IMG/VR virus record: IMGVR_UViG_3300027906_000002
Span: 96,001-160,000 of that record
Direction: 5' to 3' (one strand)
From: a virus
DNA length: 64,000 bases
Under the pieces are notes generated by a model. That model did no database searches. It saw only the letters and a program-made list of their open reading frames with translations, and had not been told where the DNA came from. Position 1 is the first letter of the stretch. The number at the start of each line of letters is the position of its first letter. The position numbers were made by a program, and so were the translations under genes. Below, one piece after another: positions 1-64,000 of this stretch.

Positions 1-2
1 AT

Positions 3-3000
3 ACAGCAGTCAATATTACTGCTGTAACTCCAACATCAATTACTCTTGATGTAGGAACCTCAAGTAATACAACAACTCATGTATTCCAGAATGCGAATAA
101 TACATATTCACCTACTAATGCTTCTTACAATCCAAGTACAGGTGTTATGACATTAACCCTTGCTAACCACGGATTTGTTAATGGTGAGCATGTTAAGATT
201 TCTGATGGTGGATTGAAGTTTACTTGTGCTCATGACGATTATGCAACAACTCATGCATATCCACGTTCTACTGACCCTGTAAGTAATAAGTGGATCCCAA
301 TTTCTAATGTACAGACTAATACATTTGATATACAGGTATTGGATGTAGTTCCTTCTACTAATATAACCGCACATACTTTCCATTCTGTAGTTGCTAATTG
401 TCTTACTAGATCAGTTATTACTACTGGTGGTGATTATACACATACATTTGTAGGTAACCAAGGTTCTAATACTGTTTCATATACTCCACAAGCATCACAT
501 ACATTCGTATCTTGTGATGCTGGAGCAGTTAAGCACCAATTAACAATACACGATTTTGCACAAACAACTGCAAATGGAATTAAGGTTCTTAATTATAATA
601 CATCCGATTGTACTGATGTACAAACAACTATAGAGAACTTAATTAGTATTGTTACAGATACTTTAGATGCTGCACTACAAAATCCACCTCTTGATTATCT
701 TGGTAGTCTTGTTAGATATTCACCTCCACATGAATTCCTTGGTGGTAGAATATACTCTTACTATGAAGAAGAGTTCCCAATTAATTGGCATGATGGTACA
801 GAAGATATCATGTTTACTAATCAGATTGGTCCTGCAGGTAAGTACAGATTTGTAGATGCTGCCAATTTAGTTCAGTTAAATGCTGGTCCTATTGTAGATA
901 AAGCATCAAACGATATGCTTACTTTATATCCAGATCTTGCTTTGGATATGCCTAGAAACTTTGATGGAAGTGGTGCTGGTACATTACAATGTAAGACTGA
1001 CTTAGCGTTAATTCTTCAAGAATTCATTAAGGATCTTAGGGATGGTGGTAATTTCAATACTGTGAATGTTGCTAAGAGATATCTTGGTAGTAATGATATT
1101 CTATTACACATTCGCTTACAGGCATTCCAATCTGCATATGCTCATGAGCGTCTTGCATATTACATGAAGCAAGCAGTTAATGGTGATTTAACAACAGGTA
1201 ATACTGATAAGATCGTTGTTGGTGCTTGGGGTATTACTCAATCTAATTCAGCATCATTCACTCCAACTGGAGCAACTTATGAGCCAACAACAGGTGACTT
1301 AGTGTTAACTATTGGTTCTCATACCTTAGTTAAAGGTAGAATGATAAGAATCGCAACTGATGGATTAACATTCACTTGTGCTCTTGCTGGTGGTAACCAC
1401 ACATATCCTAGAATTACAGACCCTGTATATCTACAGAATATTGAGATTACTGATGTAACAGCTACCACAATTACTGTTAATGTTGGAATTTCTTCTAACA
1501 CTTCATTACATACATTCGTATCTTCTGTTACTGATTCAGTAACTGCTCCTGGAGATTGTACAAACGTTACTACTGCTATTGATAACTTAGTAACTATTGC
1601 AAACGATATCATTGCTCCTACAAATGCTGATTTTGCAATTGCTGCTGATAGACTTTACTTTAATAGAGATGGTATTGCGGATGAGATTACTGCTCTAACA
1701 CGAGTAGAGTTTACTTACATGTTAGATACCTCTCAACAGTTTGCATTCTCTTATCCAGAACCAGGTGGAGAAACTACATGTGCTAGAGACTTGAAACTCA
1801 TTATATTGGGTATTATTTCTGACTTGCAGACTGGTGGTAATAATAGTACTGTTGCTGCAATGGAATACTACTTATCTTCTGCGATGCAAGTCATTAACGT
1901 TGAAGATGAACTTCTAGCAACAGTTTATGCTATAGAGCAATTAGGATGGTTATGTGAGCATGCTGCTAAAGGTGAGTTAAGAGTTAAAGGTGGATCATCA
2001 GTTCCTCCTCTTTATGCTTACCTACATTCAGCTGATACTCCATATAGTGATAGTGAAACACCTACTGATATGTCAGTAGTTGGAACTAGAATTAAAGAAT
2101 TGGTTAATACCGCAATTAATATTCTCGTTCCAGGTAAGAGACCTATGAGAGGTGCTGCTAAGAACTTAATTTTCAATAGAGGATACTATAAAGAAGAAAT
2201 TACAACTCTAGTTAATGCACAGTTTGGTACTAATACTTGGTTATACAATGATTGGGTTGATAGTATTATTACTAACATGAGTCACGATTTGTTAACTACA
2301 GATATTAGTGATTCTATTATTGCTCATGATATATCAATTGAAAGTGTTATTGGAAGATTTGAAGTTGGTGAATTAATCACTTCAGATAAAGGAACTGCTA
2401 AAGTTTTAGAATATAATTCAGAAACTAACTTATTAATTGTTGGTGAATTTGTGGGAACTCCTTGGGGATCTAATACTTCATTAACTGGAACAAAATCTAG
2501 TGCATTAGCAACTGTTTCTGTCAATGGTGTTGGTAGTAGTTACACTTGGTTTAATTCACCAGGTAATGTAAGGACAATAAATTTTGCTAAAAATATTACA
2601 TCAAATATTTCTGGTCAAGTTTCTGGTATTAACTTATTCACAAATCCAGAATTGTTTGTACCTAATTGGACAGGTACTGGAGTTGGATTTAGTGATAACT
2701 TTACAGTTGCACCAGACAATACCAGTACTGCAACTAAATTAATTTCTAGTAATACTGGTGGTGAGCATACTGTTGATAGATTATATAACTTAACTGCATT
2801 TGATACATGGGATGATGGTGGTATTACGTTTGACGATACTACAAATAGTTTTGATGAAGGTGGTTCTGGTACTGGTGATGATCAGCAATATACATTCTCA
2901 TGCTTCTTTAAGAAGGCAGAATATGAGCAAGTAAGATTCCATATCATACTTGATGATGGAACTGCTGGAGAACAAAGTATATTCTTTGATCTTAATATGA

Positions 3001-5525
3001 ATACTGGTAACACAGGTACTTTGTTTATACCTCAAGGTGGTATATCAGGTGATGCTTATGGTGCTGTTCCTTATGGTGGCGGTTGGTATAGAGCATATGT
3101 TACAACAACATTCTCATTTGGATTTACTGAACTTAAGGCTAGAATTAACGTAGCAAATGAAAATAATCAGATATCATATACTGGTGATGGGAGTAAGGGT
3201 GTTTATGCTTGGGGTTCAAAACTTTCTAAGGGTACGTTAGATCCATATACTTCTGCTTCTGATGGAATATTCTATGCTGATGGTGAGTTTAATATTAAGA
3301 GATACGCATTAGATAGATTGGAAGAATATATCATTGCTGCAATGACTGATGGTCTTACAAGTCCATCTCCTGAAGCAGGATATTTAAAATTCTTCTCTGC
3401 TGATGCTGCTGGATATTATGATATTAGATCTGTAAGTAGAGTTGTACGTGATAATCTTAAATTACTCAGTGAGCAATTAGCAGTTGATACTTATTATACT
3501 ACTGTTACAGTTAACAATGGAATTACAATTCCTACTTACACATATGGTACTAGAGAATTGCCAGTTGGATTAGGTGGTGGATTAAAACCTTCGGATTACT
3601 TATATGGTACTGCTAGTGATAGTTACGCTGAATTAGAAACTATTGTTCCTAACAAAGGTGAGATTGTTAAGATCTATCAGAGATTCCGTTTTGATGGTGA
3701 TGTGGTTGATGGTCCTTGGGTCATGAACGAGACAGTTGCTAAGAATGGTGACGCAACCGTTACTGGTGTTATATACGCAATTCATGAGGATGAGAACTTT
3801 AGTTACATGGATATTGAAGTTACTGGTAATCCTTGGGCTATCACTGATTATGTTGTTGGTTCTACAAATAACACAACAGCACAGATTAGTTTGATAGAGG
3901 ATCGTATACAAATTATCGATCTTGATGGTGAGTTTGATGCAACAGTACCATTTAAAGGATATACCAGTGGCGGTACTGCTACTCCTACTAGCTTCCTTAG
4001 AAATGAGGCTGCTATACTTAATAATACTGGTGGTACTTTAACGGTTGATACTGAGACTCTTGTTGGTTCATTTGAAAAAACTTCTGTTGTTTATCCAGAA
4101 ACTTCCAGACAATTTGTTACTGTAAGTAAATATAATGGTTTAGATGTTGGTGTTGGTGACAGAATCGCATCAAATGGATATGTCAGAATTGGTATTTCTA
4201 TTATTAGTGATCTAAATCAATTTAGTGTTGGTAACAGACTTTATAAAGTTGTTGGTGGTGTTGCTGATCAAAATAATTATGCAATTATTACTGAGGTTGA
4301 TATAGATAACAACTTCCTTTATATCGCTGATTACCAAGGAGATAATCTTACAAATGGTGATCTCGTAGGTGACTATGGTCTTGGTGGTAACTTCCCTGTA
4401 GGTTACGCATCAGTAATTACTAGAGTTGAAACTCCTGGTGCTGGTGCTGCATTAGTACAAGACATACGTCCAGATGGTCAGTACAAGAGATTGTATTTAA
4501 GTGATATTATAGGATCATTTGATCTTAAGGATTCTGTTATTGGACCTGGAGATTATAAGGCAGCAGTTCAAGCTAAAGTTGATCTTAATGCACGTGTTAA
4601 GAGAGCATTCAAAGGATTTGATGGAGTACAAGATACATTCAATCTAACGATTGATAATGGTGTTAATTACCTCCCAGATCCTGAAGGACATCTTCTTGTA
4701 TACGTCAATGGTATTCTACAACCTCCAGGTGGTACTAACGCATATACAGCGTTCTCTAACCAGATTCAATTCACTGAAGCACCAGAGATAGGTGCATCAT
4801 TCACAGGATTCTACGTTGGTAAGTTAAGACAGTTAGATGATATCTCCTTCGAGTTTGACTCTTTACGTCAGTCATTCAACCTTAAGCGTAATGATGTATT
4901 CTACTCACTAACGCTAACAGAAGGTGTCCAGTCTTCTACAATACGTCCAGAAAATAATATTATTGTTTCACTTAACGGTGTTGTACAGGAGCCAGGCGTA
5001 GGTTTCGAGATCGTTGGTTCTAGAATAATCTTCTCTGAGATTCCTCGTGTGGGATCAACATTCGTTGCCTTCTCCTACGTTGGTTCTGAGGCAGACGTTG
5101 ATGCTGCTGAGGTCGTACCACCTATCGAACCAGGTGACTTTATTGACATCCAAGGTGAGACCGCAGACAGAGAAGTTGCTGTTATTGAGTCTTCCAACTC
5201 TCTAATTACTTTCGACTATCTTGGTTCTGTATTCGGACAAAATGCTAAGGCATCTGCAAATCTAACTGCAGGGTTTATTAATGATGTTCAGGTAACATCT
5301 GGTGGTTCTGGATATACAGCTAGACCGAATGTTAGAATCGATTCTATATCTGGATTTGATGGAAACATCAGAGCATTGATCGGGGTTGCAGGTGTTGAAA
5401 TGAATAATGCTGGATCTGGATATAAGGATCCAAAAATTGAAGTTGAAACAACTGTTCCTCTTGATTGGAATGCACCTAATCTTGCAGATTATGGTGAAGA
5501 AGAGGTAGACCCCGAAACACCATAA
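3..5525 (+). CDS. Giant virion structural protein (baseplate/tail-associated), 5'-truncated by the window edge
   Basis: The frame of ORF 147..5525 is open from base 3, so the true start lies upstream. T/G/S-rich with repeated TFTC..HTYPR.TDP modules and a C-terminal 'FDG...F.L...VNGILQ.P' region typical of cyanomyovirus structural proteins. Confidence 0.75.
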   Translation, partial: TAVNITAVTPTSITLDVGTSSNTTTHVFQNANNTYSPTNASYNPSTGVMTLTLANHGFVNGEHVKISDGGLKFTCAHDDYATTHAYPRSTDPVSNKWIPISNVQTNTFDIQVLDVVPSTNITAHTFHSVVANCLTRSVITTGGDYTHTFVGNQGSNTVSYTPQASHTFVSCDAGAVKHQLTIHDFAQTTANGIKVLNYNTSDCTDVQTTIENLISIVTDTLDAALQNPPLDYLGSLVRYSPPHEFLGGRIYSYYEEEFPINWHDGTEDIMFTNQIGPAGKYRFVDAANLVQLNAGPIVDKASNDMLTLYPDLALDMPRNFDGSGAGTLQCKTDLALILQEFIKDLRDGGNFNTVNVAKRYLGSNDILLHIRLQAFQSAYAHERLAYYMKQAVNGDLTTGNTDKIVVGAWGITQSNSASFTPTGATYEPTTGDLVLTIGSHTLVKGRMIRIATDGLTFTCALAGGNHTYPRITDPVYLQNIEITDVTATTITVNVGISSNTSLHTFVSSVTDSVTAPGDCTNVTTAIDNLVTIANDIIAPTNADFAIAADRLYFNRDGIADEITALTRVEFTYMLDTSQQFAFSYPEPGGETTCARDLKLIILGIISDLQTGGNNSTVAAMEYYLSSAMQVINVEDELLATVYAIEQLGWLCEHAAKGELRVKGGSSVPPLYAYLHSADTPYSDSETPTDMSVVGTRIKELVNTAINILVPGKRPMRGAAKNLIFNRGYYKEEITTLVNAQFGTNTWLYNDWVDSIITNMSHDLLTTDISDSIIAHDISIESVIGRFEVGELITSDKGTAKVLEYNSETNLLIVGEFVGTPWGSNTSLTGTKSSALATVSVNGVGSSYTWFNSPGNVRTINFAKNITSNISGQVSGINLFTNPELFVPNWTGTGVGFSDNFTVAPDNTSTATKLISSNTGGEHTVDRLYNLTAFDTWDDGGITFDDTTNSFDEGGSGTGDDQQYTFSCFFKKAEYEQVRFHIILDDGTAGEQSIFFDLNMNTGNTGTLFIPQGGISGDAYGAVPYGGGWYRAYVTTTFSFGFTELKARINVANENNQISYTGDGSKGVYAWGSKLSKGTLDPYTSASDGIFYADGEFNIKRYALDRLEEYIIAAMTDGLTSPSPEAGYLKFFSADAAGYYDIRSVSRVVRDNLKLLSEQLAVDTYYTTVTVNNGITIPTYTYGTRELPVGLGGGLKPSDYLYGTASDSYAELETIVPNKGEIVKIYQRFRFDGDVVDGPWVMNETVAKNGDATVTGVIYAIHEDENFSYMDIEVTGNPWAITDYVVGSTNNTTAQISLIEDRIQIIDLDGEFDATVPFKGYTSGGTATPTSFLRNEAAILNNTGGTLTVDTETLVGSFEKTSVVYPETSRQFVTVSKYNGLDVGVGDRIASNGYVRIGISIISDLNQFSVGNRLYKVVGGVADQNNYAIITEVDIDNNFLYIADYQGDNLTNGDLVGDYGLGGNFPVGYASVITRVETPGAGAALVQDIRPDGQYKRLYLSDIIGSFDLKDSVIGPGDYKAAVQAKVDLNARVKRAFKGFDGVQDTFNLTIDNGVNYLPDPEGHLLVYVNGILQPPGGTNAYTAFSNQIQFTEAPEIGASFTGFYVGKLRQLDDISFEFDSLRQSFNLKRNDVFYSLTLTEGVQSSTIRPENNIIVSLNGVVQEPGVGFEIVGSRIIFSEIPRVGSTFVAFSYVGSEADVDAAEVVPPIEPGDFIDIQGETADREVAVIESSNSLITFDYLGSVFGQNAKASANLTAGFINDVQVTSGGSGYTARPNVRIDSISGFDGNIRALIGVAGVEMNNAGSGYKDPKIEVETTVPLDWNAPNLADYGEEEVDPETP

Positions 5526-5528
5526 ATA
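5521..5528 (+). promoter_or_regulatory. T4-type late promoter (CATAAATA)
   Basis: Matches the gp55-dependent (T/C)ATAAATA box; overlaps the upstream TAA stop; 20 nt before the next ATG. Confidence 0.7.
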
Positions 5529-5547
5529 ACTAAAAATGTAGCGAGTA

Positions 5548-6774
5548 ATGGCCAAACAATCACTAAATCTTGGTACGGTAGCTAATGATAACACAGGGGA
5601 TACCCTGCGTGGTGGAGGCGACAAGATAAACGATAATTTTAATGAAGTATATTCTGCTATTGGTAATGGTACTAATATAACTGTTGATGTTACTAACCCT
5701 GCAGTGGGGCAGGTATTGAGGTACAATGGATCTCTATTCGCTCCATCTGATTATGCTAATTTAACATCATCAATGGATGTTAATGGAAACTCTATAGTTT
5801 CTTCTAGTGGTGGAGATATTAATATTGCATGCAATGGTACTGGTAACCTGACACTTGGTGTAGGTGGTATTAATAATACTTTTAATGGTACTGATGGCGT
5901 TATTGATATGCCAACAAAGGTTAAGTATAAGAATGAATTTTCCGCATTAGGAAATGCTCCTTCTGCTGCATCTTACGGAGGTTATTTTTTCACTGTTGAT
6001 GGTGATGATAATCCTTATGTGAATATTAATATTACTACTGGTGGTGTTGGAGATGTTAGAGCAAAGATAGCAACTGAATATTCTAGTATTGATTTATTAG
6101 GGGATGTAGATACTACAACTGCAGCTCCTACAAACTTACAAGTTTTAAAGTGGAGTGCATCTGCAAGTAAATGGACTCCTCAAGATGATGAATCTGGTCT
6201 TTCATCATTGAACACATGGGCAGTTATTGATGGTGATACTGGATCTACAACAGCAAATGCACAAGCAGATACGTTAACTATTGCTGGTGGAACTAATATA
6301 ACAACGACAGTTGTTGGTGATACCTTAACAGTAGATTTTAGTGGTACTTTAACTACTACTTTAGCAGCATTATCTGATACTGATTTATCTACAGTAGTTC
6401 AAGGGGATTCATTATTCTATAATGGTACTAATTGGATTCCTACTAGGAGTCCAATTACCTGGTGGGAATTGAATGCTAATGGTGCATCAGACTACACATT
6501 TAATGGACCTGGATTTGCATCTGCTACTGCTGACGCAACTCTTTATGTTATGAGGGGTCAAACATATGCTTTTGACAATACTGTTCAAGCAACTGCACAC
6601 CCATTTAGAATTCAAAGTACTCAAGGTTTGACAGGAACTCCTTATACTACAGGACAGACTGGTAGTGGAACAGGTGTTCTTTATTGGACAGTTCCTATGG
6701 GTTCACCTAGTACTCTTTATTATCAATGTACACTCCATGCAGCGATGCAAGGAACTATTAACGTAGTTGGTTAG
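5548..6774 (+). CDS. Baseplate/tail-fibre connector-like protein: gp9/gp10-type N-terminus, C-terminal cupredoxin-like domain
   Basis: N-terminus MAKQSLNLGTVANDNTGDTLRGGGDKINDNF matches the T4 gp9/gp10 N-terminal motif; C-terminus has HPF...YYQCTLHAAMQG. Confidence 0.7.
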   Translation: MAKQSLNLGTVANDNTGDTLRGGGDKINDNFNEVYSAIGNGTNITVDVTNPAVGQVLRYNGSLFAPSDYANLTSSMDVNGNSIVSSSGGDINIACNGTGNLTLGVGGINNTFNGTDGVIDMPTKVKYKNEFSALGNAPSAASYGGYFFTVDGDDNPYVNINITTGGVGDVRAKIATEYSSIDLLGDVDTTTAAPTNLQVLKWSASASKWTPQDDESGLSSLNTWAVIDGDTGSTTANAQADTLTIAGGTNITTTVVGDTLTVDFSGTLTTTLAALSDTDLSTVVQGDSLFYNGTNWIPTRSPITWWELNANGASDYTFNGPGFASATADATLYVMRGQTYAFDNTVQATAHPFRIQSTQGLTGTPYTTGQTGSGTGVLYWTVPMGSPSTLYYQCTLHAAMQGTINVVG

Positions 6775-6780
6775 TAAGAT

Positions 6781-9777
6781 ATGGCAAGAACTGTTCCTGG
6801 ATCTGGTGCTGTAATTGAACCTATATTTGACGAAAAATTTGGTGTTCGTGCAATACAAGTAGTTGATGGTGGTATAGGTTATGATGTAACCAATCCTCCA
6901 CGATTGACTGTTACTGGATGTGGTACTCCGACTCAGGAAGCACTTCTATATCCAATTATTGATGAGTTATCTGGAAGGATAGTTCATGTTAGAGTTTTAG
7001 AAAGAGGTCTTGGATACGACCCTCTTAGATTGCAGATAATACCTACACAAGACACACCAACTGTCGTTCGTTCTTTTGATATCAATAGGATATGGCAGTC
7101 ACATCCCAATTCACCCACATCTGGTTTATTCACTTCCGATAGTGACAGACTGAGAATACAAAGTGATAATCATCCAAAACCAACACCACTATTAGCAGAG
7201 AGAGCTCCTGGTGGTGGATCTGGTGGTACTCTTGCTCAGTATACACCTTCAGCAATTAACTACAATCCTACTACTGGTTTAATGGAAATGACCATTGGTA
7301 GTCATAGTTATACTACAGGTGATAGCATTAAAATTGGAACTGATTCATTAACATTTACTTGTGCGTTAGATGATCATGGAACCGATCATACATATCCTCG
7401 TGCAACTGATCCAGTAGCAGGTGTTGCTATACCAATTCTTTCTACAACATCTACAACTATTACAGTACAAGTACTGGGTGTTGCTCCTGCAACTAATACC
7501 AGTGCTCATACCTTTAAGTCTGCTACTTTTGGTGCAGTTAGTAGTGGTGGATCATTAGTAGATCGTTCATTTGATCAAACTTACATTTATAGGGGTGGTA
7601 AAGATGCTCCGAATCCTGATGCTAGAGAAGAGCAACTTAATAAGGCATTAGGTCTATTGGCAAATGGAGTTCAACTTCATACTCCAGAATGGGGTCAAGC
7701 TGGCAATCCTACTCCTGGATTTTCAATTGATTCAGTTAAACATTCGCATATTAAAAGTAATACTTCTTCTGATGCAGTAATAGATGGTAACACTTATTAC
7801 TATCAATCATCTAGATTGATTTCTGAGTTTGCTGAACATAATGGTGTGTTTGATTGGGGTAAGATTAGACCTTTTACTTGGAATATAAAAACAGAATTTG
7901 ACAACTTGATGTTTGAGGTTGGTAGTGTTGATGAAACTTTAGGTGTAGTTGAGATTGGTAGGACTATAGATGCTATAGCTACCACTGCTAAAGCAGAAAT
8001 TGCGAAGATTGTAAGAAATAATTTAGGAAGTATAACCCACATTTATGTTAGAAATATAAGAGGGTCTGATGAATTTGCTGAGAATAATGTTGTTTTGGGA
8101 TCTACTGGATTTAGTTTTAAAATATTAGAACCACCAACAGAGTTAACTAACGGTATTTTTTATATTGATTTTGGTCCAGATGCTACAGAGTTTGGTCCTT
8201 TTGTTGATGGTCAATATTACTTTGCACCAGAAAATATTAAGGTGCAAAGAAATTATTTAATTATTTGGAATCAGACCGATTCAACTAATCAACCTTCTGG
8301 GAATCATCCTCATGGACATCCTATGCAGTTTAGTACCACACAGGATGGGTTGTTAAATGGTGGTAGTTTATATTATAAGAGTACGGGAGTAACAGAAGCA
8401 CCATCTACAGATTATGAAAATGAGTTTAAACCTCTATTCATAATGAATGGTGATGAGAATAGTAGAATTTATTATTACTGTAAGTATCACAGATATATGT
8501 CTGGGTATGAAGGTCATGAAGGATATATGACTTTGGATCTAGAAATAGATGATGATCCTTTACCTAATGATTATTATATTACAGACTATTATCAGAGTGA
8601 TGATAGTGATCCTAATACGATAAATTATTCACGGCATGCTGATGGTCATTCTAAAATATTAGGAATGGCATTTGATGGATATCCAATTTATGGACCTTAT
8701 GGATATGATTTAAGTGGTACTAGTGTTTTAGATACTATCCCAGTTTTATCTGAATATGCTGGTCTTTTCTTCCAGGTTGGTAATGGTTACCCAACTTCAA
8801 ATAACGATCCTGCACAAACTGGTACTGGTTGTATTGTTGATGTAGTTACAATTGGTACTTATCAGCCTGGTGGTATTCTTACAATTAGGATAGCTGAAGG
8901 TGGAAGTGGATATGCTATTGGTGATAAAATTAGAATCCTTCATAAGTATGATGGAGCATTGGTATCTGGATATTCGCATAGTTCTTGGAATGCTAATCCA
9001 GATAGAACTGAAGGAGTATATGGTGAAGTTGGTACTGCGTCTGAATTCACAATTCCAGCTTCATGGACTTCTGCTAATGGTGTTGGTGGTAAACCTAAAG
9101 TTACTGTTGCTGCTGATGGTTCTATAAGTGGTTTTACTATGGGTGGCAATGGACCTGAGGCAATACCTGGACCAGATGGTAATATGGGATATAATTATGT
9201 CGAAGATGAGGAGTTTACTATTCCTGGTAATTACATTGGTGGATCTACTCCTGCAGGTGATATACTAGTCAGAGTTGCTTGGGCTACTGATGATGATAGT
9301 GGAGTTGCTGAAATTACTTCTGTAGGTACTGGTCTTAAAAGAGAAGTTACTGGATTTAGATACAGAGTAGGTGATGAATTAGCTGGTGCTAGACCTGATG
9401 TAGTTACTCCAGAAACTATAACTTATGTTGTAACAGTTGCTAATGGTGAGTTTAATATTGGTGGTAGTACTGTTCCTTTCTTAAGTTTATGGAGAGGAAA
9501 GACATATGTATTCCAACAGAATGATTCTAGTAATGATAATGAACAGTTATTAATATCTACTACTGATGATGGATGGCATGCTGGCACTCCACCAGATACA
9601 ACATATCTTTTTGAAGGACCAGGTATTACCTATTGGTTAGAAGGATCTGAAGTAACTTATAGTGCTTATATTAGTGGGTTTAATGCTGCTACTGCAAGAG
9701 AGATAAGATTTGAAGTACCTGTAAATCTCCTCTTGCTTTGTATACCTTTGGTTATACAACTTCTGGTATTGGTATAA
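6781..9777 (+). CDS. gp7: Baseplate wedge initiator gp7-like, N-terminal part (frameshifted near 9725)
   Basis: MARTVPGSGAVIEPIF start, YHYH-type motif HSKILGMAFDGYPIYGPYGY, position directly upstream of gp8. The last ~17 aa (LLLLCIPLVIQLLVLV) look out of frame. Confidence 0.7.
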   Translation: MARTVPGSGAVIEPIFDEKFGVRAIQVVDGGIGYDVTNPPRLTVTGCGTPTQEALLYPIIDELSGRIVHVRVLERGLGYDPLRLQIIPTQDTPTVVRSFDINRIWQSHPNSPTSGLFTSDSDRLRIQSDNHPKPTPLLAERAPGGGSGGTLAQYTPSAINYNPTTGLMEMTIGSHSYTTGDSIKIGTDSLTFTCALDDHGTDHTYPRATDPVAGVAIPILSTTSTTITVQVLGVAPATNTSAHTFKSATFGAVSSGGSLVDRSFDQTYIYRGGKDAPNPDAREEQLNKALGLLANGVQLHTPEWGQAGNPTPGFSIDSVKHSHIKSNTSSDAVIDGNTYYYQSSRLISEFAEHNGVFDWGKIRPFTWNIKTEFDNLMFEVGSVDETLGVVEIGRTIDAIATTAKAEIAKIVRNNLGSITHIYVRNIRGSDEFAENNVVLGSTGFSFKILEPPTELTNGIFYIDFGPDATEFGPFVDGQYYFAPENIKVQRNYLIIWNQTDSTNQPSGNHPHGHPMQFSTTQDGLLNGGSLYYKSTGVTEAPSTDYENEFKPLFIMNGDENSRIYYYCKYHRYMSGYEGHEGYMTLDLEIDDDPLPNDYYITDYYQSDDSDPNTINYSRHADGHSKILGMAFDGYPIYGPYGYDLSGTSVLDTIPVLSEYAGLFFQVGNGYPTSNNDPAQTGTGCIVDVVTIGTYQPGGILTIRIAEGGSGYAIGDKIRILHKYDGALVSGYSHSSWNANPDRTEGVYGEVGTASEFTIPASWTSANGVGGKPKVTVAADGSISGFTMGGNGPEAIPGPDGNMGYNYVEDEEFTIPGNYIGGSTPAGDILVRVAWATDDDSGVAEITSVGTGLKREVTGFRYRVGDELAGARPDVVTPETITYVVTVANGEFNIGGSTVPFLSLWRGKTYVFQQNDSSNDNEQLLISTTDDGWHAGTPPDTTYLFEGPGITYWLEGSEVTYSAYISGFNAATAREIRFEVPVNLLLLCIPLVIQLLVLV

Positions 9778-11891
9778 GAACAGTTCAAGATGGATATGTA
9801 ATTGGAGATTTGGTTCAGGATTATATTTGGGATACTACTGTTGGTACTTTGGATGAGCATAATGGTAAATTCGCTGTTACTCCTGAATATCCAAATGGAA
9901 CCTATGCATACTTCTTAACAGAGAATGCTAGTGGGGTTCCAACTTACCCTTATGCAATTGGACCAACAATGTATGGTACTCCTTTGTTTGAGGGTGATAT
10001 TGTTCCTACTCAACCAGATACATTCCCAGCTGGTGCAGCAGGAGATATTGTATTGAATACTGATGGTACTGTCAGTTATGTTAAGATGACCAAAAAAGGT
10101 GATAACTATTTTGGTTCAGCAACAGCAAGAATATTAGGTGGAGAAGGTGCTGGTGCTACAGGAACACCTACTGTACAGACAATTACGGGTTTATCACTAT
10201 TACAAGGTGGAAGAGATTATGCCACACCTCCAACACTTATCTTTGAAGGTGGTGGAGGTCAAGGTGCTCAAGGTGCTGCTGAGATTGATACACTTGGTAA
10301 AGTTACTAATATTAGTATTGTAGATGAGGGTGAGTATTATCAAGAACCTCCTTATATTCTTATTAATGGTGGTGGTGGAATTGGTGCTAAAGCTATAGCA
10401 AAAGTTACTCAAGGTGTTGTTACTGATATTGAAATTACAGATCCAGGTAGCGGATATATTGATCAACCGAAAGTAATATTTACAAAATTAGTTAACTTAA
10501 AACGTAAATCTAGATCTAGACAGGCATACAATTCTATTGCTGGTTTCCTTACTGGTCTTGTTAAGAATGTACAAAAGTCTGATACTGAATTGTATGTTGA
10601 TTCTACTGATGCTTTCCCTGGTTCTGGTGAGTTAATCCTCAATAAAGAAACTATTGCATATACAGCTAAATCTAAAGGTAAATTCTCTGGTCTAACTAGA
10701 GGAGTTAATTTCAATTTTGATCAGAGAATTATTCTTGATTCTGGACAAATTGATGGTGATGGTAATTCAACTTATAAGTTTAATGTTAATGATAGAGTTA
10801 TTAGAAAAATTGAAAGTGAAGCTAATAAAGTTGCGAAGGTATATGACTGGGATCCAACAACTAGAGAATTGTTAGTAACATTTGAAGTTGATGAATTGGC
10901 ATTTATTGATGCTGGAATACCATCAACTGAAGATGCTATTGTTCAATTTGATGCTGGTCTTGCAGGATCTGCCCCAGGTGGGTTTAATCCTCATGTTCTC
11001 TTAGATGTAGATTCTACTGAAGGTGTATATATTGTAGCTTTGACAGAACCAATATCTCAAGTAATAGATAAAGAATTTGAAGATAATGATGAATTGGATG
11101 GTGCTGGAGATGGAATTATAGATCTTGTTAACTCAGGAACTGATTATGAAAATCAAATAAATCTTGATGGTGGTATTCATACTTCATTATATGGTATTGA
11201 AGAAACTCAAGGTGGTCAGAATACAACTTTATTCCAAGTTGGTGATCAGGTTAAAGATGGTAGTTTGCCATTTAAGTATGCTACAGTTAGTGATGCAGGT
11301 ACTTTAACTGATGGTGTTCCACATGCTGCACTCATAAATTTATATCTAGATCCTAATCTTTCTAATGGATTGAGTTTCGGTGTTAACGAAATTGTTACTG
11401 GATCTGTTTCTGGTGTTAGAGCAAATGTAGTTTCTTGGGATCCAGTTAATACCATACTTACAGTTCAGGATATAACTCCATTTAATACTGGTGATGTTAA
11501 TGTAGGTATAGGTGGATATTTGTATGAGTTTTCACATGATAGTACTGTAGTTGATTTTGTAATTCAAAGTCCAGGTACTAACTATACAGCAGTTCCAACA
11601 GTAACAGTTGAGAATATTGGTGATATACAATGTCAAGCAACTGTTAATTTAACATCTGCTCAAGACCAAGTTGCTTCATGCACCATTACTAATGGTGGTT
11701 ATGGAATCGTTGCATCGGTTGATAATACATATAACACACACCCAACAGTAACTTTTGTTAATGCTGTAGGAGATTCTACTGGAAATGGAGCAGCTGCTGC
11801 AGTAATTTTGGGTGGAGAAGACATCATGGGTAATAGCGGTGCTACTTACAGACTCAAGAGAATTGAGTATTCTGCACAACTCCGTTCGTAA
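9738..11891 (+). CDS. gp7: Baseplate wedge initiator gp7-like, C-terminal part (-1 frame relative to 6781..9777)
   Basis: Completes the YHYH domain (TLDEHNGKFAVTPEYPNGTYAYF) and carries GGGG.GA.A baseplate repeats. The frame is open from 9714 (TGA at 9711-9713); the predicted start is TTG, so probably not an independent start. Confidence 0.7.
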   Translation: MYTFGYTTSGIGIRTVQDGYVIGDLVQDYIWDTTVGTLDEHNGKFAVTPEYPNGTYAYFLTENASGVPTYPYAIGPTMYGTPLFEGDIVPTQPDTFPAGAAGDIVLNTDGTVSYVKMTKKGDNYFGSATARILGGEGAGATGTPTVQTITGLSLLQGGRDYATPPTLIFEGGGGQGAQGAAEIDTLGKVTNISIVDEGEYYQEPPYILINGGGGIGAKAIAKVTQGVVTDIEITDPGSGYIDQPKVIFTKLVNLKRKSRSRQAYNSIAGFLTGLVKNVQKSDTELYVDSTDAFPGSGELILNKETIAYTAKSKGKFSGLTRGVNFNFDQRIILDSGQIDGDGNSTYKFNVNDRVIRKIESEANKVAKVYDWDPTTRELLVTFEVDELAFIDAGIPSTEDAIVQFDAGLAGSAPGGFNPHVLLDVDSTEGVYIVALTEPISQVIDKEFEDNDELDGAGDGIIDLVNSGTDYENQINLDGGIHTSLYGIEETQGGQNTTLFQVGDQVKDGSLPFKYATVSDAGTLTDGVPHAALINLYLDPNLSNGLSFGVNEIVTGSVSGVRANVVSWDPVNTILTVQDITPFNTGDVNVGIGGYLYEFSHDSTVVDFVIQSPGTNYTAVPTVTVENIGDIQCQATVNLTSAQDQVASCTITNGGYGIVASVDNTYNTHPTVTFVNAVGDSTGNGAAAAVILGGEDIMGNSGATYRLKRIEYSAQLRS

Positions 11892-11895
11892 TACA

Positions 11896-11903
11896 CATAA
11901 ATA
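11896..11903 (+). promoter_or_regulatory. T4-type late promoter (CATAAATA)
   Basis: Intergenic, 26 nt upstream of the gp8 ATG. Confidence 0.75.
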
Positions 11904-11929
11904 AACAAGAGGACAATAGTCACTAGGAA

Positions 11930-13462
11930 ATGGCAGCTCTATTAACTGATCAATTTAGAATATTTTCGGCACAGAAATTCATAAAAGCTCTTGAAGGTCC
12001 AGATGCGACTCAAAGTGATGATGCTGCTGGAACTTCTCGTGATCGCATATACTTATTCATTGGAAGACCGCAAAGTTGGGACAATGAAAACTCACCACCG
12101 CAAGCAGTAGATTCTTTCGCAGAATTTTCTGGATCATATGATGATATGATATCCCTTAAAAGGGTTCTTGCTGCGGATACGGTTCAGGTTGCTCGTAGGA
12201 TTGACTGGGTTTCACCAGAACAAACTACTGGTGGATTAGGTTTTACCTATGACATGTACAGACATGACTATTCTCCTAGTAGAACTGCTGCCTCTGGTGC
12301 TACTAAACTATATGATTCTGATTTTTACGTTGTAAATTCCCAGTATCAAGTTTATAAGTGCATCTATAACGGAACTTCCCCTAGTGATCCTAACGGAAAA
12401 CCCTCTACAGTTGAACCTACTGGTACTAGTACCTCTATTGTTACAACTGGTGATGGATATCGTTGGAAGTATATGTATACTATTCCAGTTGCATCTGTTC
12501 TTAAGTTCTTTAGTAATGACTATATGCCAGTCTTTACTAATGACGCAGTGAAAACTAACGCAGTTGAGGGTGAAATTGACACTATTGTTATTACTGCTGC
12601 TGGTGCTGGTTACAACAACGGCACTTACGATAACGTCGCCATTAATGGTGATGGAACTGGTGGTAGGGTTAGTATTGTTGTTGATGGTGGTAAGATCATT
12701 TCTGCTACCGTTACTTCTGGTGGTACTGGATATACCTTTGGTAAAATTTCTGTTGATAATATTACTGGTATTGGTACTGGTCAAGGCGGTCAAGTCGATG
12801 TAATTATTCCACCTCCAGGTGGTCATGGACATGATACTATTGTTGAACTTGGTGCATTCCGAGTTATGATCAACGCCAAACTCTCTTATGATGAGGGTGC
12901 TGGTGACTTCCCTATTGATAATGACTATCGTCGTATTGGTTTAATCACCAATCCACTTAAGTTTGGTACAACTGAGTTGATTGCTGATTTAACGGTTTCT
13001 GCTACTAAAGCAGTTATCTTTGCACCAACATTCCAGGGTAACTACGTTCCTGATGAAATCATTACTCAGACACGTGTTGTTGGTGGTACAAACGTTACCT
13101 CTCGTGCAAGAGTTATTTCATGGAATGCTACAACAAAAGTTCTGAAATATTATCAGAATGCTGTTGATGGTATTTTCCCTGAAGTTACAGGTACTCAAAA
13201 CGAATTTGATGGATCTAATGTTATTAGTGGATCAACTTCGGGTGCTGCTGGACAACCAGACGTTAACTTCCCTGCTGTACCAAATACTTCTTCTAGAACT
13301 ATTAACAATACTGAATATGATCTTGGTATGAAATTTAACTCTGGATATGCTAAACCAGAGATTAAGTCAAATAGCGGTCAGGTTGTTTACATAGATAATA
13401 GAAGATCAATCAGTCGTGCAAACGACCAAGTAGAAGACATTAAAATCGTAATCGAGTTCTAA
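11930..13462 (+). CDS. gp8: Baseplate wedge subunit gp8
   Basis: MAALLTDQFRI start, YVVNSQYQVYKCIYNG, DGYRWKYMYTI and a terminal YIDNR...RANDQVEDIKIVIEF, all characteristic of gp8. Confidence 0.9.
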   Translation: MAALLTDQFRIFSAQKFIKALEGPDATQSDDAAGTSRDRIYLFIGRPQSWDNENSPPQAVDSFAEFSGSYDDMISLKRVLAADTVQVARRIDWVSPEQTTGGLGFTYDMYRHDYSPSRTAASGATKLYDSDFYVVNSQYQVYKCIYNGTSPSDPNGKPSTVEPTGTSTSIVTTGDGYRWKYMYTIPVASVLKFFSNDYMPVFTNDAVKTNAVEGEIDTIVITAAGAGYNNGTYDNVAINGDGTGGRVSIVVDGGKIISATVTSGGTGYTFGKISVDNITGIGTGQGGQVDVIIPPPGGHGHDTIVELGAFRVMINAKLSYDEGAGDFPIDNDYRRIGLITNPLKFGTTELIADLTVSATKAVIFAPTFQGNYVPDEIITQTRVVGGTNVTSRARVISWNATTKVLKYYQNAVDGIFPEVTGTQNEFDGSNVISGSTSGAAGQPDVNFPAVPNTSSRTINNTEYDLGMKFNSGYAKPEIKSNSGQVVYIDNRRSISRANDQVEDIKIVIEF

Positions 13463-13467
13463 CCCGA

Positions 13468-16400
13468 ATGGCACAAAATACTAACCTAAACGTAACACCG
13501 TATTACGACGACTTTGATAAAGATAAGAATTTTTATCGAGTGCTGTTCCGTCCTGGATTTCCTATACAGGCAAGGGCACTTACGACAATGCAGAGTATTC
13601 TGCAGAATCAGATTGAGTCTATGGGAACTGCAACCTTCAAAGAAGGTGCAATGGTTATTCCAGGACAGGTTGGTTATGACTTAAATGTACAAGCAATATT
13701 GATCCAAGAGTCATTCCTTGGTAGTGAAGTTGAAACGTATAGAGAACAGTTAGACGGAACTATTATTGAAGGTTTGACAACAGGTGTTAGAGCAAAAGTA
13801 CTTTATAGTATTTCTGCAACTGAGTCAGAGAAAGGTTATATCACGTTATATGTTAAGTATATTGATTCTGGTGATACTACATCATCAACATCATCTAAGA
13901 CTTTCCAAATTAATGAGCAGTTGATTGCTGATAAAGAGATTACATTTGGATCAACTCTTATTGAAATTGGTACTCCATTCGCACAGTTACTTCCAGTAAA
14001 TGCTACTGAGGTTGGATCTGCTGCTTATATTAGTGAAGGTGTTTATTATATTAGAGGGCATTTTATAAATGTTCCAACTGCATATTTACTATTAGATCAG
14101 TATGGTAATAATCCATCTTATAGGGTTGGTTTAGAAGTTTTAGAATCTATTATAACTCCAGAAGATGATGAGAGTTTGAATGATAATGCTGCTGGTACTT
14201 CAAACTATTCCGCACCAGGTGGTCATAGATTTAGAATTAAGACACAATTTGTTAAGAGATTAATCAGTGATGATGCTGATAAAGATTTCATAGAACTATT
14301 AAGAATTAATAAGAGTAGAGTAGAGAATTTTGTTAACAGAACTGCATATAGTGAATTAGAAAGATCAATGGCTCGTCGTACATACGAGGAGTCTGGAGAC
14401 TATGTAATTGATACTTTTGATGTAAAGGTTAGGGAACATCTTAATGATGGATTTAATAATGGTGTGTATGCTTTAAATGATACTTCTGCTGATGGTAATT
14501 TAGCTAATGAAGGAAAACTTGCTATTGAAGTTTCTCCAGGTAAAGCATATGTTAAAGGATATCGTACAGAATTTATTTCACCACAGTATGTTGATGTAGA
14601 TAAGCCTAGAGATTTTGACATGAGTAATAACTCAATTGTCAATTTCAACTTAGGTAACTTTGTAAAAGTCTATGATGTCTTTGGATGGCCAGAGATTTCT
14701 GGTGACGGTGTTACTGATGGGTATCAGACAATAGATCTATATGATACTTGGACTTTAAACGCTACTAATGATGAACCTAGTGGTGGTAATAAGATTGGTA
14801 GATGTAGATGTATTCAGTTACAGGCTGCCTCTACAGCAGCATCAAACTCTTCTCAATCAGGTACTGCAGCTAGTGCTGGAGTATATGATATGTGGTTTTT
14901 TGATGCTCAAATGTTTACTGCTGTTAATATTAACAATGCAGTTCATTCTGCTGTAGCATCAACTCCAGGTATTGCTGCTGGACGTAGAATTGTAGGTAAG
15001 ACATCTGGTGCTACTGGTTATGTTGCAGATACTGGTAACCAAACTCATTATATTCAGTTAGAACATGTATCAGGTAAATTCACTATTGGTGAAATCCTAG
15101 AGCATGATGGTCTTAATGTTGGTACTTTAGAAGCAGCACATACTTATCAGTTAACTGATACAAGATCATCCTTTGGATATACTGGTGGTGGTGCAGTAAG
15201 ATTTGGTTGTAACTGGGTACTTAATGATGTTTGGCCAATTGAATGTACTACTGTCGCTGTTGATCAAGGAAGTAATCAAGAGATTACTGGTTTCCGTACA
15301 AGATTTGAAAATGATCTAAGACCAGGTGATGTAATTACCACAACTGTTTCTGACTTTGAAGGTAAGAATACTCTTCGTATTGAAAGAGTAGATCAGACAG
15401 CTATTGGTGTAACTACATCAAATAAGAAAGCAACGGTTGCCGATGCTGATGTTATCTTTGATTATGCTGCACAGGTAGCAGAACTAGAAGTAGCATCATC
15501 GATGAATGCAGGTGCTATTACCGATGGTGATTATAGTGATGTCGTAAGGTTACGTCCTTTCGTATTCCAAAAGGATTATCAGAATGGAGAACTATCTTTT
15601 GATTTACCAGAAGATACAATGAGATCTATTACTGATGAATCATTCTTTGTATACAGAAACTTTGCATCTAAAACAGTAACCACTGGTTCTATTACATTTA
15701 CAGTTCCTGAGAATGAAGCATTTGGTGCTATGTCTTCAGAGAACTTTACTCTTACTGTTGTAGCTAATGGTGGTAGTGGAACATGGTCTAATGGTCAGAA
15801 TATAGATCTTGATGCTGAGGTTACTGGTGGAAACTTGACAGCAACATATGGTGCTAATAACCAGTCAATCTCTATTGGTGGATTGGGTTCAGTTTCATCT
15901 GTTACATTAACTGCTTTAGTATCTAAGAATACTGTTACTAAGAAGTTGAAGACTGCATCCAAGATGCAAGCATTAAAGGTATTTAAAACTGATCAAAAAT
16001 TAGACACACAACCAACAGGACTAGAGTATAGTTCTTTATATGGTACTAGATGTCAGGATGAGGCAATCTCATTTGGTATTAATGATGTATATAATATTCA
16101 TGCAATATATGAGTCTTATGATAATAATGACGCATCTTCACCATTTGTTATATTAACTGAATCTGTATTCTTTTCTGCAGGTACTCTAATAGAAGGTAAA
16201 ACATCTGGAGCAAGAGGTAGAGTTATTAGTTTTGAGAACTCTGCATTAAAACTTTATTTTGTTGCATTGAATGAAAAACCATTTATTATAGGTGAAACTA
16301 TTAATGGATTTGATGCTGCTGGTGGTGCACTTGCTGGTATCGTTGATGATGGTGCTGGATCAATATTCCTTGGTAGTAAAGTTATTACAGATCAGTATAC

Positions 16401-19400
16401 TTTAGAAGCTGGTCAAAGAACTAATTATTATGATGCTTCTAGACTTACTAGATTACCATCTACTATTGCACCATCAAGAAGACTATTAATTATATTTGAT
16501 TACCTATCACACGAATCTTCAGGTGATTACTTCTCTAATGAATCTTATACTGGTATAAGTTATAAAGAGATTCCTAATTATAAACTTGATGGTTCTATTA
16601 AGTATATTAGAGATCAAATTGACTTCCGTCCAGGCGTAAAAGAATTGCGTAATGGTCAAGGTACTATGGGTTCTCCATATTATGTTAACTGTACTACTTT
16701 TGACTTTGTATCTAGAGTATTCTCTACAGTCAGTGGATCTGGTGCAGCGACTGTCTTTGATATCATGCAGATCAATTCATCATTCAGAGCAGACTATACA
16801 TGGTATCTACCAAGAATTGATTACCTCTATCTTTCACATGATAGTAAATTAAGAGTACAAAAAGGTGTCTCTGGTAAGTTCCTTATTCCACCAGAAAGAG
16901 TTGAGAACTCTATGCTGTTGGCTACTATAGAATATAAGCCATACGTCTTTGATCCAGAAAGAGATTGTCTTATAACTGCAGAAGTTATTCGTCGTTATAC
17001 GATGAAAGATATTGGTGATTTGGAGAATCGTTTAACTAACGTTGAATACTATACATCATTATCAATGCTTGAATCTCAGGCAGATAATACTAAGACATAT
17101 GATGAGAATGGATTTGATAGATTAAAGAATGGATATGTTGTTGATGACTTTACCGATCATACTATTGGGGATGTTTTAAATGCAGATTATAAGTGTTCTC
17201 TAGACTTTAGAGAAGGTCAATTACGACCTCAGCATTACACAACTAACGTTGGGCTTGTATTTAACGAATCAGATTCAACTGATGTAGTTAAGACTGAAGG
17301 TAATGTACTCATGTTACCTTTTGAAGATGAGGCTATTATTACACAGCCATATGCTTCAAGAACTGAGAACATCAACCCATTCAACGTATTCACATTCATT
17401 GGACGTATTGATCTTACTCCAGCATCTGATGACTGGGTTGATATTGAGCGTCTTCCTGCTCGTGTTGAAAACATCGAAGGAGACTTCTCATCCGTATCTA
17501 AGGATATGCAGGTTGATCAAAATGGTTTTGCTCCTATTCAGTGGGGATCTTGGCAGACTAACTGGACTGGTGAAACATTACAATCTTCATCACAACAAAG
17601 AGGTACGTCTGGTACATATGGTATTGGTCGTCAGTTAGGTCGTGCAGGTCACGGTCAGCGTCGTCAAGGTCTATTCTATCTACATGAGCGTCGTACTTAT
17701 CGTGTTGTTAATAATCAGGCACGTCAAGGTGTTCGTTCTAGGGTTGTTCCTAAGATTGAGAGAAGATCATTAGGTGATACAGTTCTTTCTAGAAGTACTA
17801 TTCCTTGGATTAGATCTCGTAATATAGGATTCAACGTTGATCGTATGAAGCCACGTACAAGATTCTATGCATTCTTTGATGGTGTTAACGTTACAAATAA
17901 TCTTACACCTAAAGTAATTGAGATAATTAAAAACTCTACAACTGATGCTCGTACTAATGAGACTCCATTTGTTGTTGGTGAAACAGTTATAGGAGAAACC
18001 TCAAGACTGCAAATAAAGGTTGCTGCACCTGATGATGGATATAAAACTAACCCTTATGGTAAGGGTACTGAAGTTCTTCCAACATCATACTCATCACAAA
18101 CAATATATTTAAATCATGATATAACTGCTATATCAGAAACTGTATCTCCAGATTACTTTGGTAATATGCAGGTTGGTGAGGTTCTAGTTGGACAAACTTC
18201 TGGTGCTAGAGCAGTTGTTAGAGATCGTCGTTTGTTAACAGATAACGTTGGTAACATCCAAGGATGTTTCTTCATACCTTCTCCTAAGAATGATGCTAAC
18301 CCTCGTTGGGCTACAGGTACTAGATCCTTTAGATTTACAACTTCTGAAGAGAATAGTAAGGCATTAGGAGCAGTTGATTCATCTGCAGATACCACATACT
18401 CAGCATCTGGTACTTTACAAACTGTTCAGGAAAATGTCTTGGCAGTTAGAAACGCAGAGATTGTTAGAGATACAGTTAGTGAAGATAGAGTTGTTAGTAC
18501 TACTAGAACAGAATCTAGACAGATTGGTTGGTATGACCCTCTTGCTCAATCATTTATTGTTGAGGAAGAAGGTGGTGTATTCCTTTCAAGTGTTGATCTA
18601 TTCTTCAATACTAAGGATACTAACATTCCAGTTTCTATGCAAATTAGAACAATGGAAAATGGTTATCCAACAAAGACTATTCTACCATTCTCTGACATAA
18701 CAGTTACACCAGATAATATTGAAATATCTGAAACTGCATCTGTTAAGACTAACTTCAAGTTTAAAGCACCTGTATATATTAAGTCATCTACGGAATATTG
18801 TTTCGTTCTTCTTTCAGACTCTAATGAATATAAGATCTGGATTTCTAGAATGGGTGATGTTGATGTAACAGGAACTAGAACTATATCAGAACAGCCTTAT
18901 GCTGGTGTCTTATTTAAGTCACAGAACGCATCTACATGGACTGCTGATCAGTATGAAGACCTTAAGTTTACAATATATCGTGCTAACTTTACAAAGGATC
19001 AAGGTACTGTAGTTCTTAATAACACACCACAAGGTAAGGGTAACGGTGGTGTTCATAGATTAATTAACAACCCAATTCAAACTATTAAACCTAAACAGGT
19101 ATTATCATTAGACCCACAAACAACTCAGTATTCATTTACTGATGGTGCTAGGGTAACTCAAACAGGAACTAATGCACAGGCAACTGTTGTTTCATCTACA
19201 ACGTCTGGATCTGTTGCAGATACTGTTACAGTAACAGATATAACTGGTAACTGGTTAGATGGTTCCACATACATATTAACTTCATATCAAGCAGAAGCAA
19301 CGATAACTGTTGGTTCTGGAACAGGTTCCCTAAGTGTTGGTGAAACTGTAACTGGTGGTTCGTCAGGTATTACTGGACTTGTTAAGAGTTATGTTGGTGC

Positions 19401-20820
19401 TACTCTAATTCTTACCAATGTAACTGGTAGCTTTACTGCCTCAGAAACTATTAGTGAGTCTGGTGGATTCACTGGTAGTGTAAGTAATGTAACTTACTCT
19501 GGAGATGCTCGTGGTGCTTATCTAGCAAGTGTTCCTACATTCGCAGCAGATGATAAAGAGGTATTGATATACCATAGAAACCATTGTATGCACAACAGAA
19601 CAAATAATGTTACTGTTGAAGGTGCTGTATCAGAGATTGCTAATACAACATTAACAAGTGCGTTATCAATAGGAACTACTACCATTAACGTTGAAGATGG
19701 AACTAATTTCCATACTGTTGTTAATGGTGCAGCAATTAGTGCTAGTAATCCTGGATATCTTAAGATCGGTGATGAGATTGTTCAGTACGCTGCAGTTGCA
19801 TCTGATGGTAAATCTATTACAGTAGCTACTGGTGGTAGAGGTGCTAATAGTACTACTGAAGTTGCACACTCTTCAGGTGATATCGTAGAGTGTTATAACC
19901 TAGATGGTATTCCACTTATTGATATTAATAAGACCCATACAAGTATATCTTGTCCTTGGTTAGATACTTATATGCTTCACATAACTGGTGTAGCAACAAA
20001 TGGTATACGTGGTGGTGGTGATCTAATTTGGGCTAGTCAGAATACACAATTTGAAACTATGACACCAAATGTTTCAGTAATGGATTTACCAGAAACTGAC
20101 ATTACTACTACTGTGAATACCACAAGTGCAACTTCTATTGGTAATGGAAGTACTAGTGTTGATCAAGCTTCATTTGTTAATGATGGAACATATGTTCCTA
20201 TCACTCTTAATAATATGAACTTCTTTGATAACCCAAGAATGATTTGTTCTGAAGTTAATGAACTTGCTAAGTTGAGTGGTACTAAGTCACTGACAATGAG
20301 GATTCAATTATCCACAGAGAAGGCTTCATTATCTCCTGTTGTTGACCTTGACAGATGTTCAATGATTACTACAATGAACAGAATCAATAAGTGGCCAGGT
20401 GGTCCTGAAGCATATGGTCAGCAAAACAATATAGATACATCACAGGATGTTTCCGTATTACCATTCGGTGATCAGAATGACGCTGTTTATATAACTCGTC
20501 TTGCAAGATTAGCAAGAGAATCGAGATCTATAAGAGTTGATTTCCAAATGTCACGTCCTCCACAATCTGAAATTAGAGTATACTATAGAGTATTCATGAC
20601 AGGAAGTGGTGATGATGTTGATTCAGTTGGTTGGACTTTAATGCCACCACCACTACAATATGATGATGCACCATCAGAAGAAATTCTGTGGAAGGATTAT
20701 TACTATGAAACTAGCGGATTGAACTTCAATGCATTCCAACTTAAGATTGTAATGAGATCTTCAAATCAAGCTAAAGTACCTTTAATCGCAGACTTACGTG
20801 CTATTTGCCTTGCAACATAA
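13468..20820 (+). CDS. VrlC-like (DUF4815-type) large virion structural protein
   Basis: MAQNTNLNVTPYYDDFD...FYRVLFRPG..IQARALT.MQS start; RFKNG-like RLKNGYVVDDF; DPLAQSF; WTADQYEDLKF. Confidence 0.85.
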   Translation: MAQNTNLNVTPYYDDFDKDKNFYRVLFRPGFPIQARALTTMQSILQNQIESMGTATFKEGAMVIPGQVGYDLNVQAILIQESFLGSEVETYREQLDGTIIEGLTTGVRAKVLYSISATESEKGYITLYVKYIDSGDTTSSTSSKTFQINEQLIADKEITFGSTLIEIGTPFAQLLPVNATEVGSAAYISEGVYYIRGHFINVPTAYLLLDQYGNNPSYRVGLEVLESIITPEDDESLNDNAAGTSNYSAPGGHRFRIKTQFVKRLISDDADKDFIELLRINKSRVENFVNRTAYSELERSMARRTYEESGDYVIDTFDVKVREHLNDGFNNGVYALNDTSADGNLANEGKLAIEVSPGKAYVKGYRTEFISPQYVDVDKPRDFDMSNNSIVNFNLGNFVKVYDVFGWPEISGDGVTDGYQTIDLYDTWTLNATNDEPSGGNKIGRCRCIQLQAASTAASNSSQSGTAASAGVYDMWFFDAQMFTAVNINNAVHSAVASTPGIAAGRRIVGKTSGATGYVADTGNQTHYIQLEHVSGKFTIGEILEHDGLNVGTLEAAHTYQLTDTRSSFGYTGGGAVRFGCNWVLNDVWPIECTTVAVDQGSNQEITGFRTRFENDLRPGDVITTTVSDFEGKNTLRIERVDQTAIGVTTSNKKATVADADVIFDYAAQVAELEVASSMNAGAITDGDYSDVVRLRPFVFQKDYQNGELSFDLPEDTMRSITDESFFVYRNFASKTVTTGSITFTVPENEAFGAMSSENFTLTVVANGGSGTWSNGQNIDLDAEVTGGNLTATYGANNQSISIGGLGSVSSVTLTALVSKNTVTKKLKTASKMQALKVFKTDQKLDTQPTGLEYSSLYGTRCQDEAISFGINDVYNIHAIYESYDNNDASSPFVILTESVFFSAGTLIEGKTSGARGRVISFENSALKLYFVALNEKPFIIGETINGFDAAGGALAGIVDDGAGSIFLGSKVITDQYTLEAGQRTNYYDASRLTRLPSTIAPSRRLLIIFDYLSHESSGDYFSNESYTGISYKEIPNYKLDGSIKYIRDQIDFRPGVKELRNGQGTMGSPYYVNCTTFDFVSRVFSTVSGSGAATVFDIMQINSSFRADYTWYLPRIDYLYLSHDSKLRVQKGVSGKFLIPPERVENSMLLATIEYKPYVFDPERDCLITAEVIRRYTMKDIGDLENRLTNVEYYTSLSMLESQADNTKTYDENGFDRLKNGYVVDDFTDHTIGDVLNADYKCSLDFREGQLRPQHYTTNVGLVFNESDSTDVVKTEGNVLMLPFEDEAIITQPYASRTENINPFNVFTFIGRIDLTPASDDWVDIERLPARVENIEGDFSSVSKDMQVDQNGFAPIQWGSWQTNWTGETLQSSSQQRGTSGTYGIGRQLGRAGHGQRRQGLFYLHERRTYRVVNNQARQGVRSRVVPKIERRSLGDTVLSRSTIPWIRSRNIGFNVDRMKPRTRFYAFFDGVNVTNNLTPKVIEIIKNSTTDARTNETPFVVGETVIGETSRLQIKVAAPDDGYKTNPYGKGTEVLPTSYSSQTIYLNHDITAISETVSPDYFGNMQVGEVLVGQTSGARAVVRDRRLLTDNVGNIQGCFFIPSPKNDANPRWATGTRSFRFTTSEENSKALGAVDSSADTTYSASGTLQTVQENVLAVRNAEIVRDTVSEDRVVSTTRTESRQIGWYDPLAQSFIVEEEGGVFLSSVDLFFNTKDTNIPVSMQIRTMENGYPTKTILPFSDITVTPDNIEISETASVKTNFKFKAPVYIKSSTEYCFVLLSDSNEYKIWISRMGDVDVTGTRTISEQPYAGVLFKSQNASTWTADQYEDLKFTIYRANFTKDQGTVVLNNTPQGKGNGGVHRLINNPIQTIKPKQVLSLDPQTTQYSFTDGARVTQTGTNAQATVVSSTTSGSVADTVTVTDITGNWLDGSTYILTSYQAEATITVGSGTGSLSVGETVTGGSSGITGLVKSYVGATLILTNVTGSFTASETISESGGFTGSVSNVTYSGDARGAYLASVPTFAADDKEVLIYHRNHCMHNRTNNVTVEGAVSEIANTTLTSALSIGTTTINVEDGTNFHTVVNGAAISASNPGYLKIGDEIVQYAAVASDGKSITVATGGRGANSTTEVAHSSGDIVECYNLDGIPLIDINKTHTSISCPWLDTYMLHITGVATNGIRGGGDLIWASQNTQFETMTPNVSVMDLPETDITTTVNTTSATSIGNGSTSVDQASFVNDGTYVPITLNNMNFFDNPRMICSEVNELAKLSGTKSLTMRIQLSTEKASLSPVVDLDRCSMITTMNRINKWPGGPEAYGQQNNIDTSQDVSVLPFGDQNDAVYITRLARLARESRSIRVDFQMSRPPQSEIRVYYRVFMTGSGDDVDSVGWTLMPPPLQYDDAPSEEILWKDYYYETSGLNFNAFQLKIVMRSSNQAKVPLIADLRAICLAT

Positions 20821-21059
20821 TGAATCCAGACGACTTAATACCTGTTGATGGGAAAGAGGGTTGGTATCGGGATCCGAATACCAACGCTATAATCAATGCC
20901 AATCAATCAGAATATGATAAATACATGGCGACTTACAATAAGCGTCAGAAAGAAATTTCGGAAAAGAAGGCTTTACAAAATGATGTTTCTGAGTTAAAAT
21001 CAGAGATAAGTGAGATAAAGTCACTCTTGAAAACGTTAGCTAACAAAACCGTATCATGA
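20820..21059 (+). CDS. Conserved cyanophage hypothetical protein, coiled-coil C-terminus
   Basis: The ATG at 20820 overlaps the upstream stop (TAATG), giving MNPDDLIPVDGKEGWYRDP...; the track's start at 20805 is less likely. Confidence 0.7.
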   Translation: MNPDDLIPVDGKEGWYRDPNTNAIINANQSEYDKYMATYNKRQKEISEKKALQNDVSELKSEISEIKSLLKTLANKTVS

Positions 21060-21292
21060 CAGACCCAGTAGAAAAGGTATCGCAAGAAACGATGCTTGCT
21101 CAATTTAAAGAGCGTTTGCAAAATTTGGTGAATGAAAACCAAGAAGCAGCAAAGAAGATTAAAGATAATGAAGTAGTTGCTTTGAAACTACAAGGTGCTA
21201 TTGAGGCACTGGAATATTATCAAGAAAATCCACCAACACCCGAAGTGGATAACGTAGATATACCTGGTGATGATATCACCGACCAAGAATAA
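21056..21292 (+). CDS. Hypothetical coiled-coil protein
   Basis: ATGA overlap with the upstream gene; ends before a terminator. Confidence 0.7.
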   Translation: MTDPVEKVSQETMLAQFKERLQNLVNENQEAAKKIKDNEVVALKLQGAIEALEYYQENPPTPEVDNVDIPGDDITDQE

Positions 21293-21294
21293 TT

Positions 21295-21320
21295 AAAGGG
21301 GGATTAAGTTCCCCCTTTTT
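21295..21320 (+). terminator. Rho-independent terminator
   Basis: AAAGGGGGA-TTAAGT-TCCCCCTTT followed by TT. Confidence 0.8.
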
Positions 21321-21325
21321 AATGA

Positions 21326-21333
21326 CATAAATA
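21326..21333 (+). promoter_or_regulatory. T4-type late promoter (CATAAATA)
   Basis: Directly after the terminator and upstream of the tail fibre ATG at 21370. Confidence 0.75.
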
Positions 21334-21369
21334 ACTTGGAAGCATGTTTTATAGAGTTGTTCCAATAAA

Positions 21370-24300
21370 ATGGCAAATAGAATACAGTTAAGACGAGGTG
21401 GTGCTCAGGAATGGGCAAACTCAAACCCTACATTGGCACAAGGTGAATTAGGGATAGAATTAGACACTGGTCGATTTAAAATTGGAGATGGCGTTACAGC
21501 GTGGAACTCTTTGAGGTACGAGAGACCCGTTGAATCAACATCTAATACCGCAAATACTTTAGTACAAAGAGACGCAGACGGTAATTTCGCTGCAGGTACT
21601 ATAACATCAACTCTAATTGGTAATGCTTCAACTTCAACAAGACTTGCTTCAACTCGTCAGATTCAACTCTCCGACGACATTCAAGCTTCTGGTGTATTTG
21701 ATGGTTCTACAAACTTAAACTTATCAACATCTTTAGAGCTGATTTCAACCTTACCACATTATGATGGTACTGGTACTGCAGAAGGAACGTATACTAAAGT
21801 TACTGTAGATGCTAAAGGAAGAATTAAAACAGCAACCAATCCAACTACTCTTGCCGCATATGGTTTAGATACAAGTATAGAAGGGTCTGGTGCTCAACCA
21901 TATGATAATGATCTTAATGCGATAGCAAGTCTTACTACAACTGGATTTATTTCTAGAACTAGTTCTGGTGCTACGAGTACTAGAACAATTACTGGTACTG
22001 CTACAAGGATAGCTATTACTGAAGGTGCTGGTATTAATGATAACCCATCAATTGATCTTATCACGACTGCTGTTACTGCTGCTGAATATAATGCAGCATC
22101 ACTAACATCAATTGCAGGTTCAGAAACTGTTAACACTAATAACTATATTGTTGATTCTTATGGTAGATTAACATCATCTGTAACTCTACCAATTGCAACG
22201 GCAACTCAGGGAACTACTGCAGCTGCATATAATAATGGATCAACATATTCTAGAAATGATCAGATAACAAATGCATCTAATCTCTATCAAGCTATTGCAG
22301 ATGTAACTGCTGGAGCTGGAGCACCTACACATACAGATGCTACTGATGCTGGATCATGGAGATGGTTAGGTGCTAGTGCATCACCTCAGAAAGGACTTGC
22401 TTCATTTGACCAAGAAGATTTTGATGTATCTGCAGCAGGTCATGTTACATTCGCTGCTGGTGCTATTGATAATGATCAATTACAAAATAGTAGAATTTCC
22501 TTTGCTGACGGTAACTCTAAAGAGGACTTCGACCTAGATCAAGAACTAACTGCTACTACAGGATACCGTGGATTCAACTATCTCAACTATCTCAAGGTTA
22601 ATGATACAAGTGGTAATCTACTGTTTGGGGCAAATAATACGGGTGATGGTGGTGCTGGAGAAGTTGATATTAACGCAAGACTTTATTTTAGTGATGCAGA
22701 CATTACCCTCGATGGGGCGGTTGCACAAACTTTAGACAAGACTGGAGATGGTAATCTAACATTCCAGACTACACAGAACTCAACATCTGCTAGATCTTTA
22801 AGTATACTTGCAACTAACTCTGGTTCTGGTACAAGTACAGTAACTATTTCTGCAGAAGATGTAGTTGATATAGATGCATCAGATGCTGCTGGTAAAGTTC
22901 ATGTAGAGAACTTAAGGTTCCAAGGTAACTACATGGGTGGTACTGGTGATATTTTAATTGACCCTAATGATGATAGGGATATCACTGGATTGGTAACTAT
23001 ACGAGGTAATTTACAAGTAGATGGAACAACGACAACCGTTAATTCAACAGTTACAACGTTGGATGATCCTATTATTACTCTTGGTGGCGATAGTGCTCCA
23101 GGTAGTGATGACAATAAGGATCGTGGAGTTGAGTTCCGTTACTATGACAGCTCAGCAAAAGTTGGATTCTTTGGCTACGATGATTCGTATTCAGATCTTG
23201 CAGGACATTCAGGGGGATTTAGATTCCTCTACGATGCCACAAATACCTCAGAAGTATTTGCTGGAACAGATGCAGGGGTCATCGGTGGAAACTTAAAACT
23301 TACAACTGGTACAGCATCTACTACTAATACTACTGGTGACTTAGTGGTCGCAGGTGGTGCTGGAATCGGTGGTAGTGTCAATATTGGTGGTTCAGTAGAT
23401 ATTGATACTAATCTCACTGTTCATGGTACAACTCTCCATGATGACAATATTGTTATCCAAGGTGCTTCTAAGGTTCTACAACTTAATAATGGTAGTGGAA
23501 CTACTAGAGTAGAACTACAATCAACAACTGGTAATGCATCATTCTATGGTGTTGTTGATATAACTAACAACCTTAATATTAATGCAACCAAGTTTAATGT
23601 TGTAGCAGCATCTGGTAATACTGCTATTGCTGGTACTCTAACAGTATCTGATGAAACTATAGTTAAAGCAGACAATAAGACCTTCAAAGTTCAGACTGCT
23701 GCTGGAGTAGATAAGTTTGTTGTTGATACCGATAATGGTGATACTAATACTGAAGGTAAATTAAATGTTGCTGACCTAGTTCATTTTGAATCAACAGACA
23801 ATCCTAATATTGTATCTGGTGCTCCACATACAATTGGGTCTGCTGACTACGGTGCATTAAGAGTAGATGGTGGTGGATACTTTGATAAGGACGTTCTGTT
23901 TAATGGTGACTTATATCTAAACGGTGACTTTAACCAGCAAGAAGACGCAACTGAGAACTATGGTTTAAGGAACTACCTATCTGTAAGATACAAACTCCGT
24001 ACTGGTTCTGTTGCTGCATACACACCAAGTTATTCAAACCACAACACTTCTAACTTAAGAGTCTTTGGTGGTGCTGGTGTTAACACTTCATTACATGTTG
24101 GTGGTACTGGTTCTGGAGAAGGTTTCTTTGTAGGTAAGAAGAACTCTGGAGATTCAGTTAAGTTCCAAGTTCTAGGTGCTTCAGGAGATATCACATCTGA
24201 AGGTGATCTAGTACAAAATGGTAATTCGGAATTTAATGGTACTGTTGATGTTGATGCAGACTTTGCTGTTCGTTCTGGTACAACAGATAAATTCTTTGTT

Positions 24301-27300
24301 GATAATGCTACTGGTGATACGAATATAGAAGGTACATTAACTGCTGATGGACATGTAGAATTTAATACAACACTTAATGTTGATGGTGCTACTACATTAC
24401 AAGATAACGTAACTATCAATGCTGACAATAAGGCGTTTAAGATACAGAACAATAGTAATGTAGATAAGTTTGTTGTTGATACAGATAATGGTAATACAGA
24501 AACACAAGGTACATTAACTGTACAAGGTCAAACAAATATTATTGATTCACTTGTAATTAATGCTGCTAACGAAAGTTTTGATGTTCAAAATGGATCTGCT
24601 GTATCTAAGTTCTCAATTGATACTGATAATGGTAACACAAATATCATTGGTACATTAACCGTTGGTGATGCTACACAGATTAATGATACATTCCAAACAT
24701 CTGGTGTTAATACATTTACTGCTAACACGCAACAAACATTAACAGGATCATACGCTGCTGATGGTGCTATTAGATTAACTGGTGGTGCTGCTATTGGTAA
24801 GAATCTTGCGATTGGTGAAGGTTTAAGAGTATATGGTAATACAGAACTTAGTAGTGCATTAGATCTTAATGCTAGTGCTGATGTTTCAGGTAATTTTGTA
24901 ATTAGTAATACTGATGAAGCAACATCTCTTGCAGATAATTCAGTTGCTCTTCAAGTTTCTGGTGGTGCAACGATTGATAAGAACACCTATATTGGTGGAA
25001 ACTTTGTAGTTTATGATGGGACTAATACACGTTCAGCATTCACTGTAACTAATAGTTCAGGTGATGGTGAATTCCATAATGACCTTACAGTTGGAGGTAA
25101 CTTAATAGTTAATGGATCAACAACTACTGTCAATAGTACGGTCACAACTCTCGATGACCCTATTATTACTCTGGGTGGTGACACAGCACCATCGTCTAAC
25201 GATGCTAAGGATAGGGGTGTTGAGTTCCGTTACTACGACGGCTCTGCTAAAATTGGGTTCTTCGGATACGACAGATCAGCAAACCAATTCGCATTCCTAA
25301 CAACTGTTACTAATACTGCTGAAGTAATGGCAGGAACAGATGGTGCTCTAAGAATTGGATCACTTAATGTAACTGGTGCTGGTACATCAGTTGATATTGA
25401 CAACAACTTAAATGTTGATGGCACTGCAACAGTAGATGGTCAGATTATATCTAATCTTACTACTGGTACTGCTCCATTCTCTATTGCTTCTACTACTAAG
25501 GTTAACAACTTAAACGTTGATTACCTTGATAACATGACAACTGCAAGTGCTAATACAGCATCTACTGTTGTTAATCGTGATGGATCTGGAGACTTTGCTG
25601 CTAATCAAATCACTGCTGCGAGTGCTGCAGGTGCAGGTGCAGGTTTCTTAGGTAATGCATCTTCTGCTGATATATGGAAGACTGCTAGAGTATTAACAAT
25701 TGATGGTGTTGTAAATGGTAATGTATCCATTGATGGTAGTGCTGCTGTTACTCTTACAACTACTTACGATGATGCTGATATAACTGCACTTGCTGCACAG
25801 TCTGGTACTGGGTACATGGTCAGGACTGCTGCAAACACTTATGCTCATAGAACATTTGGTGTAACAGCATCTTCTGGTATTACACTTACCAATGCTGATG
25901 GTATATCAGGTAACACAACAATTAACGTTGCTTCTGCATCATCCAACGCTGCAAATAACTTAGTCATACGTGACGCATCTGGTGACTTTGCTGCTAATGA
26001 GATTACTTCAGATTTAGTTGGTAACCTTACAGGTGCTACTTCTACTACTAAGGATCTTAATCCTGCTGCTGATAGCACATACGATCTTGGAACTAATACA
26101 GTTAGATGGCAAGGAATCTTTGCAGATGCTGCAAACATAACTGCTATTACTGGTGCGTTAACTGGTAACGTAACTGGTCAAGTTTCAGATATTTCTAATC
26201 ATAATACTGGTGCTTTAACAGAAGGATCTAATCTTTACTACACTAATGAGCGTGTAGATGATAGAGTCAATGCTCTTATAGTTGCTGGTACAGGTATAAC
26301 TAAGGTTTATGATGATGCTGCTGGAACGTATACTCTTACAGTTACACAGGCAGATGTTAATACCGATAATGTAACAGAAGGTTCTACTAACCTCTTTACT
26401 ACTGCTGCAAGAACCAGAACACACTTCACATATGGTACTGGTATCACACATGATGGTTCAGGTGCTCTTTCTGTAACACAGGCAGACATTAACACAGATA
26501 ATGTAACTGAAGGTTCAACCAATCTCTTTACAACTGCTGCTAGAACTAGAACTCACTTCACATATGGTACAGGTATTAAACTTGCTACTGCTGACATAGC
26601 AATAGACTTTACTGAGTTTAATACTGATAGCATAACTGAAGGATCATCTAATCTTTATTACACTGATGCTAGGGCAGACGCACGTATTGCTGCTGCTGAT
26701 ACTGGAGATCTTACTGAGGGTAGTAACCTTTACTACACAGACGCTAGAGCAGATGCACGTATTGCTGCTGCTGATACTGATGATTTATCTGAAGGTTCAA
26801 CAAATCTTTATTATACAGACGCAAGAGCAAATGTAAGAGTTGCAGCTGCTACTGGAGCAAACTTAGATCTATCAAGTAAATCTACAACTAACCTTTCTGA
26901 AGGAACTAATCAATATTATACAGAAGCAAGAGTACAAGCAAAACTTGATAATGCATTTGAGCAATTGAGTGCAATGCTTAATAACCTTGCAACTTCAACT
27001 ACATTGGTACTAAATCTATCTGGAGATCCTACTCCTGGATCTGTTGTAACACTTGGATCAATTGTTACTAATGGTGTTGGTGGATTTACTAATGCAACTG
27101 GAGTTGCTACGAGTGGAGGTACTGGTTCTGGGTTAACTGTTGATACTACTACAGTAGGTGGAGTGGTTAGTGCAATCGCTCTGAATGCTGCTGGTTCTGG
27201 ATATGAAGTTGGTGATACTTTAACACTTACTAACCCCAACCTTGGTGGTGTTTCTACACTTAACCTTGGTACTTTGGTAGGTGGTACTGGATACGTCACA

Positions 27301-28182
27301 GCAACTGGAGTTGCTACATCATCCTCTGGATCAGGAACAGGTGCTACTGTTAACATTACTGCTACAAACGGTGTTCTTACCAACGTCTCAGTTAATGCTG
27401 CTGGATCTGGATATGCAAACGGTGAGACATTAACTATTGCTAACGCTAATTCATCTGGTGTCAAGACTCTTGGATCAATTGCTACTGCTGGTACTGGATA
27501 CTCTGCAGGAACTGTTGCTACAGGAGCAAGTGGATCTGGTGCTGGACTAACAGTTTCTATTAGTGTTGATGGTTCGGGTGCTGTAACTGGTGCGACTATC
27601 GTTAACGATGGTTTGAACTATGCTGCTTCTGAAGTTATTACACTAACAAATGCTAATGCATCTGGTGTTAAAACTCTTGGAACTATCTCTGCTGCTGGTA
27701 CTGGATATACTGAAGGAACTACAACTGGAGTTGCTACATCATCCTCTGGATCAGGAACAGGATTGACAGTTGATGTAACTGCTAATGCTAGTGGAAATGT
27801 TACTGCTGTTGCTATCAATGTTGATGGATTGAATTATGCAGCATCCGAAGTTATAACTATTACAGGTGGTGGTGGGGATGCTACTATCCCAGTTTCTGCT
27901 ATACATGGTAATGGAGCAACAATCCCTGTTTCTGCTATACATGGCACAGGAGCTTCACTTAATACTTCAACTACCTTTACCAATGCTACATTCGCTCTAT
28001 CTGACATCACAACGATGGAAGTTGGTGCAACTGTAACTGGTGGTACTTCAGGTTCAACAGGAGTTATCACTGCTCTAGGTGCTACTTCAGTTACCGTTGA
28101 TAATGTTGATGGATTCTTCAAGAAAGGAGAAACCGTTGGTGCTAATGATGTTACTAACTTGACTATCCAATCATTCGCTTAA
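21370..28182 (+). CDS. Long tail fibre / receptor-binding protein
   Basis: N-terminal MANRIQLRRG..QEWA..NPTLA.GELG.E.DT..FKIGDG (Mtd_N-like fibre anchor), followed by several repeat families; very rich in G/T/A/S. Confidence 0.85.
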   Translation: MANRIQLRRGGAQEWANSNPTLAQGELGIELDTGRFKIGDGVTAWNSLRYERPVESTSNTANTLVQRDADGNFAAGTITSTLIGNASTSTRLASTRQIQLSDDIQASGVFDGSTNLNLSTSLELISTLPHYDGTGTAEGTYTKVTVDAKGRIKTATNPTTLAAYGLDTSIEGSGAQPYDNDLNAIASLTTTGFISRTSSGATSTRTITGTATRIAITEGAGINDNPSIDLITTAVTAAEYNAASLTSIAGSETVNTNNYIVDSYGRLTSSVTLPIATATQGTTAAAYNNGSTYSRNDQITNASNLYQAIADVTAGAGAPTHTDATDAGSWRWLGASASPQKGLASFDQEDFDVSAAGHVTFAAGAIDNDQLQNSRISFADGNSKEDFDLDQELTATTGYRGFNYLNYLKVNDTSGNLLFGANNTGDGGAGEVDINARLYFSDADITLDGAVAQTLDKTGDGNLTFQTTQNSTSARSLSILATNSGSGTSTVTISAEDVVDIDASDAAGKVHVENLRFQGNYMGGTGDILIDPNDDRDITGLVTIRGNLQVDGTTTTVNSTVTTLDDPIITLGGDSAPGSDDNKDRGVEFRYYDSSAKVGFFGYDDSYSDLAGHSGGFRFLYDATNTSEVFAGTDAGVIGGNLKLTTGTASTTNTTGDLVVAGGAGIGGSVNIGGSVDIDTNLTVHGTTLHDDNIVIQGASKVLQLNNGSGTTRVELQSTTGNASFYGVVDITNNLNINATKFNVVAASGNTAIAGTLTVSDETIVKADNKTFKVQTAAGVDKFVVDTDNGDTNTEGKLNVADLVHFESTDNPNIVSGAPHTIGSADYGALRVDGGGYFDKDVLFNGDLYLNGDFNQQEDATENYGLRNYLSVRYKLRTGSVAAYTPSYSNHNTSNLRVFGGAGVNTSLHVGGTGSGEGFFVGKKNSGDSVKFQVLGASGDITSEGDLVQNGNSEFNGTVDVDADFAVRSGTTDKFFVDNATGDTNIEGTLTADGHVEFNTTLNVDGATTLQDNVTINADNKAFKIQNNSNVDKFVVDTDNGNTETQGTLTVQGQTNIIDSLVINAANESFDVQNGSAVSKFSIDTDNGNTNIIGTLTVGDATQINDTFQTSGVNTFTANTQQTLTGSYAADGAIRLTGGAAIGKNLAIGEGLRVYGNTELSSALDLNASADVSGNFVISNTDEATSLADNSVALQVSGGATIDKNTYIGGNFVVYDGTNTRSAFTVTNSSGDGEFHNDLTVGGNLIVNGSTTTVNSTVTTLDDPIITLGGDTAPSSNDAKDRGVEFRYYDGSAKIGFFGYDRSANQFAFLTTVTNTAEVMAGTDGALRIGSLNVTGAGTSVDIDNNLNVDGTATVDGQIISNLTTGTAPFSIASTTKVNNLNVDYLDNMTTASANTASTVVNRDGSGDFAANQITAASAAGAGAGFLGNASSADIWKTARVLTIDGVVNGNVSIDGSAAVTLTTTYDDADITALAAQSGTGYMVRTAANTYAHRTFGVTASSGITLTNADGISGNTTINVASASSNAANNLVIRDASGDFAANEITSDLVGNLTGATSTTKDLNPAADSTYDLGTNTVRWQGIFADAANITAITGALTGNVTGQVSDISNHNTGALTEGSNLYYTNERVDDRVNALIVAGTGITKVYDDAAGTYTLTVTQADVNTDNVTEGSTNLFTTAARTRTHFTYGTGITHDGSGALSVTQADINTDNVTEGSTNLFTTAARTRTHFTYGTGIKLATADIAIDFTEFNTDSITEGSSNLYYTDARADARIAAADTGDLTEGSNLYYTDARADARIAAADTDDLSEGSTNLYYTDARANVRVAAATGANLDLSSKSTTNLSEGTNQYYTEARVQAKLDNAFEQLSAMLNNLATSTTLVLNLSGDPTPGSVVTLGSIVTNGVGGFTNATGVATSGGTGSGLTVDTTTVGGVVSAIALNAAGSGYEVGDTLTLTNPNLGGVSTLNLGTLVGGTGYVTATGVATSSSGSGTGATVNITATNGVLTNVSVNAAGSGYANGETLTIANANSSGVKTLGSIATAGTGYSAGTVATGASGSGAGLTVSISVDGSGAVTGATIVNDGLNYAASEVITLTNANASGVKTLGTISAAGTGYTEGTTTGVATSSSGSGTGLTVDVTANASGNVTAVAINVDGLNYAASEVITITGGGGDATIPVSAIHGNGATIPVSAIHGTGASLNTSTTFTNATFALSDITTMEVGATVTGGTSGSTGVITALGATSVTVDNVDGFFKKGETVGANDVTNLTIQSFA
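22990..25440 (+). repeat. Duplicated fibre domain (TTTVNSTVTTLDDPIITLGGD.AP.S.D.KDRGVEFRYYD.SAK.GFFGYD) at ~22990-23420 and ~25090-25440, enclosing ~5 KF.VD..NG.T shaft repeats
   Basis: Near-identical ~55-aa stretch seen twice in the translation; shared 17-mer GTTGAGTTCCGTTACTA. Confidence 0.8.
26200..26940 (+). repeat. Seven copies of the (L/V/I)(T/S)EG(S)xNL(Y/F)(Y/T)TxAR fibre repeat
   Basis: Visible in the translation: LTEGSNLYYTNER, VTEGSTNLFTTAAR x2, ITEGSSNLYYTDAR, LTEGSNLYYTDAR, LSEGSTNLYYTDAR, LSEGTNQYYTEAR. Confidence 0.85.
27040..27960 (+). repeat. Four ~70-aa C-terminal fibre modules with a recent exact nucleotide duplication
   Basis: V(K/S)TL...GTGY...VAT..SG.G.TV...G.V....I...G.(G/N)Y...E.ITL repeats. 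CAACTGGAGTTGCTACATCATCCTCTGGATCAGGAACAGG is identical at ~27302 and ~27722; GTTTCTGCTATACATGG occurs at 27892 and 27928. Confidence 0.8.
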
Positions 28183-28187
28183 GATAA

Positions 28188-28994
28188 ATGTCAGCTACAA
28201 GACCAGCAACTAAAACTGAGATAAAAGATTATGCTCTTCGTAGGTTAGGATATCCTACGATAGACATCAACGTTGCTACTGAGCAACTAGATGATCTTAT
28301 TGAAGAAGCAATCGATTACTATCAGGAATATCATTATAATGGAAGTTATAAAACTTTCATGAGAGTTGAAGTTACACAGGCTATGTTGGATCAGGCAGAG
28401 GGATTTACTCAGGAAGGTTCAACTTCGTGGTATGGTGCAGACAATTATATTGATACACCTCCAGGAATGTTAGGTATCAATCATGTGTATACCAATATTG
28501 GTATGTCGAAAATGTCTGGTGGTAATATATTCAATATTAAATATCAACTCTTCTTGAATGATATGTACAATATGACGCATGGTCGTATTTTACATTACTT
28601 TATGACTTCTCAATATCTTGAGACTTTAGATTGGGTGACCAACTCTCAAGCAAATCGTAGAATTAAATGGAACGAGCAACAAGGTCGACTTTATATGGAC
28701 TTTGATTGGAAAGATATATCACCAGGTGATTATATTATGGTTGATTGTAACATGCGTCAAGACCCAGAAACTTATACTTCTATGTACAATGATAACTGGT
28801 TGAAGGATTATGTGGAAGCACTTTTCCAACAACAGTGGGGTCGTAACTTAAGTAAGTATGATGGCATTCAAATGCTAGGTGGTGTTACACTTAATGGTCG
28901 TCAGATTCTTGAGGATGCATCAACCTTTAAAGTGGATCTTGAAAAAGAACTGCGTGATCGTTATGAGTTACCACCATTAGATCTAGTAGGTTAA
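28188..28994 (+). CDS. gp13: Neck protein gp13
   Basis: LRRLGYPTIDINV..EQLDDLIEEAIDYYQEYH; QQWGRNLSKYDGIQMLGGVTLNG. Confidence 0.92.
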   Translation: MSATRPATKTEIKDYALRRLGYPTIDINVATEQLDDLIEEAIDYYQEYHYNGSYKTFMRVEVTQAMLDQAEGFTQEGSTSWYGADNYIDTPPGMLGINHVYTNIGMSKMSGGNIFNIKYQLFLNDMYNMTHGRILHYFMTSQYLETLDWVTNSQANRRIKWNEQQGRLYMDFDWKDISPGDYIMVDCNMRQDPETYTSMYNDNWLKDYVEALFQQQWGRNLSKYDGIQMLGGVTLNGRQILEDASTFKVDLEKELRDRYELPPLDLVG

Positions 28995-28997
28995 TGT

Positions 28998-29924
28998 ATG
29001 GCATATTCAAATACACCAGCACAGGATTACGTTCAGTCAGACTATACTAATTCTGCAAGATTGAACATTAATGGTTCTGCTCAAGAGCAGAAGTTCATGG
29101 AAAACTTAGTTGTAGAGAGCATTGAAATTTACGGGCAAGATATTTACTACGTGCCGAGAACTATTGTCAACCGTGATACAGTCTTCGGAGAGGACTCTGA
29201 TGGCAAATTTGAAAGTGCCAAAGCTATTCGTGCCTATGTCAATAATGTTGAAGGATGGGAAGGCCAAGGCGAGCTTCTTACGAAGTTTGGAATCCGCATC
29301 GAGGATAAGACAACGTTTATATTCTCCCGTGAAAAGTTTAAAGAAAAGGTTGATGACTCGACTGTACTCAATGTCGAAGGAAGACCCAACGAAGGGGATT
29401 TAATTTGGTTCCCACTAACAAAACATTTATTTGAAATTAAGTTTGTAGAAGTCGAACGTCCTTTCTATCAGTTAGGTAAAGGGTATGTTTGGGAATGTCA
29501 GTGCGAACTCTTCGAGTATAGTGACGAAGAGATTGATACTGGTCTCGCTGCTCTTGATGCTATAGAGACTAACTTTGCTAATGCTATTACAGTTGGTCTT
29601 GTTGCTGGTGGGTCAGGAGACTTTACTGTTGGTGAGACTGTAACTGGTGGAACATCTAATGTTACTGCTGAAGTTAAGTCTTGGGATTCTGGTACAAGGA
29701 CACTTATTGTTATTAATCGCTCTGGTACGTTTACTATACCAGAGACAATTACAGGAGGTACATCCAGTGCATCTTGGACAACGGCTACATATAATACAGT
29801 AGATAATAAGAATATTACCTACGATCAAAACTACGAGTTTGAAACAGCTGACAACGATATTATCGACTTTAGCGAATCTAATCCATTTGGTACAGTTGCA
29901 TCATCCACTGACTTGACAATCTAA
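28998..29924 (+). CDS. gp14: Neck protein gp14
   Basis: ESIEIYGQDIYYVPR, FGEDSDGKF, RPNEGDLIWFPL, NPFG terminus. Confidence 0.92.
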   Translation: MAYSNTPAQDYVQSDYTNSARLNINGSAQEQKFMENLVVESIEIYGQDIYYVPRTIVNRDTVFGEDSDGKFESAKAIRAYVNNVEGWEGQGELLTKFGIRIEDKTTFIFSREKFKEKVDDSTVLNVEGRPNEGDLIWFPLTKHLFEIKFVEVERPFYQLGKGYVWECQCELFEYSDEEIDTGLAALDAIETNFANAITVGLVAGGSGDFTVGETVTGGTSNVTAEVKSWDSGTRTLIVINRSGTFTIPETITGGTSSASWTTATYNTVDNKNITYDQNYEFETADNDIIDFSESNPFGTVASSTDLTI

Positions 29925-30955
29925 TGCTAGGAACCTATTCATATCACGAGATATTTAGAAAGACTATTGTAGCTTTCGGAACAATGTTTAACAACATTGA
30001 AATACGTCGCCAAGATGAGGTGATGAAAGTTCCATTGGCATATGGTCCTAAGCAGAAATTTTTAGCTCGTTTGGATCAGAACCCAGATCCTACAAACAAA
30101 AGGGTTCAAATTACTTTACCTAGATTATCATTTGAAATATCAGGTGTGTCTTATGATCCAGGTAGAAAGGTTTCACCTACACAAAAGATTAAATTTAAAA
30201 AGGATGTAAATGAAAACAAGAATGCTTTCATGCCCGTTCCATATAATATTAATTTTGAGTTAGCAATTATATCTAAAAATCAAGATGACGGATTACAAAT
30301 CATTGAGCAAATTCTTCCGTACTTTCAACCTCATTATAATCTCTCAGTTAAACTCGCAACGACAATCGGGGAGACCAAGGATGTCCCAGTAGTTTTACAG
30401 GATATATCTTATGAGGATGACTATGAGGGAGACTTTGCAAATCGTAGAGCAATAATATATACACTTCAGTTTACTGCGAAAACTTATCTATACGGTCCTA
30501 TTACGGATGCGAAGACTATCAAGAAGTCTATTACAGATTACTATACCAGTACAGATACAACCAAAGCACCAAGAGAGAAACGTTACACCGTTACTCCTAC
30601 TGCGTTAACAGATCAGGATGGAGTGGGACTTACTACTCTTACTGCTGCAATGGATATAAATGATGGTATAATATCTGTAGCTAGTGTATCATCTCTAGAA
30701 CAAGGAGTTGATATTCAGATTGGTACTGAGGTTATGCATATCAACAGAGTTGTTGGTAGCACCCTTCATGTCAGTCGAGGATGGAATAACACAACCATTG
30801 CAGGGCATCAGAACGGTGCAGCTATTCTCAAGATAGATGAGGATGATGCAGCACTACTTGATTCTGATGATGACTTTGGGTTTGGTGAGTTATTCTCAGA
30901 CTATACTGATAATAAGAAACGCAATCCTGTTAGCGGTCAAGACGAAACAATTTAA
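29924..30955 (+). CDS. gp15: Tail sheath stabiliser/completion protein gp15
   Basis: YHEIFRKTIVAFGTMFNNI, VPLAYGPKQKFLARL, LPRLSFE, QIIEQILPYFQP. Confidence 0.92.
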   Translation: MLGTYSYHEIFRKTIVAFGTMFNNIEIRRQDEVMKVPLAYGPKQKFLARLDQNPDPTNKRVQITLPRLSFEISGVSYDPGRKVSPTQKIKFKKDVNENKNAFMPVPYNINFELAIISKNQDDGLQIIEQILPYFQPHYNLSVKLATTIGETKDVPVVLQDISYEDDYEGDFANRRAIIYTLQFTAKTYLYGPITDAKTIKKSITDYYTSTDTTKAPREKRYTVTPTALTDQDGVGLTTLTAAMDINDGIISVASVSSLEQGVDIQIGTEVMHINRVVGSTLHVSRGWNNTTIAGHQNGAAILKIDEDDAALLDSDDDFGFGELFSDYTDNKKRNPVSGQDETI

Positions 30956-30957
30956 TT

Positions 30958-31539
30958 ATGGCAAAAATTGAAACTCTTTATCCCACAGCCATGTATGTGG
31001 AAGATAGGATAGAGAACTTTGATGATGTTCAAAAAGAAATGGAAGAATGTCTAAAGGATGTTGAATATTCATTTCATGAAAGTTGGGGAACTCACTGGCT
31101 TTCTAATTTAGAATTTACTGAGAATAAACTATTACAATCTATGCCTTTATTTGCTGCAGAGTTATCTAAGCATATAGAGGCATATTGTAATACAATGAAG
31201 TTTTTTGATAAGACTTATGTTGAAATAATATCTTCATGGTTCTCTAAATTTGAAAAAGGTAACCATGCTCACATACACAATCATAAGGGTTCTGATATAA
31301 GTGGTGTGTATTATTTTAAAACTACTGGTGATGATGGTCATATATTCTTTACTACACCCAATCAGTATACTGAGATGAGTGATGTGTGGTCATCTGATAG
31401 GTTTAGTCATTCATCTGATGAAGGTAAATTACTTATATTTCCTTCATATTTAAAACATGGGGTTACTACTAACCTAACTAGTAGTACAAGAATAAGTTTT
31501 TCTTTTAATCTCAAAGTACATGAGTGGGTAAATGAATAA
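30958..31539 (+). CDS. Putative 2OG-Fe(II) oxygenase (TIGR02466-like)
   Basis: SWF...EKGNHAHIHNH...ISGVYY; LLIFPSYLKHGV...RISFSFN. Confidence 0.8.
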   Translation: MAKIETLYPTAMYVEDRIENFDDVQKEMEECLKDVEYSFHESWGTHWLSNLEFTENKLLQSMPLFAAELSKHIEAYCNTMKFFDKTYVEIISSWFSKFEKGNHAHIHNHKGSDISGVYYFKTTGDDGHIFFTTPNQYTEMSDVWSSDRFSHSSDEGKLLIFPSYLKHGVTTNLTSSTRISFSFNLKVHEWVNE

Positions 31540-31951
31540 AGATTTCTCTGGATTAGACCAGGTATTTGGGGATGAACCAACCGATCTAGAACAACATGTA
31601 GAAAAAACAAAAGTTCTAAGAAAGAGTCAAACACCTGATGTGCAACAGGATTATGAAATTTCTCGTGCTCAGTTGCACAATCTAGTAATGAAAGGACAGG
31701 AGGCAGTAGATGGTATACTTGATGTGGCACGAGCAAGTGATCATCCTCGTGCTTATGAAGTTGCTGCAACGACAATCAAAGCAGTGGGAGATGTAGCAGA
31801 TAAGTTGATAGACCTTCAAGGTAAGATGAAAGAGTTGGATAAGGAAGATAAGAAAGGTCCAACTAATGTAACCAATGCAATGTTTGTTGGGAGTACATCC
31901 GACTTACAGAAGATGTTAAAAAACATAAATAAGACAGAAGAAACAACATAG
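31532..31951 (+). CDS. gp16: Terminase small subunit gp16
   Basis: DYEISRAQLHNLVMKGQEA, SDHPRAYEVA, NAMFVGSTSDLQKML. Confidence 0.92.
   Translation: MNKDFSGLDQVFGDEPTDLEQHVEKTKVLRKSQTPDVQQDYEISRAQLHNLVMKGQEAVDGILDVARASDHPRAYEVAATTIKAVGDVADKLIDLQGKMKELDKEDKKGPTNVTNAMFVGSTSDLQKMLKNINKTEETT
31924..31931 (+). promoter_or_regulatory. T4-type late promoter (CATAAATA) inside the 3' end of gp16
   Basis: Box match 28 nt upstream of the ATG at 31959. Confidence 0.6.
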
Positions 31952-31958
31952 ACACGAC

Positions 31959-32495
31959 ATGACAGTTCTCAACGTATTAAGTACCAACAGTGTGGCTGCT
32001 GGTGCTACCGAGTATCAAACGGTACAAACAGGATATTATAGAGTTGGTTCCACAGCAGGAGCTGCTACAGTTTCCTTTAATGGTGGTGCTGCAATTACTT
32101 TAGTTCAAAATGAATTCATTTTAATTAAAGGTGGTAAACCTGGTACAGCAAAGATCGTCAAGGCTATTGATGATGCAACTGCTGATTATTACGTTGGTGA
32201 GCACATTCAAGATACATCACATAATCACCCATTCTCTGTGGGAGATTTTATTGCGATTGTAGATGATAGTACATCTCCAACAATTGATAGTAACTTCCTT
32301 TCTGCTGGCACTGCTGGTAAAAAGATTACTGCAATTTCAACCAATAATGTATTAACTACTGATGTAGATTCTTCTAGTGCTAGTGCTGATTACACCTGGG
32401 CATCAGGTAGGAAAGCATTAATACAACGTGCTGTTAAGATAGTTGCTGCTACAAGTGCAGTTATTGTCGAAGAAGTTCAAGTGGTTGGAGGCTAA
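31959..32495 (+). CDS. Conserved cyanophage hypothetical (probable virion) protein
   Basis: 178-aa ORF with phage-like codon usage, downstream of a late promoter. Confidence 0.7.
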   Translation: MTVLNVLSTNSVAAGATEYQTVQTGYYRVGSTAGAATVSFNGGAAITLVQNEFILIKGGKPGTAKIVKAIDDATADYYVGEHIQDTSHNHPFSVGDFIAIVDDSTSPTIDSNFLSAGTAGKKITAISTNNVLTTDVDSSSASADYTWASGRKALIQRAVKIVAATSAVIVEEVQVVGG

Positions 32496-32496
32496 G

Positions 32497-33165
32497 ATGC
32501 CTCTGGTTAATCAAAAGGCAGAGAAAATTGTTAGGGGTATGAAAAGACGTACCTCCGATTTTAAAAGACTCTATGGGAAACGTGACAAGGAAGTCATGTA
32601 TGCGACTGCCAATAAGTTAGCTCAAAAAGAAAATCTTAAAGTTATGTACTATAAAGACTTTATCAAACTCGTTGAGGGTAACCCTACTACACGAATGCTC
32701 ACCAAGTCTAAGACTAAGGTGACTGGTAATATTTCTGCGGATCGTGGTAGTTCAGAATCCAAGAATCGAGAGAAACGTAAAGGACTTGAAAAGGATTTAA
32801 AAAAGAAAGGTATTGGATATAAGAAGGGTGTAGGTGAATACAAATATAAATCTGATGATGGAAAAGAAGGGACTGGAAGAGAGGTCTCTTACCAAACAAG
32901 TAAACCTGATAAGATGAGTAAGCGTAGGTTTGGTAAAACGATGAGAAGATTAGGACGTAAGCATGGACAGGAATCAGTTATCACTAAGGATAAAAAGAAA
33001 CCTGCAAGACTACATGACACCCAATCCAAGAAACCAGGTAAATCAATTAATCTAGGTAAGTCTGCACCAGGCAAACATCCCAAAGGAGATGGAGAAACTT
33101 CAGGGACTAAAGTCAGGTCAGGTAAACTATCTAAAACTTCTAAAGCAGCATACCATTACAAATAA
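32497..33165 (+). CDS. Strongly basic hypothetical protein (DUF3293-like C-terminal part)
   Basis: Likely start MPLVNQKAEK at 32497, immediately after the upstream stop; very Lys/Arg-rich; ISADRG...LGRKHGQESVI. Confidence 0.65.
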   Translation: MPLVNQKAEKIVRGMKRRTSDFKRLYGKRDKEVMYATANKLAQKENLKVMYYKDFIKLVEGNPTTRMLTKSKTKVTGNISADRGSSESKNREKRKGLEKDLKKKGIGYKKGVGEYKYKSDDGKEGTGREVSYQTSKPDKMSKRRFGKTMRRLGRKHGQESVITKDKKKPARLHDTQSKKPGKSINLGKSAPGKHPKGDGETSGTKVRSGKLSKTSKAAYHYK

Positions 33166-33189
33166 GTAAATTTCTGGTAGGCAAATTAA

Positions 33190-33345
33190 ATGACTGATTC
33201 TGAAAAGAAGTACAGGGAAGAGCTTGATCGCTATAGACAACTCTTAAATCGTCAAGCTAAGCAACAAGAGGAGAAGGGATTAAAACCATATAGTCACCCA
33301 GACCACTATGATAAATTGTGTTCAAAGGAGGATAATAGTAGTTAA
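33190..33345 (+). CDS. Small hypothetical protein (51 aa, not in the ORF track)
   Basis: Hand-translated MTDSEKKYREELDRYRQLLNRQAKQQEEKGLKPYSHPDHYDKLCSKEDNSS; fills the intergenic gap. Confidence 0.55.
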   Translation: MTDSEKKYREELDRYRQLLNRQAKQQEEKGLKPYSHPDHYDKLCSKEDNSS

Positions 33346-33356
33346 TTATACTTACG

Positions 33357-33370
33357 TGCTATAATAAATA
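33357..33370 (+). promoter_or_regulatory. Overlapping extended -10 (TGcTATAAT) and late box (AATAAATA)
   Basis: GTGCTATAATAAATAA upstream of the 33396 ORF and petE. Confidence 0.5.
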
Positions 33371-33395
33371 AGTACATCATTGGGATTGAAAGATC

Positions 33396-33602
33396 ATGCC
33401 CCAGACTCATTATACCGTAGGGTATCACGATGTTAATCGAAAGCATCACGAAATCTGCGAGTACGCTACAGATTCATACGAAGCAATAAAGCATTCACAA
33501 GAGGATGTTCCTATGTTAAAGGAGCATCCTTCTTTTGTTGACTACTGTACTAATAATACAGGGTTAGATTATCTTATGGGCATTGTGCCTATGGGACGTT
33601 AA
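33396..33602 (+). CDS. Small cyanobacterial-like hypothetical protein
   Basis: MPQTHYTVGYHD...EICEYATDSYEA...; good RBS-like context. Confidence 0.65.
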   Translation: MPQTHYTVGYHDVNRKHHEICEYATDSYEAIKHSQEDVPMLKEHPSFVDYCTNNTGLDYLMGIVPMGR

Positions 33603-33605
33603 CTT

Positions 33606-33986
33606 ATGACTACATTAATAATACGTCACAAGCATGAGATTATGTGGTGGATGAGTAGAATAACTATTATGCTTACCGCATTATTCTTATCATTTTCATT
33701 AGCACAATCTGCATATGCTACTGAGATACAAATGGGTTACAATGGCAATCTAGTCTTTGAACCCAATGAGGTTACAGTTAATGCAGGTGAGACAGTTACC
33801 TTTGTTAATAACGCATTACCTCCTCATAATATCATTGTAGATGGTAGAGCAGATCTATCAAGAGAAGCATTGATGTTTAGTCCTGGTGAGACACAAGAGA
33901 TTGTATTTGCTGATACTGGAGACTTTAATTTTAAGTGTGCACCTCATGAAGGAGCTGGTATGAAAGGCGTTATACATGTTAAATAA
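33606..33986 (+). CDS. petE: Plastocyanin
   Basis: Signal peptide ending AQSAYA; LVFEPNEVTV.AGETVTFVNN..PPHN; type-1 Cu ligands in PHN...C-A-P-H-E-G-A-G-M. Confidence 0.95.
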   Translation: MTTLIIRHKHEIMWWMSRITIMLTALFLSFSLAQSAYATEIQMGYNGNLVFEPNEVTVNAGETVTFVNNALPPHNIIVDGRADLSREALMFSPGETQEIVFADTGDFNFKCAPHEGAGMKGVIHVK

Positions 33987-34010
33987 ATAACATTGCCTTG
34001 TATAAATTAA

Positions 34011-34301
34011 ATGGCTACTGTAACACTTAAGTCATCAGACGGTTCAATAGAAACTTTTGAATGTGATGAAGAAACTCCTATATTAGAAGCTGCAGAAGAA
34101 GCAGGTATAGATCATCCATATTCTTGTCGTGCTGGTTCATGTTCTTCATGTTGTATGAAGCTTGAGGATGGTACAGTCAATCAGGAAGATCAATTCTTCT
34201 TAGATGATGATCAATTAGAATCTGGATTTGTTCTTACTTGCGTTGCACTACCAACTAGTGCTACAATAACCTTATTAACAGAGCAAGAAGAAAATCTTTA
34301 A
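34011..34301 (+). CDS. petF: Plant-type [2Fe-2S] ferredoxin
   Basis: PYSCRAGSCSSC...VLTCVA motif. Confidence 0.95.
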   Translation: MATVTLKSSDGSIETFECDEETPILEAAEEAGIDHPYSCRAGSCSSCCMKLEDGTVNQEDQFFLDDDQLESGFVLTCVALPTSATITLLTEQEENL

Positions 34302-35290
34302 TGGCACAATTAAATGATTTCGAGCCCCTCGATTTTAAAAAAGAAGGTATTGTACTTGACTATAAAACTGCTGGCGTTGATATTGATGCTGGTAATAGTT
34401 TTGTAGAAGATCTTAAAACTAAAGTTCCTGGCCTTGGTGGCTTTGGAGGAATGATAAAGGTTCCCGTAGGATACGAGGAACCTATTTTAGTATCTGGAGC
34501 TGACGGTGTTGGAACTAAATTAAACATAGCACAGGTTGCGAATGACTTCACAACCATAGGTCAAGACTTAGTTGCTATGTGTGTTAACGATGTTATTACT
34601 TGTGGTGCTAATCCGTTATATTTTTTAGACTATATTTCTACTCAGAAATTAGATAATAATATAGCAGATATTATGATAGGAGTTTTAAAAGGATGTGAGA
34701 TAGCAGGTATGGATCTCTTAGGTGGAGAGACTGCTGAACATCCAAGACAACTTCATTATGATATGGCAGGGTTCTGTACTGGTATAGTAGATAAGAAGGA
34801 TATTGTAGATGGGTCTGCTATTAAACCAAGTGATAAAGTTATTGGTTTGGCAAGTAGTGGTCTTCATAGTAATGGATATAGTCTTGTTAACTATCTCTTG
34901 ACTAGGCATCAGATATTTTATTCTGAACATCCTGAACTACTTACTCCCACTACCATCTATGCACCTGTAGTTAAGAAACTGTTGAAAGAGTTTGATGATA
35001 TATTTGGTATGGCACATATCACAGGTGGTGGTATTCCTGAGAACTTACCCAGATGCTTACCAAAAGGATTGAAAGTAAATGTAGATTATAATGCATGGTC
35101 TGTACCAGAAATCTTTAAGAAGATTCAACTTAAAGGTAATGTTGAAGAATCTGAAATGAGAAGAGTATTTAACCTTGGTATTGGATACTGTGTAGTTGTT
35201 CCTGATAATATTAAGTATTATGTGATGGATGTTATTAGACAGGAAGGTATTGATTGTTGGGAGATAGGGGAAGTATATGAAGGGATATAG
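34301..35290 (+). CDS. purM: Phosphoribosylaminoimidazole (AIR) synthetase
   Basis: YKTAGVDIDAG, DGVGTK, DLVAMCVND, GGETAEHP, SSGLHSNGYSL, HITGGG, FNLGIG. Confidence 0.95.
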   Translation: MAQLNDFEPLDFKKEGIVLDYKTAGVDIDAGNSFVEDLKTKVPGLGGFGGMIKVPVGYEEPILVSGADGVGTKLNIAQVANDFTTIGQDLVAMCVNDVITCGANPLYFLDYISTQKLDNNIADIMIGVLKGCEIAGMDLLGGETAEHPRQLHYDMAGFCTGIVDKKDIVDGSAIKPSDKVIGLASSGLHSNGYSLVNYLLTRHQIFYSEHPELLTPTTIYAPVVKKLLKEFDDIFGMAHITGGGIPENLPRCLPKGLKVNVDYNAWSVPEIFKKIQLKGNVEESEMRRVFNLGIGYCVVVPDNIKYYVMDVIRQEGIDCWEIGEVYEGI

Positions 35291-35543
35291 TAAAGAAGAT
35301 ATTAAAAGGATCTTGGGATCTTCTTGGCCTACTATGCCTGAAGACTATGAGACTGGTAATGAGATGAGAAAGAGAAAGGGTAGAGAGATGAGAGCAGGGA
35401 AAATACCTTATCCCACATACCCTGCAAAGAAGGTAGGTCCAAACTTTGATGAGAATGGAAAATATATTTACCCTGAAGGTAGTGGGTTTAATTATATGGA
35501 GAGACTGGATCCTAATTCTGAATGGGGTGGTAAAGTATCATGA
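35277..35543 (+). CDS. Hypothetical protein
   Basis: 88-aa ORF overlapping the purM end; RBS-like GGGGAAG upstream. Confidence 0.6.
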   Translation: MKGYSKEDIKRILGSSWPTMPEDYETGNEMRKRKGREMRAGKIPYPTYPAKKVGPNFDENGKYIYPEGSGFNYMERLDPNSEWGGKVS

Positions 35544-35719
35544 CTCAAGTAGTATGGTCAGTAATAATACTATTAACAATACTACTTGCAACTGTCACTT
35601 GGTATATCTACTATATACTTCGTATGGCCTATGCGGAGATGAATGATGGGAGCGATGACACCACCGAGTCGGAAGAGTTGTTACAACTTTCGAGTGACGA
35701 AAATAGACAAGGTGCTTGA
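35540..35719 (+). CDS. Small single-pass membrane protein (59 aa, not in the ORF track)
   Basis: ATGA-coupled to the upstream stop; MTQVVWSVIILLTILLATVTWYIYYILRMAYAEMNDGSDDTTESEELLQLSSDENRQGA. Confidence 0.6.
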   Translation: MTQVVWSVIILLTILLATVTWYIYYILRMAYAEMNDGSDDTTESEELLQLSSDENRQGA

Positions 35720-36107
35720 TGGTGATACTATCGATGTTACTATTGACCTCGGCTTTGATCTATACAAGAAAGAAAGAGTTAGAATTGCAGGAGTTGATAC
35801 GCCAGAGAAGAGAACGAGAGATAAGGAAGAGAAGGCACTGGGAATAGATGCTACCAACTGGTTAAAAGAAAAACTTACTGAGACTATTAAAGGTGATGAT
35901 GAACTCACTATTAGAACTGAACTTAAGGGTGGGGTTGGGAAGTATGGTAGGCTTCTTGGTTGGCTCTATGTTGGCGAATCTACTCTTTCACTAAATGAAC
36001 AAATGATTACAGAGGGTTATGCTTGGGAATATGATGGCGGCACTAAACAGAAAGATTTTGAGGTCTTACGTGAAATTAGGAGATCGTTTGGGACTCTGGT
36101 CGAGTAA
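35643..36107 (+). CDS. Staphylococcal-nuclease (SNase)-like endonuclease
   Basis: KVLDGDTIDV.IDLGF, RVRIAGVDTPE, GKYGRLLGWLY, NEQMITEGYA..YDGG. Confidence 0.88.
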   Translation: MMGAMTPPSRKSCYNFRVTKIDKVLDGDTIDVTIDLGFDLYKKERVRIAGVDTPEKRTRDKEEKALGIDATNWLKEKLTETIKGDDELTIRTELKGGVGKYGRLLGWLYVGESTLSLNEQMITEGYAWEYDGGTKQKDFEVLREIRRSFGTLVE

Positions 36108-36198
36108 CGATCAAGTAACACTCAACATAGAAGGTGTGACCACCAGACGTTTATATGCTGAGTGGATTATAACTAAAGAAGAATACGAGAATGAGTAA
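36031..36198 (+). CDS. Small hypothetical protein (55 aa, not in the ORF track; start uncertain)
   Basis: MMAALNRKILRSYVKLGDRLGLWSSNDQVTLNIEGVTTRRLYAEWIITKEEYENE; its stop overlaps the gp17 start and it fills the 36108-36190 gap. Confidence 0.45.
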   Translation: MMAALNRKILRSYVKLGDRLGLWSSNDQVTLNIEGVTTRRLYAEWIITKEEYENE

Positions 36199-37843
36199 AA
36201 CACAAGAGATATACTTAGGTAATCCTAATCTTAAAAAGGCTAATGTCGCATATGATTTTAGTAAAGATGATGTTGCCGAGTATTTAAAGTGTGCTAAGAA
36301 TCCTGTATACTTTATAAGAAACTATATCAAAATTGTTTCTTTGGATGAAGGTGTCATACCCTTTACCATGTATGATTTTCAGGAAACAATGGTAGAAAGT
36401 TTTCATAAACATAGATTTAATATTGCTAAACTACCTAGACAGTCTGGTAAATCTACAATTGTAACAGCATATCTATTATGGTATGTACTCTTTAATGATA
36501 ATGTAAATGTCGCAATCCTCGCAAACAAAGCAGCCACTGCAAGAGAAATGCTGGGCCGCTTACAACTTTCTTATGAGAATCTCCCTAAATGGATGCAACA
36601 GGGTATTGTCGGATGGAACAAAGGGAGCTTGGAGTTGGAGAACGGTAGTAAGATCTTGGCTGCTTCTACTTCTGCTAGTGCTGTACGGGGTATGTCCTTT
36701 AACATTATATTTCTGGACGAATTCGCATTCGTTCCGAATCATATTGCAGAGCAGTTTTTTAGTTCTGTGTATCCTACTATATCTTCTGGTCAAAAAACAA
36801 AAGTTATTATTATTTCTACCCCTCATGGGATGAATATGTTTTACAAACTCTGGCATGATGCAGAACGTAAAGCAAATGAATATATTCCTACAGAAGTACA
36901 TTGGTCTCAAGTTCCTGGTAGGGATGAGGTATGGAAGGAACAAACTATTAGAAATACTTCTGAACAACAGTTCAGAGTTGAGTTTGATTGTGAGTTCTTA
37001 GGATCAGTTGATACTCTTATTAGTCCAAGTAAGTTGAGGATCATGCCCTATGAGGATCCCATTAAACAAAATAGGGGGTTGGCAGTTTATGAACAAACAG
37101 TTGAAGATCATAACTATATTGTTACTGTTGATGTATCACGTGGTATTGGTGGGGATTACTCTGCGTTTTGTGTCATGGATACAACTACACTACCGTATAC
37201 TTTAGTTGCAAGATATAAAAATAATGAAATTAAACCTATTATATTACCTAACATTATAGTTGATGTAGCTAAGAATTATAATAATGCTTACATACTCTGT
37301 GAGGTAAATGATATTGGAGGACAGGTAGCAGACATCATTCAGTACGATTTAGAATATGAAAATTTATTGATGGTTGCTATGAGAGGTAGAGCAGGGCAAC
37401 AACTTGGACAGGGATTCTCAGGTAAGAAGACACAACTTGGTGTGAAGATGAGTACTGCTGTTAAACAAGTTGGATGCTCTAACCTTAAAGCATTAATAGA
37501 AGATGATAAATTAATCATTAAAGATTATGATACTATTGCAGAATTGACTACCTTTATTCAGAAGGGTCAATCATTCCAAGCAGAAGACGGATGTCATGAC
37601 GATCTTGCTATGTGTTTGGTTATGTTTGCGTGGATGGCTATGCAAGAGTACTTTAAAGAGATGCACGATAATGATGTAAGAGCTAGAATATATGCGGATC
37701 AAAGAGATTCAATAGAACAAGACATGGCCCCATTTGGGTTTATCAATGACGGTCAAGAGGAAGATGTCATCGTAGATGCTCAAGGAGAACGATGGGAAGT
37801 TGCGGAATATGGTGACGTACAACACATGCTAGACTTTAGGTGA
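36191..37843 (+). CDS. gp17: Terminase large subunit gp17
   Basis: YLGNPNLKK, Walker A PRQSGKST, Walker B IIFLDEFAF, nuclease DVSRG...DD.AM. Confidence 0.97.
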   Translation: MSKTQEIYLGNPNLKKANVAYDFSKDDVAEYLKCAKNPVYFIRNYIKIVSLDEGVIPFTMYDFQETMVESFHKHRFNIAKLPRQSGKSTIVTAYLLWYVLFNDNVNVAILANKAATAREMLGRLQLSYENLPKWMQQGIVGWNKGSLELENGSKILAASTSASAVRGMSFNIIFLDEFAFVPNHIAEQFFSSVYPTISSGQKTKVIIISTPHGMNMFYKLWHDAERKANEYIPTEVHWSQVPGRDEVWKEQTIRNTSEQQFRVEFDCEFLGSVDTLISPSKLRIMPYEDPIKQNRGLAVYEQTVEDHNYIVTVDVSRGIGGDYSAFCVMDTTTLPYTLVARYKNNEIKPIILPNIIVDVAKNYNNAYILCEVNDIGGQVADIIQYDLEYENLLMVAMRGRAGQQLGQGFSGKKTQLGVKMSTAVKQVGCSNLKALIEDDKLIIKDYDTIAELTTFIQKGQSFQAEDGCHDDLAMCLVMFAWMAMQEYFKEMHDNDVRARIYADQRDSIEQDMAPFGFINDGQEEDVIVDAQGERWEVAEYGDVQHMLDFR

Positions 37844-37854
37844 GTATTCAAAAA

Positions 37855-37862
37855 TATAAATA
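37855..37862 (+). promoter_or_regulatory. T4 late promoter (TATAAATA)
   Basis: Perfect consensus upstream of gp18. Confidence 0.85.
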
Positions 37863-37905
37863 ATCTTAGTCTAACCAAATCGGGATTTAATCGGAGTTTA
37901 TAAAC

Positions 37906-40152
37906 ATGGCAGCCAATCAATCATCGCCAGGTATAGTTGTTCAGGAAAGAGACCTGACCACTATTACCAGCTTAGCAACAGCAAATGTGGGTGTATTAGC
38001 AGCTCCATTTGAATTAGGTCCTGTTGAAGAGGTAGTTCAGGTCTCGTCTGAAAGAGGTTTGGCAGAAATATTTGGAGAGCCTAACGAGTATAACTATGAG
38101 TATTGGTTTACTGCGTCACAGTATCTTGCATACGGTGGTGTTCTTAAAACAATTAGGGTTGCATCTACTGCACTGAAGAATGGTGTTAATACAGGTACTG
38201 CTCCACTGATTAAAAATATTGATGATTATGAAGCAAATTACGAGGCTAGTGCTAACGGTTGGGAATTTGCTGCAAGAACTCCTGGTAGTAAAGGTAACTC
38301 GATTGGTGTATTTGTAACAGATGCTGGTGCTGACCAGATTGCTGTTCTCCCTGCTCCTGGTTCAGGTAACGAGCATGAGTTTGTAGCAGACGCTGCAGTA
38401 TCTGCTGCTTCTGGTGCTGCTGGTAAAGTATTTAAATATAGTATATTATTAACAGTTGATACTGTTGTTGGATCATTTACTCCTGGAGCAACTACAACAA
38501 TTAACATTGGTGGTTCTCAAGAATCAGTTGATGTTCTTGCTTATGACGCTGCTAATAAGAAACTTGAAATTGGTCTTCCTAGTGGTGGTGTAACAGGTAT
38601 TCTTACTGATGATCAAGTAATCACACAGGGTACTAACACTGCTGCAATTAATGCAACTATCGAACGTCGTCTATACGTTGGTTTAGATAACGCTAGTATT
38701 GAGTTTGTTGCTACTGATAGCATTCAAGATACTAACTCAACCGCAATTGCAATAGATTCAGTTCGTGGTGAGTACGCAGAGCGTGAGTATCTTCCTGGAT
38801 TTAAGTGGATTAATGCTGGTGTCCGTCCTGGAACTTCTCAGTATGCAACAGCTGCTGGTGGTAGAAACGATGAAATTCATGTTCTTGTAATTGACGTTGA
38901 TGGTAAAATCACTGGTACTGCTGGTGCAGTTCTTGAGAAATTTGTTGGTCTATCTAAAGCAGTTGATGCTAAGACTTCAGTTGGTGAAACAAACTACTAC
39001 CCAACAGTAATTAAGCAAAGATCTGGTTACATCTATTGGGGATCACACGAAGCAACAGGATTTGCTGCAACTGGTACTTCATCTGATGGAGATTGGGGTC
39101 AGGATGCTGCACGTCAGTTTAACTTACTACGTTCATCTGGTGGTACTACAGATTTCCCTGGTGGAGTTACAACAGTTGGTTCTAAAAATAATGCAACATG
39201 GTACTATCGTTTAGTAAGTGGTGCTGACTATACAGTTGCTGGAACTAACTATACTGTAGGTAGTTCTGATGTTCAATCAGCATATGAATTAGTTTCTGAC
39301 CCTGAGTCACAAACAATCGACTTCATCCTTACTGGACCTTCTGGTGCTGATGATGCTTCCGCTATCGCTAAGATAACTTCACTGGTTAACATCGTTGAAG
39401 AGCGTAGAGATTGCATGTTATTTGTTTCTCCACGTAGAGCAAACGTTGTTGGTGTAAGTAACACAGGTACTGCAACAAATAACCTTGTTGATTTCTTTGA
39501 TCAACTTCCAAGTTCTTCTTACGTTGTATTCGATTCTGGATACAAGTACATGTATGACAAGTACAATGATGTATATCGCTACGTTCCATGTAACGGTGAC
39601 ATTGCTGGACTATGTTTACAGACAACAGAAGTTGCAGAACCTTGGTTCTCACCTGCTGGTTTCCAACGTGGTGGTATAAGAAATGCAATCAAACTTGCAT
39701 ACACACCTAACAAGACTCAGCGTGATACACTATACAGTTCAAGGATTAACCCAATAGTCGCATTCCCAGGACAAGGAATTGTTCTTTACGGTGATAAGAC
39801 TGCACAATCATTTGCTAGTGCATTCGACAGAATTAACGTTCGTCGTCTGTTCCTTACAATTGAGCGTGTTATTGGTGGTGCTGCTAAGTCACAACTCTTC
39901 GAGCAAAACGATGAAGCACAAAGAGGTTTATTCCTTAACATCGTCGAACCATACATGAGAGATGTACAAGGTCGTCGTGGTGTAACTGACTTCTTAGTCA
40001 AGTGTGACGAGAGTAATAACCCAGCTGATGCAGTTGATCGTGGTGAATTCTACGCAGAAGTATATGTTAAGCCAACACGTACTATCAACTTCATTACACT
40101 AACATTTGTTGCTACACGTACAGGTGTTTCCTTCGCTGAGGTTGCAAGCTAA
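37906..40152 (+). CDS. gp18: Tail sheath protein gp18
   Basis: SPGIVVQERDLT, PWFSPAGFQRG, FDRINVRRLF, KPTRTINFITLTFVATRTGVSF.E. Confidence 0.97.
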   Translation: MAANQSSPGIVVQERDLTTITSLATANVGVLAAPFELGPVEEVVQVSSERGLAEIFGEPNEYNYEYWFTASQYLAYGGVLKTIRVASTALKNGVNTGTAPLIKNIDDYEANYEASANGWEFAARTPGSKGNSIGVFVTDAGADQIAVLPAPGSGNEHEFVADAAVSAASGAAGKVFKYSILLTVDTVVGSFTPGATTTINIGGSQESVDVLAYDAANKKLEIGLPSGGVTGILTDDQVITQGTNTAAINATIERRLYVGLDNASIEFVATDSIQDTNSTAIAIDSVRGEYAEREYLPGFKWINAGVRPGTSQYATAAGGRNDEIHVLVIDVDGKITGTAGAVLEKFVGLSKAVDAKTSVGETNYYPTVIKQRSGYIYWGSHEATGFAATGTSSDGDWGQDAARQFNLLRSSGGTTDFPGGVTTVGSKNNATWYYRLVSGADYTVAGTNYTVGSSDVQSAYELVSDPESQTIDFILTGPSGADDASAIAKITSLVNIVEERRDCMLFVSPRRANVVGVSNTGTATNNLVDFFDQLPSSSYVVFDSGYKYMYDKYNDVYRYVPCNGDIAGLCLQTTEVAEPWFSPAGFQRGGIRNAIKLAYTPNKTQRDTLYSSRINPIVAFPGQGIVLYGDKTAQSFASAFDRINVRRLFLTIERVIGGAAKSQLFEQNDEAQRGLFLNIVEPYMRDVQGRRGVTDFLVKCDESNNPADAVDRGEFYAEVYVKPTRTINFITLTFVATRTGVSFAEVAS

Positions 40153-40177
40153 ATAATTTCGAGTTCGAGATGGATTC

Positions 40178-40205
40178 AAATAGCGGAGTTTTCTCCGCTA
40201 TTTTT
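40178..40205 (+). terminator. Rho-independent terminator
   Basis: AAATAGCGGAG-TTTT-CTCCGCTATTT followed by TT. Confidence 0.85.
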
Positions 40206-40267
40206 ATGTCTAAAAATATTAATAATACTAAATATAAACGAAAGGTTTTAACGTTAGGAATTTTCTC

Positions 40268-40885
40268 ATGGCTCAAAGAGGTAATATTGATACATTCAAA
40301 TCGAATGTATACTCAGATTTCGCAAGACCCAATCTGTTCCAGGTGGATATAAATTTTCCTACTGACATTGGAGTAACTAATGCAGCAGCATTAAAAACAT
40401 TAGGAAACTTTGTTGTTAGAGCAGCGAACTTACCAGCATCACAGATAGGTGTTGTTGAAGTTCCTTTTAGAGGACGTGTTTTGAAACTTGCTGGAGATCG
40501 TACATTTGAACCTTGGACAATTACAATTCAGAACGATAGCGACTTTCAATTGAGAACTGCATTTGAAACTTGGATGCAGAAGATACAAGAGTATGATGAA
40601 AACTATACTGCTGTTGCAACATCTACTACTAGTACTAGTAATACAGTTGGTTACTTTGCAGATATGGATGTTCATCAGTTATCTAGAAATGAAAAAGGTA
40701 CTGCTAGTGGAACTACTGGAGGACAAGATACATCACATAAAGTGATTAAGTCTTATAAGTTCTTCCAATGCTTCCCAAGCAATATTGCAGCAATAGATTT
40801 GGACTTCGGAAATAATGATGCTGTTGAAGAATTCACTGTAGAGTTACAAGTCCAGTACTGGAAGCCAACAGCAGTTGCTTCATAA
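40268..40885 (+). CDS. gp19: Tail tube protein gp19
   Basis: ARPNLFQV, VPFRGRVLKLAGDRTFEPWTITI.ND, FP.NI.AIDL....NDAVEEFTVE. A CTAAATA box lies at 40228-40234. Confidence 0.95.
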   Translation: MAQRGNIDTFKSNVYSDFARPNLFQVDINFPTDIGVTNAAALKTLGNFVVRAANLPASQIGVVEVPFRGRVLKLAGDRTFEPWTITIQNDSDFQLRTAFETWMQKIQEYDENYTAVATSTTSTSNTVGYFADMDVHQLSRNEKGTASGTTGGQDTSHKVIKSYKFFQCFPSNIAAIDLDFGNNDAVEEFTVELQVQYWKPTAVAS

Positions 40886-40936
40886 GTAGCGTTCTGGAAA
40901 TTGTCTAAATAGAGTAGGAACAATAAGTTTTAAATA

Positions 40937-42553
40937 ATGTCGCAGCTCTTTGGATTTAGTTTAGAGAGGGCAAAGAAGGTTCCCAAGGGGCCTTCTTTTG
41001 TTCAAAAGGATAGTCTAGATGGATCACAACCTATCGTAGGTGGTGGTTACTATGGCTATTCGGTTGATTTTGATGGTACAGTTCGTAATGATTATGAACT
41101 CATCACCCGATATAGGGAGATGGTTTTACAACCAGAATGTGATAGTGCAGTTGATGATGTAGTTAACGAGACTATCTGTGGTAATTTCGATGATGTTCCT
41201 ATAGCAGTAGAGCTATCAAATCTAAAACAATCAGAAAAAATTAAGAAGTTGATACGTGAGGAGTTCGATGAAATCCTCCGTCTTCTTGATTTTGATAATA
41301 GATCTTACGAAATCTTCCGTCGATGGTATGTTGATGGGAGATTATTTTTTCATAAAGTAATCGATCCTAAAAACCCTAGAGGTGGGATGATCGAACTTAG
41401 ATATATTGACCCTCGTAAGATTCGCAAGGTAACTGAGTATGAGGAAAAGAAACCTGGTGAGTTAAGAGGTGTTGATCTTAATACTCAACTTACACAGAAG
41501 TCAGCATCATATTTCTTATACAATCCAAAAGGATTGAAGAATAGTACCAACCAAGGTATGAGGATTGCTCCTGATTCTGTGACATATTGTCACTCTGGTA
41601 TACAAGATCTCAACAAGAATATGGTCTTGTCTCATTTGCATAAAGCAATTAAGGCAGTCAATCAGTTAAGAATGATTGAAGACTCTCTTGTTATCTACAG
41701 ATTATCAAGAGCACCAGAAAGAAGAATTTTTTATATTGATGTAGGTAACCTTCCAAAGAATAAAGCGGAACAATACTTACGTGAAGTAATGGGTCGTTAC
41801 AGGAACAAACTTGTATACGATGCAAACACTGGTGAGATAAAGGATGACAAGAAGTTCATGTCCATGTTGGAAGACTTCTGGTTACCTAGAAGAGAAGGTG
41901 GAAGAGGAACTGAGATTACTACATTACCTGGTGGTCAGAACCTTGGAGAACTAGAAGACGTTAAGTACTTCCAGAAGAAACTATACAAATCACTGAACGT
42001 TCCTAACTCAAGATTAGAGACAGAGACTACATTTAACATTGGTCGTGCTGCTGAGATCACAAGAGATGAGGTTAAGTTCCAGAAGTTTGTAGCAAGACTG
42101 CGTAAGAGATTTGGTGAATTATTCATAGATCTCCTTAAAACACAATTAGTTTTAAAGGGTATTGTTTCCATTGAAGAATGGGAAGAGATGAAAGAGCACA
42201 TTCAATTCGATTATATTGCTGATAACTATTTCACAGAACTAAAAGAGATAGAAATCCGTAACGAAAGAATGAATGAAGTTAACCAAATAGATCCTTATGT
42301 TGGTAAATACTTCTCTATTGAGTATGTCAGGAAGCAGGTTCTTAAACAAACTGATATCGAAGTTAAAGAAATTGATAAGCAAATCGAAAGGGAAATGGCA
42401 GAAGGTTTAATATCCGATCCTGCAATGGAAATGGAGATGATGCAAGCTGGTGAAGTTGGTCCTGGAGGTACTCCTGCAGCTCCAGATGGTGCTCTTGCAC
42501 CAGACTCATCTTCCGTAGTTACACCTGCTGATCAGCGCAAAGGTGAATTTTAG
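40937..42553 (+). CDS. gp20: Portal protein gp20
   Basis: MSQLFGFS, RRWYVDGRL, LRMIEDSLVIYRLSRAPERRIFYIDVGNLPK.KAEQY, EDFWLPRREGGRGTEITTLPGG. Confidence 0.97.
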   Translation: MSQLFGFSLERAKKVPKGPSFVQKDSLDGSQPIVGGGYYGYSVDFDGTVRNDYELITRYREMVLQPECDSAVDDVVNETICGNFDDVPIAVELSNLKQSEKIKKLIREEFDEILRLLDFDNRSYEIFRRWYVDGRLFFHKVIDPKNPRGGMIELRYIDPRKIRKVTEYEEKKPGELRGVDLNTQLTQKSASYFLYNPKGLKNSTNQGMRIAPDSVTYCHSGIQDLNKNMVLSHLHKAIKAVNQLRMIEDSLVIYRLSRAPERRIFYIDVGNLPKNKAEQYLREVMGRYRNKLVYDANTGEIKDDKKFMSMLEDFWLPRREGGRGTEITTLPGGQNLGELEDVKYFQKKLYKSLNVPNSRLETETTFNIGRAAEITRDEVKFQKFVARLRKRFGELFIDLLKTQLVLKGIVSIEEWEEMKEHIQFDYIADNYFTELKEIEIRNERMNEVNQIDPYVGKYFSIEYVRKQVLKQTDIEVKEIDKQIEREMAEGLISDPAMEMEMMQAGEVGPGGTPAAPDGALAPDSSSVVTPADQRKGEF

Positions 42554-42580
42554 ATAAATAAATAAGAAAGTGGAGTTATT

Positions 42581-42940
42581 ATGCCTAGTGAAATAGCACA
42601 ATCTATTGTGAATAGTATCTTTGCCGATGAGAAATCTAAGGCAATAGAGACAACTAATGATGCTTTGAGTGCAGCTACCTATGATGCAATTCAAGCAAAG
42701 AAGCTTGAGTTTGCTAAGGACTGGGGTTTCGACCTTGGTGATACAGGACAAGCTGCTGCAGATGATATTGCTGCCAAAGTTTCTGATGGTCAAGAACCAC
42801 CAGAGCTTGCACCTACTGCTGGTGAAATAGCAAATCAAGAAGCAGAACAGGAAGAAGTTCCTGATCCACTACCACCAAATACCGCAGTGGTAGATTCTAT
42901 CGAACCTATAGAGGAACCAACAGATGAGACTAATAGCTGA
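42581..42940 (+). CDS. Acidic hypothetical protein in the prohead-core (gp67/68) position
   Basis: Between gp20 and gp21; late box GATAAATA at 42553-42560. Confidence 0.65.
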   Translation: MPSEIAQSIVNSIFADEKSKAIETTNDALSAATYDAIQAKKLEFAKDWGFDLGDTGQAAADDIAAKVSDGQEPPELAPTAGEIANQEAEQEEVPDPLPPNTAVVDSIEPIEEPTDETNS

Positions 42941-43568
42941 AGAAATAACCGAAGTTAACTTTTTATCCGAAGAAAAGGATGGGAAGAAGTCACACTTTAT
43001 AGAAGGTGTCTTTCTACAGGCAGAGATATCAAATAAGAATGGTCGCAGGTATCCATTCAAAACTCTCGAAAGAGAAGTTGCTAAATATGATGAGGGTTAT
43101 ATCCGTAAGGGTCGTGCTCTTGGTGAGTTAGGACATCCCGATGGACCTTCCATCAATCTGGATAAAGTATCTCACAAAATAGAATCTCTTAAAGCAGAAG
43201 GTAATAACTTTATTGGACGTGCAAAGATTCTTGATACACCTATGGGCAACATTGCCAAGTCATTACTCGATGAGGGTGTGAGTCTTGGTGTTTCTAGTCG
43301 TGGTATGGGTTCTCTTCGTAAAGAAGGTAACACTAATATAGTACAGGATGACTTTATGCTTGCAACTGCTGCCGATATAGTAGCAGATCCATCAGCACCA
43401 GATGCTTTTGTTGATGGAATTATGGAAGGAAAGGAATGGGTTTGGGATAATGGACTACTAAAAGAGTCTGCAGTTACTCAAATCAAGAAAGAAATTGATC
43501 AAGCAACTCTTATAAACATTCAAGAACGGAAGGTTTCCGCATTTGACAAGTTTTTAAGAAGTTTGTAA
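42924..43568 (+). CDS. gp21: Prohead protease gp21
   Basis: IEGVFLQAE..N.NGR.YP, ALGELGHP, GVSSRGMGSL, DIVADPSAPDAFV. Confidence 0.97.
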   Translation: MRLIAEEITEVNFLSEEKDGKKSHFIEGVFLQAEISNKNGRRYPFKTLEREVAKYDEGYIRKGRALGELGHPDGPSINLDKVSHKIESLKAEGNNFIGRAKILDTPMGNIAKSLLDEGVSLGVSSRGMGSLRKEGNTNIVQDDFMLATAADIVADPSAPDAFVDGIMEGKEWVWDNGLLKESAVTQIKKEIDQATLINIQERKVSAFDKFLRSL

Positions 43569-43570
43569 TT

Positions 43571-43578
43571 TATAAATA
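43571..43578 (+). promoter_or_regulatory. T4 late promoter (TATAAATA)
   Basis: Perfect consensus upstream of gp22. Confidence 0.85.
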
Positions 43579-43615
43579 AACATAGACAAACGCTAATACG
43601 ACGGAGTTTAAACAA

Positions 43616-44701
43616 ATGTCTGAGACCTCTACTAAAGAGTTAGATTCAATGGAAAACGTGACTGAAGACGCAGCTACTGGTTCTACAGCAATCAAGAAAG
43701 GCGCAACTGCAGGAGAAAAAATCGATACTTCTGGAGCAAAACATACTAATATTGGTGGAACAGATAGTTCATCGGAAGAAGGTGCTAAGGGTACGAAGAA
43801 CCTTGGTGCATCTGCTGCTGGATCTACTTCTGTTGAAGGAGATAAGTCAATTAAGACTAAGCCTTCTGACGCAGGTACTGGTAACGTAGGTGCTGCTTTG
43901 TCTAATAAGATCTTCGATTCGGAAGAGAAAGATGGGGAAACAATCCAAGAAGAGCCAAGCACTGAAGAAGCCAAGTACGACTTTAGTGAAGATGTTGACG
44001 CTCTTGTCGCTGGTGAAGAACTCTCAGAAGACTTCCGAGTAAAAGCGAAGACACTTTTTGAGGCGGTTGTTACTCAAAGAGTTAACGAAGAGACTAAAAC
44101 TCTTCAAGAGGCTTATGAATCTGCCTTGACTGAAGAAGTCGAAAAGGTTAAAACAGAATTGGCCGAGAAGGTTGATGACTACATCTCTTATGCTGCAAAG
44201 CAGTGGTTGGAAGAAAACGCACTTGCTGTAGAGCATGGTATCAGAGTGGAGATGGCAGAATCATTTACTGAAGGGCTCAAAAAGTTATTCGTGGAACAGA
44301 ACTTTACTGTTCCCGAAGAAAAATTCAACCTACTTGACGGTATGGCTGAAGAGTTAAATGGTATGGAAACAAAGCTCAACGAACAGATCGACACCAACGT
44401 CTCATTGAATAAGAGAATTGGTGAGTTTGTTAAAATGGAAATTGTGAACGAATGTGCTACTGGACTTGCTGAAACCCAAAAGGAGAAGCTTGTTTCATTG
44501 GCAGAAGGGGTTGAGTTTGAAAATGAATCAGACTTTAAAAAGAAAGTCGAAACTATCAAGGAATCATACTTCACTAGGAAGGCTGAGTCTGCAGAAACTG
44601 CAGTCGAACCCACCGAAGAAGCTTCTGCACCTTTGGTAGAAAACAACGAAACTGGCACGATGTCTAAGTACGTCGATGCGATTTCTCGTTGGTCCAAATA
44701 A
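43616..44701 (+). CDS. gp22: Prohead scaffold/core protein gp22
   Basis: Acidic; LSEDFRVKAKTLFEAVV, KVDDYISY..KQW.EEN, KVETIKESYF. Confidence 0.92.
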   Translation: MSETSTKELDSMENVTEDAATGSTAIKKGATAGEKIDTSGAKHTNIGGTDSSSEEGAKGTKNLGASAAGSTSVEGDKSIKTKPSDAGTGNVGAALSNKIFDSEEKDGETIQEEPSTEEAKYDFSEDVDALVAGEELSEDFRVKAKTLFEAVVTQRVNEETKTLQEAYESALTEEVEKVKTELAEKVDDYISYAAKQWLEENALAVEHGIRVEMAESFTEGLKKLFVEQNFTVPEEKFNLLDGMAEELNGMETKLNEQIDTNVSLNKRIGEFVKMEIVNECATGLAETQKEKLVSLAEGVEFENESDFKKKVETIKESYFTRKAESAETAVEPTEEASAPLVENNETGTMSKYVDAISRWSK

Positions 44702-44729
44702 TAAATCACTTTAAGGAATTATAAAACTA

Positions 44730-46130
44730 ATGTCTAACATTAAACAACTCCAAGAAAAGTGGGCCCCTGTTCTTAATCACGATGCTCTTCCAGAGATCGA
44801 GGATACTTATAAGAAAGGCGTTGTAGCCCAACTTCTTGAAAACCAGGAAAAAGCACAGATCGAAGAAGGAAACATTCTTAACGAAACTCTTCAGACTGTA
44901 GGTACAGGTGGATATGGTGCTGGTAGTACCGCCACAGGTCCAGTTGCTGGTTTCGACCCCGTTCTAATCAGTCTTATCCGTCGTTCAATGCCTAAGCTAA
45001 TTGCTTATGACATTGCTGGTGTTCAACCAATGACAGGTCCAACAGGACTTATCTTTGCGATGAGAACCAACTACGGTACAGAAAGAGATGCTACAGACTC
45101 TGATTACAGAGAGGCATTCTTCAATGAGCCTAACGCTGGATTCTCTGGTGGCCCAGGTAATCGTCTTGCTGACTATGATCCTAGTGCTTCTGGTTCTGCA
45201 ATCAACGATGCTGAAGGTACTAACCCTGCATTGCTTAACGACTCTTCACCAGGAACTTACGAGTTAACAGGTGATGCCACTGGAATGGCAACAACCACTG
45301 CTGAAGCACTGGATGACAGCTCTGCTGCAACAGCCTTCAGAGAAATGGGTTTCTCAATCGAGAAAGTAACAGTTACTGCGAAGTCACGTGCTTTAAAGGC
45401 TGAGTACTCAATCGAACTAGCTCAAGACTTGAAAGCAATTCATGGTCTAGATGCCGAGCAAGAGTTATCAAACATTCTCTCAACAGAGATACTTGCTGAA
45501 ATCAACAGAGAAGTTGTTCGTACTATCTACGTTAATGCTGTAGAAGGTGCTCAGAACAATACTGCTGATGCTGGTATATTTGACCTAGACGTTGACTCCA
45601 ATGGTAGATGGTCAGTTGAGAAGTTCAAAGGACTACTCTTCCAAATCGAAAGAGATGCTAACGCTATCGGACAGCAAACTCGTCGTGGAAAGGGCAACAT
45701 CTTGGTCTGTTCTGCAGACGTTGCTTCTGCTCTAGGAATGGCTGGTGTACTTGATTACACTCCTGCTCTTAATGGCAACAACGCTCTTACTGGTGTTGAT
45801 GATACTGCAAGCACACTTGTTGGTACTCTTAACGGTAAGATCAAGGTTTATGTTGATCCTTATTCTGCTAACGTTGCTGACAAGCACTTCTACGTTGCTG
45901 GATACAAAGGTACTTCACCTTATGACGCTGGATTATTCTATTGCCCATATGTACCTCTACAGCAGGTCAGAGCAATTAATCCTAACACCTTCCAACCAAA
46001 AATTGGCTTTAAGACTCGTTACGGAATGGTTTCTAACCCATTTGCTCAAGGTCTTACACAAGGTTCTGGTGCTCTTACAGCTAACACCAACAAGTACTAC
46101 AGACGTGTACAAGTTGCAAACATAATGTAA
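44730..46130 (+). CDS. gp23: Major capsid protein gp23
   Basis: KWAPVL, FDPVLISLIRR.MP.LIAYDIAGVQPMTGPTGLIFAMR, ALKAEYSIELAQDLKAIHGLDAE, FQPKIGFKTRYG. Confidence 0.98.
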   Translation: MSNIKQLQEKWAPVLNHDALPEIEDTYKKGVVAQLLENQEKAQIEEGNILNETLQTVGTGGYGAGSTATGPVAGFDPVLISLIRRSMPKLIAYDIAGVQPMTGPTGLIFAMRTNYGTERDATDSDYREAFFNEPNAGFSGGPGNRLADYDPSASGSAINDAEGTNPALLNDSSPGTYELTGDATGMATTTAEALDDSSAATAFREMGFSIEKVTVTAKSRALKAEYSIELAQDLKAIHGLDAEQELSNILSTEILAEINREVVRTIYVNAVEGAQNNTADAGIFDLDVDSNGRWSVEKFKGLLFQIERDANAIGQQTRRGKGNILVCSADVASALGMAGVLDYTPALNGNNALTGVDDTASTLVGTLNGKIKVYVDPYSANVADKHFYVAGYKGTSPYDAGLFYCPYVPLQQVRAINPNTFQPKIGFKTRYGMVSNPFAQGLTQGSGALTANTNKYYRRVQVANIM

Positions 46131-46152
46131 TGTGATTCTTTTCACACATTTT

Positions 46153-46181
46153 AAAGAGACCCCAAAGGGGTCTCTTTTTTT
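46153..46181 (+). terminator. Rho-independent terminator after gp23
   Basis: AAAGAGACCCC-AAA-GGGGTCTCTTT followed by a T-run. Confidence 0.9.
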
Positions 46182-46184
46182 ATG

Positions 46185-46191
46185 CTAAATA
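46185..46191 (+). promoter_or_regulatory. Late-promoter variant (CTAAATA)
   Basis: Directly after the gp23 terminator and 20 nt before the AsnRS-like ATG; the same variant precedes gp19 and gp20. Confidence 0.55.
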
Positions 46192-46211
46192 GATTAGTTT
46201 GACTAAAAATA

Positions 46212-47003
46212 ATGACAAGCTTGATTGATCCAAAGAAATATACTGAGACAGTGGGGCGTTTACGCTCCTTTTTTTTAGCCAAAGGATTCTATGAAGTACA
46301 TACACAAAACCGTTTAAGTATACTTGCTGCTTGTGAAGATCCAGAAACAGTAGCAACATATAATTACGGTGGTAATATATGGCCACTACCACAAACAGGT
46401 CAGATGTGGCTTGAACATGAATTACTTTCTAACCCTTCAGCAGAAGGGTTTTTCTGTGTCTCAACGTCTTATAGGGCAGAACCAAACCCAGTACCAGGAA
46501 GACATGAAACGATCTTCCCTATGTTTGAGTTTGAAATGAAGGGGGATGTAGAAGATCTTAAGAGCATGGAGATTGATCTATGCAAATATCTAGGACTTCC
46601 TGAGTTAGATATAGAAACTTATGAAGACTGGTCTAATAAATTCAACACGAAAGAACTAGACCATGACCATGAAAAGGCAATTGGTTCTGGTATGATTACA
46701 GAGTTCCCTGAATGGACATCACCTTTCTGGAACATGTCTAGGAACGATGATGGAACCAGTAGAAAGATTGATGTTATCTTAGGTGGCATGGAAACCATTG
46801 GTAGTGCAGAACGCAGTACTGATAAAGAACAGATGCGTAATACCTTCTACACCATATCTGATGGTGGGTATGCTCAACTTATTATCGATAAGTTTGGTAG
46901 AAGTAGAGTAGAGAAAGAACTAGAAGACTTCCTCTCATTTGATTTCTTCCCTCGTTCTGGAGGTGGGATAGGAGTCCAACGTCTAATGTCAGCCCTTTCA
47001 TAG
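46212..47003 (+). CDS. Class IIb aminoacyl-tRNA synthetase-like protein (AsnRS-related), catalytic domain only
   Basis: Motif 1 LRSFFLAKGFYEVHT, AsnRS-like QTGQMWLE, motif 2 YRAEPNPVPGRHETIFPMFEFE, DVILGGMETIGSAER, motif 3 PRSGGGIGVQRL. Motif 1 begins at about residue 15, leaving no room for the OB-fold anticodon-binding domain. Confidence 0.85.
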   Translation: MTSLIDPKKYTETVGRLRSFFLAKGFYEVHTQNRLSILAACEDPETVATYNYGGNIWPLPQTGQMWLEHELLSNPSAEGFFCVSTSYRAEPNPVPGRHETIFPMFEFEMKGDVEDLKSMEIDLCKYLGLPELDIETYEDWSNKFNTKELDHDHEKAIGSGMITEFPEWTSPFWNMSRNDDGTSRKIDVILGGMETIGSAERSTDKEQMRNTFYTISDGGYAQLIIDKFGRSRVEKELEDFLSFDFFPRSGGGIGVQRLMSALS

Positions 47004-47011
47004 GGCTACAT

Positions 47012-47097
47012 TGTGAGGTGACGAAATTGGTAAACGTGTCAGTCTGTTTAACTGATGTTCCTGGCGGGACTTGAAGGTTCGACTCCTTCCCTCACAG
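47012..47097 (+). tRNA. tRNA with GUU (Asn) anticodon and a long variable arm; CCA not encoded
   Basis: Acceptor TGTGAGG/CCTCACA, discriminator G; D-arm ACG-AAATTGGTAAA-CGT; anticodon arm TCAGT-CTGTTTA-ACTGA (GTT at 47046-47048); V-arm GTTCC-TGGC-GGGAC; T-arm GAAGG-TTCGACT-CCTTC. Confidence 0.88.
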
Positions 47098-47129
47098 TTT
47101 ATGCATATATAATATACTTGATATTTATT

Positions 47130-47636
47130 ATGAATCATAGGGTAGTTGATAATTTTTTAACCCATCATGAGTTGGCACATCTACAAGAAGTATATCTTGA
47201 AGATGACTTTCCTTGGTTTTGGGGACCAACAACTGTACCTTATGAGGGATCCAATTGTGAAAATGAATTAGATAACTATCAATTCTACCATCCATTTTAT
47301 GTTCCAGGAATGTATAATAATACACCGTACTGGAACATACTCGATCCTATAATAAAAAAACTTGGTGTTAGATCTCTTCTAAGAATAAAGGGAAACTTAA
47401 CTACAAGAACTACAGAAATAGTTGAACATGGATATCATGTAGATTTTAAATGGGATGATTCTTTAACAGCAATTTACTATGTTAATAGTAATGATGGGTA
47501 TACCATATTTGAAGATGGTACTAAAATAGAAAGTGTAGAGAACCGTATTGTCATCTTCCCAGTCCATCATAAACATAGTGGTACTAGTTGTACTAACGAA
47601 AAAAGAAGAGTTATTATTAATTTCAATTACTTCTAA
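47130..47636 (+). CDS. 2OG-Fe(II) oxygenase
   Basis: True start MNHRVVDNF at 47130; HGYHVDF (HxD), TAIYYVNSNDGYT.F, VESVENR.V.FP...KHSG...R.IINFNYF. Confidence 0.82.
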   Translation: MNHRVVDNFLTHHELAHLQEVYLEDDFPWFWGPTTVPYEGSNCENELDNYQFYHPFYVPGMYNNTPYWNILDPIIKKLGVRSLLRIKGNLTTRTTEIVEHGYHVDFKWDDSLTAIYYVNSNDGYTIFEDGTKIESVENRIVIFPVHHKHSGTSCTNEKRRVIINFNYF

Positions 47637-47661
47637 ATAGTCCGTAACCTTTCTCAACATT

Positions 47662-47925
47662 ATGATATTTTTAATCTCAATAATGTCATTTGCAAACTTT
47701 GTATTTTATCCTTTAGTGATAGGATGTATAGTTGCATTCGTTATTGAATCTATTTTCAGAGCACAAGATAAAGCACCTCAAGTGCTTCGATCTATGGCAG
47801 TTAGAAAGTACTTCTGGAGACAAGCATGGTTATTCAACATCATTTGGTTTGTTGGATATTTTATATTGTTGATAACAAATAGACCAGGCACACAAGCAAT
47901 GCCTGATATGATATGGCAGGGTTAA
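47662..47925 (+). CDS. Hypothetical membrane protein
   Basis: Two hydrophobic segments; CTAAATA box at 47633-47639. Confidence 0.65.
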   Translation: MIFLISIMSFANFVFYPLVIGCIVAFVIESIFRAQDKAPQVLRSMAVRKYFWRQAWLFNIIWFVGYFILLITNRPGTQAMPDMIWQG

Positions 47926-48120
47926 ATGATGCAATTTCATGAAAAGGATATATCACGTATACTACATGCATGTGAGTATTACAGAAGCATTGTGAGAAGT
48001 CAGGATGAGGATCTTGCTTCTAAGTATGATAAGGTTATACATAAAATACATAGTTATAAAGAAGAAATGGAATGCCCAAACTGTTGGGATCCAGAATCGG
48101 TATGTAATTTACACTTATGA
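47926..48120 (+). CDS. Hypothetical protein
   Basis: 64-aa ORF abutting its neighbours; C-terminal CPNC...C. Confidence 0.55.
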   Translation: MMQFHEKDISRILHACEYYRSIVRSQDEDLASKYDKVIHKIHSYKEEMECPNCWDPESVCNLHL

Positions 48121-48416
48121 AATACACAGATTTTAAAGAACCTAAGTACGGTTCTAATAAAGAGGGGATAGAAGTTATAGGTGGTGGAAAAGAGAAAGAT
48201 TTCACCTTAGACATACTATCAGATAAAATTCATTATTACCATGCTGCTATATCAGCAAAGGAAGCTAGGTCTCTTTTAGAAAAGGAAGTTAAAGAATGGG
48301 AAGTTAAAAAAAATATATCCGATGTAGATTTTTGGCTGAACTACTTACCAGAATTAACAATATTCCTTTCTAGACAACCTTTATCTAAGGTAAGGAAGTG
48401 GATTGAAGATAAATAA
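48117..48416 (+). CDS. Hypothetical protein
   Basis: ATGA overlap with the upstream ORF. Confidence 0.6.
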   Translation: MKYTDFKEPKYGSNKEGIEVIGGGKEKDFTLDILSDKIHYYHAAISAKEARSLLEKEVKEWEVKKNISDVDFWLNYLPELTIFLSRQPLSKVRKWIEDK

Positions 48417-48502
48417 TGTTTGTAACCTTGTTTCCATTTTTGTTAACTGCACTGTTAGTAACAGGAATGCACATGGCATGGCCGCTTAAGCATCGAGGAT
48501 AA
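48416..48502 (+). CDS. 28-aa hydrophobic micro-protein (not in the ORF track)
   Basis: MFVTLFPFLLTALLVTGMHMAWPLKHRG; TAATG coupling at both its start and its stop. Confidence 0.55.
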   Translation: MFVTLFPFLLTALLVTGMHMAWPLKHRG

Positions 48503-49077
48503 TGGCAAATTGGTATCAGGACCAACTTACAAATAAGAATTTCTTATCACCTATAGGATTTGTCTTCTTGCTTGAGAAAGCGAGGAAGACTTCTTTCTTG
48601 TGTCAGAAAGCAGAGATACCATCAATAACTTTAGGTAAAGTTGATATTCCTACTAGGGGTATGGTTTCAATTCCTATAGAAGGTAATGTACAATATGGGG
48701 AATTGAATATAGAATTTATTGTTGATGAGGATCTTAGAAATTATATGGAACTCCATAATTGGATAAGAGCTCTTGGTGTTCCACAAGGAGATGCTGTATC
48801 AACTGAAGCATTTAAAAATGCCCATAGAAATCCAAGGATACCAACAGGTCAATATAAGGGATATAATGATTATAGATATTCAGATGCAACGTTACAAGTA
48901 TTGAATAATAATAATTTAGTTAACTTTGATGTAGTATTTAAAGATGTATTTCCAGTAGCATTATCCACTATGCCCTTTGATGTTACTGGAACGGATAATG
49001 ATTATTTAACAGCTACAGCAACCTTCGAGTATGTACTGTACGAAGTCAGAGAAACGAACCAACAGAAATTGAGGTAG
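48502..49077 (+). CDS. gp3: Tail completion / sheath stabiliser gp3
   Basis: NKNFLSPIGF.F, FLCQKAEIP.I.LG, FIVDEDLRNYMELHNWI, SDATLQVLNNN, F.D.FP..LS..PFD. Confidence 0.88.
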   Translation: MANWYQDQLTNKNFLSPIGFVFLLEKARKTSFLCQKAEIPSITLGKVDIPTRGMVSIPIEGNVQYGELNIEFIVDEDLRNYMELHNWIRALGVPQGDAVSTEAFKNAHRNPRIPTGQYKGYNDYRYSDATLQVLNNNNLVNFDVVFKDVFPVALSTMPFDVTGTDNDYLTATATFEYVLYEVRETNQQKLR

Positions 49078-49106
49078 TTGCAAAATTTCTAGATCTGTGG
49101 TACTAT
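49078..49106 (+). promoter_or_regulatory. Sigma70-like early promoter
   Basis: TTGCAA-17 nt-TACTAT with an extended TG at 49098-49099; marks the switch from morphogenesis to replication genes. Confidence 0.65.
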
Positions 49107-49145
49107 TGAAAGACTATACATATTGTGGTATGGGAGGTCTAGGGA

Positions 49146-49427
49146 ATGGCATTAAGAAAAGGAGATCGGTTGCCTAAGCAACCAAAGAAAAAACCTATCA
49201 CAGAATGGGATGATTCTAACTGGAGACAGGAAGCAAAGGGTTACACCACCAACACTCTCCATCTAGAGTTGCTTGAGAATGGACCTAAGAGTCTATCTCA
49301 ATCATGGATAATGAATGCTTTAAAGCAAAAGTGGATGAAGATGAAAGGGTATGCTCATCCAGAACCACCTGATGTATCATCATCGATGAAAGAATTTTTT
49401 GCAAAAACTAAAGATCAAGGTATATGA
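49146..49427 (+). CDS. Conserved cyanophage hypothetical protein
   Basis: GGGAGG RBS upstream; W..E.......LELLENGPKSLSQSW.M. Confidence 0.7.
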   Translation: MALRKGDRLPKQPKKKPITEWDDSNWRQEAKGYTTNTLHLELLENGPKSLSQSWIMNALKQKWMKMKGYAHPEPPDVSSSMKEFFAKTKDQGI

Positions 49428-49705
49428 TATTCTGGATTGGTTTCACCCTCATGTTTTTCAATGAGGGTTTTGTTATGATGAGACATGTATCACCGTGGTT
49501 CTCAAAGCAAAGAGATAAGTTTATTGATAAGTATGGTGCTAATGTATGGTACAGATTTCACGGTACATTAGATTATACTTGGATAGGACTTGTGACAATT
49601 GGATTGATAGTTAATCCTAATAAGTTATTACACATAGCAGCATTAGTAGCATTTTGGACTACTTCATTTTTAATATTCTATGCACCAAGGTGGATTAAAA
49701 GATAA
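49424..49705 (+). CDS. Hypothetical membrane protein
   Basis: Hydrophobic; ATGA overlap. Confidence 0.65.
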   Translation: MIFWIGFTLMFFNEGFVMMRHVSPWFSKQRDKFIDKYGANVWYRFHGTLDYTWIGLVTIGLIVNPNKLLHIAALVAFWTTSFLIFYAPRWIKR

Positions 49706-50133
49706 TGAATTTAGAAAATCTTCAGGAGATGTGGAAGACTGATAGTATCATAGATACTGAGAAGTATGGTGAAGAATCAGTAAGGATACCTCAACTCCAT
49801 ATGAGATATATGGAGTTTTTTAATACCTTCTCTCTAATGAAAAAAGATAGAGAGTCTGAAATGAGAATGATGGTTAGAGATAAATGGGTATTTTATAAAG
49901 GGAAAGCACCAGCAAGTGTATACAAAGAAGTACCGTTTGATTTAAAACTTACTACAAACGATGAGATTAAAATGTTTATTGCTGCTGATGATGAGGTCAG
50001 AAAGCTACAACTGAAGATCGACTATATAGAACAAACGATCTTCTTTCTTGATGGTGTGTTACGTCAAATTAATGGCCGTAACTACCAAATTAAAAATGCT
50101 ATTGAGTGGGAGAGATTTCAAAGTGGAATGTAA
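49705..50133 (+). CDS. uvsY: Recombination mediator UvsY
   Basis: ESVRIPQLH..Y, YKGKAP, ADDEV..L..KIDY, RNYQIKNAIEW.RFQSG; adjacent to uvsW. Confidence 0.9.
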   Translation: MNLENLQEMWKTDSIIDTEKYGEESVRIPQLHMRYMEFFNTFSLMKKDRESEMRMMVRDKWVFYKGKAPASVYKEVPFDLKLTTNDEIKMFIAADDEVRKLQLKIDYIEQTIFFLDGVLRQINGRNYQIKNAIEWERFQSGM

Positions 50134-50136
50134 ATC

Positions 50137-51609
50137 ATGGCAGATCTCGTTATTCAGAAGAAGAACGAAGTTTATTTAAAGATACAAGCAGAGCCTCATC
50201 TCCACAAAGAGGCAGCAGAATATTTTACATTTGAAATACCTTCTGCAAAATACATGCAGAAGACAAGAAGATATAAAGGTTGGGACGGTAAAGTAAGATT
50301 ATACTCACCTGCTACTGGAGAGATCTATTGCGGTTTAATAAATTATCTAACTGACTGGGCAAAGGAAAAGGGATATCATTATGAGTATTTGGAATCTCAA
50401 CACTTTGGTCATCCCAAGGATCAGAATGATCTAATAACTCCTGAGTCTGTAGTTGGATTTGTAAAAGCTTTACGTCTTCCTGTAAAGGTTCGGGACTACC
50501 AGTACGCAGCAATATACGAGTCCCTACGATACAACAGAGCACTCCTATTGTCGCCAACTGCAAGCGGGAAAAGCCTAATGATTTATTCATTGGTTCGATT
50601 TCATGTGAATGTTAAAAGGAATGTACTTATTATAGTACCAACTACCTCTCTTGTCGAACAAATGTATAAAGACTTTAAAGAGTATGGTTGGAATGTTAAA
50701 GATCATTGCCATAGAATTTATGGTGGTAAAGAAAAGTATACAGACCATGATGTAGTTATATCAACTTGGCAATCAATTTATAAGGAACCACGTAAATGGT
50801 TTGAAAGGTTTGATGTTGTGATTGGTGATGAGGCTCATTTATTTAAAGCTAAATCGCTTACTGCAATTATGAATAAGTTGCATAGTTGTAAATATCGTAT
50901 TGGATTTACTGGTACTTTAGATGGTACTGAATGTAATCAGTTAGTGTTGGAAGGTGTGTTTGGTAAATGTTCTAAGATTACTAGGACATCTGATCTAATG
51001 AAGAAGGGGTATGTTGCTAAGTTAAAGGTGGAGGTTATTGTATTAAAACATGATGAACAAATCTTTGAAGGGTATCAAGATGAAATGGAATATCTTTGTG
51101 AGCATGAACAACGTAATCATTTTATCCGTAACCTAGTATGTGATCTTAAGGGAAACACATTGGTACTATTCAACTACGTGGAGAAGCACGGGCTACCTTT
51201 GTATGAGATGATAAATAGTCATACCGACAGACCAGTACATTTAGTTTATGGTGGAGTGGATGTCGATGACCGAGAACAAATTCGTAAATTAGTAGAACAT
51301 GAAAACAACTCAATTATTGTTGCCTCTTATGGCACTTTCAGTACTGGGATTAACATTAGGCGGTTGCACAACCTCGTCTTCGCCAGTCCCTCCAAGTCCA
51401 GAGTCCGTAATCTCCAATCAATTGGAAGGGTTCTCAGGAATTCCAGAGACAAAGTAGAAGCAACTTTATATGATATAGCTGACGATATTAGTAGAGATAA
51501 TGGGAAGAACTATACTCTTCTCCATCTCTTTGAAAGATTGAAAATATATAAAGAAGAAAATTTTAATTATGAAATTGTAGAGATTAAACTCAAACCTCAT
51601 GGCAATTAA
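50137..51609 (+). CDS. uvsW: UvsW RNA-DNA/DNA-DNA helicase
   Basis: RDYQ, SPTASGKS, STWQSI, GDEAH, GFTGTL, TFSTGINI, QSIGRVLR. Confidence 0.95.
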   Translation: MADLVIQKKNEVYLKIQAEPHLHKEAAEYFTFEIPSAKYMQKTRRYKGWDGKVRLYSPATGEIYCGLINYLTDWAKEKGYHYEYLESQHFGHPKDQNDLITPESVVGFVKALRLPVKVRDYQYAAIYESLRYNRALLLSPTASGKSLMIYSLVRFHVNVKRNVLIIVPTTSLVEQMYKDFKEYGWNVKDHCHRIYGGKEKYTDHDVVISTWQSIYKEPRKWFERFDVVIGDEAHLFKAKSLTAIMNKLHSCKYRIGFTGTLDGTECNQLVLEGVFGKCSKITRTSDLMKKGYVAKLKVEVIVLKHDEQIFEGYQDEMEYLCEHEQRNHFIRNLVCDLKGNTLVLFNYVEKHGLPLYEMINSHTDRPVHLVYGGVDVDDREQIRKLVEHENNSIIVASYGTFSTGINIRRLHNLVFASPSKSRVRNLQSIGRVLRNSRDKVEATLYDIADDISRDNGKNYTLLHLFERLKIYKEENFNYEIVEIKLKPHGN

Positions 51610-52036
51610 TTACGCTAGACATGAAGAAGAATTTCATGGAGTTTTCAAACTCGTCAGTGGAGAGGAAGTGCTTGCCAAGGCTGTATTAACAAATGAAAAT
51701 GAAGAGACTCTATGTTTTCTTCAAGACCCTGTATGTATACAAGTGGTCAATCAGGATATGGGTAAAGGGAAAATGATGAGAGGTATGGGATTTCACAAGT
51801 GGATGCAATTATCTGATGAAGACTTTTTTATAGTTAGAGAAAAGGATGTGTTAAGTGTTGCCTCTATGTCTAAAGAAGTTATGTTTATGTATGAAGGATT
51901 TTTAGCGAACGAGGAAGCACCACATAAAACAGCCGAGCGTACGGCTCGTAGAGAAACAGAATTAAAAAAGACTCAAGGATACATAGGATCCATTAAACAA
52001 GCTAGACAAATATTTGAAAAACTATATTACTCATAG
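51599..52036 (+). CDS. Conserved T4-like cyanophage protein (Sm-like fold likely)
   Basis: FHGVFKLVSGEEVLAK...W...SDEDFF; conserved position between uvsW and gp55. Confidence 0.7.
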   Translation: MAINYARHEEEFHGVFKLVSGEEVLAKAVLTNENEETLCFLQDPVCIQVVNQDMGKGKMMRGMGFHKWMQLSDEDFFIVREKDVLSVASMSKEVMFMYEGFLANEEAPHKTAERTARRETELKKTQGYIGSIKQARQIFEKLYYS

Positions 52037-52062
52037 TATATCCCTGAACCCTTAACATGGTT

Positions 52063-52091
52063 AGTCTATATAAATTTGACAACTTTGTCAA
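52063..52091 (-). promoter_or_regulatory. Putative antisense sigma70 promoter overlapping the gp55 promoter
   Basis: On the minus strand: TTGACA (52091-52086), 17 nt, TAGACT (52068-52063). Confidence 0.5.
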
Positions 52092-52104
52092 GCTCTATTA
52101 TAAT
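52076..52104 (+). promoter_or_regulatory. Perfect sigma70 promoter upstream of gp55
   Basis: TTGACA (52076-52081), 17-nt spacer, TATAAT (52099-52104). Confidence 0.9.
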
Positions 52105-52126
52105 GTAATCATAATCGAACACCGAT

Positions 52127-52597
52127 ATGAAAAGAGTTGCTAAGAAGAAAGAACACTATGTTAATAATGCAGACTTCCTAGCTGCCATTGTTAAGTATAA
52201 GGATAAGGTTGAGATTGCTGAGAAGCAAGGTCTGCCTAAACCTCGTGTCAATAATTATATTGGGGGATGCTTTTTAAAGATAGCAACACACCTATCTTAT
52301 AGACCAAACTTTATCAACTACATGTATAAAGATGATATGGTTTGTGATGGCATAGAAAATTGTATACAGTACATAGATAATTTTGATCCAGCAAAGAGTA
52401 AAAATCCATTTGCATATTTTACACAGATAGTGTATTATGCGTTCCTACGTCGTATTGCTAAAGAGAAACGCCAGATGGACATCAAAGATAAAATTTTAGA
52501 GAAGTCTGGATACGAGCATGTATTCTCAACTGATGGTGATACTAGTGCTGATTATGGTGGCATAAAGAATCGTGTTGAAATGAATCAGAAGAGATGA
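52127..52597 (+). CDS. gp55: Late-transcription sigma factor gp55
   Basis: HYVNNADFL.A, YIGGCFLKIATHLSYRPNFINY.YKDDM..DGIENC.QY..NFDP.KS.NPFAYFTQI. Confidence 0.97.
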   Translation: MKRVAKKKEHYVNNADFLAAIVKYKDKVEIAEKQGLPKPRVNNYIGGCFLKIATHLSYRPNFINYMYKDDMVCDGIENCIQYIDNFDPAKSKNPFAYFTQIVYYAFLRRIAKEKRQMDIKDKILEKSGYEHVFSTDGDTSADYGGIKNRVEMNQKR

Positions 52598-53625
52598 AGA
52601 TCTTACTGATAACAGATCAACACTTCGGTGTCCGTAATGACAATCTTCATTTTGTTGAGCACTATAGAAAGTTCTATAGTAAAATTGTAATACCCTTTCT
52701 TAAAGCATCGGGTATTAAAGAGATTATAAATTTAGGTGATACGTTTGATAGACGTAAGTATGTTAACTTTATGTCTCTTGAAGCAGCGAAGGAGATGTGG
52801 TTTGATCCTGTTAAAGAATTAGGATGTAAGATGACTGCCTTGGTTGGTAATCATGACATATATTATAAGAACACATTAAGGATTAACTCACCAGATGAGT
52901 TGTTAGGAGGATATGATATAGATGTTATCACTGAACCCAGTACCCGTAATTTTGACGGTACTGACATTCTATTACTTCCTTGGATATGTGATGAGAACTA
53001 CGACAGAACCTTACGAAGCATCGCAGAAAGTACTGCACCTGTCTGTATGGGCCATCTTGAGCTTAACGGCTTTGAAGCTCATCCAGGTCATGTCATGAAT
53101 ACTGGTATTGATATGACTATGTTTAAACAGTTTGAGAAGGTATTCTCAGGACACTATCACACTAAATCTAATAGGGATAATTGTTATTATCTCGGTAACC
53201 CATATCAATTATATTGGAATGACTACGGACAAAAAAGAGGGTTCCATGTCTTTGATACAGAGACTCTACGAACTACTTTCTATAGAAATCCCTTTGACAC
53301 TTTTCATAAGTTGTATTATAATGGTGGAGTTACTATCCCGCCTGAAGAAGAAATTAAAGGAACCTTCGTCAAACTCATAGTAGAGGACAAGGGTGATTAT
53401 GCTAAGTTTGATTATGTAGTGAGGCAACTCCAAGATATTGGTTTAGCCGATCTTAAGATTGTAGAAGATTTGAGTGTTGATTTAGAAAGGGGTGATTCGG
53501 TTGTAGAGACTGAGGACACCATGACATTACTAGACAACTACGTCGATGAAATTGATCTTAAGGTTAATCGAAATAATGTTAAAAACATTATGAGATCATT
53601 GTACTTAGAAGCTTCTGAACTTTAA
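52594..53625 (+). CDS. gp47: Recombination endonuclease subunit gp47 (Mre11-like)
   Basis: LITDQHFG.RND, LGDTFDRRK, VGNHD, GHLEL.GF, FSGHYH. Confidence 0.95.
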   Translation: MKILLITDQHFGVRNDNLHFVEHYRKFYSKIVIPFLKASGIKEIINLGDTFDRRKYVNFMSLEAAKEMWFDPVKELGCKMTALVGNHDIYYKNTLRINSPDELLGGYDIDVITEPSTRNFDGTDILLLPWICDENYDRTLRSIAESTAPVCMGHLELNGFEAHPGHVMNTGIDMTMFKQFEKVFSGHYHTKSNRDNCYYLGNPYQLYWNDYGQKRGFHVFDTETLRTTFYRNPFDTFHKLYYNGGVTIPPEEEIKGTFVKLIVEDKGDYAKFDYVVRQLQDIGLADLKIVEDLSVDLERGDSVVETEDTMTLLDNYVDEIDLKVNRNNVKNIMRSLYLEASEL

Positions 53626-53885
53626 TGTTTATTTTAACTGAGAAAGATACTGGTGGCGTATACGCTCTTCCAAATAATGATAACGTTAAAACCGTTCATA
53701 TGTTTGAGCAAGAGGATGACGCTGTAAGATATCTTGAACAGTTACAAGCTATCGATTACAAAAGAACACTAGAATTAATGGAAATAGATGTTGATGCTGT
53801 TGCCATTAATTGTGATAAATTTGGATATGCTTATTCAATAGTCACTAAAAATGATTTAATTTTACCTCCAACTAAATCGGAATGA
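53625..53885 (+). CDS. DUF3110-like hypothetical protein
   Basis: FEQEDDAVRY...L; C...GY.Y..VT..DL.LPP; TAATG coupling. Confidence 0.65.
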   Translation: MFILTEKDTGGVYALPNNDNVKTVHMFEQEDDAVRYLEQLQAIDYKRTLELMEIDVDAVAINCDKFGYAYSIVTKNDLILPPTKSE

Positions 53886-55597
53886 TTACATTTGAAAGTA
53901 TTAAGTGGAAGAATTTTCTTTCCACTGGTGATCAATGGACTGAAATACAACTTAATGACATTCCTTCCACTTTAATTGTTGGGACTAATGGTGCTGGAAA
54001 GAGTACCATGTTAGATGCTTTATGTTTTGGCCTTTTCAATAAACCATTTAGAAAAATTAATCGAGGGCAATTAGTTAACAGTATAAATGAAAAGGGTTTA
54101 AAAGTTGAAGTATGTTTTTCTATTGGTAAAGATGAATACAGAGTTTTCCGAGGTGCGAAACCAAACCTATTTGAGGTTTATAAAAATAACAAGATGGTTG
54201 ACCAAGACGCTGCTGCCAAAGACACGCAGAAGTATCTGGAACAATCAGTCCTTAAACTCAACTACAAAAGTTTTACCCAAGTTGTCATACTTGGTTCATC
54301 CACATTTGTACCCTTCATGCAATTGGGAGCAAGTGTCAGGAGAGAAGTTATCGAAGATCTACTCGATATCCAGATCTTCTCACACATGAATACTCTGTTA
54401 AAAGACAGAGTTAGAAGTCAAATTTCAAAAAATAGAGACACTATTTATTTAAAAGAAATTGCAGAAGAGAGAGTTTTATCTCAGGAAAGATTAATTAATT
54501 CTTTAAAAGAAGTTAATACAAATAGGAAGGATGAAAAGAAAGAGAAATATGAACTAAATGAAACTAAAATAAAAGAAAAAAGTAAACAAAAAAAATCAAA
54601 GCAACGGAAGTTAAAGAAATTAGAAGACGGTTGTCAGGGGATTGAAACACAGCGTACGTTATTACAGGGGTTGCGTGATAAACAAACTGAAAACAAAACT
54701 GAATTAAAGAGACTTACTAAAGAGATTACCTTTCTTGAGACTAATGATGAGTGTCCTACATGTACTCAGGTTATTAGTGATGAGTTTAAAGGAGTTAGGA
54801 TGTCATCGTTAACTAATAGTGGATCTATATTAACTAAAGATGCTGAAGGTTTAACAAAAAATATTGATGAGGCTGTAGATATTATTAATAAGATAGAAAA
54901 AATATGTGAGGAAATGTATAATGTTAGAAGTGAAGTGTCATCTTTAGAGAGGGATGTAGTTAGATTAGAAAAGGAAAATTTGAATATAGATAAAGAATTA
55001 GAGAATTTAACTAGTCCTAAGATTGATGAAGAGAGTGAGGAATTAGACAAATTAACTGAACAACTTAACTTAATAGAAAATGATTGTGCAAACTCTAGTC
55101 AGACATTGGATGAGTATAATATTATTGGAAAGTTACTGAAAGATTCTGGTATTAAGAAGCAGATCATAAAGAAATATATTCCTATATTTAATGGACTCAT
55201 CAATAAATATCTTCATACAATGGATTTCTTTGTTAACTTCACTCTCGACGAGGAGTTTAATGAAGTAATTAAAAGTAGATTTAGAGATGAGTTTAGTTAC
55301 GCTTCTTTCTCCGAAGGTGAGAAACAGAAGATTGACTTGGCTCTTCTTTTTACATGGAGAGAAGTTGCACGTATGAAAAACTCTGCTGCAACTAATCTTC
55401 TCATACTTGATGAAGTATTTGATAGTTCCTTAGATGCTTCTGCTACTAGTGAATTACTTTCTATACTTTTGAAGTTGGGAGGAGGAACTAATCTATTTGT
55501 TATATCACATAAGGGTGATATACTTATGGACAAATTTAAGAGATGTCTTAGATTTGAAAAGGTCAATGATTTTTCAAAACTATTAGAGGAGGAATGA
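53882..55597 (+). CDS. gp46: Recombination ATPase subunit gp46 (Rad50-like)
   Basis: WKNFLSTG, GTNGAGKST, zinc-hook CPTC, FSEGEKQKIDLAL, LILDEVFDSSLD, ISH. Confidence 0.95.
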   Translation: MITFESIKWKNFLSTGDQWTEIQLNDIPSTLIVGTNGAGKSTMLDALCFGLFNKPFRKINRGQLVNSINEKGLKVEVCFSIGKDEYRVFRGAKPNLFEVYKNNKMVDQDAAAKDTQKYLEQSVLKLNYKSFTQVVILGSSTFVPFMQLGASVRREVIEDLLDIQIFSHMNTLLKDRVRSQISKNRDTIYLKEIAEERVLSQERLINSLKEVNTNRKDEKKEKYELNETKIKEKSKQKKSKQRKLKKLEDGCQGIETQRTLLQGLRDKQTENKTELKRLTKEITFLETNDECPTCTQVISDEFKGVRMSSLTNSGSILTKDAEGLTKNIDEAVDIINKIEKICEEMYNVRSEVSSLERDVVRLEKENLNIDKELENLTSPKIDEESEELDKLTEQLNLIENDCANSSQTLDEYNIIGKLLKDSGIKKQIIKKYIPIFNGLINKYLHTMDFFVNFTLDEEFNEVIKSRFRDEFSYASFSEGEKQKIDLALLFTWREVARMKNSAATNLLILDEVFDSSLDASATSELLSILLKLGGGTNLFVISHKGDILMDKFKRCLRFEKVNDFSKLLEEE

Positions 55598-56160
55598 AGA
55601 AACTATTAACTGCAGTAATTGCAGCATCGATGTTACTACCTACTGGGGTACTAGCATCATCTATTAGACCAGGCTCGAATGTAAAACGACCAGCACCTAA
55701 AGGACCAACTTGCCTTGTGCTAGTAGATGATGGTGAATTTGTGGAAGAGAAGTGGAAGAAATGTGAGGTAGTAATAGATGAGACAGGTGTAACACATCCA
55801 ATAGGTAAGATAATAAACGTAGTACAATGGAGTACCGAAGAAGAAAAATTTGAAGTGGGAGGAGCAATCGTTGGTGGTGTTGCTGGCACAGGTGTAGGAT
55901 TTGCTGCTGGATTGGGTAGTTGTGCTTTTCTAGGACCATTCTGTTTGATTGCAGCACCAGCAATAATGCAAACTGGTACAATGGCAGGAGCAGGTGCTGG
56001 TGGTAAACGTTTTGGAAAGTTCTTTACTGTCATTGGTGATGATATTGATGGTAGAAGATTGATTCAAGAGTTTCGACACCCCTCAAAGAAATTAACTAAG
56101 ATTACAGAGAGGCAACTACTAGATACAACTAAATTAGCAGAGGGTGAAACAAGAAAATGA
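55594..56160 (+). CDS. Exported/membrane hypothetical protein with a glycine-zipper segment
   Basis: Signal-like MKKLLTAVIAASMLLPTGVLA; GGAIVGGVAGTGVGFAAGLG...AGAGAGG. Confidence 0.6.
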   Translation: MKKLLTAVIAASMLLPTGVLASSIRPGSNVKRPAPKGPTCLVLVDDGEFVEEKWKKCEVVIDETGVTHPIGKIINVVQWSTEEEKFEVGGAIVGGVAGTGVGFAAGLGSCAFLGPFCLIAAPAIMQTGTMAGAGAGGKRFGKFFTVIGDDIDGRRLIQEFRHPSKKLTKITERQLLDTTKLAEGETRK

Positions 56161-56477
56161 GATTTAAAGCAACTGTTAATGTGAAGCTCAGAGGATCTGT
56201 ATCAGATGCTGCTGGTAATGCTGTTATGAATAACACTAAGCGAGTGGCTCCTAGTCTTAAATCAAACTTGTTAAGGATTGGTAAGGTTATTGATTATTGG
56301 TTTGAAGCACCAGATAAGGAGACAGCAGAAAAAGAATTGCATACTCTCACTGATTTATTTTTGGCTAATACTGTGGTAGAAGATTGGGAATATGAATTCC
56401 ATGAAACCGAAGAGACTGGCATTGGAAATATATCAAATGATAATGCTGGTACATCTAAGCACAGTTTATTTGAGTGA
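56157..56477 (+). CDS. purS: FGAM synthase PurS subunit with a C-terminal extension
   Basis: F.A.V.V.L...V.DAAG.AV, LRIGK.I, FLANTVVEDWEY. Confidence 0.8.
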   Translation: MRFKATVNVKLRGSVSDAAGNAVMNNTKRVAPSLKSNLLRIGKVIDYWFEAPDKETAEKELHTLTDLFLANTVVEDWEYEFHETEETGIGNISNDNAGTSKHSLFE

Positions 56478-56734
56478 CTAAACTATGGAGGATTTGGAAG
56501 TATGCATTGGGTAGTTTTTCTGACGAAAAAACTGAACCCTACGACAACTACGTTGTTCTGGTACGTTCTATTATTTTCGTTTCTTATCTCGTTACTAATT
56601 GTTTTATTACTGCAGGGGTCATAAGACACTGGGGTGACAGTAAACAAACTGTCACACTGTCACATCACACACCCAAAGAGTTTGCTATACTAGATGCATA
56701 CGAGAGGGATTATGACAATCAACGCAGAAGTTAA
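56474..56734 (+). CDS. Small conserved phage membrane protein
   Basis: GTGA overlap; LWRIWKYALGSFSD......DN.V...R..I...YL.TN.FI.AGV.RHW. Confidence 0.6.
   Translation: MTKLWRIWKYALGSFSDEKTEPYDNYVVLVRSIIFVSYLVTNCFITAGVIRHWGDSKQTVTLSHHTPKEFAILDAYERDYDNQRRS
56634..56691 (+). promoter_or_regulatory. Early promoter with upstream palindrome GTGACA-N10-TGTCAC and extended -10 TGcTATACT
   Basis: Palindrome at 56634-56655, -10 at 56686-56691, ATG at 56712. Confidence 0.65.
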
Positions 56735-58832
56735 AGGGATCCTTGCAAAGCTCCTAGCAACAGAGAATCTCACAGTAGAGCATCGTCAAGTACAGACGGC
56801 TTCATTCGATGTGAATAATCGTGTTCTTACCTTACCTATATGGAAGGATGCTTCTGGTACGATCTACGATCTTCTAGTTGGACATGAGGTTGGTCATGCT
56901 TTATATACTCCCAATATACCTGTTGATGCTCCCAAGGGATTTGTTAACGTTATAGAAGATGCTCGTATTGAGCGTATGATGAAGCATACATATCCTGGTC
57001 TTAAGAAGTCATTCTTTGAAGGGTATAGAGAACTATGGCATAAGGATTTCTTTGGTGTTGCAGATGAGGAGATATCAGAACTAGCATTCATTGATCGTAT
57101 CAATCTATTCTTCAAAGGTAATAATGAAATAGAATTTACTGAAGAAGAGGGAGACTGGGTTCATCGTGTAGCAACTACAAAGACATTTGAAGATGTTCTA
57201 GAACTCTCTAGAGAATTGTATGAGTGGGCAGAAAGTAAAGAACAAGATAAAAAACCAGATCTACCTGAACAGATTAATATTGATTGGAATAATCCTGTTG
57301 CTGGTAATGAGATAGAGCAAGAGATTGATTCTGAAAATAAAGAAGATGGACAAGGTGAAGGTGAAGATCAAAGACCTAACAATCAAAAGTCAATTGAAGA
57401 TAGACTTGATGAATTGGAAGATGCTATGTATGAGGATGATATAACTGGTGGTACTGAAGCTTCTCCTGATGAGACTGAGTGTGTTACAGATAAAGCATTG
57501 CAAGAATCATTAGAAACTTTAGTGGATGATGATGCTAGAGAGTGGGTTTATTTAAACCTTCCTAAGATAGATCTTAATAAAACAATTGTTGGACATAAGA
57601 AAATCCAAGAAGATCTTCACTTTGGTTTATATGGACAAGCTTGTAGGGATAAGCAGTTCCATGATTACTATTATGATAGTCTTAATTATGCTGAGAAGCA
57701 CTATGAATCATATAAAAAAGAAGCACAACGTAGTGTTAATTATCTTTTAAAACAGTTTGAGATGAAGAAGTCTGCTGCTGAGTATAAGAGAGCAGCAACA
57801 TCTAAGACTGGTGTTATTGATACACAGTCTTTATACAAGTACAAGATAAGTGATGATATCTTTAGAAGGATTACAGTAGTTCCAGAAGGTAAGAATCATG
57901 GATTAGTATTCTACCTTGATTGGTCTGGGTCTATGAATCATGTATTGTTAGATACTCTTAAGCAGACTTACAATTTAGTATGGTTCTGTAGGAAAGCACA
58001 AATACCATTTAGAGTATATGGATTCCAAAATGGATGGGACAATCATTCATCTCATCCTGCTATAAAGGAAGAAGCAAATGTTTTAGGATTCTGTAGTGGA
58101 TTTAAACTTCTAGAATTCTTTTCATCACAGCAGAATAAGAAGTCACTAGAGAGATCAATGCAGTATGTATACATGCAAGCATTTGCTATGAACAATCATA
58201 GGATAGGATATGTTCAAGAGTACGGTCTTGGTGGTACTCCTCTTGGTGAGGCAGTCTTATGTTCAAGACAAATAGTAGAGCAAATCAGAAGGGTTGAGAG
58301 AGTTGATAAGGTTAATGTAGTTTGTTTAACTGATGGTGAATCCAATCCATTAACTGCTGTATTAGAATGTGATTATAATGGATTGAGTACAAGGCAATTA
58401 CGTCCTTCAAAAGTTTATGTACTAAGAGATCCTAGAACTGGATACACTCGTGAATTAAAATCAAGTCCATACTTAACAACGAAAGAGATTGTTAGTTTCT
58501 TTAAAGAGATTACTGATTTCAATTGGATAGGTATGCGTATCTGCTCTAAGAATGAACTTAAGAGAAGTCTTCGCATTCTAGATTATGAAGAGTCTGATAG
58601 AATGGAGAAGCAATGGACTAAACAAAAGTTTGCATCTTCTCTACTTTTAGGTTATACTGAAGCATTCTTCATACCTTATCAAGGCATGGGTGAAGGCACT
58701 CAAGACCTTGAAGTTAAACAGAAGGGTGAAGAAGCAACCAGAGCAGAACTAACACGTGCATTTAAAAAGCACATGGGTTCTAAGATGACAAACAAAACTA
58801 TCTTAAACAAATTTGTGGAGCAAATAGCATGA
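56712..58832 (+). CDS. CobT-like protein: N-terminal HExxH metallopeptidase-like domain, acidic linker, vWA domain
   Basis: Start MTINAEVKG; HEVGH; N..EDARIE; MIDAS DWSGSM...GGTPL...TDGE. Confidence 0.82.
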   Translation: MTINAEVKGILAKLLATENLTVEHRQVQTASFDVNNRVLTLPIWKDASGTIYDLLVGHEVGHALYTPNIPVDAPKGFVNVIEDARIERMMKHTYPGLKKSFFEGYRELWHKDFFGVADEEISELAFIDRINLFFKGNNEIEFTEEEGDWVHRVATTKTFEDVLELSRELYEWAESKEQDKKPDLPEQINIDWNNPVAGNEIEQEIDSENKEDGQGEGEDQRPNNQKSIEDRLDELEDAMYEDDITGGTEASPDETECVTDKALQESLETLVDDDAREWVYLNLPKIDLNKTIVGHKKIQEDLHFGLYGQACRDKQFHDYYYDSLNYAEKHYESYKKEAQRSVNYLLKQFEMKKSAAEYKRAATSKTGVIDTQSLYKYKISDDIFRRITVVPEGKNHGLVFYLDWSGSMNHVLLDTLKQTYNLVWFCRKAQIPFRVYGFQNGWDNHSSHPAIKEEANVLGFCSGFKLLEFFSSQQNKKSLERSMQYVYMQAFAMNNHRIGYVQEYGLGGTPLGEAVLCSRQIVEQIRRVERVDKVNVVCLTDGESNPLTAVLECDYNGLSTRQLRPSKVYVLRDPRTGYTRELKSSPYLTTKEIVSFFKEITDFNWIGMRICSKNELKRSLRILDYEESDRMEKQWTKQKFASSLLLGYTEAFFIPYQGMGEGTQDLEVKQKGEEATRAELTRAFKKHMGSKMTNKTILNKFVEQIA

Positions 58833-59452
58833 GCATTTGGGATGGATATCGGGAGGCAGTATTCAATACGTTTCCTGATTTGATATACAACTTCAATCAT
58901 ACAGATTGGACTAACAAAAGAGGTGTTAATCTGACTGCTGATCTATATTCTGGTAAGCATTTTATCAAGTCTAGGCACGTTGATATATGGGATGGTACTG
59001 TTGATATCCATAACAATATAATGTATCCTAAGACTGGACATAACCTTCCTTGCTTTGGTATGGATTTGATGGGATTCAATAAGAAGAAATGTATCATAGT
59101 ATTTGACTTCCAACATCCAGTAGAAAATTATCTATTGAAAGTTCCACCATTACCTCAGACAACAGAGACCTATCGTTTCTTTGAGAAGGGTAATCATTTC
59201 TCTGATAATATCTTTGTAAGGTATTGTGAGATGGATGGAGTTGATACATTCCTACCAACATTCAAATACTATCTGTCACTCTATAAGGAAATGATAGATA
59301 AAGCAAAACCAACTGAAGAAGATACAACAGTCTATAAAGACTTTGATTCTTATATGATTAAGTTAGACCCTATCTCAGGTTATCTTTCTAGTCAATTTGG
59401 TAAAGATGAATCTGAAAAATTAATCAAGGAGTTCTTTTTTAGCTATGCCTGA
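58829..59452 (+). CDS. pebS: Phycoerythrobilin synthase
   Basis: YPKTG.NLPCFGMDLM.F..KK.IIVFDFQHP, YRFFE.GNHFS.NIFVRYC, DFD.YM..LDP; both catalytic Asp motifs (GMDLM, LDP) are present. Confidence 0.92.
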   Translation: MSIWDGYREAVFNTFPDLIYNFNHTDWTNKRGVNLTADLYSGKHFIKSRHVDIWDGTVDIHNNIMYPKTGHNLPCFGMDLMGFNKKKCIIVFDFQHPVENYLLKVPPLPQTTETYRFFEKGNHFSDNIFVRYCEMDGVDTFLPTFKYYLSLYKEMIDKAKPTEEDTTVYKDFDSYMIKLDPISGYLSSQFGKDESEKLIKEFFFSYA

Positions 59453-60146
59453 TTTAGTACAAGATATAGCAGTCTTACTTTCATACACTATGCAGGACAT
59501 TAAGGGTGTTAAACCATTAGAGTGTCCTATACCAGAAGTAAAGAAAGATGATCTGACTATTAAGAATACAATGTATACAGCACCTGGTCTCAGGAAGATA
59601 CATTTAGAGTTGGCAGAATTAAAAGGAATGAAGATACTACATTGTGTATTCTTCCCTGATCCAAATTATAATCTTCCTATCTTTGGATGTGATATTGTTG
59701 CTACGGAGAAAGTAATCACTGCTGCTATCGTTGATATATCTCCTGTACGAGGTTTCGATGATTGGGATGAGGTACGAGAGATTAGTAATGAATTTAATAT
59801 TGGTGAGAGGAGACCTCTTCCATTATGGGGTGATGAAATATTCTCTCCTTATTGTAAGTTCATGCGTCTTACTGAAGAGATTGATATGGCAAATTTCTAC
59901 TGTCTTGTTTTAAACTATCTTGGTATATATTGTAAGTTACATAGTAAGGCTATAAGGGATCCAGATTGGTGTGCAGCAATGCTTAGGTATGATGATCAGA
60001 TTTATTATTGTGATCAGCAAAGAAAGAATGATAAGACTCGTGGCATTTTAGAGAAATGGTTTGATAACGAATGGACAAACGATTATATAGATAAGGTACT
60101 ATTTGATAAACCATCATCCGATGATATAAAATATGGAAGCAATTAA
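59445..60146 (+). CDS. pcyA: Phycocyanobilin:ferredoxin oxidoreductase
   Basis: PGLRKIHLE, ILHCVFFPDP.YNLPIFGCDIV, AAIVDISPV, RPLPLWGDEIFSPYC, QRKNDKTRGILEK.F. Confidence 0.92.
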   Translation: MPDLVQDIAVLLSYTMQDIKGVKPLECPIPEVKKDDLTIKNTMYTAPGLRKIHLELAELKGMKILHCVFFPDPNYNLPIFGCDIVATEKVITAAIVDISPVRGFDDWDEVREISNEFNIGERRPLPLWGDEIFSPYCKFMRLTEEIDMANFYCLVLNYLGIYCKLHSKAIRDPDWCAAMLRYDDQIYYCDQQRKNDKTRGILEKWFDNEWTNDYIDKVLFDKPSSDDIKYGSN

Positions 60147-60300
60147 ATGGGAAGCTTATATACTATTACCTTCTAATAGATTACAGAAGGTTGAGTTTAT
60201 GTGTGAGTCAAATCTTAGACAAGATGCTGAGAATAGATGTAGATCAATGTTCGGTGTGTCTGACGTTAGGCAGTTGAAAAGGATATGGACAGATCATTAA
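60133..60300 (+). CDS. Small hypothetical protein (55 aa, not in the ORF track)
   Basis: MEAIKWEAYILLPSNRLQKVEFMCESNLRQDAENRCRSMFGVSDVRQLKRIWTDH; overlaps the pcyA end. Confidence 0.55.
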   Translation: MEAIKWEAYILLPSNRLQKVEFMCESNLRQDAENRCRSMFGVSDVRQLKRIWTDH

Positions 60301-60342
60301 GTGTCCATAGGTTATTGATTTGAAGTTCAATTCTGCTATAAT
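60284..60342 (+). promoter_or_regulatory. Early promoter with upstream palindrome TATGGACA-N10-TGTCCATA, -35 TTGATT and extended -10 TGcTATAAT
   Basis: Palindrome at 60284-60309, -35 at 60315-60320, -10 at 60337-60342. Confidence 0.7.
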
Positions 60343-60366
60343 AAGCATATAAAACAAAGGGGTCGT

Positions 60367-61443
60367 ATGCCAATCAAGTCAGAAGTTACTACTGAACAAA
60401 TTATTTCCTTCCTTAAGGATAAGCATGGGTCTAATGCTAAAGTTGATACTATCGACTTGAGAGCAGCAGGTAACAAGTTTAAGTTATCTTACCCCACTGT
60501 TAACAAAAGACTTAAAGCATATAAGTCAGATAGAGGTACTTGGGATTTAACTGCCTTAGATATTGAGAAGGTATATAAAGCACCTTCTGCAGAACCTGCT
60601 GTAAGAGTTACATATGTTCCAGAAAATGATCCGAACTATGTACCCTTTGGGAACTCTAAAGCTCTTAAGAAGGTTGTTGGTTCTAGACAGTTTTACCCTG
60701 TGTTTATTACTGGTCTTAGTGGTAACGGTAAGACATTGGGAGTAGAACAAACTTGTGCTGCTCTAAATAGAGAATTGATACGTGTTAATATAACAATTGA
60801 AACAGACGAGGATGATCTTATTGGTGGCTTCCGTCTTGTCAATGGTGATACTGTTTTTCATAACGGACCAGTGGTCGAGGCTTTGGAGAGGGGAGCTGTA
60901 CTTCTTCTAGATGAGATTGACTTAGCATCTAATAAGATTCTATGTTTGCAATCAGTACTAGAAGGTAAGGGTGTATACCTTAAGAAGACTGGTAGGTATG
61001 TTAAACCTGCTGCTGGATTCACTGTCATTGCTACTGCTAATACAAAAGGTAAGGGTTCTGATGATGGGCGTTTCGTAGGAACTAATGTTCTTAATGAAGC
61101 TTTCCTCGAAAGATTCCCTGTAACCTTTGAGCAAGATTATCCATCACCTGTTATTGAACAGAAGATTCTAAAGAATGTTGGTTGCGACTTGCAATTTTCT
61201 GAAAATCTGGTAAAATGGGCAGGAGTGATAAGAAAGACATTCTTCGATGGAGGAGTGGATGAAGTTATCACAACACGTCGTCTTGTACATATCGCACAAG
61301 CATACAATATATTTGGTGACCGCCTTGTTGCTATCACCAATTGTGTTAACAGATTTGATGATGATACTAAACAATCATTCTTAGATCTTTATACTAAAGT
61401 TGATGCTGGTGAAGAAACCGAAACCCCCGAAGGAGAATTTTAA
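60367..61443 (+). CDS. cobS: CobS-like / MoxR-family AAA+ ATPase
   Basis: Walker A GLSGNGKT, ETDEDDLIGG, Walker B LLLDEID, ATANTKGKG, LNEAFLERF. Confidence 0.9.
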   Translation: MPIKSEVTTEQIISFLKDKHGSNAKVDTIDLRAAGNKFKLSYPTVNKRLKAYKSDRGTWDLTALDIEKVYKAPSAEPAVRVTYVPENDPNYVPFGNSKALKKVVGSRQFYPVFITGLSGNGKTLGVEQTCAALNRELIRVNITIETDEDDLIGGFRLVNGDTVFHNGPVVEALERGAVLLLDEIDLASNKILCLQSVLEGKGVYLKKTGRYVKPAAGFTVIATANTKGKGSDDGRFVGTNVLNEAFLERFPVTFEQDYPSPVIEQKILKNVGCDLQFSENLVKWAGVIRKTFFDGGVDEVITTRRLVHIAQAYNIFGDRLVAITNCVNRFDDDTKQSFLDLYTKVDAGEETETPEGEF

Positions 61444-61650
61444 ATGCACGGAGATTTAGAACCAGAAGAACATCATCCAGATAGGGATTGGGAACACCAT
61501 CCCCACGTGAATGATCTCTGGGAAGACATGGACAGACTCAATGCTTTATATGAAGAATTGATGTGGCCATATGATGATGTGTTAGAATTTATACCCGACC
61601 ATGAGAATGATCGGATCATTATTCAGAACAAGTCTAGAAAAGGTTTATGA
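61444..61650 (+). CDS. Hypothetical acidic protein
   Basis: GGAG RBS; 68 aa; abuts cobS. Confidence 0.6.
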   Translation: MHGDLEPEEHHPDRDWEHHPHVNDLWEDMDRLNALYEELMWPYDDVLEFIPDHENDRIIIQNKSRKGL

Positions 61651-61955
61651 AGTACAATGAAAATGAGATTCTCAAAGAGGTCTCAGACTATATTAGTCAG
61701 ACTTACAGGGGTCACTACTCTTCAAACAATGTTCAGACTCTGGACTTGATTGATTCAGTAGGTGACGCAGAGGCATTCTGTAGGTCTAACATATTGAAAT
61801 ATGCCTCAAGGTATGATAGAAAGGGTTCAGCACGTAAGGACATCATCAAGATTATCCACTATGCTGTACTCCTTCTACACTTTAACGACAAGACTGCAGC
61901 ATCCAATGCTCTCCAGTCTGGTTCCACCGCTTTTTCCGTTGATTATGACAAGTAA
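61647..61955 (+). CDS. DUF3310-like (T7 gp1.7/SaV-like) nucleotide-metabolism protein
   Basis: KYNE..IL.E..DYI..TY..HYS, F...N.LKY..RY..KG....DI.K..HYA. Confidence 0.65.
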   Translation: MKYNENEILKEVSDYISQTYRGHYSSNNVQTLDLIDSVGDAEAFCRSNILKYASRYDRKGSARKDIIKIIHYAVLLLHFNDKTAASNALQSGSTAFSVDYDK

Positions 61956-62615
61956 ATGACTGTATTATCCAAACCAACAATTGAAGTATTAAAGAACTTT
62001 TGTTCTATTAACAAATCTATTGTTATCAATCCTGGTAACAAGTTAAGCACATTGAGTATTAATAAAAACATTCTTGCTATAGCTGATATAGAAGAACAGT
62101 TTGAATCTCAATTGTCGATTTATGATCTTGGTGTATTCCTTGGTGGGTTATCTTTGTTTGAACAACCAACCATTGATACATCAAAGGATAACTATGTCAC
62201 TGTGAGTGACACTAAGGGTAGATCTAAGACCAGGTTCTTTTATGCTGATCCTGATATTATTACTCAACCACCTGAGAAAGAGATATCTCTTCCTTCAGAT
62301 GATGTTAAGTTTAGATTAGAGTCTAGTACCTTACAGCAATTACAACGTGCTGCTAGTGTATATCAGTTACCAGATCTATGTTTGTATGGTGATGGTAGTG
62401 AGATGAGTTTACGTGTAACGGATAAGAAGAATGAAACATCCAATAGTTATTCAGTAACAGTTGGTGAAACAGAAGATGATTTCTGTTATTGTTTTAAGGT
62501 CGAGAACCTGAAGTTGCTTATTGGTGACTACAATGTAACGTTGAGTAAGTCTAACGTTGCTCTCTTTCAAGGTGAAGGAATCAAGTACTTCATTGCTCTG
62601 GAACCTAATACATGA
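61956..62615 (+). CDS. gp45: Sliding clamp gp45
   Basis: LKNFCSINKSI, IYDL..FL, Y.ADP..I..PP, FK.ENLK...GDY.V, Y.IALEP. Confidence 0.95.
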   Translation: MTVLSKPTIEVLKNFCSINKSIVINPGNKLSTLSINKNILAIADIEEQFESQLSIYDLGVFLGGLSLFEQPTIDTSKDNYVTVSDTKGRSKTRFFYADPDIITQPPEKEISLPSDDVKFRLESSTLQQLQRAASVYQLPDLCLYGDGSEMSLRVTDKKNETSNSYSVTVGETEDDFCYCFKVENLKLLIGDYNVTLSKSNVALFQGEGIKYFIALEPNT

Positions 62616-62872
62616 AACGTTGGATCGATCTAAAGCATCCTACTCCTTGGCATAAGAACCCAGAAGATGAGGATTACATCCCATCAGGTCCAGAGTATTA
62701 TAAGAAGGGAAGTTTTCATAATAAGGTTGGAATGACCTTGATGTGGATTTTCTACGGTATTGTTATTGTACAAGTGATTCATGCAATGACAGTCTTACCA
62801 TTCTTTCCAATTCCATTTACAATCCTATTAGGATTAGCCACCATCGTATACGTAGCATGGAGAGCAACATGA
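62612..62872 (+). CDS. Hypothetical membrane protein
   Basis: Two C-terminal hydrophobic segments; ATGA overlaps at both ends. Confidence 0.6.
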   Translation: MKRWIDLKHPTPWHKNPEDEDYIPSGPEYYKKGSFHNKVGMTLMWIFYGIVIVQVIHAMTVLPFFPIPFTILLGLATIVYVAWRAT

Positions 62873-63558
62873 CAACAATCCTACAAGGAAAAGTGAAGAC
62901 TGTGTTCAGTACATCTGAACCTGATAAAGTTCTCATACAATATGAGGATAAGGTTACTGCAGGTAATGGTAGGAAAGTAGATTTTCCTGAAGGTAAAGGT
63001 GAAGTATGCTGTAGGATATCTCAATTGCTTTTTGAGCATTTAGAGAAGTATGGTATTAGGACTCATTACCTTAATACATTTCCAAGAGCTATTATGTCTT
63101 GTAAGACAGTGGAGATTATTCCGATAGAGGTGGTAGTAAGAAATGTTGCTGCTGGTTCTATAGTCAGAGAGACAAACATTAAAGAAGGTACGGACTTTGG
63201 TTGGCCATTGGTTGAGTGGTATTTGAAGGATGATGAGAAGAATGATCCATTACTAACAGAGGCTCGTATATGGGCAATGGGCAACTTTCCCTTAAGGGAT
63301 ATGGAACAGACTGCTAGAGAAGTGAATGGTATTGTAGGGAAATTATTTGACCAGATTGGTCTTACACTTGTTGATTTTAAATTGGAGTTCGGTTATGATC
63401 TTGACCAAAATTTACTCCTTGCTGATGAATTATCACCTGACTCGATGCGACTCTGGAAAGATGGTAAGAGTTTTGACAAGGACTTGTTTAGAAAAGGAGA
63501 AGGTGATATAGTAGAAGCATACACATACATCCTTGAAGAATTGAGGAAGATTACGTGA
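62869..63558 (+). CDS. purC: SAICAR synthetase
   Basis: True start MTTILQGKVK at 62869; QGKVKTVF, DKVTAGNG, IPIEVVVRN.AAGS, LVDFKLEFG, LADELSPDSMRLW, DKDLFR. Confidence 0.95.
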   Translation: MTTILQGKVKTVFSTSEPDKVLIQYEDKVTAGNGRKVDFPEGKGEVCCRISQLLFEHLEKYGIRTHYLNTFPRAIMSCKTVEIIPIEVVVRNVAAGSIVRETNIKEGTDFGWPLVEWYLKDDEKNDPLLTEARIWAMGNFPLRDMEQTAREVNGIVGKLFDQIGLTLVDFKLEFGYDLDQNLLLADELSPDSMRLWKDGKSFDKDLFRKGEGDIVEAYTYILEELRKIT

Positions 63559-64000
63559 ATGATTTTTTATGGGTAGAGAAGTATAGACCTCAGAAAGTTG
63601 AGGACTGTATACTTCCTACAGAAGTGAAGACCACCTTTAAGAGTTTCATAGAGCAAGGAGAGATACCAAATCTCCTACTCTCTGGAACTGCTGGAGTTGG
63701 CAAGACAACCATTGCGAAAGCATTATGTAAAGAGTTAGGAGTAGATTCTTATGTCATTAATGGGTCTGATGAGGGTAGATTCCTGGACACTGTACGCAAT
63801 CAGGCAAAGACCTTTGCTGCTACTGTTTCTCTTACATCTAGCAGTCGTCACAAAGTTCTCATTATTGATGAGGCAGATAATACAACGCCAGATGTCCAAC
63901 TCCTCTTACGTGCGTCAATTGAGGAATTCCAGAAGAATTGTAGGTTCATATTCACGTGTAACTTTAAGAATAAAATAATAGAACCATTACATAGTAGAAC
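63555..64000 (+). CDS. gp44: Clamp loader large subunit gp44, 3'-truncated by the window edge
   Basis: GTG start overlapping the purC stop; MNDFLWVEKYRP...NLLLSGTAGVGKTT...IIDEADN. Confidence 0.95.
   Translation, partial: MNDFLWVEKYRPQKVEDCILPTEVKTTFKSFIEQGEIPNLLLSGTAGVGKTTIAKALCKELGVDSYVINGSDEGRFLDTVRNQAKTFAATVSLTSSSRHKVLIIDEADNTTPDVQLLLRASIEEFQKNCRFIFTCNFKNKIIEPLHSR

What the first reader, a model, noticed from the sequence alone, without database searches (positions are those of the whole stretch)
46185..47097. Late cassette pairing an anticodon-domain-less AsnRS-like enzyme with a structurally aberrant tRNA-Asn: possible phage-encoded orthogonal Asn system
Seen: after the gp23 terminator, a late box (CTAAATA) precedes a 263-aa class IIb catalytic domain with no OB-fold anticodon-binding domain, and 8 nt after its stop lies a GUU-anticodon tRNA with a long variable arm. 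Established: canonical AsnRS reads the anticodon through the OB-fold; SerRS is the class II precedent for ignoring the anticodon and gripping a long variable arm; OB-less AsnRS paralogues include the archaeal tRNA-independent asparagine synthetase and EpmA. My recollection, to be verified, is that marine picocyanobacteria lack AsnRS and use ND-AspRS plus GatCAB. Inference: enzyme and tRNA may be a co-evolved pair in which the V-arm or acceptor stem replaces anticodon recognition, supplying Asn-tRNA during synthesis of the Asn-rich virion proteins.
Basis: partly seen in the sequence, partly recalled or inferred. Interest (0 to 1): 0.88.

Follow-up and report, generated by a model that had tools for sequence, protein, structure and literature searches.

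The report
Phage mini-synthetase with Leu-derived Asn tRNA
A marine cyanobacterial virus carries a stripped-down asparagine-type tRNA-charging enzyme next to the genome's only tRNA, which has a leucine-tRNA body with asparagine identity marks; the two are inherited together in many ocean viruses and may be a private charging pair, but nobody has tested this.

Summary
ORF 46212..47003 is a 263-aa class IIb synthetase core with no anticodon-binding domain. Eight bases after its stop lies a structured 86-nt tRNA (47012..47097) with anticodon GUU, a long variable arm, U1:A72 and G73. It is the only tRNA in the 179-kb phage genome. Earlier follow-ups in this scan found the same cassette on other DNA; P-SSM2, P-SSM5 and P-SSM7 annotate it as 'tRNA ligase' plus tRNA-Asn.

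New here:
- The tRNA body is tRNA-Leu-like. Only the acceptor end and the anticodon are Asn-like.
- G34-U35-U36 and G73 never vary, but position 37 is U or C in all but one variant and position 33 is not always U, which is odd for a decoding tRNA.
- Enzyme and tRNA stay linked in clades down to about 49% protein identity.
- A sister clade on giant-virus-labelled contigs has no tRNA, and there the core is fused or adjacent to PyrD, PyrE and PyrF.
- Four picocyanobacterial genomes lack asnS and have gatB.

Best reading (about 45%): an acceptor-end-reading mini-AsnRS charges its own orthogonal tRNA, giving direct Asn-tRNA in an AsnRS-less host. The tRNA-free, pyrimidine-linked relatives and the odd anticodon loop keep other readings open.

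The parts
46153..46183 (+). Intrinsic terminator after gp23 (11-bp G+C-rich hairpin plus T-run). It separates the cassette from the capsid gene.
   Evidence: sequence read
46185..46191 (+). T4-type late-promoter-like box CTAAATA, 21 nt before the ATG
   Evidence: An [ACG]TAAATA box lies 27-31 nt (box start to ATG) upstream in 75 of 79 related loci and 7 nt upstream in the other 4, against 6.6% background. That it is a late promoter is inferred from the T4 and cyanophage consensus, not tested.
46195..46203 (+). Conserved leader motif TAGTTTGAC (family pattern YAGTTT(T)G) between the late box and the start codon; role unknown
   Evidence: Seen in all twelve upstream sequences printed; not counted over the rest
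46212..47003 (+). 263-aa class IIb (Asn/Asp-type) aminoacyl-tRNA synthetase catalytic core with motifs 1-3 intact and no OB-fold anticodon-binding domain
   Evidence: phrog_29758, E 4e-159, unknown function. Structure. Fold matches to AsnRS, Z 25.9-26.5. Invariant catalytic residues.
46992..47006 (+). 5-bp hairpin that contains the stop codon TAG (47001..47003), just 5' of the tRNA. The stem covaries among relatives (GCCC/GGGC, GCTC/GAGC, GCAC/GTGC, TCCC/GGGA).
   Evidence: Alignment. The role is inferred: a 3'-end stabiliser of the mRNA after RNase P cleavage.
47012..47097 (+). 86-nt type II tRNA. It has U1:A72, G73 (47097), a tRNA-Leu-like D arm, anticodon GUU (47046..47048), U at position 37 (47049), a 5-bp variable arm and a canonical T arm. 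No CCA is encoded.

Best explanation
The cassette is a self-contained late transcription unit: late box, a mini class IIb synthetase gene, a stop-codon hairpin and a tRNA.

The enzyme keeps the full adenylate-forming active site of the AsnRS/AspRS lineage and has AsnRS-type residues at the side-chain specificity positions. It has lost the OB-fold that reads the anticodon.

The tRNA descends from a tRNA-Leu-type scaffold (Leu-like D arm, long variable arm). Its Leu identity has been erased (G73 instead of A73) and replaced by the tRNA-Asn identity set: GUU anticodon, G73 and U1:A72.

I infer three steps.
1. The enzyme forms Asn-AMP and transfers Asn to this tRNA by reading only the acceptor end.
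2. The Leu-type body with its long arm keeps host enzymes off. Class II Asp/Asn enzymes approach from the variable-loop side, LeuRS needs A73, and SerRS needs the Ser-type tertiary structure.
3. The pair therefore gives the phage a direct, glutamine-independent route to Asn-tRNA in a host that has no AsnRS and must make Asn-tRNA through non-discriminating AspRS plus GatCAB.

The odd loop positions (37 mostly U or C; 33 not always U) may make the tRNA resistant to host anticodon-loop enzymes.

Shown: anatomy, linkage, intact motifs, Leu-like body, and the host lacking asnS. Inferred: which amino acid, that charging occurs, orthogonality, and the benefit to the phage.
For: - Linkage. The tRNA follows the gene by 8-18 nt in nearly all of 80 close loci. 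A covariance model finds it in 32 further loci at 49-72% identity. On the protein tree, tRNA-linked rows form two clades (34 of 37 rows and 5 of 5 rows). The pair keeps together while its neighbours change, for example after gp23 in P-SSM7 and before a lipase gene in P-SSM2 and P-SSM5.
- Sole tRNA. This is the only tRNA in the 179,402-bp genome.
- Expression hint. Metatranscriptome contigs cover both genes, and one bridges the ORF end, the tRNA and 34 nt beyond. This is weak, because they are contigs from RNA libraries.
- Enzyme. R88, E90, H98, E106, E108, E194, R201 and R257 are invariant across distant relatives. The best fold matches are AsnRS (2xti Z 26.5, 8tc8 26.1, 1x54 25.9), ahead of yeast AspRS 24.0, GenX 23.6 and archaeal AsnA 23.5.
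- Specificity positions. The alignments show Q-M-W-L-E (Leu where AspRS has Lys), F-E-F-E (Glu where AspRS has Asp) and G-S-A-E-R (Arg kept). The mapping onto E. coli AspRS K198/D233/R489 and T. thermophilus AsnRS E225/R368 is from my own knowledge.
- tRNA. The cloverleaf shows 19 of 24 compensatory pairs, U1:A72 in 27 of 27 rows and an invariant G73. U1:A72 is the base pair that marks bacterial tRNA-Asn for GatCAB (PMC1635274). The model's best hits in two Prochlorococcus genomes are tRNA-Leu (60.5, 60.4, 57 and 55 bits), while host tRNA-Asn does not reach E 0.01.
- Host. There is no asnS above the cut-off (best 117.6 bits against 342.6), and gatB scores 595-609 bits in all four genomes.
Against: - tRNA-free relatives. 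Relatives with every catalytic residue intact have no adjacent tRNA. These include huge phages at 47% identity and an 18-row sister clade on contigs that IMG/VR labels GVMAG.
- Pyrimidine link. In that sister clade the core is fused or adjacent to PyrD, PyrE and PyrF in five loci with different arrangements. This points to a tRNA-independent activity for at least part of the family.
- Anticodon loop. Position 37 is U or C in nearly all variants, where tRNA-Asn has A37. Position 33 is C or A in some. Both are poor for ribosomal decoding.
- Charge. The protein is strongly acidic (pI 4.7, net charge -17; the tRNA-linked clade has a median of -20), and it has no extra RNA-binding module.
- Host enzymes. 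The tRNA keeps exactly the marks that the host ND-AspRS and GatCAB use, so the host may charge it without the phage enzyme.
- No direct evidence. Nothing here shows aminoacylation, tRNA processing or CCA addition.
Confidence: 0.45

Rival explanations
1. The enzyme is a tRNA-independent amino-acid ligase. It would be an AsnA or archaeal AS-AR-like asparagine synthetase (Asp + NH4+ + ATP gives Asn), or a related Asp/Asn-activating enzyme that feeds nucleotide metabolism. The tRNA would simply be a co-transcribed Asn decoder charged by the host ND-AspRS and GatCAB.
For: - OB-less AsnRS paralogues with this fold are known asparagine synthetases (3p8t, Z 23.5; E. coli AsnA 11as, Z 20.2). The NCBIfam model for archaeal AsnA gives a weak partial hit (E 7.6e-6).
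- Catalytically intact relatives have no tRNA, and some are fused or adjacent to PyrD, PyrE and PyrF.
- The tRNA keeps GUU, G73 and U1:A72, which are the host pathway's determinants (PMC1635274).
- The protein is acidic.
Against: - In a host without AsnRS, free asparagine cannot enter translation. An asparagine synthetase next to a tRNA-Asn would therefore have no obvious use there.
- Deep, near-obligate linkage to one peculiar tRNA is not expected for a metabolic enzyme.
- The score against the AsnA model is far below its cut-off (25 bits against 389).
- The long variable arm should hinder a full-length class IIb enzyme. This is an inference from AspRS-tRNA complexes.
Confidence: 0.2
2. The enzyme acts on the amino acid already attached to the tRNA. 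The host ND-AspRS would load Asp by reading GUU and G73. The phage core would then amidate Asp-tRNA using AsnA-type chemistry and free ammonium, bypassing the glutamine-dependent GatCAB.
For: - G34-U35-U36 are invariant although the phage enzyme has no anticodon reader.
- The acceptor-end marks are invariant.
- The pocket is shared by AsnRS and AsnA-type enzymes.
- The host depends on transamidation.
Against: - No class II core is known to do this.
- The long arm probably blocks ND-AspRS (inference).
- The residues that hold a free alpha-amino group and activate the alpha-carboxylate are arranged as in aaRSs.
- The tRNA-free relatives are not explained.
Confidence: 0.07
3. The tRNA is not primarily a ribosomal decoder. 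It would be a carrier or target. Either the aminoacyl-tRNA donates its amino acid to a non-ribosomal acceptor, or the core modifies the anticodon loop, as the truncated GluRS paralogue GluQRS does on tRNA-Asp.
For: - Loop positions that matter for decoding are relaxed or abnormal (33 = U/C/A; 37 = U/C). The block G34-U35-U36 is invariant and position 37 is U in most variants, as if a protein read it.
- There is precedent for anticodon-domain-less synthetase paralogues with new acceptors, such as EpmA (GenX; Z 23.6) and GluQRS (my own knowledge).
Against: - The tRNA has a canonical elbow, T loop and acceptor end, and G73 plus 1:72 are conserved. This fits 3'-end chemistry.
- No transferase gene travels with the pair.
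- One variant has the normal A37 (L246).
Confidence: 0.1
4. The unit's main role is counter-defence. The tRNA would be a nuclease-insensitive substitute for host tRNA-Asn. The synthetase would be needed only because the remodelled tRNA is no longer a substrate for host enzymes.
For: - Phage tRNAs with anticodon-loop changes have been proposed to evade host anticodon nucleases, including colicin E5-type enzymes that cut GUN-anticodon tRNAs (PMC10264068).
- This tRNA differs from host tRNA-Asn at loop position 37 and throughout the body.
- It is the phage's only tRNA.
Against: - No tRNA-Asn-targeting nuclease is known in Prochlorococcus, and none was searched for here.
- This reading overlaps the best explanation, since it needs the same charging step. 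It is a motive rather than a separate mechanism.
Confidence: 0.08

Closest known systems
Asparaginyl-tRNA synthetase, class IIb catalytic domain (e.g. P. horikoshii 1X54, B. malayi 2XTI, human 8TC8)
   Same: Same fold (Z 25.9-26.5, rmsd 2.1-2.4 A over about 240 residues). Motifs 1-3 are present, and the specificity positions carry AsnRS-type residues.
   Different: There is no N-terminal OB-fold anticodon-binding domain or hinge. Identity is only 21-24%. Scores are far below the NCBIfam asnS cut-offs (19-21 bits against 343-414). The flipping loop has a family-specific A-C-E-D-P motif. It is paired with a non-canonical tRNA.
Archaeal asparagine synthetase A (AS-AR, AsnRS2; PDB 3P8T) and E. coli AsnA
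   Same: A stand-alone class IIb core of similar size with no anticodon domain (Z 23.5 and 20.2).
   Different: Those enzymes have no tRNA partner. The match to the AsnA model is 25 bits against a cut-off of 389. Fold and profile matches to AsnRS are better.
EpmA (GenX/PoxA), the LysRS-derived EF-P lysyl ligase
   Same: An OB-less class IIb core that transfers an activated amino acid to a dedicated acceptor shaped like a tRNA arm (Z 23.6).
   Different: EpmA belongs to the LysRS lineage. This protein has the Q-x-x-Q signature of the Asp/Asn lineage. It scores 15-17 bits against cut-offs of 264-287.
Natural dedicated synthetase-tRNA pairs that do not read the anticodon (PylRS-tRNAPyl; SerRS with long-arm tRNAs)
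   Same: A class II core with an unusual cognate tRNA encoded beside it, and recognition expected away from the anticodon.
   Different: Here the anticodon is a sense anticodon for the standard amino acid. The tRNA body is borrowed from another isoacceptor family. The variable arm is not conserved.
Bacterial tRNA-Leu and tRNA-Asn
   Same: The D arm and long variable arm resemble host tRNA-Leu (60 bits with model R1). GUU, G73 and U1:A72 match host tRNA-Asn.
   Different: It lacks the A73 and Leu anticodon of tRNA-Leu. It lacks the A37 and short variable loop of tRNA-Asn. It is a chimera of the two identity sets.

Membership tests
Asparaginyl-tRNA synthetase (AsnRS) | Class II catalytic core with motifs 1, 2 and 3 and the ATP-binding arginines | tested here: met
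   PF00152, E 2.9e-13. R88, R257 and other catalytic residues are invariant in relatives. AsnRS are the top fold matches.
Asparaginyl-tRNA synthetase (AsnRS) | N-terminal OB-fold anticodon-binding domain | tested here: not met
   The 263-aa protein starts at motif 1. The model aligns only to the catalytic domain of AsnRS (model residues 3-263 to 131-414 of 1x54). There is no OB-fold Pfam hit.
Asparaginyl-tRNA synthetase (AsnRS) | Score above the curated asnS model cut-offs (TIGR00457, NF003037) | tested here: not met
   19.2 and 20.6 bits against cut-offs of 342.6 and 414
Asparaginyl-tRNA synthetase (AsnRS) | Asn-type rather than Asp-type side-chain pocket | tested here: inconclusive
   By alignment, Leu replaces the AspRS Lys, Glu replaces the AspRS Asp, and the Arg is kept. 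Archaeal AsnA may share the same residues, and the residue mapping is from my own knowledge.
Asparaginyl-tRNA synthetase (AsnRS) | Esterifies Asn to tRNA-Asn | not testable with these tools
   Needs an aminoacylation assay
Asparagine synthetase A, archaeal AS-AR type | Score above the NF005055 cut-off; tRNA-independent Asp amidation | tested here: not met
   25.2 bits against 389, with only residues 81-147 matched. The activity itself cannot be tested here.
EpmA (GenX) | LysRS-lineage pocket and a score above the TIGR00462 / NF006828 cut-offs | tested here: not met
   15.2 and 17.3 bits against 286.9 and 264. The Q-T-G-Q signature belongs to the Asp/Asn lineage.
tRNA-Asn (bacterial) | Anticodon GUU, discriminator G73, U1:A72 | tested here: met
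   (U1:A72 in 27 of 27 rows; G73 invariant). One distant clade has A1:U72. Host tRNA-Asn shares all three marks.
tRNA-Asn (bacterial) | Type I body (short variable loop) and purine A37 in the loop CUGUUAA | tested here: not met
   The variable arm is long and position 37 is U. Host tRNA-Asn does not reach E 0.01 with the model of this tRNA.
tRNA-Leu (bacterial) | Leu-type D arm (GUGGCGgAAuUGGUAgACGC) and long variable arm | tested here: met
   The best hits of model R1 in two Prochlorococcus genomes and two huge phages are tRNA-Leu at 55-62 bits. See the alignment.
tRNA-Leu (bacterial) | Discriminator A73 and a Leu anticodon | tested here: not met
   G73 and GUU are invariant

The most novel reading that the evidence does not exclude
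The family may be a virus-wide Asn/Asp-activating core whose acceptor has diversified.
- In phages it would serve a purpose-built tRNA of tRNA-Leu origin. Its non-canonical anticodon loop (an invariant GUU followed mostly by U or C at position 37, with a variable position 33) would be read by something other than, or in addition to, the ribosome.
- In the giant-virus-labelled clade the same active site would be wired by gene fusion into the PyrD-PyrE-PyrF branch of pyrimidine synthesis. That would imply an undescribed aspartate- or asparagine-dependent step in viral nucleotide metabolism.
Probability: 0.15. Interest if true: 0.88.

Novelty: new variant of a known kind. Interest (0 to 1): 0.72.

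Why it matters
- If the pair works as inferred, it would be a natural synthetase-tRNA pair that is orthogonal by design. It would be the smallest known class IIb enzyme charging a tRNA without reading the anticodon, on a tRNA whose identity was rebuilt from another isoacceptor's scaffold.
- It would show that abundant ocean phages repair a gap in their host's translation apparatus. The host has no AsnRS and depends on glutamine-dependent transamidation under nitrogen scarcity.
- It would be a ready-made starting point for orthogonal translation systems.
- The tRNA-free relatives fused to pyrimidine enzymes raise a second, independent question about what this active site does in large eukaryotic viruses.

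Tried and rejected
- Metatranscriptomes. Only Logan contigs with small word shares were available. They show presence in RNA libraries and one contig across the ORF-tRNA junction. They cannot show transcript ends, RNase P processing, CCA addition or charging.
- Genome scans for cellular relatives. The scan with the 54-sequence alignment failed because no stretch was conserved enough. The scan with the bacterial-type member P0218 found nothing. The cellular range of the family is therefore known only from two Logan contigs.
- Bacterial-context members. NCBIfam gives no family for them. Two of them have degenerate motifs 2 and 3, so they say little about the phage enzyme.
- Huge phages. I looked for a GUU tRNA with pyrimidine-37 elsewhere in their genomes. 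Only tRNA-Leu hits and one canonical tRNA-Asn with A37 were found.
- ATP-dependent ring closure. I considered that the pyr-linked enzymes close N-carbamoyl-aspartate into dihydroorotate. I rate this unlikely because the residues that hold a free alpha-amino group are conserved.
- Queuosine-directed chemistry. The tRNA-guanine transglycosylase needs U33-G34-U35 (my own knowledge), and several variants have C33 or A33.
- Other searches. The first pattern search for host tRNA-Asn used the wrong spacing and was redone. The Protein Atlas search returned only the protein's own viral clusters. No paper on this pair was found in the held library.
- No complex prediction was run, because no protein-protein claim is made.
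Full report
**Observation**

The window is part of a complete 179,402-bp T4-like cyanophage genome with 37% G+C. The parts lie as follows.
- The major capsid gene gp23 is at 44730..46130 (Pfam Gp23, E 6.5e-148). It is followed by a strong intrinsic terminator at 46153..46183.
- A CTAAATA box lies at 46185..46191, and the ORF runs 46212..47003 (263 aa).
- The protein matches Pfam PF00152 (class II D/K/N synthetases) over residues 14-262 and nothing else. PHROGs places it in phrog_29758, 'unknown function' (E 4e-159).
- Eight bases after the stop codon a tRNA begins. Rfam RF00005 places it at 47012..47097 (52.5 bits), and ARAGORN calls it tRNA-Asn with anticodon GTT.

**Is the tRNA real and structured?**

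I aligned 28 distinct homologues.
- The five-helix cloverleaf, including the variable arm, is paired in 99.8% of cells.
- 19 of 24 pairs show changes on both sides.
- Sliding the partners drops pairing to 38-47%.
- U1:A72 is present in 27 of 27 rows, and G73, G18-G19 and the T loop are invariant.
- CCA is not encoded here. It is encoded in one distant relative, L093.

**Linkage**

GenBank already annotates the same pair in Prochlorococcus phages as 'tRNA ligase' plus tRNA-Asn. In P-SSM7 it sits after gp23 and three other tRNAs. In P-SSM2 and P-SSM5 it sits in a different neighbourhood, before a lipase gene.

IMG/VR holds more than 590 loci.
- Of the 80 closest (78-100% identity), practically every locus with at least 100 nt downstream has the tRNA 8-18 nt after the stop.
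- Searches seeded with more distant cores, combined with a covariance model of the tRNA, found the same arrangement in 32 more loci at 49-72% identity.
- On a protein tree the tRNA-linked rows form two clades, 34 of 37 rows and 5 of 5 rows.
- An [A/C/G]TAAATA box lies 27-31 nt upstream of the start codon in 75 of 79 loci (7 nt in the other 4), whatever lies further upstream, against 6.6% of background windows. The pair therefore behaves as an autonomous late-type unit.
- A small hairpin that contains the stop codon covaries among relatives.
- This is the only tRNA in the whole phage genome, so it is not part of a general codon-adaptation set.

Earlier follow-up agents of this scan reached the 'mini-synthetase with private tRNA' reading on other genomes. 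The points below go beyond that.

**What the tRNA is**

The model built from this tRNA was run on two complete Prochlorococcus genomes. The scores were:

| Host tRNA | Bits |
|---|---|
| tRNA-Leu(UAA) | 60.5 and 60.4 |
| tRNA-Leu(AAG) | 57 |
| tRNA-Leu(CAA) | 55 |
| tRNA-Ser(GCU) | 48 |
| tRNA-Tyr | 46.5 |
| tRNA-Asn | below the E 0.01 cut-off |

- In two huge-phage genomes the best hits are again tRNA-Leu.
- The D arm is nearly identical to the tRNA-Leu D arm and unlike those of tRNA-Ser and tRNA-Tyr.
- Host tRNA-Asn is a canonical 72-nt molecule with U1:A72, G73 and the loop CUGUUAA.

The phage tRNA is therefore a chimera: a Leu-type body carrying the Asn identity set of GUU, G73 and U1:A72. 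U1:A72 is the pair that marks tRNA-Asn for bacterial GatCAB (PMC1635274).

Three points follow from established identity rules, which I state from my own knowledge.
- LeuRS needs A73.
- SerRS needs the Ser-type tertiary structure.
- Class IIb enzymes approach the tRNA from the variable-loop side.

Such a molecule should therefore be a poor substrate for host LeuRS, SerRS and full-length ND-AspRS. This is inference, not a result.

**What is odd about the tRNA**

Across all clades G34-U35-U36 and G73 never vary. Other positions do.
- Position 37 is U in most variants, C in some and A only once.
- Position 33 is U, C or A.
- One clade has A1:U72.
- The variable arm ranges from about 7 to 45 nt and is absent in L093.

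A pyrimidine at 37 and a non-U at 33 are unusual for an elongator tRNA that reads A-starting codons. The arm is too variable to be a specific recognition handle.

**The enzyme**

- The AlphaFold model is confident (pLDDT 96.8).
- An all-against-representatives structural search ranks AsnRS first (Z 26.5, 26.1, 25.9). Yeast AspRS (24.0), GenX (23.6), archaeal AsnA (23.5) and E. coli AsnA (20.2) follow.
- A family profile also hits AsnRS first (E 4e-15), then archaeal-type AspRS (1e-13) and archaeal AsnA (5e-7).
- The catalytic residues are invariant in relatives down to 45% identity.
- At the positions that separate Asp from Asn recognition, the family has Leu, Glu and Arg, as in AsnRS (residue mapping from my own knowledge).
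- The protein fails every curated family cut-off for asnS, ND-aspS, AsnA, EpmA and LysRS, so it is a family of its own.
- It is acidic, with pI 4.7.

**The wider family changes the picture**

An exhaustive profile search finds 664 clusters at 50% identity, mostly 260-300 aa. Three kinds of relative matter here.
- P0123 is a PyrD-core fusion found on seven contigs, beside a PyrE-PyrF fusion. P0152 is a core-PyrF fusion beside PyrE and PyrD. Both keep all catalytic residues.
- In IMG/VR an 18-row clade is sister to the main tRNA-linked clade. Its contigs are mostly named GVMAG, with 22-39% G+C. It has no tRNA, and further loci in it place the core next to PyrD or PyrE-PyrF in other arrangements.
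- Huge phages at 47% identity have the core without a nearby tRNA, once next to a RimK-like ATP-grasp gene. Two members lie in bacterial chromosomal contexts, and some of that type have degenerate motifs.

The active site is thus used with and without the tRNA. What it does beside pyrimidine enzymes is unknown.

**The host**

I searched three complete Prochlorococcus genomes (MIT 1012, MIT 9302, SS51) and Synechococcus RCC307.
- No match to asnS exceeds the cut-off. The best is 117.6 bits against 342.6, and the hits are LysRS and AspRS.
- gatB scores 595-609 bits in all four.
- An AsnB-type enzyme is present in three of the four.

The 'Asn-rich virion' argument is weak. Asn is 6.0% of the phage proteome and 6.7% of gp23, and 70% of Asn codons are AAT.

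**Verdict**

The most likely mechanism, at about 45%, is a private aminoacylation pair.
- A mini-AsnRS reads the acceptor end of a tRNA that was made orthogonal by its Leu-type body.
- This supplies Asn-tRNA directly in a host that can make it only by transamidation.
- The odd loop may be an adaptation against host enzymes that act on anticodon loops (PMC10264068).

The main rival, at about 20%, is a tRNA-independent AsnA-like or nucleotide-linked ligase. The tRNA-free and pyr-fused relatives support it. The uselessness of free Asn for translation in an AsnRS-less host, and the depth of the tRNA linkage, weaken it. Minor rivals are amidation of tRNA-bound Asp and a non-ribosomal role for the tRNA.

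No publication on this pair was found in the held library. Bench assays would settle the question.

Noticed in passing
L087:6001-7986, L091:544-2310; also L219, L224, L236: Relatives of the core (47-57% identity, all catalytic residues kept) are fused to dihydroorotate dehydrogenase or OMP decarboxylase. Others sit next to PyrD and PyrE-PyrF in several different arrangements, on AT-rich contigs that IMG/VR mostly labels as giant-virus MAGs. No tRNA is adjacent.
   Followed up: partly
window 46992-47006: A 5-bp hairpin encloses the stop codon of the synthetase gene, directly 5' of the tRNA. Its stem covaries across relatives. It may protect the 3' end of the mRNA after RNase P cleavage.
   Followed up: partly
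window 46195-46203: A conserved YAGTTT(T)G motif lies in the leader between the late box and the start codon, in all twelve relatives whose upstream sequence was printed (not counted over the rest). Its role is unknown. The GTTT resemblance to the anticodon loop may be coincidence.
   Followed up: no
window 46253-46276: A terminator-like hairpin with a run of eight T lies about 40 nt inside the synthetase ORF, over the motif 1 codons. It is probably a by-product of the Ser-Phe-Phe-Leu codons. Attenuation was not examined.
   Followed up: no
window 47130-47636: The downstream gene is a 168-aa 2OG-Fe(II) oxygenase-like protein (Pfam PF13640, E 8e-6). It falls in phrog_274, which is labelled 'DNA endonuclease V' (E 3e-50). 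It is not part of the cassette in P-SSM2 or P-SSM7.
   Followed up: no
L001:2897-2969 (P-SSM7): In P-SSM7 the cassette is preceded by tRNA-Ile(UAU), tRNA-Arg(UCU) and a 73-nt tRNA-Leu(UAA). That tRNA-Leu is short for a bacterial-type tRNA-Leu. Its relation to the Leu-like body of the GUU tRNA was not examined.
   Followed up: no
L093:4057-5181: In a distant linked cassette (60% identity, short variable region, CCA encoded) the next gene is a Bmp/PnrA-like nucleoside-binding lipoprotein. This is another link to nucleotides.
   Followed up: no
L004:4940-6502 (LR756501, the 735-kb phage): In the largest huge phage, the core gene is followed by a 520-aa protein with a RimK-like ATP-grasp domain.
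   Followed up: no
window protein residues 40-44: A family-specific A-C-E-D-P motif, with a nearly invariant Cys41, replaces the E-G-G of the AsnRS flipping loop next to the conserved Glu that binds the amino group. The role of the cysteine is unknown.
   Followed up: no
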